DNA of 63,746 nucleotides, filler included, from Licmophora abbreviata (taxonomy: Eukaryota), in assembly GCA_900291995.1 (NCBI GenBank). It is 18 parts of 18 records of this genome, joined end to end, with 100 filler letters (N's around TTAATTAATTAA, not from the genome) between each part and the next. Parts side by side here need not be neighbours in the genome. Positions count along the whole stretch, not along the records: positions 33,125 to 40,284 come from OLMU01001627.1; 17 more parts are not named here. The stretch is one strand, 5' to 3'. The notes beneath the pieces are model-generated. The model made no database searches and was not told the DNA's origin. It saw nothing but the letters and a program-made list of their open reading frames with translations. Below are positions 1 to 63,746 of the stretch, one piece after another. Position 1 is the first letter of the stretch, and each line of letters opens with the position of its first letter. A program made the position numbers and the translations under genes.

Positions 1-25
1 CAACAACAACAACAACAACAACAAC
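1..25 (+). repeat. (CAA)n microsatellite encoding poly-Asn
   Basis: About 8 CAA units at the window start. Similar CAA runs occur at ~928-950 (poly-Q) and ~6923-6941 (poly-N). Confidence 0.85.
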
Positions 26-1165
26 ATTGATCCGTACCGACTGTTACAAGTACGAACGGATGCCACTCAATCTGAAATTCAACACGCCTACAAGAGACTC
101 GCACTCCTCCACCATCCATGGCGACGACTGCAAAGCAATACGACACACTATTCTGCACGAGAAGCCATCGATCTCTTTCGACTCCTTGCAGCTTGCTATG
201 AGACACTCCTAGATCCAGCTGTGAGACAACGATACGACAATGAACACTGTGAAGAAACTGCAAAGGGGAACCAATCAACCTCTTCCACAAAGTCTGCGTC
301 GAAACATCCTTGGATGACGGGACAAGTACATGTGGGTGGAAAGCGATTGGGTTACTTTGCCTGCGCTCCTTCTCCGACCAAAACGACGCAGGTGAAAGCT
401 GTACAAAAAGAAGAAGACAATGATCAACAAGACTCCATGCTGATGGCAGCCTCCAGTAGCAGCACTACGACTACGACTAGTACTACTTCTACTACGTGCA
501 GCAGTCTGGACGATGACAAGCACTATACGGAACAGGAAACGAATCGATTGTTTGGAGGACCGCTGCAACCCTTGTACAAGGCACGACACTATCGTGTATT
601 TCGGGATCCTTTCCAAGTCTTTGATTCCGTTATGGGTTCCAGTATATTTCCAATTACGCCAGAGGAAGCAATATTATCGACTGATGGCTGGGACAACAAC
701 GACGCCACGTCTCCCGCGGCACTCCTCCATACCGCGGCGCCTGGTGATTTCAGGACGACATCGACCCAGACGCGTGCGGACGGCACGGTCATTACAACGA
801 CGACGCGAACGGCCAAGGAACGGATATTCACCCGCACTGAAACCACCACTGTCATTGATCGCACGACGGGTCAGAAACAAACGCAAGTTGTCGTAACGAG
901 TCAAGAGATCGATCCAAGGCGGATGGAACAACAACAACAACAACAACAACAGCGACTATGCGAGGATTCCAATGAGACTAACTGGACGTGCCCGGCATGT
1001 TGTCGTCGTCCACTTGTGACAGAATCGGATCGGTCCGTTTCCCATGCTCGTGCAGCGAAGAAGGAAGAACCGTTGTATTGGTTCGAAACGGATCCTTCGG
1101 AAGAGTCGTACTTTGACAGGTTCCGGGATACGCTCTGCGCCTACGGACAAATCTTTCCGGAGTGA
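2..1165 (+). CDS. J-domain-like protein (5' end outside the window) with HPD replaced by HPW
   Basis: The frame of ORF 221..1165 is open from base 2 and reads NNNNNNNNIDPYRLLQVRTDATQSEIQHAYKRLALLHHPWRR...LFRLLAACYETLLDPAVRQRYD, which matches J-domain helices I-IV. A later FRDPFQVF motif resembles DNAJB6/8-type proteins. Confidence 0.75.
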   Translation, partial: NNNNNNNNIDPYRLLQVRTDATQSEIQHAYKRLALLHHPWRRLQSNTTHYSAREAIDLFRLLAACYETLLDPAVRQRYDNEHCEETAKGNQSTSSTKSASKHPWMTGQVHVGGKRLGYFACAPSPTKTTQVKAVQKEEDNDQQDSMLMAASSSSTTTTTSTTSTTCSSLDDDKHYTEQETNRLFGGPLQPLYKARHYRVFRDPFQVFDSVMGSSIFPITPEEAILSTDGWDNNDATSPAALLHTAAPGDFRTTSTQTRADGTVITTTTRTAKERIFTRTETTTVIDRTTGQKQTQVVVTSQEIDPRRMEQQQQQQQQRLCEDSNETNWTCPACCRRPLVTESDRSVSHARAAKKEEPLYWFETDPSEESYFDRFRDTLCAYGQIFPE

Positions 1166-1343
1166 CAAGCTATTTTTAAAATCTACCAGGTTTATACCTT
1201 TTAGGAATAAATACTGGAATAAATAAATTGAGCAACATACACACTTACAGAATGTTCAGCGGCGTTGTATCTATTTTAGCTGCCGTCCGCATCCTTGTCA
1301 CTGCGTCCGGCTGCTTCCCCACAAGGAGAGTTTACACAACTCT

Positions 1344-3022
1344 TTAACCAATGCCTTTGCTGACAATGTCCTTGGGGGTATAGCTACGGCCGTCCCAGTA
1401 GTCGCAGCTGTCGCATGTCGCTTGACAGAGATAACTCACGTCCTGCTCCTTGCCACAGTGTCTGAGCTTGAATGCTCTGCTCTTCCCAGCCACCCAGTTA
1501 CAGTCTTTGTACCTGTTGGCAGAGTTGATCCATATGTTGTAGCTATTGTCATTCTGGCAGCTGCCGTTGCCACTCGTATCCTTCTTGGGTGCGTCAACGA
1601 GGTCGTAGCTACGGCCTTCCCAATAATCGCAGCTATTGCACGTTTTTTGACATAGATAGCTCACATCCTTCTCTTTTCCGCAATGCCTGTTCTTGAAGCT
1701 ATTACTTTTCGTCGCCACATAGGCACAGTCTCTATACTTGAGGTTGTTGTTGATCCAAATATTGTAACTGTTGTCGTCATCGCAGGTACCACCTCCTGCG
1801 TTGTTGCAGCTGGCGGGTGGCTGAGAAGAGAGTTTACAAATCTTATCATCAATCCAATCGGCAAAGTAGCTGACTCGCGTATAGCCGCCTGGAAATGTAG
1901 CTGCAACGAGAGAATAAAACGGGTTGATAGTTTTGAATCAACATGAGTCGAGTGGATGGTTACTCAGTATAGACCGATCTATGACACACTCACTGTAAGC
2001 GCATTGTCCGCCAAAGGAAACGATACCGACTTGGGTGTGCTGTCCGTTGGCAATTCGCACGAGAGGACCGCCAGAATCACCGAAACAGCTACCCTTTTGA
2101 CTCCGTGCGGCACACATACTTGTATCGGTGTCGATTGCGCCGAAGTAGACGAGACTGCACTGCGTGTTCGAAACCGCATCGAGGGTGACTCGCTGGAGTG
2201 TCTTCGGATACAAGTTAGAACCGCCACCTAGAGTTCCAAAACCAAGGGCAACAACGTTCTGACCAGTCTTTGGACTATTCTGGGCTCGATTCAGTTTGAC
2301 AGGCTCAATCGAGGTGATGAACTTGTCAAGTTTCATGACCATGATATCGTTCTGAAAGCCGCCATCATGCAAGTTGTGGGTGATGACGTCGATGATTGTT
2401 GCCTCCACGCTGCTCGGACCACTGTAAGTGCTCATATCTTTCGGGTCTGTCGCCGCACGAGCGCCAACTACAACCCTCTTGTCCAGAAAGTTGGCGGTAC
2501 AATGAGCAGCAGAGAGGAGAATGTCCCCGTGAACAAGCGACGCGCCGCAAAATGTGTCGGTCCAACTGATGAGAACCCAATGAATTTTACCGTGTTTGTG
2601 TTGTGTAAGTGAGTGTGGAGAATCAAAGGACACCGCTGCATTGATGTGTATGCAGTAAGCATCTTACGATTGATAGGAACTTACATGGTAAAATATGGAA
2701 ACGCTGTTGGTCCTGCGTTGGTGCCACCCACAATACGACTCTCGTCTAGTGGATTCAGAGATGTAACGATTGATGTTGCGTTGACCACAGAAGCTACATG
2801 AAAGGCGCTCAACTCTCCATCGAGAAGTTCATTGGCATGTCGATGATGTCGTGATTTCACGCGGCGACGCTGACGACGATGCTCGCCCTTATGGGTGATG
2901 CTTCTAATGAGATCGCTGTCCTGGTTGAGTCCTTCGTTGTTGCCGTCGATTCGGGCAAGGATGACTGTTGGAGCGGCAAGGATGAAAGCGAGGGTCACCG
3001 TTCGTTTTAAGAATGATACCAT
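1344..3022 (-). CDS. Secreted S1 (trypsin-family) serine protease with two C-terminal Cys-rich (ShK-like) repeats
   Basis: Exons 3022-2685, 2565-1994 and 1900-1344 join in frame across GT-AG introns. Signal peptide MVSFLKRTVTLAFILAAP, activation site R-IVGG, triad motifs SAAHC, DIMVMKL and GDSGGP, then two ~60-aa six-Cys repeats. Confidence 0.9.
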
Positions 3023-3383
3023 GGCATTGACTGTTGTCGTTAATGTGGACGATGGAGACGAGCAATGAATGTGATGATGAGAAGCGATGAATATGGTGAA
3101 GAGTGAAGATGACTGTGACATCGCCGAATTGAACCAAGTTTGTGTCTCAAAGAAAGATGTGGCGTGATCACACGCACGGCGGGCGCTCGAAAGATACTGA
3201 TGATGTCATGACATTTTCAAAATGACGTTTCGACGCATGAACTCGCAGCCAAAAAATTGTTCCAATTGTCTTTGGATGCGGTGTGATTGCCCACTCCTTC
3301 TGTCTTTGCTGTTGCCTTTCTGCAGTCTTTCCTCTCGTCGTCTCTCTCCCAACGAGCTCAGTTGTCTGTTTTTATATAAAAAG

Positions 3384-5192
3384 ATGGAAGATTCTCCGCT
3401 CAGTTTTCTGCTCCCGTTCAAGCTCGACGTCGACCCACGCGAGCCACTCTTGCTGTTCGAAGTTGGTGGGAACGAGTACGGCTTGTATCCTCCCAGTATC
3501 CTGTTTTGGGTCGAAGTTCTAGTTGTAAGTTTGTGTATAAGAAGGTCTCGAGTACAAAGGAAGACGCTCCCGAGTCGTCGCGATCTCACGTAACTGATGC
3601 ATGCATGTCTCGCGCTTCACCATCATCATCAGTTGGTCGCCATGCAGGCCGCCCTTGCGGCAGGACTATCCATCCTAACCTACAAGTTCATTGTGTGTCA
3701 GCGCGGCAGTCTTATATCCTACCTTGTTGGATACGGTTGGATTCTTCCCTTTTGGATCATGGTACCTTCCTACCAGATTATAGCCTTCGATATCCGCAAC
3801 GCTGTCATGAGATTTTCTCTGTCGGGCATTCTGCCCACCATTGGTATCTTTCATACTACTGAAGGTAAGGAGCAGAAATCTTGTGAGAGGAAAAATCGAT
3901 CTCTTCTTGCTGATTAGCTTCGTGGGACTCATGCCTCTCTCACACATCATGACGATCCTGTCTTTGTGAAAGCCATGTACGGCTTCGTACCGCCGCATGC
4001 ACGTGTCTCTCTAAACGCCTATGCCCTGTACTGCGGCTCACCCATGGAACTCGTCGTGGACGCCAAATCGGGCAAGCACGTCAAGGCCACCTTGCGAGAT
4101 ATCGCAACGCATTTGCTTCGATTTGTAGGATACATGTGTCTACTCGGCGCCTTGCATTCGTGGATGGAACCTTCGCACTTTGAACCCTTTGGGGCGATTG
4201 GAGGACCGTGGTATGATATCCAACGACTTCTGAATCCAAGACAACTTGCCAACAATGTAGCACATGCTGGTGAGTGGCTGGGGACGGTCGAGAATGCGAA
4301 TGTGTTGCAATGGAAGTGATTCGTATTTATATTTTAACTGACGACACGCACTCCTCGTTCTCGATACTACTACCATAACTTCCGCAATTGTCATCATTGT
4401 TCGCACACCTCTCCCACCAGTCCTCTTTCAAATGTACTTGGTGACGTTTTGCGAAGGCCTCTTGGCAGCAACAGTCGTTATAACGACTTATAAGGCGGAG
4501 GCTGTCATGGAAAATGCCGTCTTGACGTCTCGTTCACCGTCCGAGTTTTGGGGCAAGCGATGGAATAAGTTGATTCACTCGGTACTCAAGGTGAGCGGAA
4601 GATTGTGGTAGTGCGAGTTGCGTGTAGCTCCGTTGCACTAATGCATGACTACTGTTTTTACTGTTTAGAGAGGCGTGTATTTGCCGATGCGACTGTCGTT
4701 CCCCAAGGCTGTCGCAGTGTGCGCAACGTTCGTAGCAAGCGGGTTGTTTCACGAGTGGCTCCTATACAGTACGTAGTATGATGTGCAACCACGACGAGAG
4801 TATGGACGTGCTGTATCTACCATTATCAAATAACACACAATTGTTCTCTTCTTCTATTGTTTGCACACAAAGATGTTCTTTTGGTTGCTGGACACGAGCT
4901 CAACGACAAGGGAGACTGCAATCCACCCAAATGCTTGGCTCCTATCTATGTCGCTTCCACTGCATTTTTCATGTGGAATGCTCTCTTGATACTTTCCGAA
5001 TTTACCATTGGTGGTGCATCGATCTTTTCTTGGATCTCCAGAAGACTGCCCACGCCTGTCATATCCATGCTTGTCGTCCTCTTGGCGGCACCCATGGCTC
5101 ATTGGTTTTGCGAGTCGTACGTCAAGTCTAACTTCTTTCTGCATGGGGGCATTGGATTTCCAATGGTTCGAGCAATGACAAAGCGCGTGTAG
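3384..5192 (+). CDS. Membrane-bound O-acyltransferase (wax-synthase/MBOAT_2-like), multi-exon
   Basis: Hydrophobic exons with donors at 3525, 3865, 4270, 4591 and 4770. Motifs SRSPSEFWGKRWNKLIHSVLK (~4528-4590) and ASGLFHEW (~4736-4759, catalytic His). Internal exon boundaries were only partly verified. Confidence 0.8.
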
Positions 5193-5486
5193 ACGTTTAA
5201 TCCTCTATGGATGTGCTTTGGCCTGGCTCTTGTGTGTCGTACAAGGAAAGTGCAACTGTGTGTTCCTCTCATCGGACCTGCGTCGTCACCAAGATCCACT
5301 TGAAAAGATCTTTGCGTAGAATCAATACTGACCTCTACACGCACGTAGATCTCACAAACAAACCCAGTACCGTCTATACGTCGCACCGTCACAAAGAACA
5401 TGGCATGATATTATTCAAGATGGCGAGAACACAAAATTCTTTGCAGTCGGTGTGTTGTGTGCCGCCGTGTTCTCATCTTCATCAGC

Positions 5487-7391
5487 ATGGGAAACAACAC
5501 TTCTTCCGAGTCCTCCTCGTCTTCTGCCCGTCCCAACCTTCGATCCTTTGGAAGGACGGGTGCGTTGGGATTGAATCGACGAGAATTGGACGAGCGTTGT
5601 CAGCCAAGCGGGTACGTACAGTGCGATCCTTCCCAGAGACTCAGTCATGACGCCCGTGAGCTATTTTCCATGAACCTGAACAAATAAATAAATACGTCGA
5701 TGTAGACTTTATTTCATAATTGAAATGACGTGTACTATGTCTTGGATACTTTTCTGGTGCTTTGGAAATGTCCATGATCCATGATGTTCTCTTGTCCATG
5801 GACCACCATGCTGCTCTTTGTTTCTCACGTCTCTCCTGTTAATACGCGCTTCCTCCACCCCAGGCTATACCCCTCTTGTCAGTGGGAAGACAAGGCGATT
5901 CGCCGTTTGATCGGAGACGGCAAACTCGCTCCACGCTTGAAGGGCCATGATGCCCGCACGACCATGTCAGATTGCGAGTGTCCCATTTGCTTTCTGCAGT
6001 ACTCCCAAGTCAATACGACCCGATGCTGCAACGCCCACATATGCACGGAGTGTTATCTCCAAGTCCGCTCGCAACGAGAAAAACACTGCTCGTGTCCCTT
6101 TTGCAATCATACGAAACTCCAGGTGCTTGTCGCGCAGCGGATGGATACCAAGGCGGTGGAAGAGAGGACCATGGAGGAACAGCGAGTGATCGAAGCGACG
6201 ATTCGAGCTAGACAAGACACCAGTGAGAAAAAGGATGACACTGCGAGAAAGACATCGCCAATCAGCACGGGTGAGGCTACAGCAACGAGTCTCTTCGGCA
6301 CAACGCCTCCCACGACCGTCACATCGGGAGGCTTCGGTTCGTCCATTGAACAGAGTCCTCAAGCCCGCTTGCTGCGAGCCCGTTCAGAGAGTTTGAGCAG
6401 TGCGGATCCGGAGTCACTTACGGAAGATCACTTGTTGTCAGCGCTCGCCATGACGGCCGACGATCGTCGAAGCTTGGAAGAAGAAATGCGCGCCCAGCAC
6501 ACGCATCCGGTCGCGCGTCGAGTGGAACAAGAAGCGGAAGAACGACGCATTGAACACGAACGCCACTATTATCGGAGTAATGGTGGGCGTATACGAGAAC
6601 AGCGGGCGGCAGAAATATTGGCACGCTCGTCTCGTATGACGCGTAGGCCGCGGTCCGGAAGGCTCATGTCGGCGGGTAGTAGTACTCGCAATTGGAATGA
6701 TATTGTGGATGCCTTTGAGAGTGGAGGAAACGGAGAAATCCAGTCTTTAGATGATTTGGTAGTCCTTGAGGCGGCGATTGTTCTGAGCATGGAGGAAGAA
6801 GCACGGAGTCGACGGGGAGAGGGGACCTTCGATGCGTCACAGCATGCAAGGGATGGATTTCCACTCATCGAGCGCTTTTTGTCATCCCGTAGTCACGATC
6901 TCAACCACGCTGGTGACGACGACAACAACAACAACAACAACAGCACCTCCTCTGCGGAGCTCTCCGAATCGTTGCAGACTCTAGCGCGGCGTCTCAGCAG
7001 CAATCGTCGGGCTTCCTTAGACCGTGCCTTGTCTACCCCACTCTTTGCTTCTGGTGGCAGTGACTCGACATTGCGAGGTATTAGCGAAGCAGAGCAGATC
7101 GAAATGGCCATTGCGCTCAGTCTCCAAGAGTCTGCCGCTCCGACTGGTGCCGACGCGGAACAAGAAGATGACGAGACACAGGAGTCGAATCAAAACTCGT
7201 TCCAGCCCGATGACGGTGTTCATGCACTGAACGCGGACAATGATACAACGCCTACGGACGAGCTCAACGCGGCCGCGTCGACTCTGGAAGCTATATCGCT
7301 GGTAGAAGAAGAGATAAATGAGGGCGAAGATGGACTCGCTGTGGATCAAAGTGTCGGCGCCACCAGTCGACGGAGTTCCAGCTCACGATGA
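5487..7391 (+). CDS. GW2/DA2/Sip5-like RING-type E3 ubiquitin ligase
   Basis: Exon 1 (5487-5611, MGNNTSS...QPSG) joins exon 2 in frame across intron 5612-5863. Exon 2 reads LYPSCQWEDKAIRRLIGDGKLAP...ECPICFLQYSQVNTTRCCNAHICTECYLQV...CPFC. UIM-like segments LEAAIVLSMEE and EQIEMAIALSLQE follow. Confidence 0.85.
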
Positions 7392-7627
7392 TGTTATGAC
7401 AGAAGGCGTATCGGTAAATGGTGCGCAGGCTGACCTTATCGCGGGACCTGATGCACATACCGAAGACAATTTTTGGGGTGACGAGTCAGCGACCACCATG
7501 GAGGCACGTTGAATGTGTGCGGTCTCCGTCGCCCTAGCTGCTATTCCCCGCAGTACCGCTGTTTTTGGCCCTCTCGTTTGCGTTATGCTTCGTGCTCTAA
7601 AACTATATAAGCGGACGATAAAGTAAA

Positions 7628-7754
7628 CTTTTTGGCGTCTATCTTCACCTGCTGGAGACTTTGTCTTACCCGTGAAGAATAATATGCAAAAGCTTTTTGG
7701 CGTCTATCTTCACCTGCTGGAGACTTTGTCTTACCCGTGTACAATAATATGCAA
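7628..7754. repeat. Intergenic direct tandem duplication with a 65-bp period
   Basis: ctttttggcgtctatcttcacctgctggagactttgtcttacccgtg...aataatatgcaa starts at 7628 and again at 7693, with 2 mismatches over 62 bp. Confidence 0.9.
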
Positions 7755-8311
7755 CGCACCGTGTCGCCTATAAACAGGGCACCTGCAGAGGAATGGGCGA
7801 GAGTATAGTAGCAAATACCGGGTAGCGCAGGAAGTTTGGGTTTGAAACAACAATCTGATACGTCGCGTTGACTCATGACCCAAACGTCAAGGCTACGGAT
7901 GAGACGAAAGTTCGCATCTCTCGCCGACAACTTGCCAGCTCCACATACGTCAGCGAGGAGTCGTGTAAGACGGTTATTTAACGGTTATATGTGAGGGACG
8001 CTTACATGAATATTAGTATGATAAAGCTTCATGTATTAATGTGGCAAGAACAATTCCATAAGTTTGTGCGAAGTGCGACAACGAAAGTGCGACATTTCAA
8101 TGATTGCTCCCTCTCTCTTCAACTTCCTTTGCCAAGTAACGAAGTTCGTAGTACAAGTGCGTGAATCTTTTCCTCTTTCATTTCTTTTGGTTGGATCTGG
8201 CTCGCGCAGGTTGAACCCCAAACCACTTTGTTTTCTGCTCGCGCTGTTACTTCTCACTTCGCTGGGGAAGTCAGTTGAGTACTCATTCAAAAAAGAAAGA
8301 AGAAGACTACC

Positions 8312-11300
8312 ATGGCTGAAAACGGCATTGAGGAAAAGCCGATCAACTGGCACACCCTGACGGTGGAGGAGTCGCTCAAAGAGCTAGGCCTCCCTGCGGA
8401 TACTGCCAAGTCTGGTTTGACTTCTGAGCAAGCCACTCAGCGCCTCGAAAAGTACGGCTACAACAAGCTCACTGAGCAGAAAAAGAAGACGCTGCTCGAG
8501 CGCATCTGGCACCAGGTCAACAACGTCCTTGTCGGCATCCTCGTCACTGTCGCTGTCGTCGCCGCCGTACAAGCTGGTACTGCCGACAACAACGAAGACG
8601 TCGTTACCAACACAATTCAAGTTGCTCTCATCGTAGGTGTCATCAGCCTCAACACCTGGATTGGTATTGTCCAGGAGGGATCTGCCGAGAAGGCTGCCGA
8701 GGCCCTTCGCGACATGCTTTCCAGCGACGCCAGGGTAATGCGAAATGGGTCCGAAGTCAAGATTCCAGGCCAGGAAGTCGTGCCGGGAGACATTGTTCTC
8801 CTTGGTCTTGGCGACCGTGTGCCCGCCGATCTTCGTATGGTCCGTGTCGCTAACTTGGCGTGCGGAGAAGCGGCCCTCACGGGCGAGTCTGTCCCCGTAG
8901 ACAAGACCATCGACGCCCTCGTCGGCGGAGAGTATGGAGACGCCACCCCTCTTGGTGATCGCCACAACATGGCGTTCAGTGCAACCCTCGTTGCTCAGGG
9001 TGAAGGTCGCGGTATCGCAATTGCAACCGGTGACTTCACGCAGATCGGAACCATCAACTCCCTGGTCAGTCAAGTCGAAACGAAGAAGACCAATGTCCTC
9101 AAGCAGATCGACGAAGTCTCCAAGTGGCTCGCCTTCTTTATCATCCTCACGGCCATTGCCACCTTCTTCGTGGCCTACTTCCAAGCTGGTCAGGAGGCCA
9201 TTGACGCCGTCTCGATTGCCTTGGTTTGCGCCGTCGCCATGATTCCTGAAGGACTCGAGGCCATCGTCACTCTCACCTACGCATGGGCAGTCTCCAACAT
9301 GGCCAAGCAGAATGCCATTATTCGAATGCTCCCCGCCGTCGAAACTCTCGGCTCTGTGACCGTTATTTGCTCCGACAAGACCGGGACTCTCACCAAGAAC
9401 GAAATGACACTCGTCGCCTTTGTCACCTCCAACGCCCGCTACAAGTGTAGTGAGAACGTCACTGCACGTGGTGTTCACAACAGCGTTCGTGATGACACCT
9501 TCAAGGCTACCAAGGCCAAGCTTGTCCCAAAGAAGAGCAAGATGAGAAAGAGTACATCCACTGGGAATGACTCTTCAACTGCTGCTGCTGTGGAAACTAC
9601 GGAAGAAACCAAGAAGATCGAAAACGACGATGGTCTTCCAGTCAGCAACGGCGATTCACCTGACTTGGACTTTATCCGCAAGTGCCTTGCCACTGGTGTG
9701 CTCTGTAGTAAGGGAGTTCTTGGAGAAAATGGAGGCCGCACTGGAGAAATTGGAAACCCCACCGAGCTTGCTATTCTTCGTGCGGTGTACTACGCTGGAG
9801 TTGAGGTCGAAAGCATGAGGAAAGAGGCTCCTCAGATCACCGAAGTCCCGTTCAGTTCCGAATACAAATTCATGGCCACCGTTCACGAGCCCTTCGAGGA
9901 GAACGACGGTGAGGTGGCCAGTGGAATGTACGCTGTGCACGTCAAGGGTGCCCCCGACCGCATGATTCCTCTTTGCAAGAATCAGGCTGTCGCTGGACAG
10001 GTCGACAAGGTCGAGCCGGTCAACGCTGAATTCTGGCAAGAGCAGATTTCTATTCTAAGCTCCCACGGTTTGCGTGTGCTCGCCTTGTGCCGCGGTACTG
10101 TCCCCAAGGGCGAGATTACGGAAGGCGAGGCTCTAGGACCCGAGTTCGTTAACGGCAAGGGCCCCTGGCTGACCGTCGTGAGTCTCTGCGCCATCATGGA
10201 CCCTCCTCGTCCGGAGTGTGTTGCGGCCATCACCGAAGCCCACCGCGCTGGAGTCCGTGTTGCCATGATTACTGGCGATCACAAGGATACTGCTGTTGCC
10301 ATCGGCGACCAGCTCGGAATCATTGACGAGGACTACGCCACCGCCATTACGGGTCCTGAGATGGACGAGATGGATGATAGCCAGCTCCGCCAGGCCGTCA
10401 TGGGCCACAATGTCTTCGCTCGATCATCACCCGAGAACANNNNNNNNNNNNNNNNNNNNNNNNNNNNNNNNNNNNNNNNNNNNTTAATTAATTAANNNNN
10501 NNNNNNNNNNNNNNNNNNNNNNNNNNNNNNNNNNNNNNNACGCCCCCGCTCTGAAGGCTGCCGATATGGGTGTTGCCATGGGAGTGGAAGGTACCGATGT
10601 TGCCCGCGAAGCCGCTGAGATGATTCTTGCAGATGACAACTTTGCCACGATTGTTGTGGCCGTCCGTGAGGGCCGTGTCGTCTGGGACAACCTTCGCAAG
10701 GTGTTGCTCGTCAACACCCCCATCAACAACGCGCAGGGTATGAGTGTCTTGTTCGGTATGATCTGTGGTCTCGATGACACCCCCTTGACCCCGATTCAGG
10801 TCCTTTATTGTAACCTGATTTGTGCAGTGACGCTTGGATTCGTGACGGCCGTGGAGCCGGCCGAAGAGGGAATCATGGACCTGCCTCCTCGTCGTCCGAA
10901 CAAGCGTCTCATCGGACGGTACTTGTTCCTTCGTATCGCCCTTGGAACGATTGTACTGGTTGCTTGTACGGTGGGATCCGTCTTCCTTGCGATCGATTTG
11001 GGCTACAACATTGACGAGCAGCGTTCCCAGGCTTCCAACTCGCTGACTTTTGGTGCGATTTCCGTCTGCCTCAGTGCTCGCTTCGCCTACAACAGCTCGC
11101 TTCACCCGCGACTCTTTCGGGGCAACCCTTTTTGCTGGTACTCCGTTGCGGTGGTTGCCGTTCTTCAAGTGTTTATCACGTACACGCCTCAACTCAACAT
11201 TCTCATTTTCCAGATGACTGGAATGGGTGGTGATCAGTGGGGCATCGTGATTGGTTGCATGGTGATTGTCCTACTTTTCATGGAGGCCGAAAAGGCTGTC

Positions 11301-11438
11301 AGGCGGACGCTCAAGGCCCAGGGCAAGGATACCGATGATGCCGAGTACAATCCTCGCTGGGATGCCGCTCCTGAGACTCCCGACATGACGCTTCCCAAGG
11401 GAACTTCCTCGCTCCGTTTGACGTCGCTCCGCGAGTAG
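8312..11438 (+). CDS. P-type (type II) cation-transporting ATPase, interrupted by an assembly spacer
   Basis: Motifs [33 protein letters not shown] and MITGDH. After the spacer it continues [14 protein letters not shown], then M5-M10. The TGDGVND segment falls in gap 10440-10539. Confidence 0.95.
10440..10539. other. Artificial 100-nt contig spacer (first of 17)
   Basis: 44 N + TTAATTAATTAA (stop codons in all six frames) + 44 N. Others start at about 13113, 16217, 19281, 20696, 22477, 24354, 26792, 28982, 33025, 40285, 41488, 44238, 48398, 51881, 58916 and 61791. Confidence 0.97.
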
Positions 11439-11587
11439 GGCCGATTGCACATCAGCCAAGTCAATAGGAAGATGAACCACGATGGGTCCTTAGTCTAGTA
11501 GTCGTTGGAAGCTACAGTGCATGTGGATACCAGAAAGTAGTTTTAAGAAACAAATAAGTGTTACCGAAGTGAAACGATATCTTCACA

Positions 11588-13095
11588 TTACAGTAGCTGT
11601 TGCGCCGTGATGTAGTTCTGAACACCATCTTCCGTGACATGATGCGATATCACCGCCGGCACAGACACAGGGTCAGTGGCAAAACAAATAGCATTTTCCA
11701 CTCTCGTCTTGACATTCTCCAACGTTGCCTCGTGGCTCGTGTAAAGCGTGGCGATATCATCACCTTGTTGCACCGAATCGCCCACCTTGTAGTGGAGCAA
11801 AATACCAGCCGTCGCGTCGACAGGTTCGTCTGCGACCCGCCGTCCGGCCCCCAAATCTACAGAAGCGCGGCCAATCGCAAGGGCATCAATGTCCGATATG
11901 TATCCATCTCCCGGGGCTACTAGTGTTGTCTGAGCAAAACATATGCAGTACGAAGGAAGTGAAGGATACAGGTACGGCGAGTGAGACAACAGCAACTCGC
12001 TTGTTTAGTTTCGTCGACACAGCAACCGAGCTGTACCACATCATGGCGTACCTTATATTTCGCTTCTGGGTATGTCTCGGGGTGGTCCAAGACTGTCACA
12101 TCCCCGCCATGCGCCTGGACCATCGCTCGAAATCTGTCAAATGCCTTTCCCTCGTTCAGCGTCGTCCGTGCCAAGTCGATTAATTCCGCAAAACTCATCT
12201 CGCAAAACCTATTGCTCTGTTTGAGCATTTGTGCTCCTTGCACCACTACCAACTGCACAAGATCCATCGCACCTTTGCCATGCTTCATCACTTCAATACA
12301 TTCCTTGACTTCCAGCCAGTTCCCAACGGCATATCCGATCGGATGGTCCATGCGTGTCAAGAACGCCGTCGTGGGCTGTACCCCGTTGGACTGCGCCGTA
12401 TCAATCATGCTCGCGGCCAAGTCGCAAGCCTCCTCTTTGGTGTGTTGAAATGCTGCACGTCCATACTTGACGTCCAATACAAGTGATTGCGGTCCCTCTG
12501 CAACCTTCTTACTCACGATACTGGCAGTCTGTAGCGGAATGCAGGATACCGTGCCAGTCACATCCCGCAAGGCATACAGCTTGCGATCCGCCAAGACCAT
12601 ATCGTGACCGGCTGACACAATCGAGCATCCAGTATCTCGAACCACTTGTTGAAAGTCGTCCACGCTGAGGTTGCAGCGATAGCCAGGAATACTTTCGAGT
12701 TTGTCCAGTGTCCCGCCTGTATGATCCAAACCGCGTCCAGCCATCATTGGCACATGAACACCACAGGCGGCGACGAGGGGAGCAAGGATCAGCGATATCT
12801 TGTCTCCAACACCTCCCGTCGAGTGCTTGTCAACCAAACAAAAACTTGCATCCCACTCCACGACTCTCCCACTGTGCACCATGCATTTGGTCAAACAGCT
12901 CGTTTCCGTTGGGGTCATGCCCCGCCAACAGACAGCCATGAGCCATGCGCTCATTTGGTACTCTGGAATCTTATTTTGAACGTATTGGTCAATCCACCGT
13001 TGCAACTCTTCGTCAGTGTGGGGACGTTGATTCCATCGTTTGGTGTGAATCATCGCGACAGCCGAGAACGAAGCGGAAGACGACGACGAAGACAT
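11588..13095 (-). CDS. Thymidine / pyrimidine-nucleoside phosphorylase
   Basis: Motifs YQMSAWLMAV, DKHSTGGVGDK, GRGLDHTGGTLDKLESIPG, ADRKLYALRDVT and LVLDVKYG. Intron 12051-11930 joins the C-terminal domain (LGAGRR...DATAGILLHYKVGD) in frame. The first ~100 bp recur after the spacer (ATG copy at 13296). Confidence 0.93.
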
Positions 13096-13776
13096 GATGT
13101 GTATGTGGTGTTNNNNNNNNNNNNNNNNNNNNNNNNNNNNNNNNNNNNNNNNNNNNTTAATTAATTAANNNNNNNNNNNNNNNNNNNNNNNNNNNNNNNN
13201 NNNNNNNNNNNNGTCAGTGTGGGGACGTTGATTCCATCGTTTGGTGTGAATCATCGCGACAGCCGAGAACGAAGCGGAAGACGACGACGAAGACATGATG
13301 TGTATGTGGTGTTGGGGTGCCGTATTAGTGAAGGACGGCGCGATCAAAAAGGAGAATAGGTGAGAAGTCAAGCGCTCCAATCGCTTCAGACTCGGTTGAT
13401 AGCTTCACTAGCGTACTTAAAGGTCAATTTGAATGTTGAAATTGGCAAAGCAAAGTCAATGCCTCCACGATGCACGATACATATTGGAGCATCATCGTCA
13501 TTGTGGTGCGCCGTTCACTTTATGTGGCGGGCAAAGACCCGGATCCACGACTCCAAAAGATCGTCATACTCGTGAATCACTGTCTTTCAAATTGAAAGAT
13601 TTTGACGTTTGGTTTGCGCGCGAACTTCGATCCCACAGACTCACCCATGATGGCTTGACCACCACGCGACGACGATGATGGGTTGGACTATGAGCCCATG
13701 AATCTTTGTGTTCTTGACACCGCCTTCTCTCATCCATTCACATTCTTCGATCTGTGCACACAAACAAATTCGCAAG

Positions 13777-14340
13777 ATGGTTTACCAGAATCAGCAATAC
13801 GAAGAGGTCGTTGGAGAGCATCCCGTCGCTCCGTCGCGCAAGCCTATCGCTGTCGTGGCGGTGCTGATGGCGGTGTTGGCGATTTTGGGTCTCTACAGTA
13901 GTGCTCATCATAGCTCTCCCAACGCAATGGAAAATGAGAGTCACTTGGAATCCCTCCCGACGGAGGGTACGACTCATGTGCGCGCCTGCACGTTTGACGA
14001 GTGCGTTGCCGCTCGATGCGATCCAAAGATTGCGCCATTCATCTGCCTCTTCCACAACGGAGGACCTCACGGAGGCTGCTCTCCGACCGAATGGGTCGAG
14101 GGAACGTGTACGGAAAGCTGCAACTTGTCGGGATGTGATAGTATGAAACTCCCGGACGACGTGGAGAGCTGCGACGGAGTCTCGTGTGGTTCGGAGTGGT
14201 GTAAGATCGGGCAGCTGTGCGGATCTGCTGCTCCGTATCAGTGTATGGAAGGAGCCGGTCGGTTTGGATGTGCAGATGATCCGTATCACTGGGTTCTGAA
14301 CGGGTGTAGCTGCTGCGATTCGACAACATGCTCTGATTAG
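13777..14340 (+). CDS. Small Cys-rich protein with an N-terminal membrane anchor, function unknown
   Basis: MVYQNQQ..., hydrophobic IAVVAVLMAVLAILGLY, then ~120 aa with two related Cys-rich units (APFICLFHNGGPHGGCSPTEW and APYQCMEGAGRFGCADDPYHW). Confidence 0.7.
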   Translation: MVYQNQQYEEVVGEHPVAPSRKPIAVVAVLMAVLAILGLYSSAHHSSPNAMENESHLESLPTEGTTHVRACTFDECVAARCDPKIAPFICLFHNGGPHGGCSPTEWVEGTCTESCNLSGCDSMKLPDDVESCDGVSCGSEWCKIGQLCGSAAPYQCMEGAGRFGCADDPYHWVLNGCSCCDSTTCSD

Positions 14341-14760
14341 AGTTAGTAGTATGATACGCAGTTGCGACAAAGACCCATGGCCACACTAGCGAGTGATCAT
14401 GAGTCAATAAGGCAAGCGCATGCATGAATTAAGTTTGAACATCTACTCCAAATAGAACATTACTTTGATAGCAGACTTTTTCGGGCGATTCAGTAGCGTC
14501 GTGTTGGTGAGCCTTCCGATATTGAAAATGGACAGGACTGTGCCGTCATCTACTATGAGGCAAGTTAGGTCCCTCGGCACATCTGAACTGTGCGCCGCCT
14601 GTCTGTGCATCCACTGCCTCCAAACTTCATCAGGATCAGATTGACGTCATATGCGAACTCCCTCGAGAGCCATCCATTTTGCCGCCACATGGAACACGCA
14701 CTTGACAAGAGACACACGGAAACATCACTCACAAGCAGCATCAGCACCATGACTAAGACG

Positions 14761-15465
14761 ATGAAGCTTCTTTCTACGATTTGCTTGGCCCTTCTGGCCT
14801 CCATGGCACATGGTTTTACCACCGGTACATTCGGTGTTCGCAGCTCTCCTTCTGTTGTGTTGCGAATGAGCGACGGCGACACGGCGCCTACCACGGGCAC
14901 TGTCAAATGGTGCGTTAGTGCTGGTAGTAGTGTCTGCGTGTACCTGTAGCGATGATGCGTTCTAGTGCTGTCATGCTGTCTTCGAGAAAGAGATGGACAA
15001 CATCCAGTCTTCTGAATTTCTAGAGTCATAATCTTGCTCAGCTCGAACCTCCTTCGCGACACTGTCATCAAATCGCCTCGTTCACTCTAATTGACTTGCC
15101 GCTTACCTCTGTCTCATTTCTGCAACCAACACAGGTTCAACACGATGAAGGGATTTGGTTTCATTGTTCCCGACGATGACAGTGGAGATGTCTTTGTCCA
15201 CCAGACGGCCATCCAGGCGGAAGGATTCCGCTCCTTGGCTGACGGAGAACGTGTCGAATTTCGTACCGAACAAGATGACAATGGGAGGCTTCGTGCCGTC
15301 CAAGTGACTGGACCGGATGGTAAGTGCATAGAAGTGGCGACTACCTACGTGCATAGCGAAGTTTTGAGTGGACTCCTCTAACTGTCACATGCAATGCGTC
15401 TCGACACAGGCGCAAACGTTCAAGGAGCTCCGTTCCGCCCCCAAAATGATTATGGTGGCTACTAG
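14761..15465 (+). CDS. Cold-shock domain protein with a bipartite plastid-targeting presequence
   Basis: Exons 14761-14909, 15135-15319 and 15410-15465 splice to [24 protein letters not shown]...[48 protein letters not shown]...[26 protein letters not shown]1 and RNP2 motifs are intact. Confidence 0.92.
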
Positions 15466-17027
15466 TATGGGAAAAACAGATAATCCTGTGGCGTGTCGTA
15501 CGTATTAAGAACTAAACAATAAGGAGCGCAGTTTGCCAATGTGTTGTGGATTGGAGCGTAGGAAACAGTTCCGAGCGCCGGGTGGAAGAGAAGAATGCGA
15601 AAACGAGACGATAGTGTTTGCCATAATACATAGTAACGACTTTGCACGCATTGATGAAACTCGAAAGTACCCTATCGTGACAGCTGGTGCACAGCTTAAT
15701 TGTAGTACTGACGTTGCTTGTCTCTGTTGGTTGAAACAATCTTGCGCAGGTGTGAGAGTACGACCCCCTCTGTGCAACGATCTGTCGAACATAGCCTACT
15801 TCTTGGCAACGGCACACGCGAGACGCTAAGTCGAGCAGAAAACAGTGTATTAATTAATTTAACTGTAGTAGAAGCATCCTATCATGCGAGGATCCATCGA
15901 TGAAAGATGTGAGATCACACGAGAACCCAGGCGCCCTTTCATAGCTTGTGGCGTGGCTCTCGCATAAAACACAAGCATTTGACCCACTACAGAACATGTA
16001 GTAGCATTCGATATCAGAGTTGCTGCTACTCGATTGGTTGGAAATAGCAATCAAGTGACTGCCCCTCAGTGCTAGACCGACGATTACGAGGATGCTCGGG
16101 GGTCGGTGCTGCCGGACGCTCGTGCGGTCGATGAGGGGACAGGGACGACGCAGACGACGACAAGGACGAAGAGGAGCTCTCCAAGGGTAGGAGCGAAGGC
16201 ATCTGGGCCCTTGGCTNNNNNNNNNNNNNNNNNNNNNNNNNNNNNNNNNNNNNNNNNNNNTTAATTAATTAANNNNNNNNNNNNNNNNNNNNNNNNNNNN
16301 NNNNNNNNNNNNNNNNTCGTCGCTACTAGTATCCGTCGACATGCTAGTAGGTGGGAGAGACTTTAATGGCGTCTCATGAGGGATCTTGTCTCTGGATTGT
16401 GGCGCGCAGAGGCTTGGGTCGTGTCCGAATCCCTTCTCAACGTTGGGTATCTTCTGTTTTGCATTCCTCAACTGCCGTCCACGGAGCATGCATCTCGACG
16501 CGGCTCGAAGAAAATTGCGCGTTTTCAAGTTCCCGCTCTTTTTCCGTGTGACACGGAGCGAATGATATGTTCAGTCATGTAGGCATAGTAACGCCAATCG
16601 GTTATTCGGTTCTACCGGGATAAATTTTGTTTATGGAAGGGTAGCTGGCAAGTACTCTTTGTCCTATACTGGAATGAGCATTGCTTGTATCGGTTTCTGA
16701 CGCGTGATTCTTTGACCACGCAGATGGAAATCTCGTCTGCCACTCTACGGGGAACAACAACCTACCCGGTAGACGCTCAGGCTATAGAGCTACAAGTCAT
16801 GCTTCTAGTTCGCCAGCAGCCACCGCTCTCTCTCTCTCGACTGGCTACTTGCAAGTGATGGCAGCGCTCTACAATCTTAAACATCTGCGATCTAACTATT
16901 AGGGCCCACTCGAGCGAGTAGGGCACGTAAGGGCACGTAAGATATCGCCGAAAGAATCGAGCGTGACTTGTCAAGCGAGCTAGACCAAAAGTTACACAAT
17001 ACGTAGTTTCCCCGATAGGTCAATCGT

Positions 17028-18464
17028 CTATCGCTTGCGTTTTCCAAAGAATCCGCCACTTTTCTTCTTAGCATCGGCGGGAACCTTCTTCTTGGGCTTG
17101 GTAGGGTTCGACTTGACTGTGAAGAAGCTGTCCATACGGGACTGCGGCTTTACGTTGGCCTTGTGAGCCTTTTGGAGTTTCTCGATGCTAGACTTGACGC
17201 GTTCCGCGCTGAAACCCATTTCGTCGACAAGGAACGTGGTCAAAGCTTCTGGCTGACATGCCGTCCACTTGAGGTCTACCTGGTCCTTGGTCAACACTTC
17301 GTGTTCGTTGAACAAACGACGGGCCCTGACGAAAATAGGCTCAGTCTCCTCCTCGTCCTGTTCGTCGCCGTCTGACTTCTTTTCTTCCTCCTTGCCTTCG
17401 TCCTCAGTGTTGTACTCGTCCTCTTCTTTCTTGGCCTTCTTTTTTGCGCGAACTTCGGCGGGAACCCACTCATCCGGCACCGTGTACTTGTCGCGATCCA
17501 AATGTTGCAGGATGGTCTCAATGCTACCGTGCTGCTTGATGAGTTTGAGCGCCGTCTTAGGCCCGACACCACGAATCGAGTCGCAATAATCACATCCCAG
17601 CAGAATACACAAGTCGACAAACTGATCATGAGTAACTTCGAGTCCTTCAAGCGCCTTGCTGTAGTTCATGGTCTGGACGGTCGCTTGCTTGGCACTCGCA
17701 AACGTCATTTTGCGGACCAACACAGGCGTCTGAAAGGTCAATGCATCCATATCTTCCGTTCCCGTGGCGTAGACCAATCCTTGCTTTGCAAGACTGGCCG
17801 CTTGCGCCTCCGCTTCACAAGGTGCCAGAACAATCGGCACTCCCATTAGCTTTAATAGCTTCTTGCAGTCTTCGTTTTCCTTTTGCCCGGCACGCACGAG
17901 TCGTTTGGAGTGTTTGTCTTGTTCTTCGACATTCCCCTCTTCCTGTGCCTGTTTCAAAGCTTCTTGAGCCTTGACCCGTTTCTCCCGTCGCTTGGTGAGT
18001 TCGCCGCTCTTGATGGTGGGCGGTTTTCCATCAAAGACAAAGACTGGACGAATGCCTTCCGTCATGAATCGAATCGTTCTGTTGAACATGCCTTGAATGT
18101 GGGAGGTCGTCTCACCTTCCGCGTTGGTGAGAACGACCGCGGCTTGATTGCCGCCTCCCGATCGCACGGCAATGAGAAATTGGTAAATGGCCATGCTGGC
18201 ATCAATGGCAATTTTGCGTCCCTGTAGACTACTCAAGGGAACATCGCGGATGCACTAGAGGGCCATGATGAACGAATTACGCAATTTTTACATCAAAATG
18301 AGAAAGATGAGCAAAGAGAACAACGACACAGACGAATCATAGAGTTCAATCCCCCCAAAACTTCTTGCAGCCAAGCGACACTTAGACTTGAGTCTTTTCG
18401 TTTCTACACCACTTACATCGGGAGCTTCATCAGACAGGAGCTTGGCTAGACCTTTGATACCCAT
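17028..18464 (-). CDS. FEN1: Flap endonuclease 1
   Basis: Exon 1 (18464-18417) reads MGIKGLAKLLSDEAPD; intron 18416-18255. Then GRKIAIDASMAIYQFL, VFDGKPP, APCEAEAQ, TEDMDALTF, LLGCDYC, GVGPKTA and the PIP box QSRMDSFF. Confidence 0.97.
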
Positions 18465-18821
18465 GGTCGACTCTTGAAGTGTAAGACAGGCTGAAAGCGG
18501 CTAAGAAGGGTGACAAGGGACAGTGTCGTGGAGGCCAGCAACAGCAGCAATGACTGCAATGCGATCTCGAAACTCGATTGTTGAATTTTGGTCGTCGGGA
18601 TCGATAGAACTCATCGCAAAGAAAGATGGCGCGCCAGGTGATCTGTCCGGCCTCCGTCAGGGATGCGCGCGAATGATGACGATCGCGACCGCCACTCAAA
18701 AGATTTGGAATGCATCCGTCGACCATGGCCCAAATCCGTCGTCCCTGTTGACCTGCCTCGCTAAAGTTCTCTCATCTCCTCAACACTCCGATAATCAACT
18801 CTGTCTTTAAAGTACTATACA

Positions 18822-19280
18822 ATGGAGAACGCTTCGAAATTGACTTTATTTGAAGACATTTTCGAGATTACTGCCTTGAACCCCGACGGCAAAAAGTTCG
18901 ATCGGGTGAACCGCCTCTCCGCCGTCGGCACGACCTTCGAATGCGACTTGTTGCTCGACATCAACTCCGAGATATATTCATTGAAAGAAAACGACAAATT
19001 CACCTTCATCCTCGCCTCGACGCTTCATTTGGACGGCAGTCCGGCGGATCATTTTAGCTACACGCCGTCGTCCACCACGACGCGGGGGGAACCGACGCTG
19101 GCGGACAATTATGACTACGTCATGCATGGGAGAGTGTTTGATTTGAGTTTTACCAAGGCGGGGTCTGTGGTAATTGCGGCGAGCTTTGGAGGACTGCTTA
19201 TGCGACTGACGGGAGATCCAAGGCACTTGTCCAATGTACTGCCTGACATGCGATTATATCTCTTGCTCAAGAAGGATTAG
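18822..19280 (+). CDS. RPB8: RNA polymerase I/II/III shared subunit RPABC3
   Basis: LFEDIFEI...DGKKFDRVNRL...LLLDINSEIY...LADNYDYVMHG...ASFGGLLMRL...LYLLLKK. Confidence 0.96.
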   Translation: MENASKLTLFEDIFEITALNPDGKKFDRVNRLSAVGTTFECDLLLDINSEIYSLKENDKFTFILASTLHLDGSPADHFSYTPSSTTTRGEPTLADNYDYVMHGRVFDLSFTKAGSVVIAASFGGLLMRLTGDPRHLSNVLPDMRLYLLLKKD

Positions 19281-19380
19281 NNNNNNNNNNNNNNNNNNNN
19301 NNNNNNNNNNNNNNNNNNNNNNNNTTAATTAATTAANNNNNNNNNNNNNNNNNNNNNNNNNNNNNNNNNNNNNNNNNNNN

Positions 19381-20469
19381 ATAGCCGGAATGCCTTCCAA
19401 AGCACAAGTGCAACTTGCTTCTACCACCACTACTACTATTCGCTCGACAACAGTAGTCATTGCCGTGATTGTGTCCAACCGCCACCCACCAGACGTTGTC
19501 GTCTTCCAACAAGCATTGCATCATGCCACCATCGGTTTGGACGGGATCAATACCACCATCTCCATTGAAACCGACGCACTTCTCGTCTTGGAATAGATGC
19601 TGCTGCATGGGAATATGCTGAAAGACGAGGGCAGGAATAGCGGAATGTGGATCTCGCTGCGTTCGAAACCAGTCTACCTGAGGCTCAGTGAGCAGCTGTG
19701 GCACCAGTGTTCCACCGCCTGTGTCCAGCATGAACACTTGAGCCACCAGTTCGTCACTCTCGCGACTCTTGTAAATTGGCAAAATGTAGTTGCTCACACC
19801 AAAGAGATGCGACGGTCCAATCTCTGTCAGAGAATTCGAATACGACTGATCCACAAGCGCTAGCTGCCGTCGAGACGTTTTGGCCGGAGTGCGAGTGATG
19901 TCGGAATCGTTCTTTGGATTCAATCGCTGTTCGAATTGTGCATCGTCGTGATTTCCAAAGAGCAGTGCCCAGGGCTTGTCATAGTCCGACAGGAAGTCTC
20001 CGAGCTGACGGTAGTAGGCTGTCGCATTCCTGTCCACATTGTTGGCCGTCAATTGATCGCCGGATAGGATAATCAAGTCCACGTCTGGGTAACTCGTTAT
20101 CGCAGAGTCCAGAGCCAGCCATGTCTTGCGATCCTGTTCGGGGCCCCAGTCGGAAAACTCGGCCTCGCCCAGGTGCAAATCGGTGATTTGCAGAATCGTA
20201 AACGAGCCTTTGGTAGGATTCACGAAGAGTTTCGGCTTGTGTGTGCCACGCCGATGAGTGGCATGATTGTATCGTGCTACTATTACAGTTAGTAAAAGTA
20301 GCACAGCAGCAGTGGCGACAGAAAGCAACAGACGCGGGTGATGTCTCGACAGCAGGGATCTGATAGGAGCGCGAGGCCGTCCTTCCGATACATCAGTCGG
20401 CGGCAGGACTGTAGGATCACCGCCGGTGCCAATGGCACTGTACTGAGGTTGGTTCGACGGATAGGGCAT
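19381..20469 (-). CDS. Calcineurin-like metallophosphoesterase (Dcr2/PAP14-16-like), type II membrane anchor; copy 1, 3' end lost in spacer
   Basis: TM helix followed by QITDLHLGE, LSGDQL, FGNHDD, VFQHIP, GHNHGNDYCC and LCFGRHSGY. Confidence 0.9.
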
Positions 20470-20950
20470 GAGGATGAAGGAGCTGTATGATGTACATTTG
20501 TTATACTAAAATATGCACTTAGGACGATGTACACATCAGTTGAATTGTTGAAACCCCAAGCAACTAGTTAAAACCCCGCGTTTAGGATTTTCTCAAAACG
20601 TGTGAAACACGTGTTTTCCACTAACAAGGGCGAGCGATTCAGATGACTGAAAAACTACTGATTTTTTTGTAAAACGCCAGAGTCGCAGGCGATGANNNNN
20701 NNNNNNNNNNNNNNNNNNNNNNNNNNNNNNNNNNNNNNNTTAATTAATTAANNNNNNNNNNNNNNNNNNNNNNNNNNNNNNNNNNNNNNNNNNNNGATGA
20801 GAGTCTCATCGGTTTTGTCTAGAGAAGCGGTTTGATTGAACGATTGAATGCTTTAGAGCTTTCCTCTGATGGAAGACACGAACAAGAGAGTCCTACGTCC
20901 TACTGAGGGAGACTCTTTGTCTGAAAACGAGAAATAATCATGCCCAATCG

Positions 20951-22264
20951 GTGAAATTTGTCGACATGGCCGCTTCACTCGTCATGACTTGGTGGTCGTC
21001 GTCCAAGACGAGACTTGTGAAGAGCGCCGCTCGTCGCTACGGAAATCTTCCCGGGCGGATCCATCCGTTACGGCAATCCAACAGTGCTGCTGTCATTCTG
21101 GCAGACTCGTATGAACGTCGCGTGGTGGGTGGCGATGCACTCTACATTGCCATGATGATGGAAAGTATGCCACAAGCGAAAAGGCCGAGCCATGCAAGTA
21201 CGAAGCACTGCGAACGCATGTCGTCGCTGCCACATACCAGCACTATCCCAGAGACAGTACTGCAGTATGAACGTCAGTTGCGAACCTTCCGCTCTTCAAT
21301 AACTACGTCGCCCTTGGGTACCGGCAACTTCCAGCCTGACATCATCCATCAAGACGACCACCTCATTGTCGTCAACAAACCATCAGGGCTACTCACTGTC
21401 CCAGGTGCTCGCAACAAGCATTCCTTACTGACGTGGATTCATGACAATTTAGACCAAGCTCATATTTCCCATCCAGACCACCGCATTGTGCATCGGCTCG
21501 ATATGGACACGTCGGGAGTGGTGGTGTTTGGAAAGTCGCTCGACGCCGTCCGCAATTTACAGGAACAGTTTCGAAGCCGACAAGTGGAAAAGTCCTACGA
21601 GGCATTACTGTGTGGTCATGTGCATTCTACAGAGACGACGATTCACATTGACTTACCGCTGCAACGCGACCATGAGCACCCGCCCTTTATGCGTGTGGCG
21701 ACGAGCCAAAGTGAACACGAGCTGGGACATGCCATACGAGACTTGCAACAGAACGGGTATCCAAAGTTGGTTCACAAGCGACCCAAATCATGTCAGACTA
21801 TCTGTCGTGTCATTGCTAAGGAGTCATTGTATGGGCTGCCTGTGACGCGTGTCGAGTTGACGCCCCAAACCGGCAGGTGAGCGTTCGAGAGCAATTGTGT
21901 CGCCTGTGTGTGTCGAGTATTTTTATCTCTCACGCTGCTTGCTGAATACCTCGATCATTTATATACCACTAGAACACACCAACTACGAGTGCACTGCGCT
22001 GCCATGGGCAACCCAATCGTCGGTGACCCGGTCTACAGTGTTCCGCCTGGTGGCAAGAAGGCAGCCGCGCATCCGAACGGGGGGTTCACCGAGGAAGAAA
22101 TGAATGAAATGGCCCCCCACCGTGCTAACAAACAGCTGCTCATGGAGATGTACAATTCAATGTCACTGTATAATCGCACAATATGCCTGCATGCCAGATT
22201 GCTGCGACTTCGACATCCCATCACACAAGATCCTGTTGTTTGGAGGGCACCGACTCCCTTCTAG
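20951..22264 (+). CDS. RluA-family RNA pseudouridine synthase
   Basis: VVNKPSGLLTVPG and VHRLDMDTSG (catalytic Asp). Intron 21877-21972 restores TGRTHQLRVH, followed by GNPIVGDPVY and CLHARLL. The start codon is uncertain. Confidence 0.9.
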
Positions 22265-22968
22265 CTAGAGGCGCACCATGAGCACGAAATAACAATCGAT
22301 TGTACTATTTGCACCAATTTCAGGCTTTTGCGCTCTGTAGACTTGTAAAGAATGAGCTATAGCTAGTAGAGAGCCTAGAGTGCTTAAAAGGGGTTACTGG
22401 TGCGTAGTGCAACGTGTCGACGCTCTTTTGGCTTGAATCGGTCGACTCGATCAAACCTCGAGAACGCGAGATCTTCNNNNNNNNNNNNNNNNNNNNNNNN
22501 NNNNNNNNNNNNNNNNNNNNTTAATTAATTAANNNNNNNNNNNNNNNNNNNNNNNNNNNNNNNNNNNNNNNNNNNNATGATGACAGCGCGTCGCATGTCG
22601 CAACAGCATCCGCAACAGCTGCGGCCTTGCTTTTCAGATACTTCGACGCCCATTTTCTCTCTCGTCTGATGATTGATTTGAACTAGGGAGATGGGTTTTG
22701 GTCTCTTGATAATGTGATTTGTGTGATGATCATGTTCAGCTCTTGCATGATCCTGAGAACTCTTCGCACATGATGCGAAATCGTTCCGCTATGATCCTAT
22801 ATTGTGAAGCGTAGTCGCGCGTTCCACAGAGTTCCTGGCCCGCCGCGCTCGCATTCTGGGTATACTTTTGTCCAGCCATGTATATCATCATTTCGACTTT
22901 CGAATGATAGTTGGTCCAGAAAGTTCGATTGGAGACTTTAGACTCTTGGCGAGCGTTTCAATCCTACG

Positions 22969-24249
22969 TTACACAGGAGGCGCTGGATTTGTCGGGTTGT
23001 AGACATCGACTTCCTCTCCTGATTCCATTCGCACCCATGAGCGCCAACCAGTAACCGTCAATAAGTCGTTATCCACATCCAGCTCGTACACTCGAGCCCC
23101 TCGATCCCACGTCCCGTATCCACCATAGCCGGAATGCCGACCAAAACAAAAGTTCATTGTGGGCTGTCTTTCACACGACAGCAGTAATCATTGCCGTGAT
23201 TGTGTCCCACCGCCACCCACCACACATTGCCGTCCCTCATCAATGCCTCCATCATTCCACCGTCGTCATGCACTGGATCAATATTTCCGTCGCCATTGTA
23301 TCCCGCGCAGTCTTTACCATCTTGAAATAGAAACTGTCGCAAAGGTATGTGCTGAAAGACGAGAGCAGGTATCGAATGCCGTCGCTGGTGTTGAAACCAA
23401 TCGACTTGTGATTCATTCAATCGCGGCGCAAGCGAGCCTCCTCCGCTATCTAAAATCATCACCTGCGCTGCCAATTCATCGCCTTCTTGAGACTTGTAAA
23501 TAGGCACAACGTAGTTGGACGTGCCATAGACTGCAGATGGACCGACATGCGACAACGACAACGGGAAGGACTGGTCGATATGCGTCAGCTGCTGTCGAGA
23601 TGTTTTGGCCGGGGTCCGTGTGACGTTCGATACGTTCTGAGCATTCACGTGCTGATCTTTGTAAGCAGCATCATCATGATTGCCAAATATGACTGCCCAT
23701 GGGATATAATAGGTGCTGAGAAAGTCACCGAGCTGTTGATAGTAGGCCGTCGCATTCGCATCCACATTGTCGGCCGTGAGCTGGTCTCCGGACAATACAA
23801 TCAAATCAATATTTGTTTCACTTGTAAGGATAGCATCCAGTGCTTGAAATGTTTTGCGATCTTGTCCTGGGCCCCAGTCCCTGTACTCGGGGTCACTGCG
23901 TTCGCCCAGGTGCAGGTCGGCAATCTGTAGAATCTTGAAGGAGCTCTTGGTGGATGGGATCCAAGTACAATTTTGGCTTTGGACGAGTGACATGATAGTG
24001 ACGCGGATGAGTCGGAGATGGCGCGGACGTAGTTGCAATGCGGTTTTCATTAACCTCTGGGGACGACTTCCGAATGAACAGTGCCGTGGCAGCGAACAGA
24101 GTACAAGCAATGGCTGCAAGTCGCTGCCATCGAGTCCATGATCGACGACGCCGACGAAGAGAGACACCAGGCCTCGTGGTGGTTCCCGACTCAGAATCAT
24201 CGACAGCGTTTATGCCATTGTACTCTTGTGAGCTCTGAGAGCGAAACAT
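22969..24249 (-). CDS. Metallophosphoesterase copy 2, with two single-base frameshifts as assembled (sequencing error or pseudogene)
   Basis: The N-terminal TM frame (24249-~23956) shifts to the catalytic frame (QIADLHLGE, FGNHDD, GHNHGNDYCC). A second shift at ~23160 leads to MNFCFGRHSGYGGYGTWDRGARV. Confidence 0.8.
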
Positions 24250-24453
24250 GAAGAAGGGAAACGAGAACGGGCAGCGATGGCGCAGCAGTTTAGGCCATGG
24301 TCAGTTCGACCGCGGTCAAACTCGATTTTGTCGTCGGAAGTTCACGAGCTAGCNNNNNNNNNNNNNNNNNNNNNNNNNNNNNNNNNNNNNNNNNNNNTTA
24401 ATTAATTAANNNNNNNNNNNNNNNNNNNNNNNNNNNNNNNNNNNNNNNNNNNN

Positions 24454-26027
24454 CCAAACGCTCCACTGTATCCACCATACCCCGTATGTCTCCCAAAGCA
24501 AAGACTGAATGACACGCCATCCACGGAGCAACAATAGCCATTGCCGTGATTGTGCCCCACCGCAACGACCCAGACATTGCCGTCACTCTCCAGAGCATTC
24601 ATCATACTCGCCCCGTCCCCACCGTCGACAAGGGCATCCACTCTCCCGTCGCCATTGAGTCCCACGCATCGATCTTCACTGTATACGAACTGCTGATTCG
24701 TCGGAATGTGCTGAAAAACCAGTGCTGGTACACTGTCAACCCGCTCCTCTTGAAACCATGTCACTTGGGACTGCAATAGTTGCTGAGGCAAACTCCCACC
24801 GCCTGTGTCCAACAGAATCAGCTGCGCAGCAACATTGCCTTGTGAATTATAAATAGGCAGCACATAATTGGACGTTCCAAAGACACTGGAGGGACCCGCC
24901 TGAGTGAGAGACAGGGGGAATTGTTGATCGGTCGCTACCAGCGACGCACGAGACGTTTTGGCCGGCGCACCGCCCTCAAAGGGTGCATCGTCCGATTCAC
25001 CAAAGAGAATAGCCCAGGGAGTATTGTACTGCGATAGTCGATTTCCCAGCAAGTTATAATAGGCCGTCGCATTTTCATCAATCACATTCGCGGAAATGAT
25101 GTCACCCGATAAGACTAGTAGGTCTGGCTGTTCGTCTGGAAGAACTGTCTGCAAGACACTCCATGTACCATCGTCCAACTCGGGAGACTCGCCAAGGTGC
25201 AAATCGGTGAGCTGGAGAATCTTGAAAGTCCCCGTGGCGGGTGCGGTCAAGCCAGGTGTGTCGGTAGCAACGGGTGTACTGGAAGGAGAGGTCGAGGCAA
25301 AAGGAGACGTCGAGGGAACAGCAGTTGTCGATAGTTCTGTTGGAGACAATGTCGAGGGAATGTCCGTGATACGACTCGTTGTCGTCGTTGGCGTCAATGA
25401 TGGCGAAATGGATAACGGATCCGCAGTCGGCTCAGATCCGCTGGTAATGAAGGTTGGTACACTGGTAACGAGCGTTGAGTCGGATGGGCTGGCCGTGACG
25501 GGAGACTGACTTGGTAATAAATTTGTAGGGGTCACAGTGCCTGTTGCAGTCGGTGTCATACTATGAGTCGGTACCAACGACGGCGACTCGAGCGTTGACG
25601 GCGCATCACTCAGAGCGGATGAAACAGGAGGTCCTGGAGCCAGCGATGGGGTTTCCGATGCGACGGTAGCTGTAGGTGCTATCGAACCATCGACGCTGGG
25701 TACCAGACTGGGTACTTGACTGGGTGATAGACTAGGCCACTGACTAGGCGCAAGACTGGGTACAAGACTAGGTGCTTCCGAGCTCCCTCGCAGCGACGGC
25801 GCTACCGAGGATGGTGTCGATCCCACCAGAGAATCGATAGAAGGAGAAGCAGAGGGTACGGCTGGAGCTATTGAGGGTGCTCCACTGCCACTGTTTCCTA
25901 TGTCACTGGTGTTGACCGACGAGGAATTGCTTGAGTTTTGTTCCACTAAGGTCACGGATATAGCCACGACAATGGCTGCTACCATGCCGACTCCCAGAGC
26001 TATGTAGACAATCTTGAGTCGACTCAT
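24454..26027 (-). CDS. Metallophosphoesterase copy 3 with a long Ser/Thr/Pro stalk; 3' end lost in spacer
   Basis: N-terminal TM, ~230 aa S/T/P-rich stalk, then QLTDLHLGE, LSGDII, FGESDD (in place of GNHDD), FQHIP and GHNHGNGYCC. Confidence 0.88.
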
Positions 26028-26440
26028 GCTATTGTTTTAGACCGGTCAAGACGAGCAAGATGACTGTGGAGGCTCCAAATCATGCACGATACAACAAGGC
26101 CCATGTTCATTTCACTCCCGCTAACAGCAGCACCACCGCGGTGTCCAAAATTTCGACCCGACTCCAAATTTTGTCGGCGCGAGCGTTGCGGGAAAGGCCA
26201 ATGCCACACTGGTGACTGAAGGAGTCACGAGTCAGACGCAGGAATCAGGAATCTTCGGTACATGATGAGTGATGAGTACGTCACAAGTTGAGTTTGTGTA
26301 GACTACCTACTACATCCTACGCAAGCGATCTTCCCGCTGTCGCCATTGCGTGGTCGGATCGGCGGCGTGTGGCAACCCTTGCAGTCTTTTTCTCTCTCTC
26401 TTCGATCCTTTTCTCGTTTCCTTCCACCCCTTCCTTCACC

Positions 26441-27002
26441 ATGGTCTTGACAGCAGATGACAAGTCCAAGTACAATGACTTGATGAGCAAGATGCGACCG
26501 GACTTTGAAGAATTCAAAAAGCGCTGGGCGAATCGCGGAGCCGAGGCGCGCGTGGCCCGGCATCAGGCGAAACTTGCTAGCGGACACAAGACGTGGCGAC
26601 AAATGAAGGGAGCGGAACTTATGATTCATGAAATCAAGCATCCTGGAAACCGACCCTTCATGTGGGGATTCTTGTAAGTGATCAACTTGTCGAGCAAGAG
26701 GGCGATGGAAGGAGTGTCGTAATACTAGTTGTTTATTTTCGTATTGGATTGGGCGGTGCAATACGGCTTTTCACCGATTTATCGTACTCATNNNNNNNNN
26801 NNNNNNNNNNNNNNNNNNNNNNNNNNNNNNNNNNNTTAATTAATTAANNNNNNNNNNNNNNNNNNNNNNNNNNNNNNNNNNNNNNNNNNNNGTTCGCAGC
26901 ACCGTCGGAGTCTTTGCTTTGTATGTTCAGTCGACCTTTACCGATGAGACACGAAAGACTTCCGAGTACTATCAGACCTTTCATGCCAAGGACAAGCACT
27001 AG
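26441..27002 (+). CDS. Small single-TM protein, possibly a mitochondrial ATP synthase 6-kDa (subunit i/j-like) protein
   Basis: Exon 26441-26673 (donor gtaagt) and exon 26900-27002 (acceptor cgcag) join in phase across a spacer, giving ...HPGNRPFMWGFFTVGVFALYVQSTFTDETRKTSEYYQTFHAKDKH*. Confidence 0.6.
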
Positions 27003-27452
27003 TAGACTTTAATCTTGGGTTGTTGGACGAGGCGGGAGAGCTAGTACGATGGCTAGGTTGCTACGTGAAGCATGATAGCAGCGTAGCTCTGTGATGGTAC
27101 TTCGAAGTAGAAGATTCTGTAGGATATGATACTCTAATCGATCTTTGAGATACTGAATCCCTTCCTACGCATGCCTAATCCTTCCTTCGTTAGAATAATT
27201 ATGGTGTTGAAGGACCAAAGCTTCTCTGGGTGTCGTTGAAGGTGTGGTGTTCCGGTATTCAGACTTCGATGCAACGGTACCGAGACGAACGACACGGCGT
27301 AGCATGGTTCTAACAAAAATAGTCAACGACGCGATCGCGACAAATCAGCTTGAATCCTACTGGAGTGGTTCAGGTGTAATATATTGATCGCAAAGTAGGT
27401 TTAATTAGGAACTCGTGGCGCCCAATGATAAACACAAACCAACAGTAGGACG

Positions 27453-28981
27453 TCATCCATGCAGTGAAGAATTGTAGCCGCTGCCAGTCTTCTTGGAGGG
27501 GGGCGGGCTGCGATAGGTCCCGCTTCTCCGAGGAGAATGAAACGTACTTACTTCACTTATAACAGGACTCCTCACCTGACACATTTGGCCCAGCGGTTGT
27601 TCGTTATGGCGTTGGGCATGATTCAATGAGGGCAACTCCTCTGCCTGCCGATATACAAAAGCCGCATTGTTGCCACCGTTGATGCGTTTCAGGTAATCGT
27701 CTGCTCCTTGGTGAAAGTCCGCCAATTCCAAATTGTGGACAAATAGGCTATCGTCGGTCGAGATGGGTTTCACATCCGGAATGTGCTCGGTAATGGGGCG
27801 ATTGTAGTGTAGTTCGTAGGCGAGCACAAACCAAGCGGCTGCGGATAAACACGAAACAATCGCGGCAGGGCCAATGGCGCACGTGTCACTCAGGCAGATG
27901 CCAGTAACGAAAAAGGTCAACGTCAGTGCCTGGAACACTCCCGAAGCAGCAGCGAGGCGGACGGCCCATTTCCAAAAATTGTGCGAGGCACGACCAGAAA
28001 TGAGATAGGCCCACAAAACAGCCATGCTGTACGTGCCCGTCACGAGGGCGAGAATGCCTGCGACGCGAGACGCTTGAGGTGCTTCATCCGAGTAGGGGCT
28101 GTAGTTGAGACAGTACGTGTAGCCTTGAAAGACGCTGTCCATGGGAGTGTACTTCCACAGTCCAAAGTGAGAGTCAAACGGCTGGCCGTCCTGGCCGACC
28201 CCGAGGCGTGCTGTAGCAAAGTGACAAGAGCCCTGCACAAACAAGCTTCCAAAGAAGCCCAATACAAGGCCAATGAGTCCTGTAGACAAGAAACGATGGT
28301 AGCACAATGACGATTCTTGTTAGTCAATCTCGTTCCGAGACGTTCGCATTTTACCAGAGCATCCACGACGCTCCTCGACACTCACCAAATACAAGCAGCT
28401 GTACAACTCGAACACGCCTCTTGGCAACACGCGAGTTGTACATCCTCGCTTCTTCATCCTGAAGAACCTGGATCATATGAGCCGCTTCTTGCGCTGGTCC
28501 TGTAGCGGACATCATGGGCGAATCCACATCAGCACGACTTCGCGTCCGTGCCATTAACGATTCCGGTAAGTTCAGTCGACGTGGACGTTTTGAGTTCAAG
28601 TCGCCTTCTTCTCCGCGTTGAGGCTCGTCGTCCTCCATGGCGCTGTAGTCCATGCTATTATTGCCACCACTCATCATGGCGCTGGGGTGATACTGCGTTC
28701 GACCCCGCGACTCGGACGGTTGTTGTTGCTGCGACGAAGCAGCATCGTAAGCACCACTGCCCGCAAAGAAGTGCGGTTGCGACGACTGCGGCGGGGCGCT
28801 GTTGTACATGTGGGGGGAAGTTGCGTCACGGGATGACACAGGCGAGGCTGCCTCCTCATTGAACTTTGACTTCGAATCGACAGTGACCTCGGGCCGCCCT
28901 TCGCTCACATCGGTTGTGACTTGGTTTGATTCTTGCGGGCAGTCGTCAGAGGAACTTGTGTCGACCTTGATGGAGCCATCT
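27453..28981 (-). CDS. Four-TM (claudin-like topology) membrane protein with disordered termini; 5' end at spacer
   Basis: Low-complexity exon to 28386, gtgag donor, ctacag acceptor near 28281, then four hydrophobic helices with an FGLW...C loop motif. Confidence 0.65.
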
Positions 28982-29643
28982 NNNNNNNNNNNNNNNNNNN
29001 NNNNNNNNNNNNNNNNNNNNNNNNNTTAATTAATTAANNNNNNNNNNNNNNNNNNNNNNNNNNNNNNNNNNNNNNNNNNNNAGAGAGAGCGACTGGCTTT
29101 GGTTAAAAAAAACTATAGCAGAGAGCAGCTCAAAAGTACTGTCATTGTCAAGGGGACGAATGTCAACAATCATGGTCAGGCGGCCTCCGATCCGCTCGCT
29201 CTTGTTCGAGCCGTCTCGCGAAGTCGGCGATATATTTTTGTATTAGTCTGCTAGTACTGCAAATGTTCATTAGTATGTATTTAAACGGATCCAGATATGG
29301 TCCATATATTCACACGAGCTCGGAAAAGTCATCACGAGCTCCACACAAACAGAGGCAAAATCGACGACACGACCACGAACTTTTCGTGCTGTAGCACAAC
29401 ACCACGACGACGACGACGACGAGTCGTGACCTTTTTGCACCTCTTGCTTTCTCTATTCCTTTCGACGACCTTCTCCCTCCCTCTCTCTGAATGATCACGA
29501 CTGCTCGACAGACTCTTCGATCTCGTCATCATTTCCGCAGTTCGAGACTCAGCAGCAGCCCTTATTCAGCATCGAGAAGCAGAAGCACTCGACGAAAGGA
29601 AACGAAATCATTCGCATCCGGCAGTCATACTACAAACAGCACG

Positions 29644-31767
29644 ATGAGCAGCAGCGATGATCCGAAAAACCAAGTTTCCCTCTCCAACACTCCTCGTGAG
29701 TCATCGACAGCAGAAGGAAAGGTCACGGCGAAGCAGCAGGATTTGGAAGCTCGACAGGAAGAGCTCGACGAGGAAATGCTACAGGTACTGTGAAACATAT
29801 CTGAAGTGGTGAAACTTCACTGTGTATCCTACTCTAGTACACTGGAACTACTACTACCACCGAAACGAAGAGTCACTCACGCACTCCTTGCTTCGTCTCT
29901 CTCACACACAGGCCAAGGAAGTCTTTCAATCTCTCTTTAGTACACGCAAGCCCAAAGATGGCTGGGCCGGTCTTTCGAGCGGCTTGAAGAGTGTTGGCAA
30001 GGGCACTGCGGCGGGCCTTGCATCCTTGGTGGCGCAACCCATTGCGGGGGCGCAAGAGGGTGGCGCCAAGGGATTCTTTGCGGGCCTGGCGACGGGCGTG
30101 GCGTCGGTACGTCCGGCTTGGTTTACTTTATATACTATACTATACAACAGCAATCACACACTCACTGTTTTATGTTTGTTGTCCCTCTTGGCGGTTTGCA
30201 GGCTGTCGCGCTCCCAGTCACTGGTATTTGCGTCGGCGCCTACCAAGTCGGACGGGGTGTTGCAAACTCAGCCGAGGCCGTACGGAACTCTCGTCAGGGC
30301 ATGGTGTGGGATCAAGAAGCGCGAGAGTGGACCTATTACTACCTGGATCGAGAAAACAATGATGTCTATCGGACGGAACAAGAAAAGATATTGAAACAGA
30401 AGGAAAGTGGTTTGGATGGACCGGAACGGGTCGTCAAGGATCGAGAGTACTATGAACTCTTGAGTGTATCTACGAATGCATCGCAAGCGGACATCAAAAA
30501 GGCGTACTACAAGGAGGCTCGCAAGGTCCATCCCGACAAGAATCCAGACGATCCGACGGCTGCGCAAAAGTTTCAACAGCTCGGTCATGCCTATCAAATT
30601 CTCTCCAACGAAGAAACGCGTGCGAGGTACGACAAGAATGGAAAGCCGGAAACGACTGCCGAAGAGGAAATATCCGAGATTGATCCCTATGTCTTCTTTG
30701 CCGTCATGTTTGGATCGCATCTCGTGGAACCCTACATTGGAGAATTGTGGATTGCCAATACCGCCGATTCCTTCATGAAAGATGCTGCCGATCAGCACTT
30801 TGCGGATATCGGTGATGGACAAGTCCGACCGGGAGACGATGATGACGACGGACCAGACGGCGAGGGAACGAAGATGGATGAAATGCAGCGGAGGTCGGAA
30901 GAACAGGCAGAAGAAGCGCGCTTCAAGCAGCGCAAGCGGGAAGTCAAGTGTGCCTTGAACATTCGCGATCGCATTGCTCCGTACGTGGACGGGACGCAGG
31001 ATGCGACGACCTTTACGGCGTCATGCCAAGAGGAGGCTATGAATATTGTCAAGGGATCGTTTGGTGAAACCTTCTGTACCACGATTGGGTTTCAGCTGGA
31101 GGTGGAAGCCGAACAGTTCTTGGGTTTCCAAACTTCCTTTTTGGGTACGCAGGGTCATGCCGCTCAAGCACGTATGCGGGCCAGCGCATTTCGCAACAAC
31201 ATGAAGATCGCCGGTGCCGCCATTTCTGCAGCGCGTGCTGGGAACAAGGCATACAAGGAATTCGAGTCGGTGCAACGGAGTATGAAGGAAAAGAAGGAAG
31301 CCGAAGGGCGCGAGGGGGGTCTGACCGAGGAAGATTTGGATCCGGACCAGGCAGCCATGGCGGCAGCGCAAGTGGAAGCGGCGCTTCCGGCGGTACTGCA
31401 GTTTGCATGGGCCATTAATGTGCGGGATATTTCTCGCACTCTCAAGGTGGTATGCCGAAAGCTGTTTTCGGATGCAGGCGTGGAGATGGAGACTCGTGTG
31501 AAGAGGGCCGAGGCGGTCCAAATTCTGGGACGAGAGTTCCTCGCCATTGGCAAGATGCACGGCGGGATGAACCAACAGGTCGACAGCAAGGATATCATGG
31601 CGCGCGCGAATGCTGCCGGGATGGCAACCATGGCCAAGGCGCAAGGGCAAGATATTTCCGCCGACGATACGGAAGAGCTGATTCGACAAGCAAAGAACAT
31701 GTCTTCGGCGCAAGGTGAGGCGAGTGCGACAAATGCTGATGGAAATCAGAAGGCCTCCGCACCCTAG
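29644..31767 (+). CDS. DnaJ protein with C-terminal DnaJ-X domain
   Basis: Exons 29644-29784, 29912-30106 and 30202-31767 join in frame. J domain EYYELLSV...KKAYYKEARKVHPDKNPDDP...AYQILSNEETRARYD, then DPYVFFAVMFGS...YIGEL and WAINVRDISRTLKVVC...RVKRAEAVQILG. Confidence 0.9.
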
Positions 31768-32234
31768 AAACGTAGTCTACTATATGGCATAGGTTGGAGT
31801 CTGTTTGCGTAGCAATTGGTCCTTAGAAGGTGGCGGATCCGGGTCGACAGCCTGCTTGGGAGACACCGACGAGCTTCGTTCAACGTGCTGAATGGAATCC
31901 ATTTACGTGCTCCCGGAAAAATCCGCCTACCCGGCAGGAACCTAGGCTACCGGATTGCAATGATTGTTTAACAGTTAAGGTGAATTTGCAAGCCAGAAAA
32001 AAAGAGATCTTGCCGCGAGATCGAGCGCGCGCCGCGCTTTGACATCACATCCCGGGATTGATCTGGTGAAGAATCTTGATGCCGATGACGAGTGATGCCG
32101 ACACAGTTCCAGAAGCAAAAGGTGAGCTGCAGCTCGTCTGTTCATTGCTTCGGATCGTCTTGAAGCTTATTCTGATTTCTGTCTGCCTTTCGAAGAAGCA
32201 AGAGGCGCTGTTGTTTGAGAGAAAGACAAGAAAG

Positions 32235-34898
32235 ATGACGCCGTCCCACCTCCTTTCGATGCTCCTAGTCACCGCAGCACTTCTTCTGCCGGGACAAGTC
32301 GCTGCGCAGAGCTGCACTCTCTGCGGAGACGGCAACTCTCCCCCTAATCCAGGGGTCTCAGTTTCGGACTCTACCCTTGACGAATACGGCGCAGAGACTT
32401 GCGGCGAGCTCGCAGCCCTTCCTGAGATTCGTGCCTTGAACTTTGGAGACTGCGACCAACTTAGGGCTCTGGTGGGCGTCGGCGAGTGCGCCTGTGTTCC
32501 AAGCGAAGACGTATGTACAGTCTGTCCTGACCGATCCTTCGTTCCCAATCCTGACATCATCCTGGATGATCGGGGGACGAATTGTCGTGATCTTGCGGTG
32601 GTGGCAGCCCTGGACTCGAACTTTGGCGGCGCCGATGCCTGTGCCGACTATCATCTCGCCGGGTTTGCCTGTGGGTGCCCCCTTCCCGATTTCGACAGCC
32701 CTTGCTCGCTGTGTCAGGGTGGAGACGCCTCCCCTGCTCCTCTCGCGACGACTAGTGACGGAAATACTACATGCATTGCGCTTGAACAAGTTCTTCCGTA
32801 CTTACAAGCGGAAAGCGGCATTTGTACGTTGAGTCAGATCGATGGAGCCTTCTTCTGCGGCTGTCCGCCGCCTATTGAAGGTATTTGTGCTACCTGCCCT
32901 GATGGGTCTCTTGTCGACCCTGACATAGTCTTGGAAGAATCGGTTGATTTCAATGTCACTTGCTTGGATGTCGCTTACTTTTACAACAGTTTGGGCGACC
33001 CGGACGACGACTGCTCCTTCTTCTNNNNNNNNNNNNNNNNNNNNNNNNNNNNNNNNNNNNNNNNNNNNTTAATTAATTAANNNNNNNNNNNNNNNNNNNN
33101 NNNNNNNNNNNNNNNNNNNNNNNNCGACCCGGACGACGACTGCTCCTTCTTCTACCTGGAAACAGCTTCGCGATGTGGATGTCCTCCGGCGGTGCCCGGC
33201 GAGACTAGCTGTGATCTCTGTCCAGACGGAGACGTGAGCGATCCGAACATTGTCGTGGAAGAGCTGGACCCAGAGCAAACGTGCGGCGAAGTGGACGCGC
33301 TCATTGTGAATACTCCGCCCCAGTCCGACGCTTGTCGGTTCCTGCAGTCTGCTGCTGGTGTTCCATGTGGATGTCCCATTGCAGATGTAGGATGTACGAT
33401 TTGTCCCGACGGATCAAGCTTGCCCGATCCATCGATAAGCATTGGAGACGACTTGACATGTCGCGATGTACAGGTCACGGCCAATGCTGATGCCAGCGAC
33501 GAGTGCGATCTCTTTCACTTGAACGCGTTCACTTGTCAGTGCCCAGCCATCGAAGGAGGGTGTACGCTCTGTCAGGACGGCAGTGCTCCTACTTTACCGG
33601 ATCTCGAGATAGGGTTTCAATACACATGCCAGGATCTGCTGAATGACGCAGCCTTCATCGCTGCGGACTCGGAGCTCTGCGAAAGCCTCCAGTTCACAGG
33701 CTCGACTAGCTGCGGATGCACTCCCCTGAATGGCCCGTGCAAAGTCTGCGCCGACGGATCTGACGTACCTGATCCAGGATTCGTCATTGATGACGAAGGA
33801 ACAACGTGTGGAGCCATTCAATCCTTACTGTCGTTTGAAGAGGAGGGCGCATGCACCGATGCAGAGTATGCGGGCGCCCTGTGCGGATGTCCGCCGTTGG
33901 CGAATGGTGGTTGCTCCGCGTGCTTCGAAGGTGCCAGTTTCACGGGCGTCCCACAGGGCGGTGATGGGGATAATACCGAACTGTGTATGATGCAGGACGA
34001 GCTTCTTGGTGCAATTAGCGGCGACTCGGACATTTGCGCTGCCTTTCAGGGTGCAGCCTTCTTTGAGTGCGGATGCCCCGATTTGCCCCCGATACGCGAA
34101 AACTCCCTGTGCACACTTTGTCCCAACGGGGAGGCCCCGGAGTTTCTCGATTTTTCCTTCCCCGGCTCGACGGCTACATGCGAAGATTACTACGTCGCTG
34201 CGACATTGTTGACGGAGGAGGTGGACTGTTTCGATCTGCAGGAAACTGTTGCCGCTTTGTGTGGCTGTCCAGGTGTCTCACTCCCGAATCCTTGTACCGC
34301 GTGTGAGGGCGGATCTCCGATCCCTAATCCCAGTCTGGAGCTCATCCCCGGCATGACCTGTGAGGATTTCATTCCGATTGTACTCTTGGAGGGTCAGGAT
34401 CCCGACGCTTGTACGAGTTACCAAGCCACGGTCGGGGTGTACTGCGGGTGCGACAACCCCTTGGCAAGTGAGGGAGCCTGCCGCATTTGCCGCGGAACCA
34501 ATCTACTTTCCGACGCCACTCGACTTCTCGGTGATGGCACAAACGTAACATGTGGACAGGTCGAGTTCGAAACGTACGAGGGGGACTGCGGCGCAGCCCA
34601 ATCTCTGTACTTTGACACATGCTGCGACACAGAGGCTCCGACGCTGACTCCGAGCATGACTCCTTCTGTAGCCCCATCGGAGCTGCCTTCCGCCGAACCC
34701 TCCTCTGCTCCAAGCACTGAGCCCTCCGCTGTTTCAAGCACCGAACCCTCCATTGCGTCGAACGCATCGCCTGTTGCTGAGCCCGCGACCGAGCCACCTT
34801 CGTCGGCCAGTAGTGGCGCACTTGCGATGGTCGATGATGGTCCCTTCCTCGTAGTACTTGGATTGGCCTTTATGTCGACTCTTGTGTGTGGTCTTTAG
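32235..34898 (+). CDS. Secreted/surface Cys-rich repeat protein (CxxCPDG...TC...CGC units), ~844 aa, with a hydrophobic C-terminus
   Basis: Signal peptide MTPSHLLSMLLVTAALLLPGQVAA, many ~55-60 aa Cys repeats, a PS/TE stalk and a hydrophobic tail. A 29-bp overlap on each side of the spacer at 33025 joins the two ORFs in frame. Confidence 0.85.
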
Positions 34899-35053
34899 GT
34901 CTTGTGCTGTGCCGATTGTTTGCGAAAGGAAATGTAGCTGTCGCATCGAGCTAGTCACGAGGCAACTACTAGATTACTCACTGTCAATCTCTAAATGTCC
35001 TTGTTAGCATAACGCGATTCCTAGTTAGCTCGCGCAGGTCGCACTTAAGATTT

Positions 35054-38000
35054 TTAGACGAGTTCCACCATGTCCACGCCGGGAGGAAGCTCAACACGCG
35101 GGGGAAGTTCTGCGAGTGATGTCGATGGCTGAATCTCATCGCTTGGCCAGACAAAGATGCGCGACGCTGGTGCCCCTTGCCACACACTGTCCGCTTCTAT
35201 AACCTCTCCTGTCATGGCCAAACTCTTTTCCAACAACATCGATCCGGCTTCCATATGCACTCCCTGTTGTATGCGTGAACGGGAGCGCAGGGTCGAGTGA
35301 TCTTCGATGACGATCTTAGCCAATTCAAAGTTCCCTCGTGTGTTTAAGTGGCAAACTATCGATGAACAGTCCATCACACACCGATCTCCAATTGTGACCA
35401 AATCTGGTTCTGGCATGTATGGATCGCCGCCAGTGGGGTATAGGCAGCAGTCCTTTCCGATCTTTGTGCCATTCCATCGAAAGTACTGAGTCATGAATGG
35501 CGTCCCGCAGATGAAATCAAGAATGTTGAAACGATTTAGTTTGCGAAGCTTCCCGATGATCTGATACATTTCCCAACGCTGTGCATACGCAGATGAGTCA
35601 TAATTGTAGCGACCTTCTTGTCGTTGTCCCATGATTCCCCACTTGACCGCCAAGTCGATGCCCAGCCAGGCAACAACTCTCAGAAGGTGGGTGACGAAGA
35701 AAGAGTTCAAGATCGCAGCGTACACCGTCAAGAACGAGTACTGGACCTCGTCGAAGTCCCGATACGCATTCGGAAACCCGTATAACAACGCTGCGGCACC
35801 ATGTACGGCGCCGAGAATTGGCAGCGTATGGAACGCAGCAATAAAAGACTGAGTGACCCATGTGAGAAGTACAATAGCGCTCAGCGGCAAAACAAAGTAA
35901 GAGGCCTCGCGATTGTAAAACGCTCTTCCGAATGGGCGAAGCGTCGACTCGTCTCCTGTCATAGGTAGATCCTTGGGCTTAGCATCCGCGGACCGCAGAG
36001 CCCCCTCGAAGTTTGTCTTCGCTCCCTTTTCAAGGCAAACGGGCTGGCATCCTTTCGAACCAAACCATACGCTACCTTCGGTCAAGTGCCAGCCCTCGGG
36101 ACAGACAGAGTTGGATCCAAGAACCGCATTCTTCCCTAGAGTACTCCCAGGTAAAACGACGCAATTGTCTGAGACGTTCGACCCCGCGCAAAGTACAACT
36201 TTCTCGCAGGAGTCTATGGTCGCGCAAAAGATCGAGGAGCGAGAGCCGAACACAACGTCATCGCCTATCTCGAGCAGCTCAAATTCTCCCGAGAAAACTG
36301 GCTGATTTCCGGGCCAGAAAACTCGTTTTCCGACTTTTGCGCCCAGCAGACGGTATAGACAGCTGACCAATTCGTAGTGTCGGCCCAATAAGTCGGCAAC
36401 TTCCTGCATATTCTGCCGAGAAAACAGTGTTGCCGAAAGCCAATGGCGAAGTAGTTGCCATTCAGACCTAGTGTCTCGTGGTCCCGGCTGGAATTTGCCA
36501 ATCACGCACCATTTGACCAAGATGGCAAGCGCCATATACACTAAAGGCGACAGGATTGACTTTGCAAGTCGAATTCCAATATAGAAAGGAATGCGTCTTA
36601 CATCGCAAAGCCATCGAAGCAGGTCACTTGTATCATCGAAGCTCTTGTCCTCGTCCCAAACTTCTCGCAGCATCCAGAGAACGACTAACAGAGCCGGAAC
36701 ATATGAGATTGCATCGACTGCAAAAGTTATAGGAGCACCGAACAAGAGTTGCGTGAAGAGAGTTGGCTCTGGGATCATTCTGCGGTTGACACGAGCATGT
36801 TTCACGTCCAGGCTTGGTCCCACTTCGTAGCTCGACGTGACAGGTCCGAGATGACCGTCGTCTGGGATCGACGTAAAGGGCGCGACAACGGATCTTGCAC
36901 CGACACTGGCATTGTTGCCGACAGACACCGGCCCTAAGATCATGCATCCATTATCGACGCCAAAACCGCGTACCGTCGAGTACTCAATGGCTGCCGAGTG
37001 ACCAATGTTTACCAAGTCAAACTCAGCCACATCCGCTTCGAGGCTTATCCGTGCACCAGAACCCACTTTTGCCCCAAGCAGACGATAGTAAATGTTAAGG
37101 AACATTTCGTTCGAGCCCCAGATGCCACGTCCCAATAGCTTTCGGCATACGTCTACGAACCACCAACGAAGGTAATAGCTGCCCCATAACGGATACCGGC
37201 CTGCTCGGTATCGACCAATCACAACCCACTTGATGGAAATGAAGATCAAGGGCGTCACGGTTACCCATATGAGATGGTAGGCCAGCAAAACCAAAATGAA
37301 GTGAGCCAAATTGTGCTCCCCAGGGGTCCGTTTCGACGTTACCAGTAGAAACGAGAAGAAAAGAAAGAACCGTGACACTTGCCAGATGGGAAACACGACA
37401 AATAATGGAACGAGCTGAAACACGGAGCCCAGGAACGACCCTTCTGGTGCCCATCGCGTTGCGGTGAAGGGGGTACCTGTCAGGTCGATATCCTTTTGAT
37501 GGAAGGTAGAGCCTGTCACGCTCGACATCGCAGCGATACTTCCCTCTGGTCCCGGAGACACGCAATCTCGGCGTGACGGCATTGATGACTGAAGAGACAG
37601 AAGTCCTCCCATTTCCATTGCTTCCTTCTCTCGTTCTTGGATTAGGCTTGCCATGGCAATGCAAGTAGAATGATGGAACACTTCCGCTCCACTAAAAAGC
37701 ACACCGTGTCGCTTTCGAATGCGGCTCGCCAATTGTGAGGCAAGCATGGAACTTCCACCCAAATTGAAGAAGCTGGTCTCCGGTGCCGGCAGGCAGTCCA
37801 GGTCCAGTAAGTCAAGGAACAGCTGCTGTAGGTCTTGCACAAGAGGGTCATCATGACAGCCACCGCCGCCGTTCTTTTTCGCCTCGGCTTGTTGCAGAAT
37901 GTGTCCGATAGCATCGCTAGGTTTCGGGTGCGTCAAATCAAGGTCCGACCGGATGGGGTTCTTAGCCTGCACAAAGTGCGAAGGCACTGCGTAGCGGTGC

Positions 38001-40269
38001 AAGATTTCTCTCGCGACATGAACCGCGTGGTCCAGTTCTACCTCGAATACATGACAGACCAACGCACCGAGTCGACTTGGGTGTGTCACGACGACCAGCT
38101 GCTGGCCCGAATCTATCAGCAATGCACGGCAAAGTTGTTCCTGGACTTCAATTGGAGACACCGTCACCTGTTCGCTGGGAATCGATACATGGATTGGCGT
38201 TCCCTGTCTTGGGCATCTAGCGTGGAAGGTTCGTTCGATCGGATACATGGTATCATTCAGCTCCGGCAGACCAAGTCGATGGCCTAGTTTGACTCTCAAT
38301 AACTTGTTTGTGTGACTCTTGGGCAACGCATCCATAAAGACCAGACACTGTGGCCACTTTGGATTGGCAAGCTTGCTAGCCAAGAACTCGTGCAAGGTGT
38401 GCAGATCGATCCGCGGTCGATCCGAGTGCTGCACAACCACAATGCCGACAACTTCCTGTAAGACGTTGTGGAGGGCCGAAAAGGCAGCGCATGTTTTAAC
38501 GTCCGGATGACTGACGACCGCCTCTTCGACCTCCATGGGACTAATAATTTCGCCTCCACGGTTGATGACCTCCTTCGAACGGCCAGTAATGTATAAATAG
38601 CCTTCTTCGTCCATGTATCCCAAGTCGCCAGTGTTGAACCAGCCTCCTTCCAGAAAAGTCTCGTCCTGAGCTGCGCTCGGCTCCAAAGCATTCTTTCCGT
38701 ACCCTCGAAAGCACGGCGCGCCCCGAACACAAATGGGTCCTTCCGTCCCGTGTGGTAGTGGCTGGAGCGTTGTTGTGTTCAAAATACAAACTTGCGGTCC
38801 CACCGCGACCCCCGATGTGCCTGGCTTTTCCAAGTTGTAGTGCGCGGGTGGACTGGATATCGGCATACACTCTGTCATTCCATAGCTCGGCAATATATTT
38901 GCCTGGAAGGCATCGCGGAGCTGTCGCGCCAGAGATGGCAATAGACCACCCGCAGCGTTCGCAATCATACGTAGTGGAGGAACCTCAGTCAAGTGCTCTG
39001 GCTTGCTCTGTAGAATCAATTGATGCATTGTCGGTGCAGCATAGTACCAGGTGAAGCTCTTATTACCCTTCTCCAATAGATCCCAAAAGATATCTGGATC
39101 AAAGGCAGGGCAGCAAATGACGCAACCGCCGGACAAGACCGGAGAAAAGACTTGGCGTACGATACCTCCCACGTGAAAGAGCGGCATTAAGTTGCAGTTG
39201 ATGTCAGAGGACGTGAGATTCCAACTGAGACTGATAATAGCAGCAGCAACCATAATATCGCCGAGGCAGTGAGGAACAATCTTTTTGCTTCCCGTCGTCC
39301 CCGAAGTAAACAAGAGCAGTACAGCGTCGTCGTGAGAATTGGCCAAGAATCGGTCGAACCGTGCCAAGCGATCCTCCGATTTCAGATGTTGTGAATCAAG
39401 GCGACTGAGATAACTTCCGGCCCCGACATCTGCCTCGGCGTCGGTCCTACTGCTATTTGGTACACTCGGACTTTGAGCGGGACGTGACGCTACAGGCGAT
39501 CGTGGCGGAGAAAGCGAACGTGGCTTGCCGTTTTGATTGCTCACACTGTCGTCGTCATCAGCGTTGTGGCTGTTGGTTTTGCTCGATTCGACAAGTTCGA
39601 AAATACCAGCCTCGGTTTCGCTCGGAACAAGTCCAACAAAGGGTAAGTTGAGTTGATCTGCCAAGTCTTGAATATGCTCAAATCCTGAATTTCCTGCGCC
39701 GCCAAAGCTAGTTCCAGGGGCTGGCCCGAAAATGACATGGGCCTCGCACCGTTGAATGTCCGCCTTGAGTTCGCTCAGCGCGCCATTGGCGTTGAGAGGG
39801 ACGCAGGTAGCCCAATTGGCGATGGAGAGAATGCTCAAGGCCAGCTCCGGTCCATTCGGAAGAACCACGGCGACTACAAGTAATTTAGTGCAAAGGAACA
39901 AAGCAAAGTTGAGATTGACCTTCGGTCCAGCGCGGCACTCTTTCTCGTACACATTGCCCCTCTTTTACTGTCTGATCCCAACTTACTTTTGTGTCCCTTT
40001 CCGAAACCCAAATGATGAAGAGCGGGCCCAAAGTCCCTGAGAACAAAGTCTCGAATACGATCATGAGTAATGCTACTGCGCCCATCGATACTTCCCAAAG
40101 CCTGGCGATCACTGTGCAGCAAGGCAGCACAGAGACTGGGAAAGAGCGGCAAAATCGTCCGTGCTACCTCCTCGCCGTCGATGGCACCAGAAGGCTGAAG
40201 CAAATGGCGACAGGACGTCAGTAGCGGCGAAGAGTCGTCAGCTTGAACAAGCGCCATGTTTGTCAACAT
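35054..40269 (-). CDS. NRPS-like membrane synthetase: adenylation domain + carrier domain + three TM/beta-helix terminal repeats (Pls/PosA-type architecture), ~1700 aa
   Basis: Exon 40269-39987, intron 39986-39874, exon 39873-35054; the junction reads HKIAVVLPNGPE. Adenylation motifs FTSGTTGSKK, SYGMTE, FNTGDLG, GRSKEVINRGGE and LPKSHTNK. Carrier motif FFNLGGSSML. Three KWxxxG...YRLLGAKVG...ExDLxxIG repeats ending in WQGAPA. Confidence 0.9.
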
Positions 40270-40384
40270 GGACGACGACTCTCANNNNNNNNNNNNNNNN
40301 NNNNNNNNNNNNNNNNNNNNNNNNNNNNTTAATTAATTAANNNNNNNNNNNNNNNNNNNNNNNNNNNNNNNNNNNNNNNNNNNN

Positions 40385-40920
40385 CCCCAGGAGCCTGGAC
40401 GTCTGCATCCGGCTGGCTCACGGCCGCCACCGAGTGCGACTGGGAAGGAGTCACGTGTACGCGCGGCACAGTCGTGGGTCTGGACCTTGCCGCAAAGGGG
40501 CTGACGGGACCTCTTCCGAAAGAGTTGGAACTGCTGACCGACCTCTTCCTCTTGGATCTCGGTGGCAATGGTCTCACCGGTCCGATTCCACCTGAGCTTG
40601 GAAGTCTCCAGAAACTTGCCTTTCTGGATCTCGAAGGCTGTGATTTGTCGGGACCCATTCCAAAAGAACTCGGCGGACTCGGCAAGCTGCAACAGCTCTT
40701 GCTGAACGGAAACCCTGGTATTGTTGGTCCCGTCCCAGAAGAATTCGGATCCCTCGCCAGCATGTACATGCTCCAGCTTCAGGGTACCGATCTCATTGGC
40801 AGCATGCCACGCAGCGTTTGCGAGCTCTTTGAGCAGGACACCCTCGGTGCCGCACGACTGCTTTCTGCCGACTGCGCCAAGCTTCGATGCAGGTGCTGTA
40901 CCGAGTGCGCGGATCCGTAG
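40385..40920 (+). CDS. Leucine-rich repeat protein, 3' fragment (5' end lost in spacer)
   Basis: WL...ECDWEGVTC cap, plant-type LxLxxNxLTGPIPxELG repeats, and a C-terminal ADC...CRCCTEC. Confidence 0.85.
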
Positions 40921-41740
40921 TGATGGTATTATAACTTCTCTGTCATACTCGTGCTCTTGTGGTAGTAATTACAATAATTATAAGAAAATGATATTGCGGT
41001 ACACACTGAACTTCTCGACGAACCTGCGGCGGCGGTGATGCTTCTTCTTTGTGTCGTGTACACACTCTTGCGGGACTCGACAGTAGTTCGTACGGACTTC
41101 AAAGAAACGTTGTACGAGAAATGTGTTTATTGTCATGAACCGCTCGTTCTGGTTGCTCTGCTTACAAAGGAAGAACGTGAGATCGCCGTAGAGGCATGGA
41201 CATTCTTCGTTTCGACAGACTGTCGGTCGACTATGGTAGTAGACCTTGACCCAATTCCGTCTCTGCAGTGATGAAAGTAATGCTTTGCGGGGGCAGATGC
41301 GATTTGCTAAAACCATGCTCAGCCATTCGTTCGGTCAGAGACTCTGCTAGAAGACCTTAGTGTTAACGAGTCGCTGTAGAGGCTATTGTTGGCTGATGTC
41401 TATCCAAAGGCTAGCGGCAAAGAGTGCGAGCAAACGAAGTGACACGGATGACTAATCTACGAACGCACAGATAACATCGAAGCTAACNNNNNNNNNNNNN
41501 NNNNNNNNNNNNNNNNNNNNNNNNNNNNNNNTTAATTAATTAANNNNNNNNNNNNNNNNNNNNNNNNNNNNNNNNNNNNNNNNNNNNAGACGATCTAGTG
41601 AGGAATGTTACCGCTGCAGACTACTAGATCGCCATCTCAAACTGCAACCGTTTCTTGCGCATAAGCTCGCTGCCATCCTCGCCTCCAATTATCGAACTTA
41701 GTTTCCCGCCTCGCTCACAGCGTCGTGACAAGCCTTGTCT

Positions 41741-43273
41741 TTAGAGTCCAACCTTGTGCATGAGTCCCTTAACTTGGTCAATTGGACTAACGAACTTGGG
41801 TTTGAATCCGTACAAAGGAAGACTTCCAGCCTCGGGGATCTTCGCCTCATACGTACCCTTGCAGTGCAGCTTTTCCATCGACACAGCACAGCGTTCGACC
41901 ATGGACTCTTCCGCCTTGCGAATCCAAACACGAGGGTCGTAGAACTTCTTGTTGGGCTTGTCCGGGCCGGTGGGGTTTCCAATCTGTCCCTGGAGGTAGT
42001 CGTGCTTGTCGGCCTCAAACTTGCGAAGTCCGTCCCAGTAAGCCCACTGCGTGTCCGTGTCAATGTTCATCTTGACCACACCGTGCTTAACAGCCTCCGT
42101 TATCTCCTCGTCAGTAGATCCGGAGCCTCCGTGCATGACCAGGAAGATCGGATGAGTCTCGTCCGTTCCAAGCTTCTCCTTGGCGTACTCCTGGTGCTTT
42201 CCAAGGCGTCCGGGCTGGAGCGACACGTTTCCCGGCTTGTAGACTCCGTGGACATTTCCGAAGGCAGCAGCGATGGAAAACATGTCTCCAATCTTACTGA
42301 GTGCCTCGTAGACAGCATAGACCTGTTCAGGAGAAGTGTAGAGCTTCTCAGGGTCAACTTCTTCATTGTTGACTCCATCTTCTTCTCCGCCTGGAAACGA
42401 GTGTGCGGGGATAGAGACGCAAGTGAGTGAGAAGGACTCGTCGTCGACAAAACAATGCCCATCGCATCTCGACTGTCACCGCCGCCTTTTTCAGATACAC
42501 CTAAAAATTGACTCACCAGTGATTCCGATTTCCATCTCCAGCCAGATCTTCATCTTTGCAAGTCGCTCAAAGTACTTGCAGCAGATGGCGATGTTCTCGT
42601 CGTCCGGCTCTTCCGAAAGCTGTAAGCAGAAAGAGAGAACGTTGTCATTCTGAGTCGAGTTCCCACGCGTAGCAATCTCGATCTATCTGCACTTTAGGAG
42701 ATTTCCTACCGATAGACACTTACATCGAGCATGTGGGACGAGTAAAGCGGCTCTCCGTACTGCGCAAAGTACTCTTCGTCGGCCTCAATCATCCCATCGA
42801 ACCAGGGCAAGAGTTTCTTGGCACAATGATCACTGTGCAAGACAACGGGAATCCCATAGTAGGGTGCCATGGTGCGGACATGCAAGGCCATGGCGACAGC
42901 ACCTGCAGCAGAGGTGTTCGGGTCTTTCGTGGATTTTCCGGCAAAAAAGGTTCCTCCGCCGTTGCTGACCTGAATCATGACGGGTGAGTTGTACTTTTTC
43001 GCGGCTTCCATGGCGGCATTGCAGGTGGACGAGCTGAGCGTGGAAACAGAGAGTTTCAGGAGACACAACGTGAGATTGTGTGTATGATTCGATTCGTGTA
43101 CCAGTACGAGACTCCTTGTTCGGACCCAAATCCAAAATTAGATGAAATTGAACTCACCTGGTACAGTTGAAGGCCGGAATTGCATAGCCGTTATCCTTGG
43201 CATGTTTGAGAAGCTTCATGAGGTCATCTCCGGTGACGACTCCCGGGGGAACGATATCTGAAAGGGACGACAT
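41741..43273 (-). CDS. FBA: Class II (type A) fructose-1,6-bisphosphate aldolase, probably cytosolic
   Basis: Exons 43273-43158, 43033-42724, 42619-42517 and 42390-41741. Motifs YAIPAFNC, LHSDHCAK, SSHMLDLSEE, EMEIGITGGEEDGV, FGNVHGVYKPG, HGGSGS, KMNIDTD and YDPRVW. No presequence. Confidence 0.96.
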
Positions 43274-43573
43274 GGTCAACAGCAGGCAGGTGGCAAATGT
43301 TCGCTGGATCTTGGTATCTTTGTGTTCGCGAAGTAGGATAGGTTCACGTTGGAACATCGCCTTCGCTTTGTTCTTCCTTCTGCTTACGTTGCGTGTGTGC
43401 CAGTCTTTATGAAATCTGCTGGGAGTATCGTCACACAGACACAAATTTAAATCTGTATTAATTTCTGTATACTTCCCAATATTGCATGCGTTGGGCCGGC
43501 GTTGGGCCTTTTCGACATCATTCAGGAAAAGAGGAAAACGAGATTGCACTTCACTTTTTGGACGTCCATCACC

Positions 43574-44576
43574 ATGGTTAAGAAAACATCGAAGAACGGC
43601 ATCCTTACGGGGCGTAGACCACTGTTTCTATGCGTTATACTGTCCTTATTGATGCAAAAGGTGCAGGCAGTGAAGATCGGAGACATGAGCAGCAGTCGTT
43701 CAGCTCGAACGGTGGAATTCACAAACAATGGGCGTGACTCGCCTCGGTCTCGACATGATGGTCAAGGGGTCAATCATGCGACTTCTCGTAGAAGAGAAAC
43801 AACGCTGTCGTACCAATGGCTCTTTGGATACGCCGACTCGTTGAGTAACGAGTCGATCGTTACTAGTGATCCCGACGCGTCGACGGCTCAGGTATCGACT
43901 GAAAAGAGGTGAGTTGTCTCTTCTGTTCAGTGCCGCTCAAACGATCGCAAAGGAAGACCAATGATGGTAGACTCACATTCGTGTCCCTTTCTCTTAAGAC
44001 CTATCGACACCAAGTGTTTTCACTCAGAGCCTGATACTGACTCTGCTCATGGCTTTGCCGCGTACGAGCCCAACCAGCTGGTGCAGAAGATCGATTGCAT
44101 CGAGGAAAGATCATATGCCGCTCCTTCTGCACCCGTGCCAGCAAGCCGACCCGTCGATCATCCTGTTAGACCATCGTACGCTAGCAACGATCAGTATGCA
44201 CCGACAACGCCACATTTTCCAATTGTCTCGTTTCCTGNNNNNNNNNNNNNNNNNNNNNNNNNNNNNNNNNNNNNNNNNNNNTTAATTAATTAANNNNNNN
44301 NNNNNNNNNNNNNNNNNNNNNNNNNNNNNNNNNNNNNGTAAAGCAGGAAAGAAGAGATCCTCGCCGTCCAAGGGCTTGTCCCCAAGTGCCCCATCTTATC
44401 GGTCGCCCGTGCATTCACCGGTATATCATGGAAAGGGACGATACAAGAATGGTCAGAACGGTTCTTCGGTTGCACCTGCTGCAGCACCGGCTAGTGACAG
44501 ATATCCAACAAGTATCTCGGCTACCCCGAAGTGCAAAAATGAGAGGCATTGTGGGAGGGCGACACGGCCTGTCTGA
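43574..44576 (+). CDS. Hypothetical secreted low-complexity protein spanning a spacer
   Basis: Hydrophobic LFLCVILSLLMQKVQA, a gtgag donor at 43909, and Pro/Ser/Tyr-rich frames downstream. The exon structure is unresolved. Confidence 0.35.
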
Positions 44577-44832
44577 AAAGCCTTCCAGTGTATTATCAGC
44601 TCGTTCCATCAACAATGCATGTGTTCGCTCCTTGTAGTCAAACTAGATTAAGCTGTCTTCCTCGCCCCTTTTCCCTTGTTAATCGAGTGCACCCAATGCG
44701 GGTAGGTTGCCCTGGTTGATGAACCTGGAAAGATTTTGCTTTGATTTGACAAACATGGAGAAGTAGTCTTGAAAGTACGAATAGTGTCTATGTCTGCCAA
44801 TAGGAGTCTAAGTCTGGGACGAACTTAAAGCG

Positions 44833-47800
44833 TTACATCTCCGTACTACTTGTACTCGAATATCGATTCGCACGGAGCCGACGCACCGCTCCCGATACCG
44901 TAAAGCTTATTGTCAGGCCTCCAAGCATATTACCGCTTGCTCCAGCTTCATCATAGCCAAGGGCAGAGAGCATGTATAGCCCATTCGGTGGGGTGCTCCA
45001 CTTGGCGTAGTCTCCGCCAGAATCACCTGCGATTGCGAATGGCGCGAAGGACTCGACGTTTACGATCTTTCCATTTAGTACGAAAAGTATACTCCCAATT
45101 GTCCCCACCGTATCTGCTCGAATGTTAACATTCGGAGTCATTGACAAGTCGATAGTGTCTCCCCAAGAAAGGACTGTGATGTCTGTGTCCGTTTCGGAAT
45201 CAACTAACGTGAAAGCTGTGATGGAGGGTTCGATGGCCGTGTCCTCAGTCGGTGACGGCGTTGGCTGTACTGTTGGCCTTGAAGTAGGGGGTGTCGTATC
45301 TTCGGTAGGAGACGGCGTTCGTTGTATTGTTGGACTTGTAGTAGGAGATGCCGTATCCGTAGGTACGGTTGGATGTAGTGTAACATCAACAGTAGGTACA
45401 CGAGTCGGTGCTGAAGAAGGTTGCTCAGTTGGAGAAGACGTTAATGCAGAAGTGGTGGGCTGCATAGTCGCACTAGCAGTAGGCGTGGTCGTCGGCTCTA
45501 TTGTAGGTTGGCCAGTAGGAGAGGAAGTATCTTCGTACTTGGATGGCTTCCCAGTCGCTTCAACAGTAGGTGAGTGCGTCGGCACTGTTGTTGGCCACAA
45601 AGTAGGAGCTGGTGTCTCATTTTGCAGCTCGGTTGGCGAGAGAGTCGTCTCCGCAGATGGTGACAAAGTGCTCGCTGTCGGCTCGGGAGTTGGTTCGAGG
45701 GTCGGCACGGAGCTCGGCTCCGGAGTGTCCAGTTCGGTTCTCACTTGGACAATGGTCATCTGGATCGATAAACTATTTCCAGGATTGCTCTCTCCATCGT
45801 AAACTATAGCAGTGAGTGTGTGAGTGCCCAGACTTTTGGGGTACCACTGATTGTAGTTTCCACTGTAATCTCCAGCCAACGCGTAGGGCGGGAAACTCTC
45901 TTGCCACTGCAGAATGCCATCAATCATGAATACAACACTACCGATGTCGCCTGCTGTATTGGCACGTATGTTTATCTTTGGTGTCTCGTTCAACACAATC
46001 ATGGTACCGTCCGTCAGTGTAAAAATGTCAAGGTTCGTCGCTGAGTTCACCAAAGTAAAACTGGTAACGGATGGGCCATTCGTTGTAGGCGATGACGTCG
46101 GATCAGTCGTAGGAGCGACCGTGAGTTGGAATGTCGGTTCCAGCGTAGGCGCCACCGTCGTTGGTCTGAAGGTTGATTGTACAGTTGGCGTTGCGCTAGG
46201 CAATTCAGTTGACCTATCAAAGTCGGTTGTGTGCTGAATTCTATGGTCGGAGACACGGTGGGAAGATGTGTCGGTTGAGCTGAAGGGTAGACGGTCGGTG
46301 GCAGTTGAAATCCGTTGGGATCTGTCGGAGGTTGCACAGTTGGTACCGGCGTAAGCGCAATGGTTGGAAAGTCAGTTGGTCCCGGTGTAGGCTGTCCAGT
46401 TGGCGTCAAGGTCAATTCGGATGTCGGCAGTGCACTTGGGTCTAAAGTCGAACCAAGCGATGCTTGTGTCGAAGGTTGAGCAGTTGGGGGCAACTGCCAT
46501 CCATTTGGGTCTGTTGGTGGTTGCAGCGTCGGCTCCGGCGTTTGCGGGATAGAGGGAACCTGCGTCGGTGTGGGTGACTGCGGCTCACTTGGTTCCGGTG
46601 TTGGCAATGTAGATGGCGTCGGAGTCTCCAGTGGAGTCGGGTCTGGCGTCGGCTCTTCAGTGGGCGTCGCGGTTGAAGGTCGCTCCACAATGTCTAGGCC
46701 AATTGAAAGGCTTCTGCCCTGGAGTCCGTTCCCATCGTAAATTGTTGCCTTTAGCTCCTGTGTACCCAGCTTGAATTCCCAGTCATAAAAGTCTCCATTG
46801 GCGTCACCCCCAATTGCGTAGGGCGCGTAACTCTCAGTTCTAACCAAAATCCCATCAATGTAGAATTGTACGCTCCCGATAGCGCCCTGAGTATTGGCCA
46901 CGATGTTGATCTTTTCCTCTTGGTTCAATACCGCGACCTCGGCTCCATCCAGCAGATCCACAATGTTGCTGTTCGTCGCAGAGTCCACTAAAGTGAAACC
47001 AACAATTGATGGCTCCGCAACAGTAGGTTGCTCCGTCGGATCATCGACTAGTGGCACGAGACTTGGTCTGCTTGTGATTATTGACTCGGAACTCGGAGCT
47101 TGGCTGGGGGGCAAACTTGGTTGCTCCTCCATCAATGTGCTTACGGCCCGTGCAGTTCGTTCCCCCACGATGAGCATCGATGCCGGGTCATAGTGGTAGA
47201 AACACATCAAGTCGTCCGTTTTTACAAACTCACACTCCCCGTCGCTCAAACAGAAAGCCTCTTGAGCTGCCACGACTAGCTTTCCCTCTACACTGCCGCT
47301 CCTCCAGCAACCAATGCCAATGATAACGACAGGGATATCTGATGCTTGTTCGTGAGTCCCCGCAGGATTTGCGCGGAAAATTTCGCCACGGACGCTGTTG
47401 ATAAAGGACGCCAAGTTGGTCTCATAGTTCTCAGGATCTCCTTGACTGAAAGTGTCTTGTGAACCCTGGAACCAGACAAAGGCTTCAATTGGACAATCTC
47501 CAGTTCTACAGTTGGAATGAATGGATTCCATATCCTCGATGCGGTCGAAAAGTGCCTTCCAGTGAACGTCAGTCTGATCTGACCACTCGGCAAGAGTGGT
47601 TCCACCGGATGCTACCTTTGCCATCCCATAAGTTTCACTACCGAGTACATTGTTCAAAGTGTGAGCCATCATGAGTTCGACTCCATATGGCGATCCGCAT
47701 CCGGCATCCGGATTGACCTTGTCCGCGGTAGTCAAACTCCCGGTGAAGGCGTAGGTCGCTGGATGATCCATAGTACAAACGACTTCATCGACGGGATTCA

Positions 47801-48158
47801 GAATGTTGGAGTAGATTTCTCCATCATCGATGGCTAGTAATGAATCGACTTCAAAGGCAGCGACTGCGTCGTCGACAATGAATTCGACGGGGTCGTTAGG
47901 CACTTTCTTGCATTCTTCAATCAAGTCGGCCCGTCGCGATTTAGAGTTCCCAACAAGGATTTCAACCAAGCTCTGTAAAGACTGTCCCGGTGCATTTTCT
48001 GGATGGCTATTGGTATATCGAATCCCAGCCTCGCTTGGATTGCCCACCATGTTAGACTGCCCCGCCATGAGAAGCCACGGCATCCGTGCATTTACACTGT
48101 GGGGCGTGAAACATAGAGCCAAAGTGAGAGCCCAAAAGGGGTAGAGTAACCTGGTCAT
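44833..48158 (-). CDS. Secreted SGNH esterase (SASA / carbohydrate esterase family 6-like) with three Ig-like modules and Pro/Thr linkers; one frameshift near 46225 as assembled
   Basis: Signal peptide, LLMAGQSNMVG, KVASGGTTL and FVWFQG. Three ~100-aa FTLV(D/N)S.T...INI.ANT.G.IGS...ES..P(Y/F)A..GD..G modules separated by PT repeats. Confidence 0.82.
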
Positions 48159-49049
48159 GGTGAGATAGAAGCGATTTCCTCATCAGAATGAGCTTGTCAT
48201 GTGTTCCATTCGAGACTCATCCCAGTCATCGCGGCTCATTCACGAAACACGCATCGGCATATTTTCCGCCATGGGCATATCCATGATGGCGCGAGTCACA
48301 GTTTGAAACGCGAGTATCTAAACAAAAGGGTAGTTTGGGTCGAGGGAGTCGAATCGAGTCAAGGGGCGCGCAGGAAAGTTGCCGTCCGTCCGTCCCCNNN
48401 NNNNNNNNNNNNNNNNNNNNNNNNNNNNNNNNNNNNNNNNNTTAATTAATTAANNNNNNNNNNNNNNNNNNNNNNNNNNNNNNNNNNNNNNNNNNNNTTT
48501 ACTTAACGAAACGTGTTATTCCTTGCACCCTGACTTACGGTACGATAGTAGTATGTAGCTGACTTCGGTTATGAGCGCTCCGTAGGGGCCCTTCTCCCAC
48601 GGAGCGATGGACAGGTGACGGCTTTGAGGCGCAGCGCGCGGCCGGGTCATCGAGTCACGAATGAATCGAAGGTGATGGCGACGCGAGACGCGAGCTCGCC
48701 GAAACGCGGGATCGCATCAACAGCACAATGACGGCTCGGAGATCTGATCGACGACGAAGGCGTAGAGGCGACTCTCTGTCGATCTCTTTCACAATCGTTC
48801 TCACTGGACCATCCTTGATTTGTGTACAGACTTAACTTTCTAATTTCCTTTTTATTGGAGCTCATTTGGTCAAAGCTTCGTGAAATCCCGTTTTTCAGAC
48901 TTTGAATTCTGTTAACTTTCAGCTTGGAGACCTTCACGACGACAGACATCATCATTCTGTCACCACTGCTTTCTTCTTCCTCGTCTTCGCCGTCCGGTTT
49001 GACGTATCGTCCTAGGAGTTCCTTGCACACTCCCCGTCAAGACCGCAGT

Positions 49050-50046
49050 ATGCCGTTCTCGTCAATGGAAATGGCCGAGGCAGGCGTCTCGCTGGCGCTC
49101 TCCGGGGGAGCTGCGGGAGGCTTGAGAAAGGAAGGGAGCAACTATAGGAAGAATCTGTTTCATACTCTATCATATGGACTCTCCCTGTCAACAGGTACGT
49201 TTTCTGTGCTGGATCTGTACCAGACAAAATGGAAAACGATCCAACATTCTTTGCCCGTGTACCTGCTGTCCTTCCAGCGAGTGCGGCGATTCTAGGCATG
49301 ATTGCCTCGTCGACAACATTCGCTTATCTGGCGATGTGTCTTTCGCTGATCATGGCCAACGTGGCGCTATTTCAGCGCTTTATGCTCAGTCGATTAGAGA
49401 GTAAGTGTTTCATTCTGTGCTGCGTGCATATGTCTCGTTCTACCCTGTATGGATCATGATTCTTTTGTGTTGCACCTTGGGCAAAACGACACTCTCGTGC
49501 CTTCGACTAACTCCATCTCGGCTCACACGGCTCGCTTCATGTCTTCTCCTTCCAGCCTTCCGTCAAGTACACAATCGTATTCGAGAAGAAGTCAATCGTT
49601 TGCAACGCGAGAACTTTGCACTCACGAGTGAGATCAACAAATTGTCGCATCAAGCGCAGCGCGTCGAACAAGTCGAGGGTGAGCTGCAGACGATACTTTC
49701 GCAGCAGCAACAGTCGACCGAGTCTTTCGTTGCACTTGTCAAGCAGAACAAAGGCATCCAGTTAAAGCTCCGAGACGCCCTCGTTACGCAGATTCTGCAG
49801 TCCTTTTTGAGTATCATCTTGTTGAGTGATTTAGATCGGGATTTCAATATTGATCCAGAAGAAGTCAACATCTTGCTAGCACGTGTCCGAGCGCTTCCCG
49901 GAGTGGAGAAAGTTGAGGAAGATCGTGTCAAGCATTTGTTATTGCATCGTGGGAGTGGACTTGAGGCAGTGTACAATTTGGTGCACGACTTGACGGATGA
50001 GGAGAAGCGATGGGTCACTATCTCGTGCGAACATCTTCATTCGTAG
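49050..50046 (+). CDS. Hypothetical membrane protein: TM segment, coiled coil and EF-hand-like loop
   Basis: Hydrophobic exon ~49195-49400 with a gtaagt donor. The last exon has heptad-like IREEVNRLQRENFALTSEINKL and DLDRDFNIDPEE. The 5' structure is uncertain. Confidence 0.55.
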
Positions 50047-50588
50047 AAGAAACGGGTCCACTGCCGACAGAAATGGGGAAATCTGGGTTCGGCTGATACA
50101 CGGTCAGGGGTGGCGCATATGGTATGTTGGCACAGTACTATCGGCATCAATGGGAAACTAGGTAGTGTCTCGATTGTTGTTGTCGACTCTCGAGAGTTTC
50201 AATAGCGCAGCTCTTGCCCGTTGGAGTGCGTCACGGTAGAAACTTTAGCCGTACTAGGTACATGCACCGATCCACGCCTAGCTCGTAGCTCCAGTACCTC
50301 GCCAGGACTGTCTCATTGGTCCAGATTGTGTACATGTTGGCATAATCACGGGATTCAATCTCGGTTGTACCGCTTCCCACCGGGTCGCTGTAAAGCAGTT
50401 GTCTTGGTCCCCCCTTTCGCGCTCGCCTCTTTCCGTTGAATCTTCAGGCGACAAGCGCTAGTCATCTAGTCTATCGCATACGCAAAGGACAGTGCTCAGG
50501 CGTTTACCTCGTAAGCGACATATGAAGGAATAGAAATCGTGTAGGTTACATACATTAGAAGTTTGACTCTCATGCGCTGGCAGAGTCT

Positions 50589-52712
50589 TCATTGAGATTT
50601 ACATTGGTTTTGGTCGTCGCAACAGACCTGGCAACAGGGACAAATAACTTCTCCGAAACAGTCGGCCGCCAGCGTCTCAAGTCTCGCGCTGGCCATGTCG
50701 TTGCCATTGCAGAAGAAGGAAATGTCACCCGTGAACATGTTGAATGTTAAAGTAAGAGCCCCTGTGAGCGACAGCAATGAAGGAAGCAAGTTAGGAAGAT
50801 GTCACGTTGTCTGACCACCACGACCGGACCACTTTTAAAACCTACTCAGTTGGCCGAGCTGTCCATAGGATTCCGGCACCGTTCCCGTAAAATTATTTCG
50901 TTGAAAAAAGACGAGCTGCGCGGAGTTACTTAGTGTCGCAGGCAAGGTGCCATTGAGCGAGTTGTCGTTGACATCCAATAGAATGAGATTCGGCAGACTT
51001 CCAAGTGACTCTGGCAGAGGACCGGTCAATTCATTGGCTGCCATGCCAAGTCGACTCAACGACTGGGACATTTGGGTCCAGTTGCTGGGGATGGTCCCTG
51101 TCAAGCGGTTGTAGCTCGCCTCGAAGATTGCCAGTGAGTCCGACTGCTGAATAGACTCCGGAATTATCCCGGTGAACGTATTGTTTGTTGCGGAGAAGGC
51201 ATCAAGCGGCATCGTTCCGAGATCTTGGGGAAGAGTTCCATTAAAAAAGTTGTGTGAAAGATCCAACGTCTCTAAACCTGGCATGCCTCCGGGAGGCAGG
51301 GCAAACTTGCCCTCTAGACCGTTCCGAAAGAAACTTAGAAACAGCATGTCGGACAGCTCATAGAGTTCAGTGGGAAGCGTACCAGTGAACGAGCTAGAGG
51401 CGAGTGTCAGTCCCCGCAATGCAGTCTGTCCAATCTCCGTCGGGATTGTCCCTGTCATTGAAGACTGTTGTATCCAAAGCTGGAATAAGTCAGTCGTCTG
51501 CCCGATTTCTGTTGGCAAAGTACCGCTGAAGTCGTTGAACGGAAGCACTAGACTCAACAAACTTTGAATAGAAAACAAGGAAGTAGGTATCGTGCCTTGA
51601 ATGTCGTTTACGCTGAGGGCGAGTGCCTGGAGGCCGCTCAAAGATCCGATCTCGTCTGGCAGCGTCCCCGACAAGCCATTGCCGTACATCTCAATGAACG
51701 TAGCGACTCCAGCCTCGCACAGCACGACTCCATCGCGTCCAGTAAAGGCCGGTTGGTTCGATGGCGCCGGAGCGTTCCAGTTGCACTCATGAGTGGTTGG
51801 TGACAAGAAGTTGGCTTGGCGACTCCATGTCGTATCGCCTCCCGTCGCATAGTAAAACACGACGATCACAAAACGTTGCGNNNNNNNNNNNNNNNNNNNN
51901 NNNNNNNNNNNNNNNNNNNNNNNNTTAATTAATTAANNNNNNNNNNNNNNNNNNNNNNNNNNNNNNNNNNNNNNNNNNNNCGCATAGTAAAACACGACGA
52001 TCACAAAACGTTGCGCGAACTGGTTTGAATCGACCTGAGTGGTAAAATCAATCAATTCGTCTACGTCGGCCATCCACAAGGCAGCCCGATACTGAGGCGA
52101 AGTGCTGTCCTCCAGAGTTATTTCAAAGATCGATTCGACCAACATCGTGACAACTGAGAACACACTGTCTGTTGGAGCGTCACTGGGTGTCGCTGACGGG
52201 GCCATGGTGGGGGCCAACGTCGGAGCCATACTCGGCATGCTACTGGGGACAGTGTCTCCTCCGTCACTGTCGTCACCCAGAGTGAGACCCAGCGCGATTC
52301 CCACCGCAATGGCAATCAGGACCACACCGCCAATGATAAGCGATGCCTTCTTGTTTGGTAGCCACTTTTTCTTGACCACGTGCACGTCCGACGCCACAAG
52401 TACGTTGCTGCCAAGCGCCTCGGTCTCAGCCGTCATCTGCTCTTGTACAAGCACTGCCTGTATGTGCTCCGTCGAAGCGTCTATCGTCTCATCACGTCCT
52501 ACAGCGTGCGACTCCGGCAAAGCTACTTCCTCGTCAGATGCAAAACGACCTTCAGGGAGCTCTGGTTCATCGGCGGCTGTGTCGGTAGAAGGGGCGTGAG
52601 TAGTGCCTTCCACCAACAGATGGGACTCATTCTCTCCATCAACTGTCGTCGACGGGGCAGTTTCAATTCCTGCTTCCTCGAAGTTCGACATCGCTTGGTA
52701 CAAGTTGCTCAT
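50589..52712 (-). CDS. Type II membrane LRR protein, paralogue A
   Basis: MSNLYQ..., TM LIIGGVVLIAIAVGIALGLTL, SPQYRAALWMA, LRRs, intron ~50845-50762 and ADCFGEVICPCCQVCC. A 35-bp overlap across the spacer at 51881 joins the two halves. Confidence 0.9.
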
Positions 52713-52766
52713 GCTTGATCGGTAGAGCTAGACTTTGTTTGGTCTTTTCTGATCGGCAGAATAGAG

Positions 52767-52810
52767 TTTGATTGCAATGACTGAATTTGATTGCAATGAC
52801 TGAATTTGAT
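52767..52810. repeat. 19-bp tandem repeat (2.3 copies) just upstream of LRR paralogue A
   Basis: tttgattgcaatgactgaa twice, followed by tttgat. Confidence 0.85.
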
Positions 52811-53195
52811 CTTGGTTGAAGACATCTTGGCGTGAAGTGTGAAGTGCATACTCGTATCATAGACGAGTGCATAAACCCGCGGTATCCAAAAAGCGATGGT
52901 TGGACTCACTCGATGGTATCATTGGCGTCGTTTACTTATGGACAAATGACCTTCTGACGTCGAGCTGAGACTCACTCGACCCTCGGTTGCAAGTTGAAAG
53001 CGATGCAGTCTAATACCTGGTCTATTACCTAATACCGGTGTCCGGCTGCAGCCCTCCATAGAGACTCCAAAGTCCGCCGTTCCGCGGGTGAGGCGATCCA
53101 CGCAATAGGGAAAGTGCCATCGCCAAGCAGTGGTCGGGATGCACTAGCAGTAAAAAGAGTACACCGTAGCGACGAGTGACTGGCTTCCTATCTCT

Positions 53196-55447
53196 CTAGA
53201 CTATCATGACGTTCGACGGAGCGTCGCTCTCGCTCCGATGCAAAGAACTTCCCAAACCAATAATTCGTAGCAAGATTTGCCAAATGTCAATGGAAAGGTA
53301 CCCGCGCGACTCGGACTGTCGAACCACAACACCATCCGAAGCCCCCGGCTCGATCTTCTCGGAATTAGTATTCGTCTCCTGGCCAGCTTGAAGCGCTCCA
53401 CCTGGTTCGCTCGTTCCCTTTCTTCCGTATGCATTTGCCATTGTCTTATCGACTCCGAGACGGGTGGTAATCAGAGCGATACCGGCGCGACAAGCGGCCT
53501 CACCACTCTTGGCCTCCGAAAGATGGAATTCCACATCGCGGATCTCCTCTCGAAGAGTACGCACGAGTTTGATTCCTCCTGACAGCCCGCGTCGCTCCAC
53601 TTCGGCTAGATCACGCGAACTTTCTTCTGACAGGTCAGCGATGGACGCCCGGAGCTTGCGAATCTGTAGAGGTCGCATAAGATATCAAATAGTCGGGCGT
53701 CGTAGAGTAAGCCATTGCTCGAGATCACACGACTTCCACTGCGTCCATCTAACAAACAAAAAATGAGACTCACCTTATTGTCGCTCGCCCCAATTTGTGC
53801 CAGGAGTTGCTGCCTTTGTGAATGCTCTTCCTCAGGCGTCTCTGGCGACAGGTTGATGAATGACAGTTTGCGACTGCTCGCAACCAGTTTGCTAGCGGCG
53901 ATTTCCTCGTAGTTTCCCCCAATCTCCTTGACCCAGTAGGCGAGTTCATCTTCACTTTCACCCCACTGTTCCGTGCACTGCTGAAGCTCCTCCAAGCGAC
54001 GCGACTTGAGAGCCTTGAGGCTTCGGACATGGGACGCCAAGGCCGACGCGCCCCCTCCCAATAACAGCAGACCATGGCACACCGACACCTCCTCTGCGAG
54101 ATTGTCAAGACAGGTTGACAAGGCTCGCGCCAACGACTCGAGCTCCTCCAGTCGGTTCACTAGGTTGGACAAGGAATCCTTGTCGGGATCGGAGACCATG
54201 CGCATGACTAGACCTGGCGGTGGTGGGCGGTCGGGAGAAGCATCAACCTTCGTCGGGTTTGCTTCGTCGTGCTTCGTGTGTCCATTCTGGTGCTCGCTGT
54301 TGTTGTCGTTGTTGGACATCGCTTGTTCAGTCCCACCGGCAGTGCCATGCGGTTCACTTTCCAACACTGGACGCGTGATTTCTTCACATGCCTTGCTGCC
54401 CATCTCGACACACCATCCGTGAAGCGTCTTTCCCCCGATATCGATAGTCGATGGCATCCCACTATTCAAGAGCTGCTGCAGTCGCTCGACTTCATCGGAC
54501 CCAATGCATCGAAGAGCCTCTGCAGTAAAGGCATGTCGTATACCCTCGCGCTTGGAGGGTACCATATCAACAGGCTTAACTATGTTTTTCGTCTTGTCGT
54601 CGTCGTTGTTGGTGGTGGTGACGGCACCACCACCCATAAGCCAAGAGGACGACGATCGAGATTTCGCTTGGTCGCCGTCATCATTTCCGTTTCCAAACGC
54701 GAGCTCCCAAGCCGATACTCCTTGGTGACGAGCCAGGGGGTTGTGGTCCTTATTCTGTACCGTGGGACGAATGGCAGGGTTCGCTCCCATGCGCAGCAGA
54801 CAAGACGTGGCATTGGTCGATCCGAACAAGACGGCCACGTGCAGAGGCGGCTTGTCGGGATCGTTCAAGAGCAACTCCCGATTGTCCGTCTGTTCTGTGA
54901 GAATGGCCTTGAGGATATCGACTCGATCATGCTCGACTGCCAATGCCAAGAGCGACTGCTGTTCGGCGAGCGACGTCACCTGCTCCTCTTCCTCATCGTC
55001 TTCGTCACTCTGTTGACTGTCGTCGTCCCCCGAGTCCGAGTCGTCATGGTGCTCACTGCTGGAAGCTTCCTCCTCGTAGCTCTCCTCTACTTCTTGCTCG
55101 ATCGAACTTTCCTCGTCATCGTCATTCCCCACCGCAGGATCATCGAGTTTCGTCTTCGCCGGCGACTCGTCTTGGTTGGGGTCGGGGTGGGAGTGAGTGG
55201 AGACAAGAGACGACAGCTCCTCTTCGTCTGCAGAATCTTCATTCATTTCTTCTGCATCTCCTTCTTCCGTATCGTCGCCATGAACCTTGTGCCCCTCTTC
55301 TTGTCGTTGTTGTTGCTGTTGCTCTTCTTCTTCTTCCGAATCCAGCACTTCGTCGTCCTGACTGTCTGTCTCGTACTCGTCCGAGTCGTAGTCCCCGTCT
55401 GTATACTCGTCATCGTCGTCTTCTTGTTTTCGTCCAAAGAGCCACAT
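53196..55447 (-). CDS. Ankyrin-repeat protein with an acidic N-terminus and C-terminal coiled coils
   Basis: D/E-rich first ~155 aa, SLLALAVEHDRVDILKAIL and PPLHVAVLFGSTNATSCLLRMGAN. Intron 53773-53664 joins IRKLRASIADLSEE. Confidence 0.8.
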
Positions 55448-55954
55448 CCTTGCGCTGCTTCTGTCAATTCTTTTTTAACCAGCAAAGTGCACAAGAGCTG
55501 TGATTATCCGAGGCGACGGACGGATGCGTGCGTTGGGATGACGACTTTGTGTTTGTGCCATGGTGTGTTGCGTCCGTCATCCTCCAGCGCGCATTGCTGC
55601 GGCACTCTCCATCGTCCTATATAATAATGTATTTAGACATGTCTAGTACATTTATAGAGTGACCGCTAGAAAGCTTTTCCCAAAATGACCATCCGGGTCT
55701 TTACCAGGTATGATACGGCCAGCAACAATGCGCCTCTTCCTTGTGAGAACAAGAACTTACGTGCTACGTCGTATTATATGCATTCAACATTGAAACAGGA
55801 GACGCCAGCTTGTCACTCTAACTAGCTAGTTCGACACGATCATTAGTGCATAGAGACGACTCTTCTCTAAAACTCGTTATGAATACTTTTTCGTACATTC
55901 GTTCGTTCGTGCACTCGCTCCTCTCCCGATTCCGCAAGCCAGCTCCTTACAAAA

Positions 55955-57639
55955 CTAAAAGTCCAATCCTTCGTACTTGAACTCGTCATGATAAATGTTG
56001 GTAAAGGCTCGCACTAGCTCCACACCGCCTTCTTCTCCAGCAGTAATCGTAGCACGCGTCTTGCTCGAACAAAAGGCCGCATGTCCAAACGAGACGGGTA
56101 GAGAACACACGTCCGCTTGCGACAGCACGGCCGTTCCCTTCAGACACAGGAATACAGACGGCGACATGAGTTCGCAGACTTCGTACGTATCGCCCGCTGG
56201 GACGCGAATCACTTCGACGCAAAAGTCGGGTACGGGCGGTTCGTAGCGAGTCGTGCATGCGTCCGTAGCTACGCCGGTGCTGAATTCCGGCACGCAGGAC
56301 TTGTAGGTCAACATGTCCACTAGAGTCGACACGTCCTTCAACTTTGGTGTGAGTCCGGCGCGTACGACATTGTCGCTGCACGCCATGCACTCGACGAGCT
56401 CGCCACTAATGTAGGCATGCGGTTCGTTGGCTCCTATAAACAAGGCCTCGCCCTTCTTCAACGTCACCACGTTGAACATCAAGGGCGCAATGATTCCCGA
56501 GTCACCAGGAAACTGTTCCGACAGTTGTACCATGAGCGTGTCGAGGGGAGTTGGAGTATCCATACCCTTCACACGAGTCAAGAGAATGTCCAACTGAGCG
56601 CGCACCACGTCGTCGTCACACTCCAAGTACGTATGAAACATGCGCTGCAGTACCGCTCGCGTCGCCGGCGAGTGCACCATGCGCTGCACGTCCTCCGCAC
56701 AGTCCGTGCCCAGAATGGCTCCGAACTCTGGATACTGTTGCAGATGCTCGACGATCTCTGCAATGGGTCGGAATCCACACATGGCTTGCATTTCGTCCGA
56801 GATGCAAATGGCCATTTCAGGCTTGTGGTTGGGGTCCTTGTAAATGTGAGGACGTTCGGCATGAAGTTTCTCGGCCAATTTCTTATCGGGATGTGCCTGA
56901 ATGGAAAGAACCTTTTGGATGCTCAGTACCTTCAGCAAGAAGGTCAAATCGGTATCCTCGGCCCTTCCACAGTGCTGCTCAGGATCCTGTTGCACATAGT
57001 CCAAGAGCCGTGTCGTCGTCGTAGTACTGCTGCCGTTGCGTGCACTACTATCAGTGTTCGTCTCCGTCGTTGTCGAGACACGCGACATGCCACTGGGATG
57101 CGTGCCCAGCCAAAGTTCTGCGTACGGACTTTCGTCGTCCACGCAAAAGTCGTCATCGCCTTCCAGTTCCGCTTGCGCCGCCTTCATGCGAGCCACCGTC
57201 GACGTCTGACCGCGACGGCCCCATGCGTACTGCTGTGCTGCACAGTGGAGCGGCTGTGTATCAAATGATGCAATGACGGGAGGTGGAGTAGAAGTGTAGA
57301 GACAGAGGGAGGGGTGAAGCTGTGAGAAAGACTGACCATCTGTACATGTTCACAGAGAGACGACAAGCCATTCTCGTCGGTCATTGCTCATCCCTCTCGG
57401 TGTACGAGCAAGTACACGTCACGTAGCTTTCTACTCACACGAAGCTGGTTTGCCATCGTCACGGGCACAGCGCACTGTGTGAGCTCATTTTCGCGTTCCG
57501 TGAGCTTTGCAAGAGTCTCGCGAGACAGGTTGCGAGTCATGGACGGTGTTCGGGCATCGTTGGTGTCCTTGAGAGGTTCCAGGACTTCCGGAAACTCGCC
57601 CACCATGGTCGTCATGGTGTTGGCGCGATTCGGGGGCAT
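55955..57639 (-). CDS. MPI: Mannose-6-phosphate isomerase (type I)
   Basis: Exon 57639-57439, intron 57438-57254, then PLHCAAQQYAWG, PYAELWLGTHPS, LSIQAHPDK, YKDPNHKPEM, EPHAYISG, ECMACSDNVVRAGLTPK and YEPPVPDF. Confidence 0.95.
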
Positions 57640-58579
57640 GATTTTCGAAATTGAAACTTTTAGAGGCGCCGGCGACTGCGGTGATCGAGTGAGCAAGCCC
57701 GCGCAGGGGTGAGTTTACGTAGGAACGGACATCCTCGATATATTTAGTTATCACAGTCGTTTAGAAGACACGCGCGGCCGGCGCGGACGATTTTTCGAGA
57801 CTCGGGACTGAAACGGATCCGTCCGAAAGGGTTCGTCGCGGACCATGGCGGAACCTATCTATCGGCTGCGTTGGAAATCGTTGAGCAGAAAAAACAATGC
57901 GGCCGACTCAAAGATTCATTCGCATAGGAGTATGTTACACGATGGAGAATGTTCCGGAACAATCTGACTTGAGAACCTTTCATAATGGCTCATCGAAAGA
58001 AACTTCAAGACACGATCACGTTCCAAACGACTCAACTCCTGACACACATCAGTAGGCTTGGCAACGACTTTACGCTCCTTCCATTAACACAGGTCTGTCT
58101 CGTCACACGTACCAAAGGATGAGAGGGAGACTGTCAAAGAGTCTTTCTTGCTGACAAGAGACGACAGACAACCAAGATCGAAATAGTCTAGGGAGCACGA
58201 CACTTCGAAAAGTGGACACCCAAGAGAGAACGAAAAGTCTCGGTCGGTCACAAGTCATCAGCAGTCATAGTTTGTCAATGACTCTTTTCTTCCAGGTCTA
58301 CGACACTCTACAACATGACACGTCACCATGGTCATTTCGACATTTCCGCGGACATTGAATTGATACAAGTACGTCAGAGGCATCTCATTTCTCATTTCTC
58401 GTGTTTTTGAGAAAGTGCGTGATGATGCGTGGTGTGAGGTAGGTTGTGGTGTGTTGAGACGACGAGGTGGCACACTACTGAACGTCTGAGGGAAGAAGAG
58501 GAGTCCGCACAAGGAGGGTGTGGGAACATCCTGTAGCAGCGACGAGGCATTGACTTCTAGAGAAAATCAGAGCTGAGCC

Positions 58580-60605
58580 ATGAGCAACTTGTACCAAACC
58601 ATTTCGAAAACTGAAAAAGAAGAGGAAGGTGAAAAAGCAACACCATTGGCAGCGGCGGCTCCGGCAACTTCGCACTCGGAAAAAGGAGAGTCGAAGGTTG
58701 CAGTCGAGAAGGAATCCAAGCTCAGTATTTCAGAAGGCACTAGTCAGCCAGTAGCCCGAGGCCCCAGGTCAGAATCTCCTACCAAGATGGAAACTCGCAG
58801 CTCGAGTAAAGACAGCAGCAAGCTAGGACTCGCTCCTGGAACGAGTCCGGCGCCGTCTGCTCTGAATAATGATGGAACTGAAAATCAATTGGCGCAAACA
58901 GAAGACTTAATTACGNNNNNNNNNNNNNNNNNNNNNNNNNNNNNNNNNNNNNNNNNNNNTTAATTAATTAANNNNNNNNNNNNNNNNNNNNNNNNNNNNN
59001 NNNNNNNNNNNNNNNTCTCACTCTGGGTGACGACGACGATAGAGGAGACACTGTCCCCAGTAGCATGCCGAGTATGGCTCCGACGTTGGCCCCCACCATG
59101 GCCCCGTCAGCGACACCCAGTGTCGTTCCAACGACGGATGGGTTTTCGATGGTCGCTGTCTTGGTCGAATCGATCTTTGGAAATAAAACTTTGGAGGACA
59201 GTAACTCCCCACAATACCGAGCTGCGTTGTGGATGGCCGAGGTGGACGAGTTGATTGATTATTCTGGTATCGTCAGTGCAGACCGATTTGCACAACGATT
59301 TGCCGTTGTTGTCTTGTATTATGCAACGGGAGGTGACACGACGTGGGAGCGTCAAGCCAATTTCTTATCGCCAACTACCCATGAATGCGACTGGAACGCT
59401 ACAGCTCCGTCGAATCTTCCGGCCGCTACCGGATTAGATGGTGTAGCTCTCTGCTCGGTGGACGATGCCTCACAAACAAGAAGAGTCGTGTTTATTGATT
59501 TCTTTGCCAACGGCATGTCGGGAACGCTTCCAAATGAACTCGGTGCTTTGAGTGGTCTTTTGGGGCTCTTTCTGAATGTGAACAGCATTCAAGGTACTCT
59601 GCCGAAGTCGCTGTTCAGACCAGATTTGCTGGCATTGCAGCTCCCTTTCAACAATTTAACAGGTACCATTCCGACCGAAATTGGACAAGCGACGGCGCTA
59701 ATCCAGCTGTGGATTGAACGCTCCTCAATGACGGGGACGATCCCAACAGAGATTGGTCGCACGGCGATGCAAGCAATGATCCTCGCCACGAATTCCTTCA
59801 ACGGTACGATACCTAGCACTCTGCCTCAGCTGACGGACTTGGAAATTCTGGGTCTCTACGCAAATCGATTCGAAGGCGAGTTTGCGCTACGACCAGGCGT
59901 CCTGCCAAATCTGCGAAATCTGGCCTTACAAGACAACGAGCACTTGAATGGAACGCTGCCTGAAGACATCGGATCAAGACCTCTAGAGATCTATTCAATT
60001 GCGGGCAACAGCTTCAGTGGAACGATTCCCGAATCTATCCAGCAGTCGACTTCGTTGACGCAATTGCTTATTGGCAGGAACGTCTTAACGGGTACCATCC
60101 CTAGCGATTGGAACAACATGTCTCAGTCGTTGTTGACTCTCACCCTGGAGAGCAACCTGCTCACCGGCACCTTGCCAGAGTCACTGGGGAACGTAACGAA
60201 CCTTGAGTTCTTGGCTGCTGGTGGAAACTCACTCAACGGAACCCTACCAGCCCGTCTAGGCGATTCCATGGCGGCTCTTCTCTTACAAGAGAACCAACTC
60301 ACCGGCACGGTACCGGAGTCCTACGGACAGCTCGAGAAACTGAGTGCGTCTTATGGGTTCGCGGTTGCTCCGCTTCAATGCAATTATCTTTGCCCCGCTC
60401 ACGCCCTCCTCGTTCTTCCGCATTTCTTGCAGGATCGTTCACATTATTCTGGAACATGTTGACGGGTAACATTTCCTTCTTTTGTAACGGCAATGAGACA
60501 TTGCGCCCGACGCTGCAGACGCTACATGCAGACTGTTTGGGCGAAGTTATTTGTCCGTGTTGCCAATTGTGCTGCGATAGTGATGACGAATGCGCATTCA
60601 ATTAG
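58580..60605 (+). CDS. Type II membrane LRR protein, paralogue B (TM region presumably in spacer 58916-59015)
   Basis: MSNLYQTISKTEK..., PSSMPSMAPTLAPTMAPSATPS shared with paralogue A, SPQYRAALWMAEVD, LRRs, intron 60344-60432 and ADCLGEVICPCCQLCC. Confidence 0.85.
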
Positions 60606-60945
60606 CAACTGTCTCGTGCGGTAGCGATTGTACAGTAATGGCTCACGCCGCCGATACAAGTGCTTCTTTATCCATATGGATGCCTTGGAACATGCTATAC
60701 TGCTCGTTTCGGAGCCATGGTCAGCTAAAAGGGTGATGAATTCAGATCTGGTGCGAGCTCTCTTCGTGGCGCGCGCTTTTTAAAACTCGAATGGAGCTCG
60801 AAATGGACGCATGTAATATGTTCTCAAGGTAAAAAATATAGACTCTATCCGAAAGGGTGTGCGCCCGCGGACCATGGCAAGCATTCTTTGTACCTGGTAG
60901 AGGAAATTAACGATACCGAAGCGTCCTATAATCGATAGCTGAGCC

Positions 60946-61790
60946 ATGAGCAACTTGGACCCAGCCATTATTTCGAAAACGGAAAAAGGGGAGGGAGAAA
61001 CTGAAACAGCAATAGCAGCAGCGGCTGCACCGGTTACGGCGACCTGTTGTTTTACTAGGCAGCAACAGGGCAAGACTAGTAAACGGACTCAGTGGATCGA
61101 AATTGTGAGCTTAGTGCAGATTAGAATGAGTTTGTGAATACTGATTCCAACGACTTTGTAATGATGTGACATGGAGTATTTAACCGGAGGTGTCTGAGTC
61201 GGGACTGACAGTTATGCCTTCTTGATCGTGAGTTGCTCTTAAATGTCTGAGTTAGGAGGGCTGGCGATTTAATTCAAATCGCTGATGACGTGCTGGCGAT
61301 TTGATACCAATTGCTGATGACGTCCAACTCTCCGTATCACAACAACACGACCACGCACCCGGGAAATTCAGCGTCGAAGGCTACAGTTGAGAAGAAATCC
61401 AAGTTCAGTATTGCAGAAGGCACTAGTCCACCAGTGGCCCGAGGCCCAATATCAGATTCTCCTACCAGGATGGAACCTCGCAGCTCGAGTAAAAACAGCA
61501 GCAAGCTAGAACTGGCCCCAGGAGCGCGTCCCACACTGTCTGAACTGAATGAAAGTCCAACAGCTGATCAAGTGGAGCAAATAGGAGATGAACTTTCACT
61601 TAACAATGAAGAGACTGTAGATTTATCAATGCCAGATGCTCTGATTGACAGTCCAGCAGCTGATCAGCTGGGGCAAAGAGGAGATACACTTTCACCTGAC
61701 AATGAGGAGATCGGAGACTCGTCGACGGCGTCTGCTCTGAATAATGATGGAGCTGCAGATCAATTGGAGCAAACAGGAGATGAACTTTCA
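60946..61790 (+). pseudogene. 5' part of a third paralogue (C) of the LRR gene, disrupted by a solo LTR
   Basis: MSNLDPAIISKTEKGEGE... and ...EKKSKFSIAEGTSPPVARGP...SSKLELAPG align with the N-terminus of paralogue B. Removing 61045-61352 restores a single frame. Confidence 0.75.
61045..61347. mobile_element. Solo LTR of an LTR retrotransposon (303 bp)
   Basis: Starts TGTTGTT and ends AACAACA (7-bp inverted termini, TG...CA). Flanked by the direct repeat CGACC at 61040-61044 and 61348-61352. Absent from paralogue B. Confidence 0.85.
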
Positions 61791-62043
61791 NNNNNNNNNN
61801 NNNNNNNNNNNNNNNNNNNNNNNNNNNNNNNNNNTTAATTAATTAANNNNNNNNNNNNNNNNNNNNNNNNNNNNNNNNNNNNNNNNNNNNGTCATGTGCT
61901 ATTCATAGAAGACTAGTGGACTTGTCCTCAAGAGTGCAAAGAGCTCCCAAAAACGATAATACTGAGTGAGATGAGGCGGCAAATCATAGCATAGAAAAGG
62001 CGCTAAGAAGGTATTCATGCTATCATTCAGTCGACATGCACAT

Positions 62044-63746
62044 CTAATAACAACTGTAGCACAGCGGGGTAATCGGGTCGACACCCAAACCAGTATTCGG
62101 ATCGTCCTGCTCTGGACAGGCTGAATTTATAAACGTTGCGTTTGTATACCTGATGGGCACGTGGCTCCGCATCCTGGGTCCCCACTCGCAGAGATTCTGA
62201 TTGAACTTTCTGGCTTCGCGAAACACGTCTCTCATGTTGGTCACCTTCGAAACATTCCACACTGCAATTGGTTGATTGAACTCGTACGCCGATTGGAACA
62301 TATCTCTCAGGCTTCGCACCTGCCATGTGTTCCATTTCCCTATGGGCTGGTTAAACTTAACGGCGCTGTTGAACATATTTCGGAAGTAACCGCAGTTCGA
62401 GGTGTTCCAGTCTCCAATTGGCTGATTGAATGCCCTAGCGACCCAGAACATATTTCTCATATCGTATACCTTGGAGGTATCCCAGCCACCAATCGGTTGG
62501 TTGAATCTAGATGCTTGTTGGAACATTCCGATCATGTCATATACATTTGAGACATCCCAGTCTCCAATAGGACTGTTGAATTTGTTTGCGCCAAGAAACA
62601 TTCCATTCATATTGGTAACCTTCGACACGTCCCAGACGCCTATTGGTTGATTGAATGAAGTTGTCAGGTAAAACATTTTGTTCATGTTGGTAACTCCGGA
62701 GACATCCCAGCCTGAAATATCTTCATTGAAGCTTCGCATGTTGAACAGCAGATAGCTGAAGTCTGTAATTCGAAAGCACCACGTCTCAATCGGTCCATAC
62801 ACAGACTTTACGCCTTGGTCCTGATAGTTTCCTACTGCGAAGTCGAGGAATGCGCGGTCCTCGAAACATTGGTAGGGCCCAGAAATCGGTATCTGATCTG
62901 GTAGAGCTGGCGATGGTTTGGTGCTTGGGGATGACGACGGGCTGGCGGTTAGAATAATGGTCGGTGCCGTCGGACGAGGGGAAGGAGGGCTCGTTGGAGG
63001 AGGTGTCGGGGCTGGACTCGGCATTGGCGTTAGTTCCGGCGTAGGGGCTGGACTTGGCACTGACGTTGGTTCCGGCGATGGGGACGGCGTAGGGGCTGGA
63101 GTTGGTGCCGGCGTAGGGGCAGGATTCGGCAGGCGGGTTGGGGCCGGTGTAGGGGCTGGAGTTGGCGCTGGCGTTGGGAACGGTGAAGGGGCTGGGCTGG
63201 AGCTGGAGCTGGTGTAGGGGCAGGATTCGGCACGCGAGTTGGAGCCGGTGTAGGGGCTGGAGTTGGGGCTGTTGTAGGAACCGCAGTTGGTGCTGGAGTT
63301 TGTGCCGGTGTAGGAACCGCAGTTGGTGCTGGAGTTAGTGCCGGTGTAGGGGCCGGTGTAGGGGCCGGAGTTGGGGCTACAGTTGGTGCGGGTGTAGGGG
63401 CTGGTAACGGTAAAGGAGCGAAAGTCGGGGAAAGACTGACGGGTACCGGCTTCTTCGTCTGAACAACAGGAGCCAAGGTGGGCCCATCACACGCACCAGG
63501 GCAGTATCGTATGAAGCGAACCCCGATTGAGCTTGTAGCGGACACAGTAACGCTCCCCACATTGGTCTCGTCGGAAAAGGTTTCGTCTTGAACAGAATTG
63601 TTTCCGAGACCCATAATGGCCTGGACTGTCTTGTCGCCCCCCTTCAGAATCTCAAAGGAGTTTTTGTCCGACTCATGAACATCAATCAAGCCGATGCCCA
63701 GCAATCTCTCTGCTGGGCATGTGAAAGAGAAAGTGAAGCGTCCCCC
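62044..63746 (-). CDS. DUF285 (BspA-like) surface repeat protein with a PAPT stalk; 5' end outside the window; one frameshift near 63195 as assembled
   Basis: YGPIETWC, then ~7 units of 25 aa (FNQPIGxWDVSKVTNMxxMF), preceded by long PAPT repeats that continue across the frame change. Confidence 0.88.

Follow-up and report, generated by a model that had tools for sequence, protein, structure and literature searches.

Does the long minus-strand gene at 35054-40269 encode a polymer synthetase of the Pls/PosA type, as a preliminary description of this DNA proposed, or an enzyme of another kind? The window (the whole stretch of 63,746 nucleotides that was analysed) consists of 18 small contigs artificially joined by N44-TTAATTAATTAA-N44 linkers. 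The contig and the gene on it are laid out as follows:

33125-40284, no strand: contig holding the gene, with artificial linkers on both sides
39987-40269, minus strand: exon 1 (283 nt), residues 1-94 and the first base of codon 95
39874-39986, minus strand: intron (113 nt, GT...AG, phase 1), predicted from the sequence and the homologue alignment
35054-39873, minus strand: exon 2, residues 95-1700 and the stop codon at 35054-35056

The script-joined exons gave a spliced CDS of 5103 nt with a single terminal stop, which encodes a protein of 1700 aa. Retention of the intron leads the exon-1 frame into a TAG, the last codon of the intron, and splicing is needed because no upstream Met is available to the long downstream frame. 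We found that the resulting junction, between GKGHK and IAVVLPNGPE, aligns without gaps in 13 of the 14 diatom homologues; the lone exception, P0071, is garbled at that site. The GT-AG intron that had been proposed to restore KIAVVLPNGPE was thus confirmed by the frame and by the homologues. The N-terminus also aligns with the N-termini of diatom homologues (e.g. P0002). The start ATG lies at 40269, with an in-frame TGA (40284-40282) immediately 5' of it. This ATG has only 15 nt of contig upstream.

An open frame of 1636 codons with family E-values down to 6e-68 is far beyond chance. Genes of eukaryotic type also lie on other contigs of the window. Since the frame needs the intron and the closest relatives are diatom proteins, the gene is eukaryotic and nuclear, and very probably from a diatom, in agreement with the earlier argument against bacterial contamination.

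The protein has Pfam matches to AMP-binding (E 1.5e-41), AMP-binding_C, PP-binding (E 2.4e-9) and Hexapep, and no condensation or thioesterase family was found at E<=0.01 in the Pfam scan. Its domain order is an adenylation domain, a carrier domain with a GGSS serine, and three repeats of two hydrophobic helices followed by a left-handed beta-helix. This layout, already recognised in the preliminary description, was recovered by Pfam, by hydrophobic segments and by the structure model:

38699-39871, minus strand: adenylation domain, N-terminal part (Pfam AMP-binding), SGTTG P-loop at residue 285
38303-38533, minus strand: adenylation domain, C-terminal subdomain (Pfam AMP-binding_C), conserved Lys618 at 38303-38305
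37832-38284, minus strand: segment between the adenylation and carrier domains (residues 625-775, structure model)
37646-37834, minus strand: carrier domain (Pfam PP-binding), Ser803 in LGGSS
36782-37459, minus strand: unit 1, helix pair 904-940/948-983, KW..IG motif, helices and left-handed beta-helix
35927-36781, minus strand: unit 2, helix pair 1132-1167/1193-1223 and beta-helix with the Pfam Hexapep match
35117-35926, minus strand: unit 3, helix pair 1417-1458/1474-1509, beta-helix, His1603 and WQGAPA end (motif at residue 1659)

Pls (epsilon-poly-L-lysine synthetase of Streptomyces albulus) and PosA (delta-poly-L-ornithine synthetase of Acinetobacter baumannii) likewise have a single adenylation-carrier module and neither a condensation nor a thioesterase domain. 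However, the diatom protein is 200-400 aa longer than Pls/PosA and has an extra folded segment between the adenylation and carrier domains. No Pfam family matches this segment (residues 625-775), most of which was modelled as a small alpha/beta domain (10-residue block mean pLDDT 85-98). In the carrier domain, the motif FFNLGGSSML lies at 37742-37771 and the codon of Ser803 at 37748-37750. This serine is conserved in 50/50 aligned rows and is the predicted phosphopantetheine site.

To which class does the adenylation domain belong? Among NCBIfam families, it scores best with FadD7 and long-chain acyl-CoA ligases. TIGR01733 (cut-off 317.4) is absent from the 25 best families, all of which score at least 121.9 bits, whereas it scores 286-429 bits in 4/4 Pls/PosA-type bacterial proteins checked. 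The best PDB sequence matches are the oxalyl-CoA synthetases 6qjz (1e-59), 5ie0 (1.4e-59) and 8aff (1.5e-52), and the best fold matches are also oxalyl-CoA synthetases (Z 35.4-35.8, 28-32% identity), with an rmsd of 2.5 over 434 residues for the superposition on 6qjz. Malonyl-CoA synthetases follow close behind in both searches. These closest oxalyl-CoA synthetases, namely Arabidopsis AAE3 (5ie0-5ie3), LsOCS (6qjz) and yeast Pcs60 (8aff), have in common with the diatom protein the gate His, the Val, the Met-Thr-Glu and the catalytic Lys. The gate His is His328 (39173-39175). The next residue, Val329, takes the place of the amino-binding Asp of motif A4, which is present in 6/6 Pls/PosA-type rows, and Val is also found in 11/11 diatom rows. 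In addition, the acidic residue four positions past this Asp is missing. A low-complexity insert at about residues 202-255 was modelled with low confidence.

The substrate pocket was read from the alignment, not from coordinates. According to the available text of PMC8905533, oxalate is contacted in AtAAE3 by Ser289 and His319. These residues correspond to Ala402 and Pro432 in our protein, and Ala and Pro occupy the two positions in 11/11 diatom and 5/5 bacterial rows. At three more aligned pocket positions, the residue is smaller than its counterpart in the oxalate enzymes (H to G, C to A, A to G). The pocket set is near-identical in 11/11 diatom, 5/5 bacterial and about 26/28 other rows, and this near constancy argues for one conserved substrate class. 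The same available text describes oxalyl-CoA synthetases as soluble, free-standing CoA ligases of about 55-60 kDa (PMC8905533), unlike the adenylation domain studied here, which shares its chain with a carrier and a membrane domain. We conclude that this domain is of the acyl-CoA-ligase type, nearest to oxalyl-CoA synthetases without their oxalate-contact residues. The amino-acid type found in the Pls/PosA-type enzymes that were checked, which the earlier assignment had implied, does not apply, given the best-scoring families and the change from Asp to Val.

TIGR02353 matches the C-terminal half in three stretches (E 6.1e-68), with 229.8 bits against an NCBIfam cut-off of 423.1 bits. The AlphaFold2 model of the C-terminal domain (816 residues; pLDDT 91.5, pTM 0.91) contains three units of a helix pair and a beta-helix, which are homologous to one another (BLASTP E 6e-10, 9e-8, 5e-4). 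For Pls/PosA-type proteins, the available parts of PMC10522769 and PMC8506220 describe three membrane-helix pairs and three similar beta-helix units, predicted to form a single domain. The domain measures about 730-810 aa in Pls/PosA and in our protein. Several invariant positions (His, Glu/Asp, Trp, Gly) are common to both, including the single His of unit 3. This residue, His1603 (35348-35350, motif HLNTRG), is the only invariant His in 55/55 sequences, comprising 44/44 rows of its own clade and 11/11 Pls/PosA-type rows. Only unit 3 carries it; unit 1 has no His at that position. The C-terminal domain is thus a compact assembly of three homologous hairpin and left-handed beta-helix units, homologous to the polymerising domain of Pls/PosA. 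The homology suggested in the preliminary description is borne out by the TIGR02353 match and the invariant residues; membership of the Pls/PosA family itself is not, as the score falls below the family cut-off.

Units 2 and 3 also resemble hexapeptide-repeat acyltransferases (Z 10-13). Unit 2 matches serine acetyltransferase (Z 13.0, rmsd 2.1, 112 residues), and unit 3 matches maltose/galactoside O-acetyltransferases (Z about 11), with Z 11.5 over 149/188 residues for maltose O-acetyltransferase. Both these enzymes and the diatom protein have three beta-helix units per enzyme and a His as candidate general base. However, hexapeptide acyltransferases are soluble homotrimers with three active sites, whereas here three diverged units lie on one chain with six anchoring helices, and one unit only has kept the His. 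In the acyl-ACP-dependent members of this group, LpxA and LpxD, the acyl group also comes from a phosphopantetheine carrier.

Relatives of the whole protein were then compared. The best 120 homologues show 48-68% identity; an organism is named for 12 of them, in every case a diatom. Bacterial homologues stand at 32-35% identity. In a tree of 55 rows, made by a quick method and with long branches, a branch with SH-aLRT 100 separates the 11 Pls/PosA-type rows from all others, the diatoms are monophyletic (SH-aLRT 100) and 5 bacterial homologues cluster (SH-aLRT 99). A group of 38 rows (SH-aLRT 98) contains every diatom row and all 10 rows of known eukaryotic source; it has 27 non-diatom rows, and the source is known for only these 10. 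With a profile of the clade, its own members score 446-1138 bits in one piece, and Pls/PosA-type proteins 34-113 bits in pieces. The protein therefore belongs to a separate, uncharacterised sister clade of diatoms, many fungi, other protists (among them a diplonemid) and a few bacteria, and is not strictly Pls/PosA.

Homologues from fungi and bacteria (for example Penicillium rubens Pc12g09980, Fusarium verticillioides FVEG_05723, Trichoderma virens, Trametes elegans, Novosphingobium spp. and Myxococcota MAGs) have the full architecture and the pocket residues of the adenylation domain at 32-40% identity. They are orthologues or paralogues in other lineages, and their TIGR02353 scores of 150-209 bits are likewise under the cut-off. 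A phosphopantetheinyl transferase gene lies directly 3' of the homologue in both Novosphingobium loci in which it was checked (2 of 3 loci). Annotations of the homologues go no further than hypothetical, 'acetyl-CoA synthetase-like', 'putative peroxisomal-coenzyme A synthetase' or 'NRPS-like'. A literature search for four of their locus tags found no mention, and our searches found no characterised member of the clade and, as the preliminary description had also noted, no characterised algal orthologue.

Taken together, these data make it reasonably probable that this nuclear diatom gene encodes a single-module, carrier-dependent membrane enzyme, an acyltransferase or synthetase for a non-alpha-amino carboxylic acid in the sister clade of Pls/PosA. 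The adenylation domain would adenylate a carboxylic acid other than a standard alpha-amino acid, probably larger and less polar than oxalate, and the acid would be loaded as a thioester onto the phosphopantetheine arm of Ser803. The steps after loading we infer. The three beta-helices may pack as subunits do in the trimer of a hexapeptide acyltransferase, a proposal based on the pTM of 0.91 and on the PosA model in the available part of PMC10522769. The six helices would hold them at the cytosolic face of the membrane. At the single His-bearing site, a hydroxyl or amino nucleophile would then receive the acyl group. The acceptor might be a membrane-associated or exported molecule, in a single transfer, or else another monomer or the growing chain, in an iterative process as in Pls. 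To our knowledge, the Pls-type domain is known only as polymerising, so a single transfer to a foreign acceptor would be without precedent in this domain family.

The nearest alternative is an iterative synthetase of a non-peptide homopolymer or oligomer. Here a hydroxy acid or an omega/beta-amino acid would be built into a polyester or a polyamide without alpha-amino groups, and the six helices would guide extrusion of the chain, through or along them, in the way proposed for Pls. The Pls-type domain and the His conserved in both clades speak for such an enzyme, and so do the six hydrophobic helices, all of which are kept; an exported or membrane-bound product would make their retention easier to understand. 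The aligned pocket, wider and less polar than in oxalyl-CoA synthetases (PMC8905533, available text), would also suit it. However, nothing in this pocket, which is of the acyl-CoA-ligase type, points to a second nucleophile on the substrate, and we regard the reading as rather unlikely. In diatoms or fungi, we know of no non-peptide polymer of such a kind.

Production of a cationic homo-poly-amino acid (poly-lysine, poly-ornithine or similar) by a true Pls/PosA-type synthetase is improbable. The architecture, the TIGR02353 match and the common invariant positions agree with it, and fungi and some other eukaryotes are reported to have synthetases of this kind (PMC10522769, available part). Against this, the sub-cut-off score, the acyl-CoA-ligase-like adenylation domain, the absence of both the amino-binding Asp and the acidic residue, and the separate clade make the alpha-amino-acid homopolymer expected from the earlier assignment unlikely.

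Slightly less probable still is an enzyme for oxalate or a small dicarboxylate, in which oxalate or malonate would be activated as in AAE3/Pcs60 or MatB and the acyl group transferred by the beta-helix domain, for detoxification or for oxalyl or malonyl decoration of an acceptor. The nearest characterised relatives of the adenylation domain do use oxalate, and the pocket is known from alignment, not coordinates; yet both oxalate-contact residues are replaced throughout the diatom and bacterial rows and smaller residues stand at the three further pocket positions. It is very improbable that the locus is a bacterial contaminant, a pseudogene or a product of misassembly: the window is a chain of small, artificially linked contigs and bacteria have homologues, but the intact 1700-aa frame requires an intron whose junction the homologues support, diatom proteins are nearest (as much as 68% identical, bacterial ones 32-35%), runs from 3 studies contain identical short contigs, and marine protist transcriptomes contain homologues as complete transcripts.

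The acyltransferase or synthetase that we favour is encoded by a gene that is not peculiar to diatoms and belongs to a large conserved clade. Its product may be an acylated surface or membrane compound, the alternative that the preliminary description had offered beside a polymer.

On the minus strand, the gene is divided between a stop-to-stop frame of 1636 codons (39964..35054) and, upstream of it, a shorter frame of 135 codons (40281..39874). Three signals define its 5' part:

40269, minus strand: start ATG, with an in-frame TGA just before it (40284-40282)
39986, minus strand: intron donor GTAAGT, read from the DNA
ending at 39874, minus strand: intron acceptor ...TTGTAG, read from the DNA

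Joining exon 1 (283 nt) to exon 2 (4820 nt) gave 5103 nt that encode 1700 aa with one terminal stop, and the junction peptide reads ...GKGHK from exon 1 followed by IAVVLPNGPE from exon 2. The intron is needed, because the exon-1 frame stops at the last intron codon if the 113 nt are retained and because the long frame lacks a Met ahead of the conserved core. The junction aligned straight through in 13 of 14 diatom homologues. The preliminary description had proposed a canonical 113-nt GT-AG intron restoring KIAVVLPNGPE, and this proposal held: the frame requires it and the homologues agree. The N-terminal residues also line up with the start of the closest homologue, indicating that the gene is 5'-complete. 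It is a real gene. Short contigs of low depth, mostly identical to it, were found over 35986-39580 in four runs from three studies; three of these runs are marine metagenomes and the fourth, presumed to be RNA, has a coded organism label, and none had a contig over 39604-40284. This occurrence suggests that the source organism is a low-abundance member of the marine plankton.

The window is made of 18 short contigs (1.1-10.4 kb) with 17 linker sites within 10440-61890 (for example 40285-40384), each an identical, artificial 100-nt linker, N44-TTAATTAATTAA-N44, across which order and neighbourhood are meaningless. The genomic context of the gene is therefore limited to one truncated neighbour. 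The contig, this neighbour and the genes found on other contigs are as follows:

33125..40284, no strand: contig carrying the gene, bounded by linkers
33126-34895, plus strand: convergent neighbour on the same contig, a 590-aa frame cut by the contig start
62047-63486, minus strand: 480-aa frame with a very strong DUF285 profile match (425.8 bits, four stretches)
46050-48179, minus strand: eukaryote-type gene for a SASA-type carbohydrate esterase
55958-57349, minus strand: eukaryote-type gene for a type I phosphomannose isomerase
17031-18254, minus strand: eukaryote-type gene for an XPG/FEN1-type nuclease
29941-31764, plus strand: eukaryote-type gene for a DnaJ protein with a DnaJ-X domain

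In the convergent neighbour, about nine Cys-rich repeats (C..CPDG...TC...) precede a Ser/Pro-rich stretch, and the tail is hydrophobic. It matched no Pfam family and looks like a surface protein.

The Pfam scan of the 1700-aa protein identified AMP-binding (E 1.5e-41), AMP-binding_C, PP-binding (E 2.4e-9) and Hexapep, and no condensation or thioesterase family at E<=0.01. The carrier motif FFNLGGSSML is located at 37742-37771, with the codon of Ser803 at 37748-37750. A hydropathy scan found six hydrophobic segments in three pairs, and behind every pair come the motifs KW..IG and Y(Y/F)R..G.K(V/I)G and a beta-helix segment. BLASTP comparison of the three units showed mutual homology (E 6e-10, 9e-8 and 5e-4). 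A single adenylation-thiolation (A-T) module followed by three units, each a transmembrane pair plus a soluble beta-helix, without condensation (C) or thioesterase (TE) domain, is the layout of Pls and PosA, the synthetases of epsilon-poly-L-lysine and delta-poly-L-ornithine. Every point of the layout first described for this gene (adenylation domain, carrier site, three tandem helix and beta-helix units, no C or TE domain) was confirmed by Pfam, hydropathy and the structural model. The Pls/PosA-type frames are 200-400 aa shorter than this protein, in which two further segments were located:

37832-38284, minus strand: segment linking the A and T domains (residues 625-775), conserved, with the family motif R.FEA.CPP.GT
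about 39100-39270, minus strand: low-complexity Ser/Pro/Asp-rich insert (residues ~202-255) within the N-terminal part of the adenylation domain

The linking segment is modeled mostly as a small alpha/beta domain (mean pLDDT 85-98 in blocks of 10 residues). It has no Pfam match even at E<=10, and in the fold search with the A-T model the adenylation domain took up the matches. The insert has a pLDDT below 50 and differs in length among diatom homologues.

The C-terminal half matched TIGR02353, the NCBIfam model of the Pls/PosA family, in three stretches with E 6.1e-68 and 229.8 bits, below the curated cut-off of 423.1. In a comparison sample of 401 Pseudomonadota genomes, 27 had a match above the cut-off (506-945 bits); the frames concerned are 1303-1480 aa long, and most of the matches cover profile positions 1-695. 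The AlphaFold2 model of residues 885-1700 (816 aa, 53 aligned sequences) reached a mean pLDDT of 91.5 and a pTM of 0.91, and shows three repeats, in each of which a beta-helix accompanies two long helices and some short ones. No solved structure matched this half at E<=0.001 in a PDB sequence search, and in a Foldseek search with the whole domain no chain matched beyond one beta-helix unit (query TM-score <=0.15). The left-handed beta-helix (LbH) fold of the hexapeptide acyltransferases is present in this half: Hexapep scored 34.5 bits against a cut-off of 27, and Foldseek and VIA-align gave Z 10-13 to serine, maltose and galactoside acetyltransferases. Specifically, unit 2 resembles serine acetyltransferase (Z 13.0, rmsd 2.1, 112 residues) and unit 3 nearly the entire chain of maltose O-acetyltransferase (Z 11.5, 149/188 residues). 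Unit 3 alone gave weak PDB matches to gamma-carbonic anhydrases and hexapeptide transferases (best E 6.6e-4). The published PosA domain model combines six bent helices with three beta-helices, left-handed and packed like the sugar-nucleotide acyltransferases (PMC10522769), and at the level of the two models the arrangement is the same as in our protein. The pTM of 0.91 for the 816-aa domain and the published PosA model (PMC10522769) fit a three-fold, pseudo-trimeric packing of the modeled beta-helices.

A full-length search returned 744 matches, and the best 120 of these are 48-68% identical; the 12 among them with an organism name are all diatoms (Seminavis, Mayamaea, Nitzschia, Stephanodiscus, Cylindrotheca, Epithemia, a Bacillariaceae MAG and a JGI 'Psemu1' model), and several are complete MMETSP transcripts. 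The gene is ordinary within diatoms, since orthologues are already public. When the C-terminal 816 aa were searched against 1.84 billion representatives, 2576 matches reached E<=1e-3, and 403 of them E<=1e-30. Full-length relatives with 33-40% identity were found in chytrids (Polychytrium, Nowakowskiella), Halteromyces, Trametes, Geopyxis, Ophiocordyceps and Zopfia, in the diplonemid Artemidia and in one MMETSP transcript. A search from the Zopfia protein extended the family across Ascomycota, including Aspergillus, Penicillium, Fusarium, Trichoderma and Colletotrichum, where the protein names are generic only. A pattern scan of prokaryotic genomes identified six loci with 32-35% identity, namely three in Novosphingobium, two in Myxococcota MAGs and one on a partial Dormiibacterota contig. 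The two bacterial and two fungal members examined have the same FadD7-like adenylation domain and score 150-209 bits with TIGR02353, below the cut-off.

These homologues form a clade with the diatom protein, and a profile of the clade recognized its members in one match each at 446-1138 bits, compared to 34-113 bits, in pieces, for Pls/PosA-type proteins. The focal protein gave a single full-length match of 1138.5 bits and carries the marks of the clade: the motifs PLFH[VI]GG and YGMTECMP, the carrier Ser and an adenylation domain like FadD7 and the oxalyl-CoA synthetases. In a quick IQ-TREE analysis (55 rows, 759 columns, several long branches), the 11 Pls/PosA-type rows were separated from the other 44 with support of 100. 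The five bacterial homologues grouped together (99), and the 11 diatom rows were monophyletic (100). A group of 38 rows (98) contains every diatom row and each of the 10 rows whose source is known to be eukaryotic; 17 of its 27 non-diatom rows are without known organism, 20 of the 28 non-diatom, non-bacterial rows having been looked up. Divergence at the margins also occurs within the Pls/PosA family: two Pseudomonadota proteins, L031 (G194) and L032 (G329), have an amino-acid-type adenylation domain, TIGR02353 scores under the cut-off (135.6; 365-368 bits) and long branches.

His1603, in the motif HLNTRG of unit 3, is the sole His invariant in all 55 rows (44 of the clade, 11 of Pls/PosA type), and units 1 and 2 have no His at the corresponding position. 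Glu1583 is kept in 44/44 clade rows, and the 11 Pls/PosA-type rows have nine Glu and two Asp. The conserved residues of the Pls/PosA terminal domain, with the candidate catalytic His in unit 3, are thus present in this protein. In the hexapeptide acyltransferase superfamily a His is the catalytic general base. By this analogy, we predict one active site per chain, with His1603 as the putative general base.

The protein joins an acyl-CoA-ligase-type loader, a carrier with a conserved Ser and a compact, membrane-anchored triple beta-helix domain that is homologous to the polymerizing domain of Pls and has one invariant His. In the predicted reaction, the adenylation domain would adenylate a carboxylic acid other than an alpha-amino acid and load it on the phosphopantetheine of Ser803. 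His1603 would activate a hydroxyl or amino nucleophile, which would take the acyl group, and the acceptor would be either a foreign membrane or surface molecule, or another monomer or chain. The pairing of the helices would keep all three beta-helices on the same side as the A and T domains, and this side must be cytosolic, because ATP and phosphopantetheinyl transferase are needed there. Conservation of the six helices in both clades suggests that the product is membrane-bound or exported. We consider carrier-dependent membrane acyl transfer with a non-amino-acid substrate to be the probable function, with some reservation.

Within this function, the acyl groups may be joined into a polymer, with a monomer or chain as the acceptor; we regard this polymer version as a tentative option, on balance unlikely. 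The protein resembles Pls and PosA in its layout and probably in its chemistry. Apart from the Pls-type synthetases, no enzymes are known to make polymers with one carrier module and a beta-helix domain embedded in the membrane.

A classical poly-amino acid is an improbable product. It would agree with the precedent, as the product of the Pls/PosA family is an isopeptide-linked homopolymer of a diamino acid and all Pls-type synthetases characterized to our knowledge make cationic poly-amino acids. Against it stands the adenylation domain, which in NCBIfam is matched best by FadD7 and other acyl-CoA ligase families. TIGR01733, the model for amino-acid adenylation (cut-off 317.4), was outside the best 25 families, which all score at least 121.9 bits, and it gave 286-429 bits on four Pls/PosA-type bacterial proteins. 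In the A4 motif, an Asp followed by an acidic residue was found in 6/6 Pls/PosA-type rows, whereas the focal protein and all other diatom rows have His-Val-Gly-Gly, with Val329 at the position of the Pls/PosA Asp. The domain therefore lacks the combination that marks the NRPS-type domains of the Pls/PosA family, namely TIGR01733, the A4 Asp that binds the alpha-amino group and the acidic residue for the amine of the side chain. In PDB, the best sequence matches (phmmer) were oxalyl-CoA synthetases (6qjz 1e-59, 5ie0 1.4e-59, Pcs60 8aff 1.5e-52), with NRPS domains far weaker at 1.4e-24. The AlphaFold2 model of residues 96-884 (pLDDT 82.0) gave the same order by fold: with VIA-align, oxalyl-CoA synthetases came first (Z 35.4-35.8 at 28-32% identity), then 4-coumarate and malonyl-CoA ligases. 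The preliminary description had assigned the protein to the Pls/PosA-type polymer synthetases; the layout and the C-terminal homology of that assignment stand, but the TIGR02353 score is under the curated cut-off and the adenylation domain is not of the amino-acid type. For these two reasons we do not file the protein as a member of this family.

Oxalate or malonate as substrate is slightly less probable still. The oxalyl-CoA synthetases (AAE3/Pcs60) are the closest to the adenylation domain by sequence and fold, but they are free soluble enzymes of ~55-60 kDa, whereas this domain is fused to a carrier and a ~810-aa membrane domain in a 1700-aa chain. The oxalate-contacting residues specific to these enzymes are described as Ser289 and His319 of AtAAE3 (PMC8905533). 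The alignment to 6qjz places Ala402 and Pro432 at these positions in the focal protein, so that the oxalyl-CoA-synthetase-specific pair is absent, in 11/11 diatom rows. Three further pocket residues are smaller than in the oxalate enzymes, and with both oxalate contacts replaced a plain oxalate enzyme was set aside.

The same pocket set is nearly constant in the clade (11/11 diatom rows, 5/5 bacterial rows, about 26/28 other rows). These pocket residues suggest a single, conserved class of substrate that exceeds oxalate in size and is less polar. In both Novosphingobium loci examined (L001 764-12733, L003 888-13373), a phosphopantetheinyl transferase gene lies directly after the homologue, supporting the carrier function of the carrier domain. 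The homologue is flanked by TonB-dependent receptor genes, together with a PepSY_TM gene in L003 and a ferritin-like gene in L001, and these surroundings resemble an iron-uptake neighbourhood. In the Myxococcota loci the neighbours are unrelated to those of Novosphingobium, no homology links the genes upstream in one group to those in the other, and the neighbourhoods of the two Novosphingobium and the Myxococcota loci gave no clue to the substrate.

The PosA paper describes homologues in fungi, Amoebozoa, Metazoa and Alveolata, all with amino-acid-type specificity codes, and its main text does not include stramenopiles (PMC10522769). The known diatom NRPS-like enzyme PtNRPS1, described as A-T-R1-R2 (PMC13194791), is encoded by a different gene from the one studied here, and a gene in the literature with the order A-ACP-reductase-KR is likewise a different one. 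Our literature searches, including diatom poly-L-lysine synthetase, TIGR02353 and four fungal locus tags, found nothing on this clade or any diatom member.

The clade is large and conserved, and joins two known enzyme types in a combination not yet studied. The same membrane machine is coupled to a different loading domain across all of it, and its product may represent a novel kind of exported polymer, or of membrane or surface modification. Since orthologues are present in genetically tractable fungi and diatoms, this question is directly testable. It is conceivable, if doubtful at present, that the clade, with its members in diatoms, fungi, other protists and a few bacteria, constitutes another functional class among the Pls-type membrane synthetases. 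Using a loader of the acyl-CoA-ligase type, it would either make and export a polymer or oligomer other than a peptide (a polyester, or a polyamide without alpha-amino groups) or acylate a cell-surface polymer. If true, the diatom product could be a new component of the organic cell covering.

Follow-up and report, generated by a model that had tools for sequence, protein, structure and literature searches.

A putative poly(malic acid) synthetase of diatom type with a CoA-ligase-like loading domain in Licmophora abbreviata

The organization of the protein and the residues of its substrate pocket suggest that a gene in Licmophora abbreviata encodes a poly(malic acid) (PMA) synthetase. The window analyzed, 63,746 nucleotides of contigs joined end to end with filler between them, carries the gene on its minus strand. 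The spliced product is 1,700 amino acids long, with the order adenylation (A) domain, second A sub-domain, carrier (T) domain, and Pls-like membrane/beta-helix block. The loading domain is of the CoA-ligase type. From family membership and pocket residues, we consider with moderate confidence that this is an L-malate-loading synthetase of the PMA synthetase family. The enzyme type is already known. By sequence the gene is of diatom type, since its nearest named relatives are diatom proteins (Seminavis, Stephanodiscus, Nitzschia, Cylindrotheca, and Mayamaea).

Gene structure and domain organization

The gene consists of two exons with a short predicted intron between them. Positions below are those of the window, and residues are numbered from 39871, the first full codon of exon 2.

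39987..40269, minus strand: exon 1 (283 nt), with the ATG and about 94 N-terminal residues of the A core, from the open frame and splice scoring
39874..39986, minus strand: predicted intron of 113 nt (GTAAGT...TTGTAG), the top stop-free GT-AG pair against four homologues
35054..39873, minus strand: exon 2 (P0001), an open frame of 1,605 codons plus stop
38582..39871, minus strand: A core of the AAE3/Pcs60-derived CoA-ligase type, from PF00501, PDB matches, and the pLDDT profile
39155..39175, minus strand: HVGGIVR, with His233, which sits where NRPS have Phe-Asp, and Arg239 (39155-39157)
38948..38962, minus strand: ANAAG, at the AAE3 positions Arg286-Ser287-Cys288-Ser289, from the alignment to 5ie0 and the pocket list
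38861..38884, minus strand: YGMTECMP, with Pro at the AAE3 His319 position, from the alignment and the pocket list
38273..38566, minus strand: catalytic A sub-domain, in which Lys523 (38303-38305) corresponds to AAE3 Lys500 (PF13193, 4.2e-8)
37886..38170, minus strand: second A sub-domain, predicted folded and without the catalytic Lys, including YAVPSHFV (profile, model, structure search)
37634..37840, minus strand: carrier (T) domain with the phosphopantetheine Ser708 at 37748-37750 (PF00550, 2.4e-9)
35147..37429, minus strand: Pls-like C-terminal polymerase block with three hydrophobic pairs and three hexapeptide (beta-helix) repeats (PF00132)

The A domain begins about 95 residues before 39873, across the predicted intron and within exon 1. 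Position 39873, the upper limit of the range in the sequence-only reading, is the first base of exon 2. Exon 1 matches the N-termini of P0003 and of P0448, a paralogue in the same genome, and its ATG is the presumed start codon. The host genome is 29 Mb in size and contains introns. In one sequencing run of uncertain kind, 0.10 of the words were common, 5 of 30 bins were covered, and no intron joint was found.

The functional motifs of the A and T domains are intact in sequence. Pfam domains were found at residues 1-391 (AMP-binding; PF00501, E value 1.5e-41), 447-523 (AMP-binding_C), and 680-742 (PP-binding), followed by hexapeptide repeats. The ATP motifs and Lys523 are intact, including the P-loop FTSGTTGSKK at 39281-39310 (minus strand), and the pLDDT profile shows a disordered insert of about 55 residues in the A core (approximately residues 109-163). 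The carrier Ser708 is invariant in all 159 aligned members, and the host genome has three PPTase matches. After the T domain there are six hydropathy peaks in three pairs (residues 811-888, 1046-1129, and 1326-1410). Searching the C-terminal block against the PDB by sequence gave short beta-helix matches only and no Pls-type C-terminal structure. A search of the ESM Atlas found clusters with the same architecture.

The window holds several other coding regions. Convergent with the synthetase is a 568-residue Cys-rich repeat ORF (33192-34898, plus strand) with a Ser/Pro-rich tail and a hydrophobic end, for which no Pfam match was found. Neighboring contigs have a short LRR protein (40387-40920, plus strand) and a class II fructose-bisphosphate aldolase with introns (41741-43275, minus strand). 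An esterase of the SASA family, apparently secreted and with Ig-like and Pro/Thr repeat regions, lies at 46047-48158 and 44833-46203 (minus strand). No pathway link was seen among the neighbors on the other contigs of the window (LRR, class II aldolase, DnaJ, and phosphoesterases).

The loading domain is a CoA-ligase-type domain

PDB matches, a fold search, and a phylogenetic tree place the A domain with acyl/oxalyl-CoA ligases and not with amino-acid A domains, as the sequence-only reading had proposed. The motifs it quoted are present in the minus-strand frame: LMPLFHVGG (His at 39173-39175), FTWYYAAPTMHQ, and INRGGEIISP (from 38566) lie within its range, but YAVPSHFV (approximately 37970-37995) is just beyond it. 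By sequence, three oxalyl-CoA synthetases, from grass pea, Arabidopsis, and yeast, give the best PDB matches (6qjz, 5ie0, and 8aff; E values 9e-61, 2e-60, and 4e-53), and the next ligase has an E value of 5e-37. With a model of residues 1-750 (50 sequences, mean pLDDT 86.2), the fold search was led by these same entries. The window protein shares with AAE3/Pcs60 the fold, the motifs PLFHVxG, TWYxAxPT, and INRGGE, and the catalytic Lys. It also has His at the NRPS Phe234 position, as they do; a passage of PMC3098103 describes His in CoA ligases where NRPS domains have Phe followed by Asp235. Unlike the free-standing AAE3/Pcs60 enzymes of about 55-60 kDa, it is fused to a T domain and a membrane polymerase.

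The family forms one clade (SH-aLRT 100) in a tree of 51 of the 79 extracted A domains, from which 28 redundant sequences were dropped; the tree was made by a quick method with SH-aLRT support only. This clade is sister to the oxalate-CoA-ligase-type domains (SH-aLRT 97) and far from the Pls domains. A topology joining the Pls A domains to the family was not rejected in an AU test (p 0.152; the Pls branch is long), so the root position is not proven. An HMM of the family A domain scored 16-43 bits with Pls, 128-228 with other ligases, 324-351 with oxalate-type domains, and 444-571 with family members, which had themselves contributed to the HMM.

A polymer of the poly-lysine type is a very improbable product. 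In Pls and PosA, as in the window protein, an A-T arrangement precedes three TM pairs and three hexapeptide beta-helix blocks, and the third block has a conserved His (HLNTRG in the window, HLFHDR in Pls). TIGR02353, the Pls/PosA terminal domain, matches in three stretches (E value 6e-68). The arrangement and this match would fit a synthetase for a cationic polymer of lysine, ornithine, or Dab. However, the score of 229.8 bits is under the curated cut-off of 423.1 bits, whereas a canonical Pls reaches 806.5 bits, and the C-terminal blocks fall in separate clades. The A domain belongs to another ANL subfamily, with HVGGIVR in place of FDASCEE, and there is an extra A sub-domain. All nine canonical Pls compared, from actinobacterial genomes, have FDASCEE, and these are the proteins that score 16-43 bits on the family HMM. 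Asp217 and Glu221, described as required by PosA in a portion of PMC10522769, are absent from the window, and an Arg is in the pocket instead; in Pls/PosA enzymes the Asp serves the alpha-amine and the Glu the side-chain amine. A CoA-ligase-type pocket without this Asp and Glu favors a monomer other than an alpha-amino acid and a product different from poly-lysine; both had been anticipated from the sequence. The only family member studied, the polymalate synthetase, has a hydroxy-dicarboxylic acid as its monomer. Instead of a polycationic amide, the product is predicted to be a polyanionic ester.

The substrate pocket differs from that of oxalate ligases

The residues that bind oxalate in AAE3 are mostly replaced in the window. 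According to excerpts of PMC8905533, the oxalate pocket of AtAAE3 comprises Val215-His216, Cys288-Ser289, Ala313-Met314, His319, and Lys500, and Ser289 and His319 are kept in oxalyl-CoA synthetases only. When the window protein is aligned to 5ie0, these positions are Val, Gly, Ala, Ala, Gly, Met, Pro, and Lys. The AAE3 residues His216, Arg286, Ser289, and His319 are replaced by Gly, Ala, Ala, and Pro, with Ala307 and Pro337 at the two oxalate-specific positions. Oxalate is an unlikely substrate because Ser289 and His319 are replaced.

It is correspondingly improbable that the A domain activates oxalate like AAE3/Pcs60 and that the membrane block transfers oxalyl groups. Several points would fit such an activity: the nearest solved relatives are oxalyl-CoA synthetases, the oxalate-type domains form the sister clade, several fungal members are labeled "Oxalate--CoA ligase" in databases, and bacterial oxalate-type A domains fused to T domains exist. 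These bacterial A-T proteins, however, keep both His216 and His319 (119 of 120 in each case), showing that fusion to a T domain alone does not remove the two residues. Oxalate also has no hydroxyl or amine through which it could homopolymerize.

A new Arg in the pocket is a feature of the family. Arg239 is located six residues after His233, where oxalate-type ligases have Gly, Ala, or Ser (119 of 120). By 4CL/DhbE numbering this position presumably faces the base of the pocket, and Arg239 is predicted to hold a second carboxylate. In a conservation count on 159 proteins, members had been selected by two motifs, which makes the count circular for positions within them; it was therefore repeated on 150 proteins chosen by C-terminal similarity alone. 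The pocket is covered by 44 of these, most of the others being fragments. Among the 44, Arg239 is found in 43, His233 and Pro337 in 42 each, and Lys523 in 41, and none has an NRPS-type FDxS domain. Two proteins of this set with Asp instead of His have decayed A domains. At the sequence level, the signature H-V-G-G-x-x-R, N-A-A-G, M-T-E-C-M-P separates the family from oxalate ligases and poly-lysine synthetases.

Relationship to the PMA synthetase of Aureobasidium

Wang et al. reportedly described the PMA synthetase PMAs of Aureobasidium melanogenum (QHD40385.1 / MN551082) in 2020. Sections of later articles (PMC11905612, PMC11286673, PMC9210645) present it as a 5,049-bp NRPS-like gene encoding A, T, and C-like domains and six TM helices, with no TE. 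In size and parts the window gene agrees with this account. Four PMAs knockout primers were designed on MN551082 from A. melanogenum ATCC 62921 (PMC9909216, from its Table S2). Translated, they give GFVIESWGL, ENDVLDT, LADRH, and LPIDLLF, which map in order to residues 299, 481, 636, and 820. All four peptides are present on P0376, P0415, and P0417, and the cluster includes named A. melanogenum members. QHD40385.1 is not among the 30 members listed for two Aureobasidium clusters, so the link to PMAs is made through the primers. Their ordered placement on the Aureobasidium cluster identifies the family as the PMA synthetase family.

The window protein resembles the Aureobasidium proteins over almost its whole length. 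It aligns with A. melanogenum P0430 at 35% over 1,463 columns (814 bits); the score with a canonical Pls is 56.6 bits. The lengths are similar (1,700 and about 1,690 amino acids), the domain order is the same including the second A sub-domain, neither has a TE, and both belong to one clade in the A-domain and C-terminal trees (SH-aLRT 100 in both). They differ in that the window has the disordered insert in the A core and its genome has two copies of the gene, and in diatoms the second sub-domain has lost its G..D end. Reviews of PMAs, in the portions concerned, place the six TM helices at the N-terminus, whereas in the sequences the hydrophobic segments come after the T domain.

The pockets of the two proteins are nearly identical. 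The A domain shares 188 of 340 residues (55%) with Aureobasidium P0376. The 14 pocket-proximal positions read HVGRAANAAGMMPK in the window and HVGRSCNAAGMMPK in P0376; 12 are identical, and the differences are Ala279/Ser and Ala304/Cys. The window string is found in 115 of the 120 diatom-side matches listed, and the P0376 string in 110 of the 120 matches listed on the fungal (ascomycete) side. From family membership and pocket identity, L-malate is the likely substrate.

These differences leave room for another monomer or acceptor, a somewhat unlikely reading in which the enzyme loads a different small anionic hydroxy acid (citramalate, tartrate, 2-hydroxyglutarate, or, speculatively, a sulfonated one) or, rather than producing a free homopolymer, moves malyl or acyl groups to an acceptor in the membrane or outside the cell, for instance a polysaccharide. 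Ala/Ala on the diatom side against Ser/Cys in ascomycetes would fit a change of monomer, as would the C-terminal identity to the Aureobasidium member of only 36%. The one paper found, within the literature searched, to mention both polymalate and diatoms concerns fumarate in Aureobasidium. Parts of PMC10522769 state that Pls-type enzymes of such divergence take different monomers and that trimeric beta-helices resemble sugar acyltransferases. Against this, the substitutions are small, Ser occurs at the first position in the paralogue of the same genome, and the exact pocket string of the window is also that of the Trametes member. Aureobasidium also has the C3 motif H-[LI]-N-[TS]-R-G and the same residues at the remaining 12 positions. 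We keep malate as the preferred monomer.

Under the malate-loading reading, the A domain would use ATP to form malyl-adenylate, with Arg239 on the free carboxylate. The acyl group would then pass to the phosphopantetheine on Ser708 and not to CoA, as suggested by the fused T domain. By analogy with Pls, the three-fold TM/beta-helix block may link the units through esters, the hydroxyl of one reacting with the thioester of the following one, and ester formation by the membrane block has been proposed for the Aureobasidium enzyme (PMC11905612, in part). With an acid-activating loading domain, the product is likely an acidic polyester. The second A sub-domain has no catalytic Lys to offer; it probably serves as a structural spacer or gives the T domain a docking surface.

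A second A sub-domain, degenerate in sequence, is predicted to be folded

The sequence-only reading took the stretch before the carrier domain to be a degenerate remnant of a second A sub-domain. It is degenerate in sequence, but its predicted fold and its presence at the same place across the family indicate that it is not debris specific to this gene. Residues 568-662 alone had no Pfam match, and they scored 12.2 bits on an HMM made from non-diatom members only; the best shuffled sequence scored 6.9 bits among 499 reported of 500 run. The mean pLDDT is 94.5, the values in the model are 94-98, and the modeled order of helices and strands is that of the first sub-domain. All 50 structural matches listed are C-terminal domains of ANL enzymes (best Z 8.4, rmsd 2.3 over 79 residues), and the Foldseek E-values are 0.01-0.07. 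The A10 Lys is absent in the six sequences aligned and in a set of 24.

The second sub-domain may be either a leftover of an NRPS-type ancestor or a copy of the ligase's own domain. A profile of six sequences matched A sub-domains in the PDB, with NRPS first (LgrA best stretch 3.5e-6, GrsA 8.7e-6), and in the structure search the NRPS rows have Z of 8.4-7.6 and AAE3 has 7.5, a difference within 1. A non-diatom profile gave probabilities of 93.9 with Pls sub-domains, 95.0 with oxalate-type ones, and 43.4 with the first sub-domain of the family itself.

Distribution and evolution of the family

The family is found in diatoms, fungi, a diplonemid, and scattered bacteria. Searching with the A domain gave 1,373 proteins of 882-2,809 amino acids at E <= 1e-20 among 5,504 candidates, and the best 120 of the 1,373 are 63-82% identical to it. 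The named members include chytrids, one Mucoromycete, Trametes, many ascomycetes (those of Aureobasidium are about 1,690 amino acids long), and the diplonemid Artemidia. Many of the fungi with family members are not, to our knowledge, PMA producers. In prokaryotes, 5 of 80 loci have the full architecture or a close match (two Novosphingobium, Kitasatospora, and two Planctomycetota) in a scan of 40 of the 64 parts of the collection. Among the ORFs at these bacterial loci (L011-L015), no obvious pathway partners were found. One Kitasatospora genome combines a gene of the PMA-synthetase type with a canonical Pls (TIGR02353, 806.5 bits).

The C-terminal blocks show the same groups as the A domains. 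In a tree of 29 C-terminal blocks, made by a quick method with SH-aLRT support only, the family forms one clade (100), and the diatom, fungal, and bacterial subgroups match those of the A-domain tree, which fits one old fusion. The L. abbreviata paralogue P0448 (contig C3711; positions 1619-6484 of locus L121, minus strand) is intact and intron-free and encodes 1,622 amino acids. It is 76% identical to the window gene in the A domain and 64% in the C-terminal block, and its Ser at position 279 is that of Aureobasidium.

Some relatives depart from the standard arrangement. In the fungal-like members P0223, P0242, P0211, and P0205, decay of the A domain has removed the P-loop, His, or Lys, but the second sub-domain, T domain, and membrane block are kept; these are possibly non-activating partners. 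P0276 (L016:4319-6913) belongs to a large bacterial group in which oxalate-type A domains retain the oxalate residues and occur as fusions with T, T-TE, T-C, or T-hexapeptide. Judged by sequence, this group is a candidate set of oxalyl-loading modules, and it is likely the source group of the A domain of the family. NCBI labels many fungal members "Oxalate--CoA ligase" or "peroxisomal-coenzyme A synthetase", although the oxalate residues are absent.

The biodegradable polyester poly(malic acid), which is of biomedical interest, has been reported from Aureobasidium, Penicillium cyclopium, and Physarum (PMC11905612). A single PMA synthetase has been genetically assigned, and according to PMC9210645 none had been purified. 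The Aureobasidium assignment is genetic, with complementation restoring one third of production and the enzyme "yet to be isolated" (passages of PMC11905612, PMC11286673, PMC9210645). A limited search of the open literature, in its wider form dominated by general diatom papers, found no report of poly(malic acid) or its synthetase in diatoms. It likewise found no report that the enzyme derives from a domain of the oxalate-ligase type whose pocket has changed, or that its sub-domain is doubled, and on NAPAA in diatoms it gave unrelated matches only.

Diatoms may make a polyanion that has been overlooked. We tentatively propose, at slightly less than an even chance, that centric and pennate diatoms possess a PMA synthetase that is intact and often duplicated, and that they make surface or extracellular poly(malic acid) or a kindred calcium-binding polyanion. 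In this proposal the enzyme had a single origin, in which an oxalate-ligase-type domain with an Arg-based pocket took the place of the amino-acid A domain in a Pls-like polymerase and the old sub-domain was left as a folded spacer. If so, the pocket signature would be a marker for polyester synthetases across algae, fungi, diplonemids, and scattered bacteria, and many of these enzymes would now bear the wrong label "oxalate-CoA ligase". The family offers bacterial homologues without introns, suited to enzymology, as well as a probe with which to look for the Physarum synthetase. If diatoms do make poly(malic acid), a major group of phytoplankton would secrete an unrecognized organic-acid polymer.
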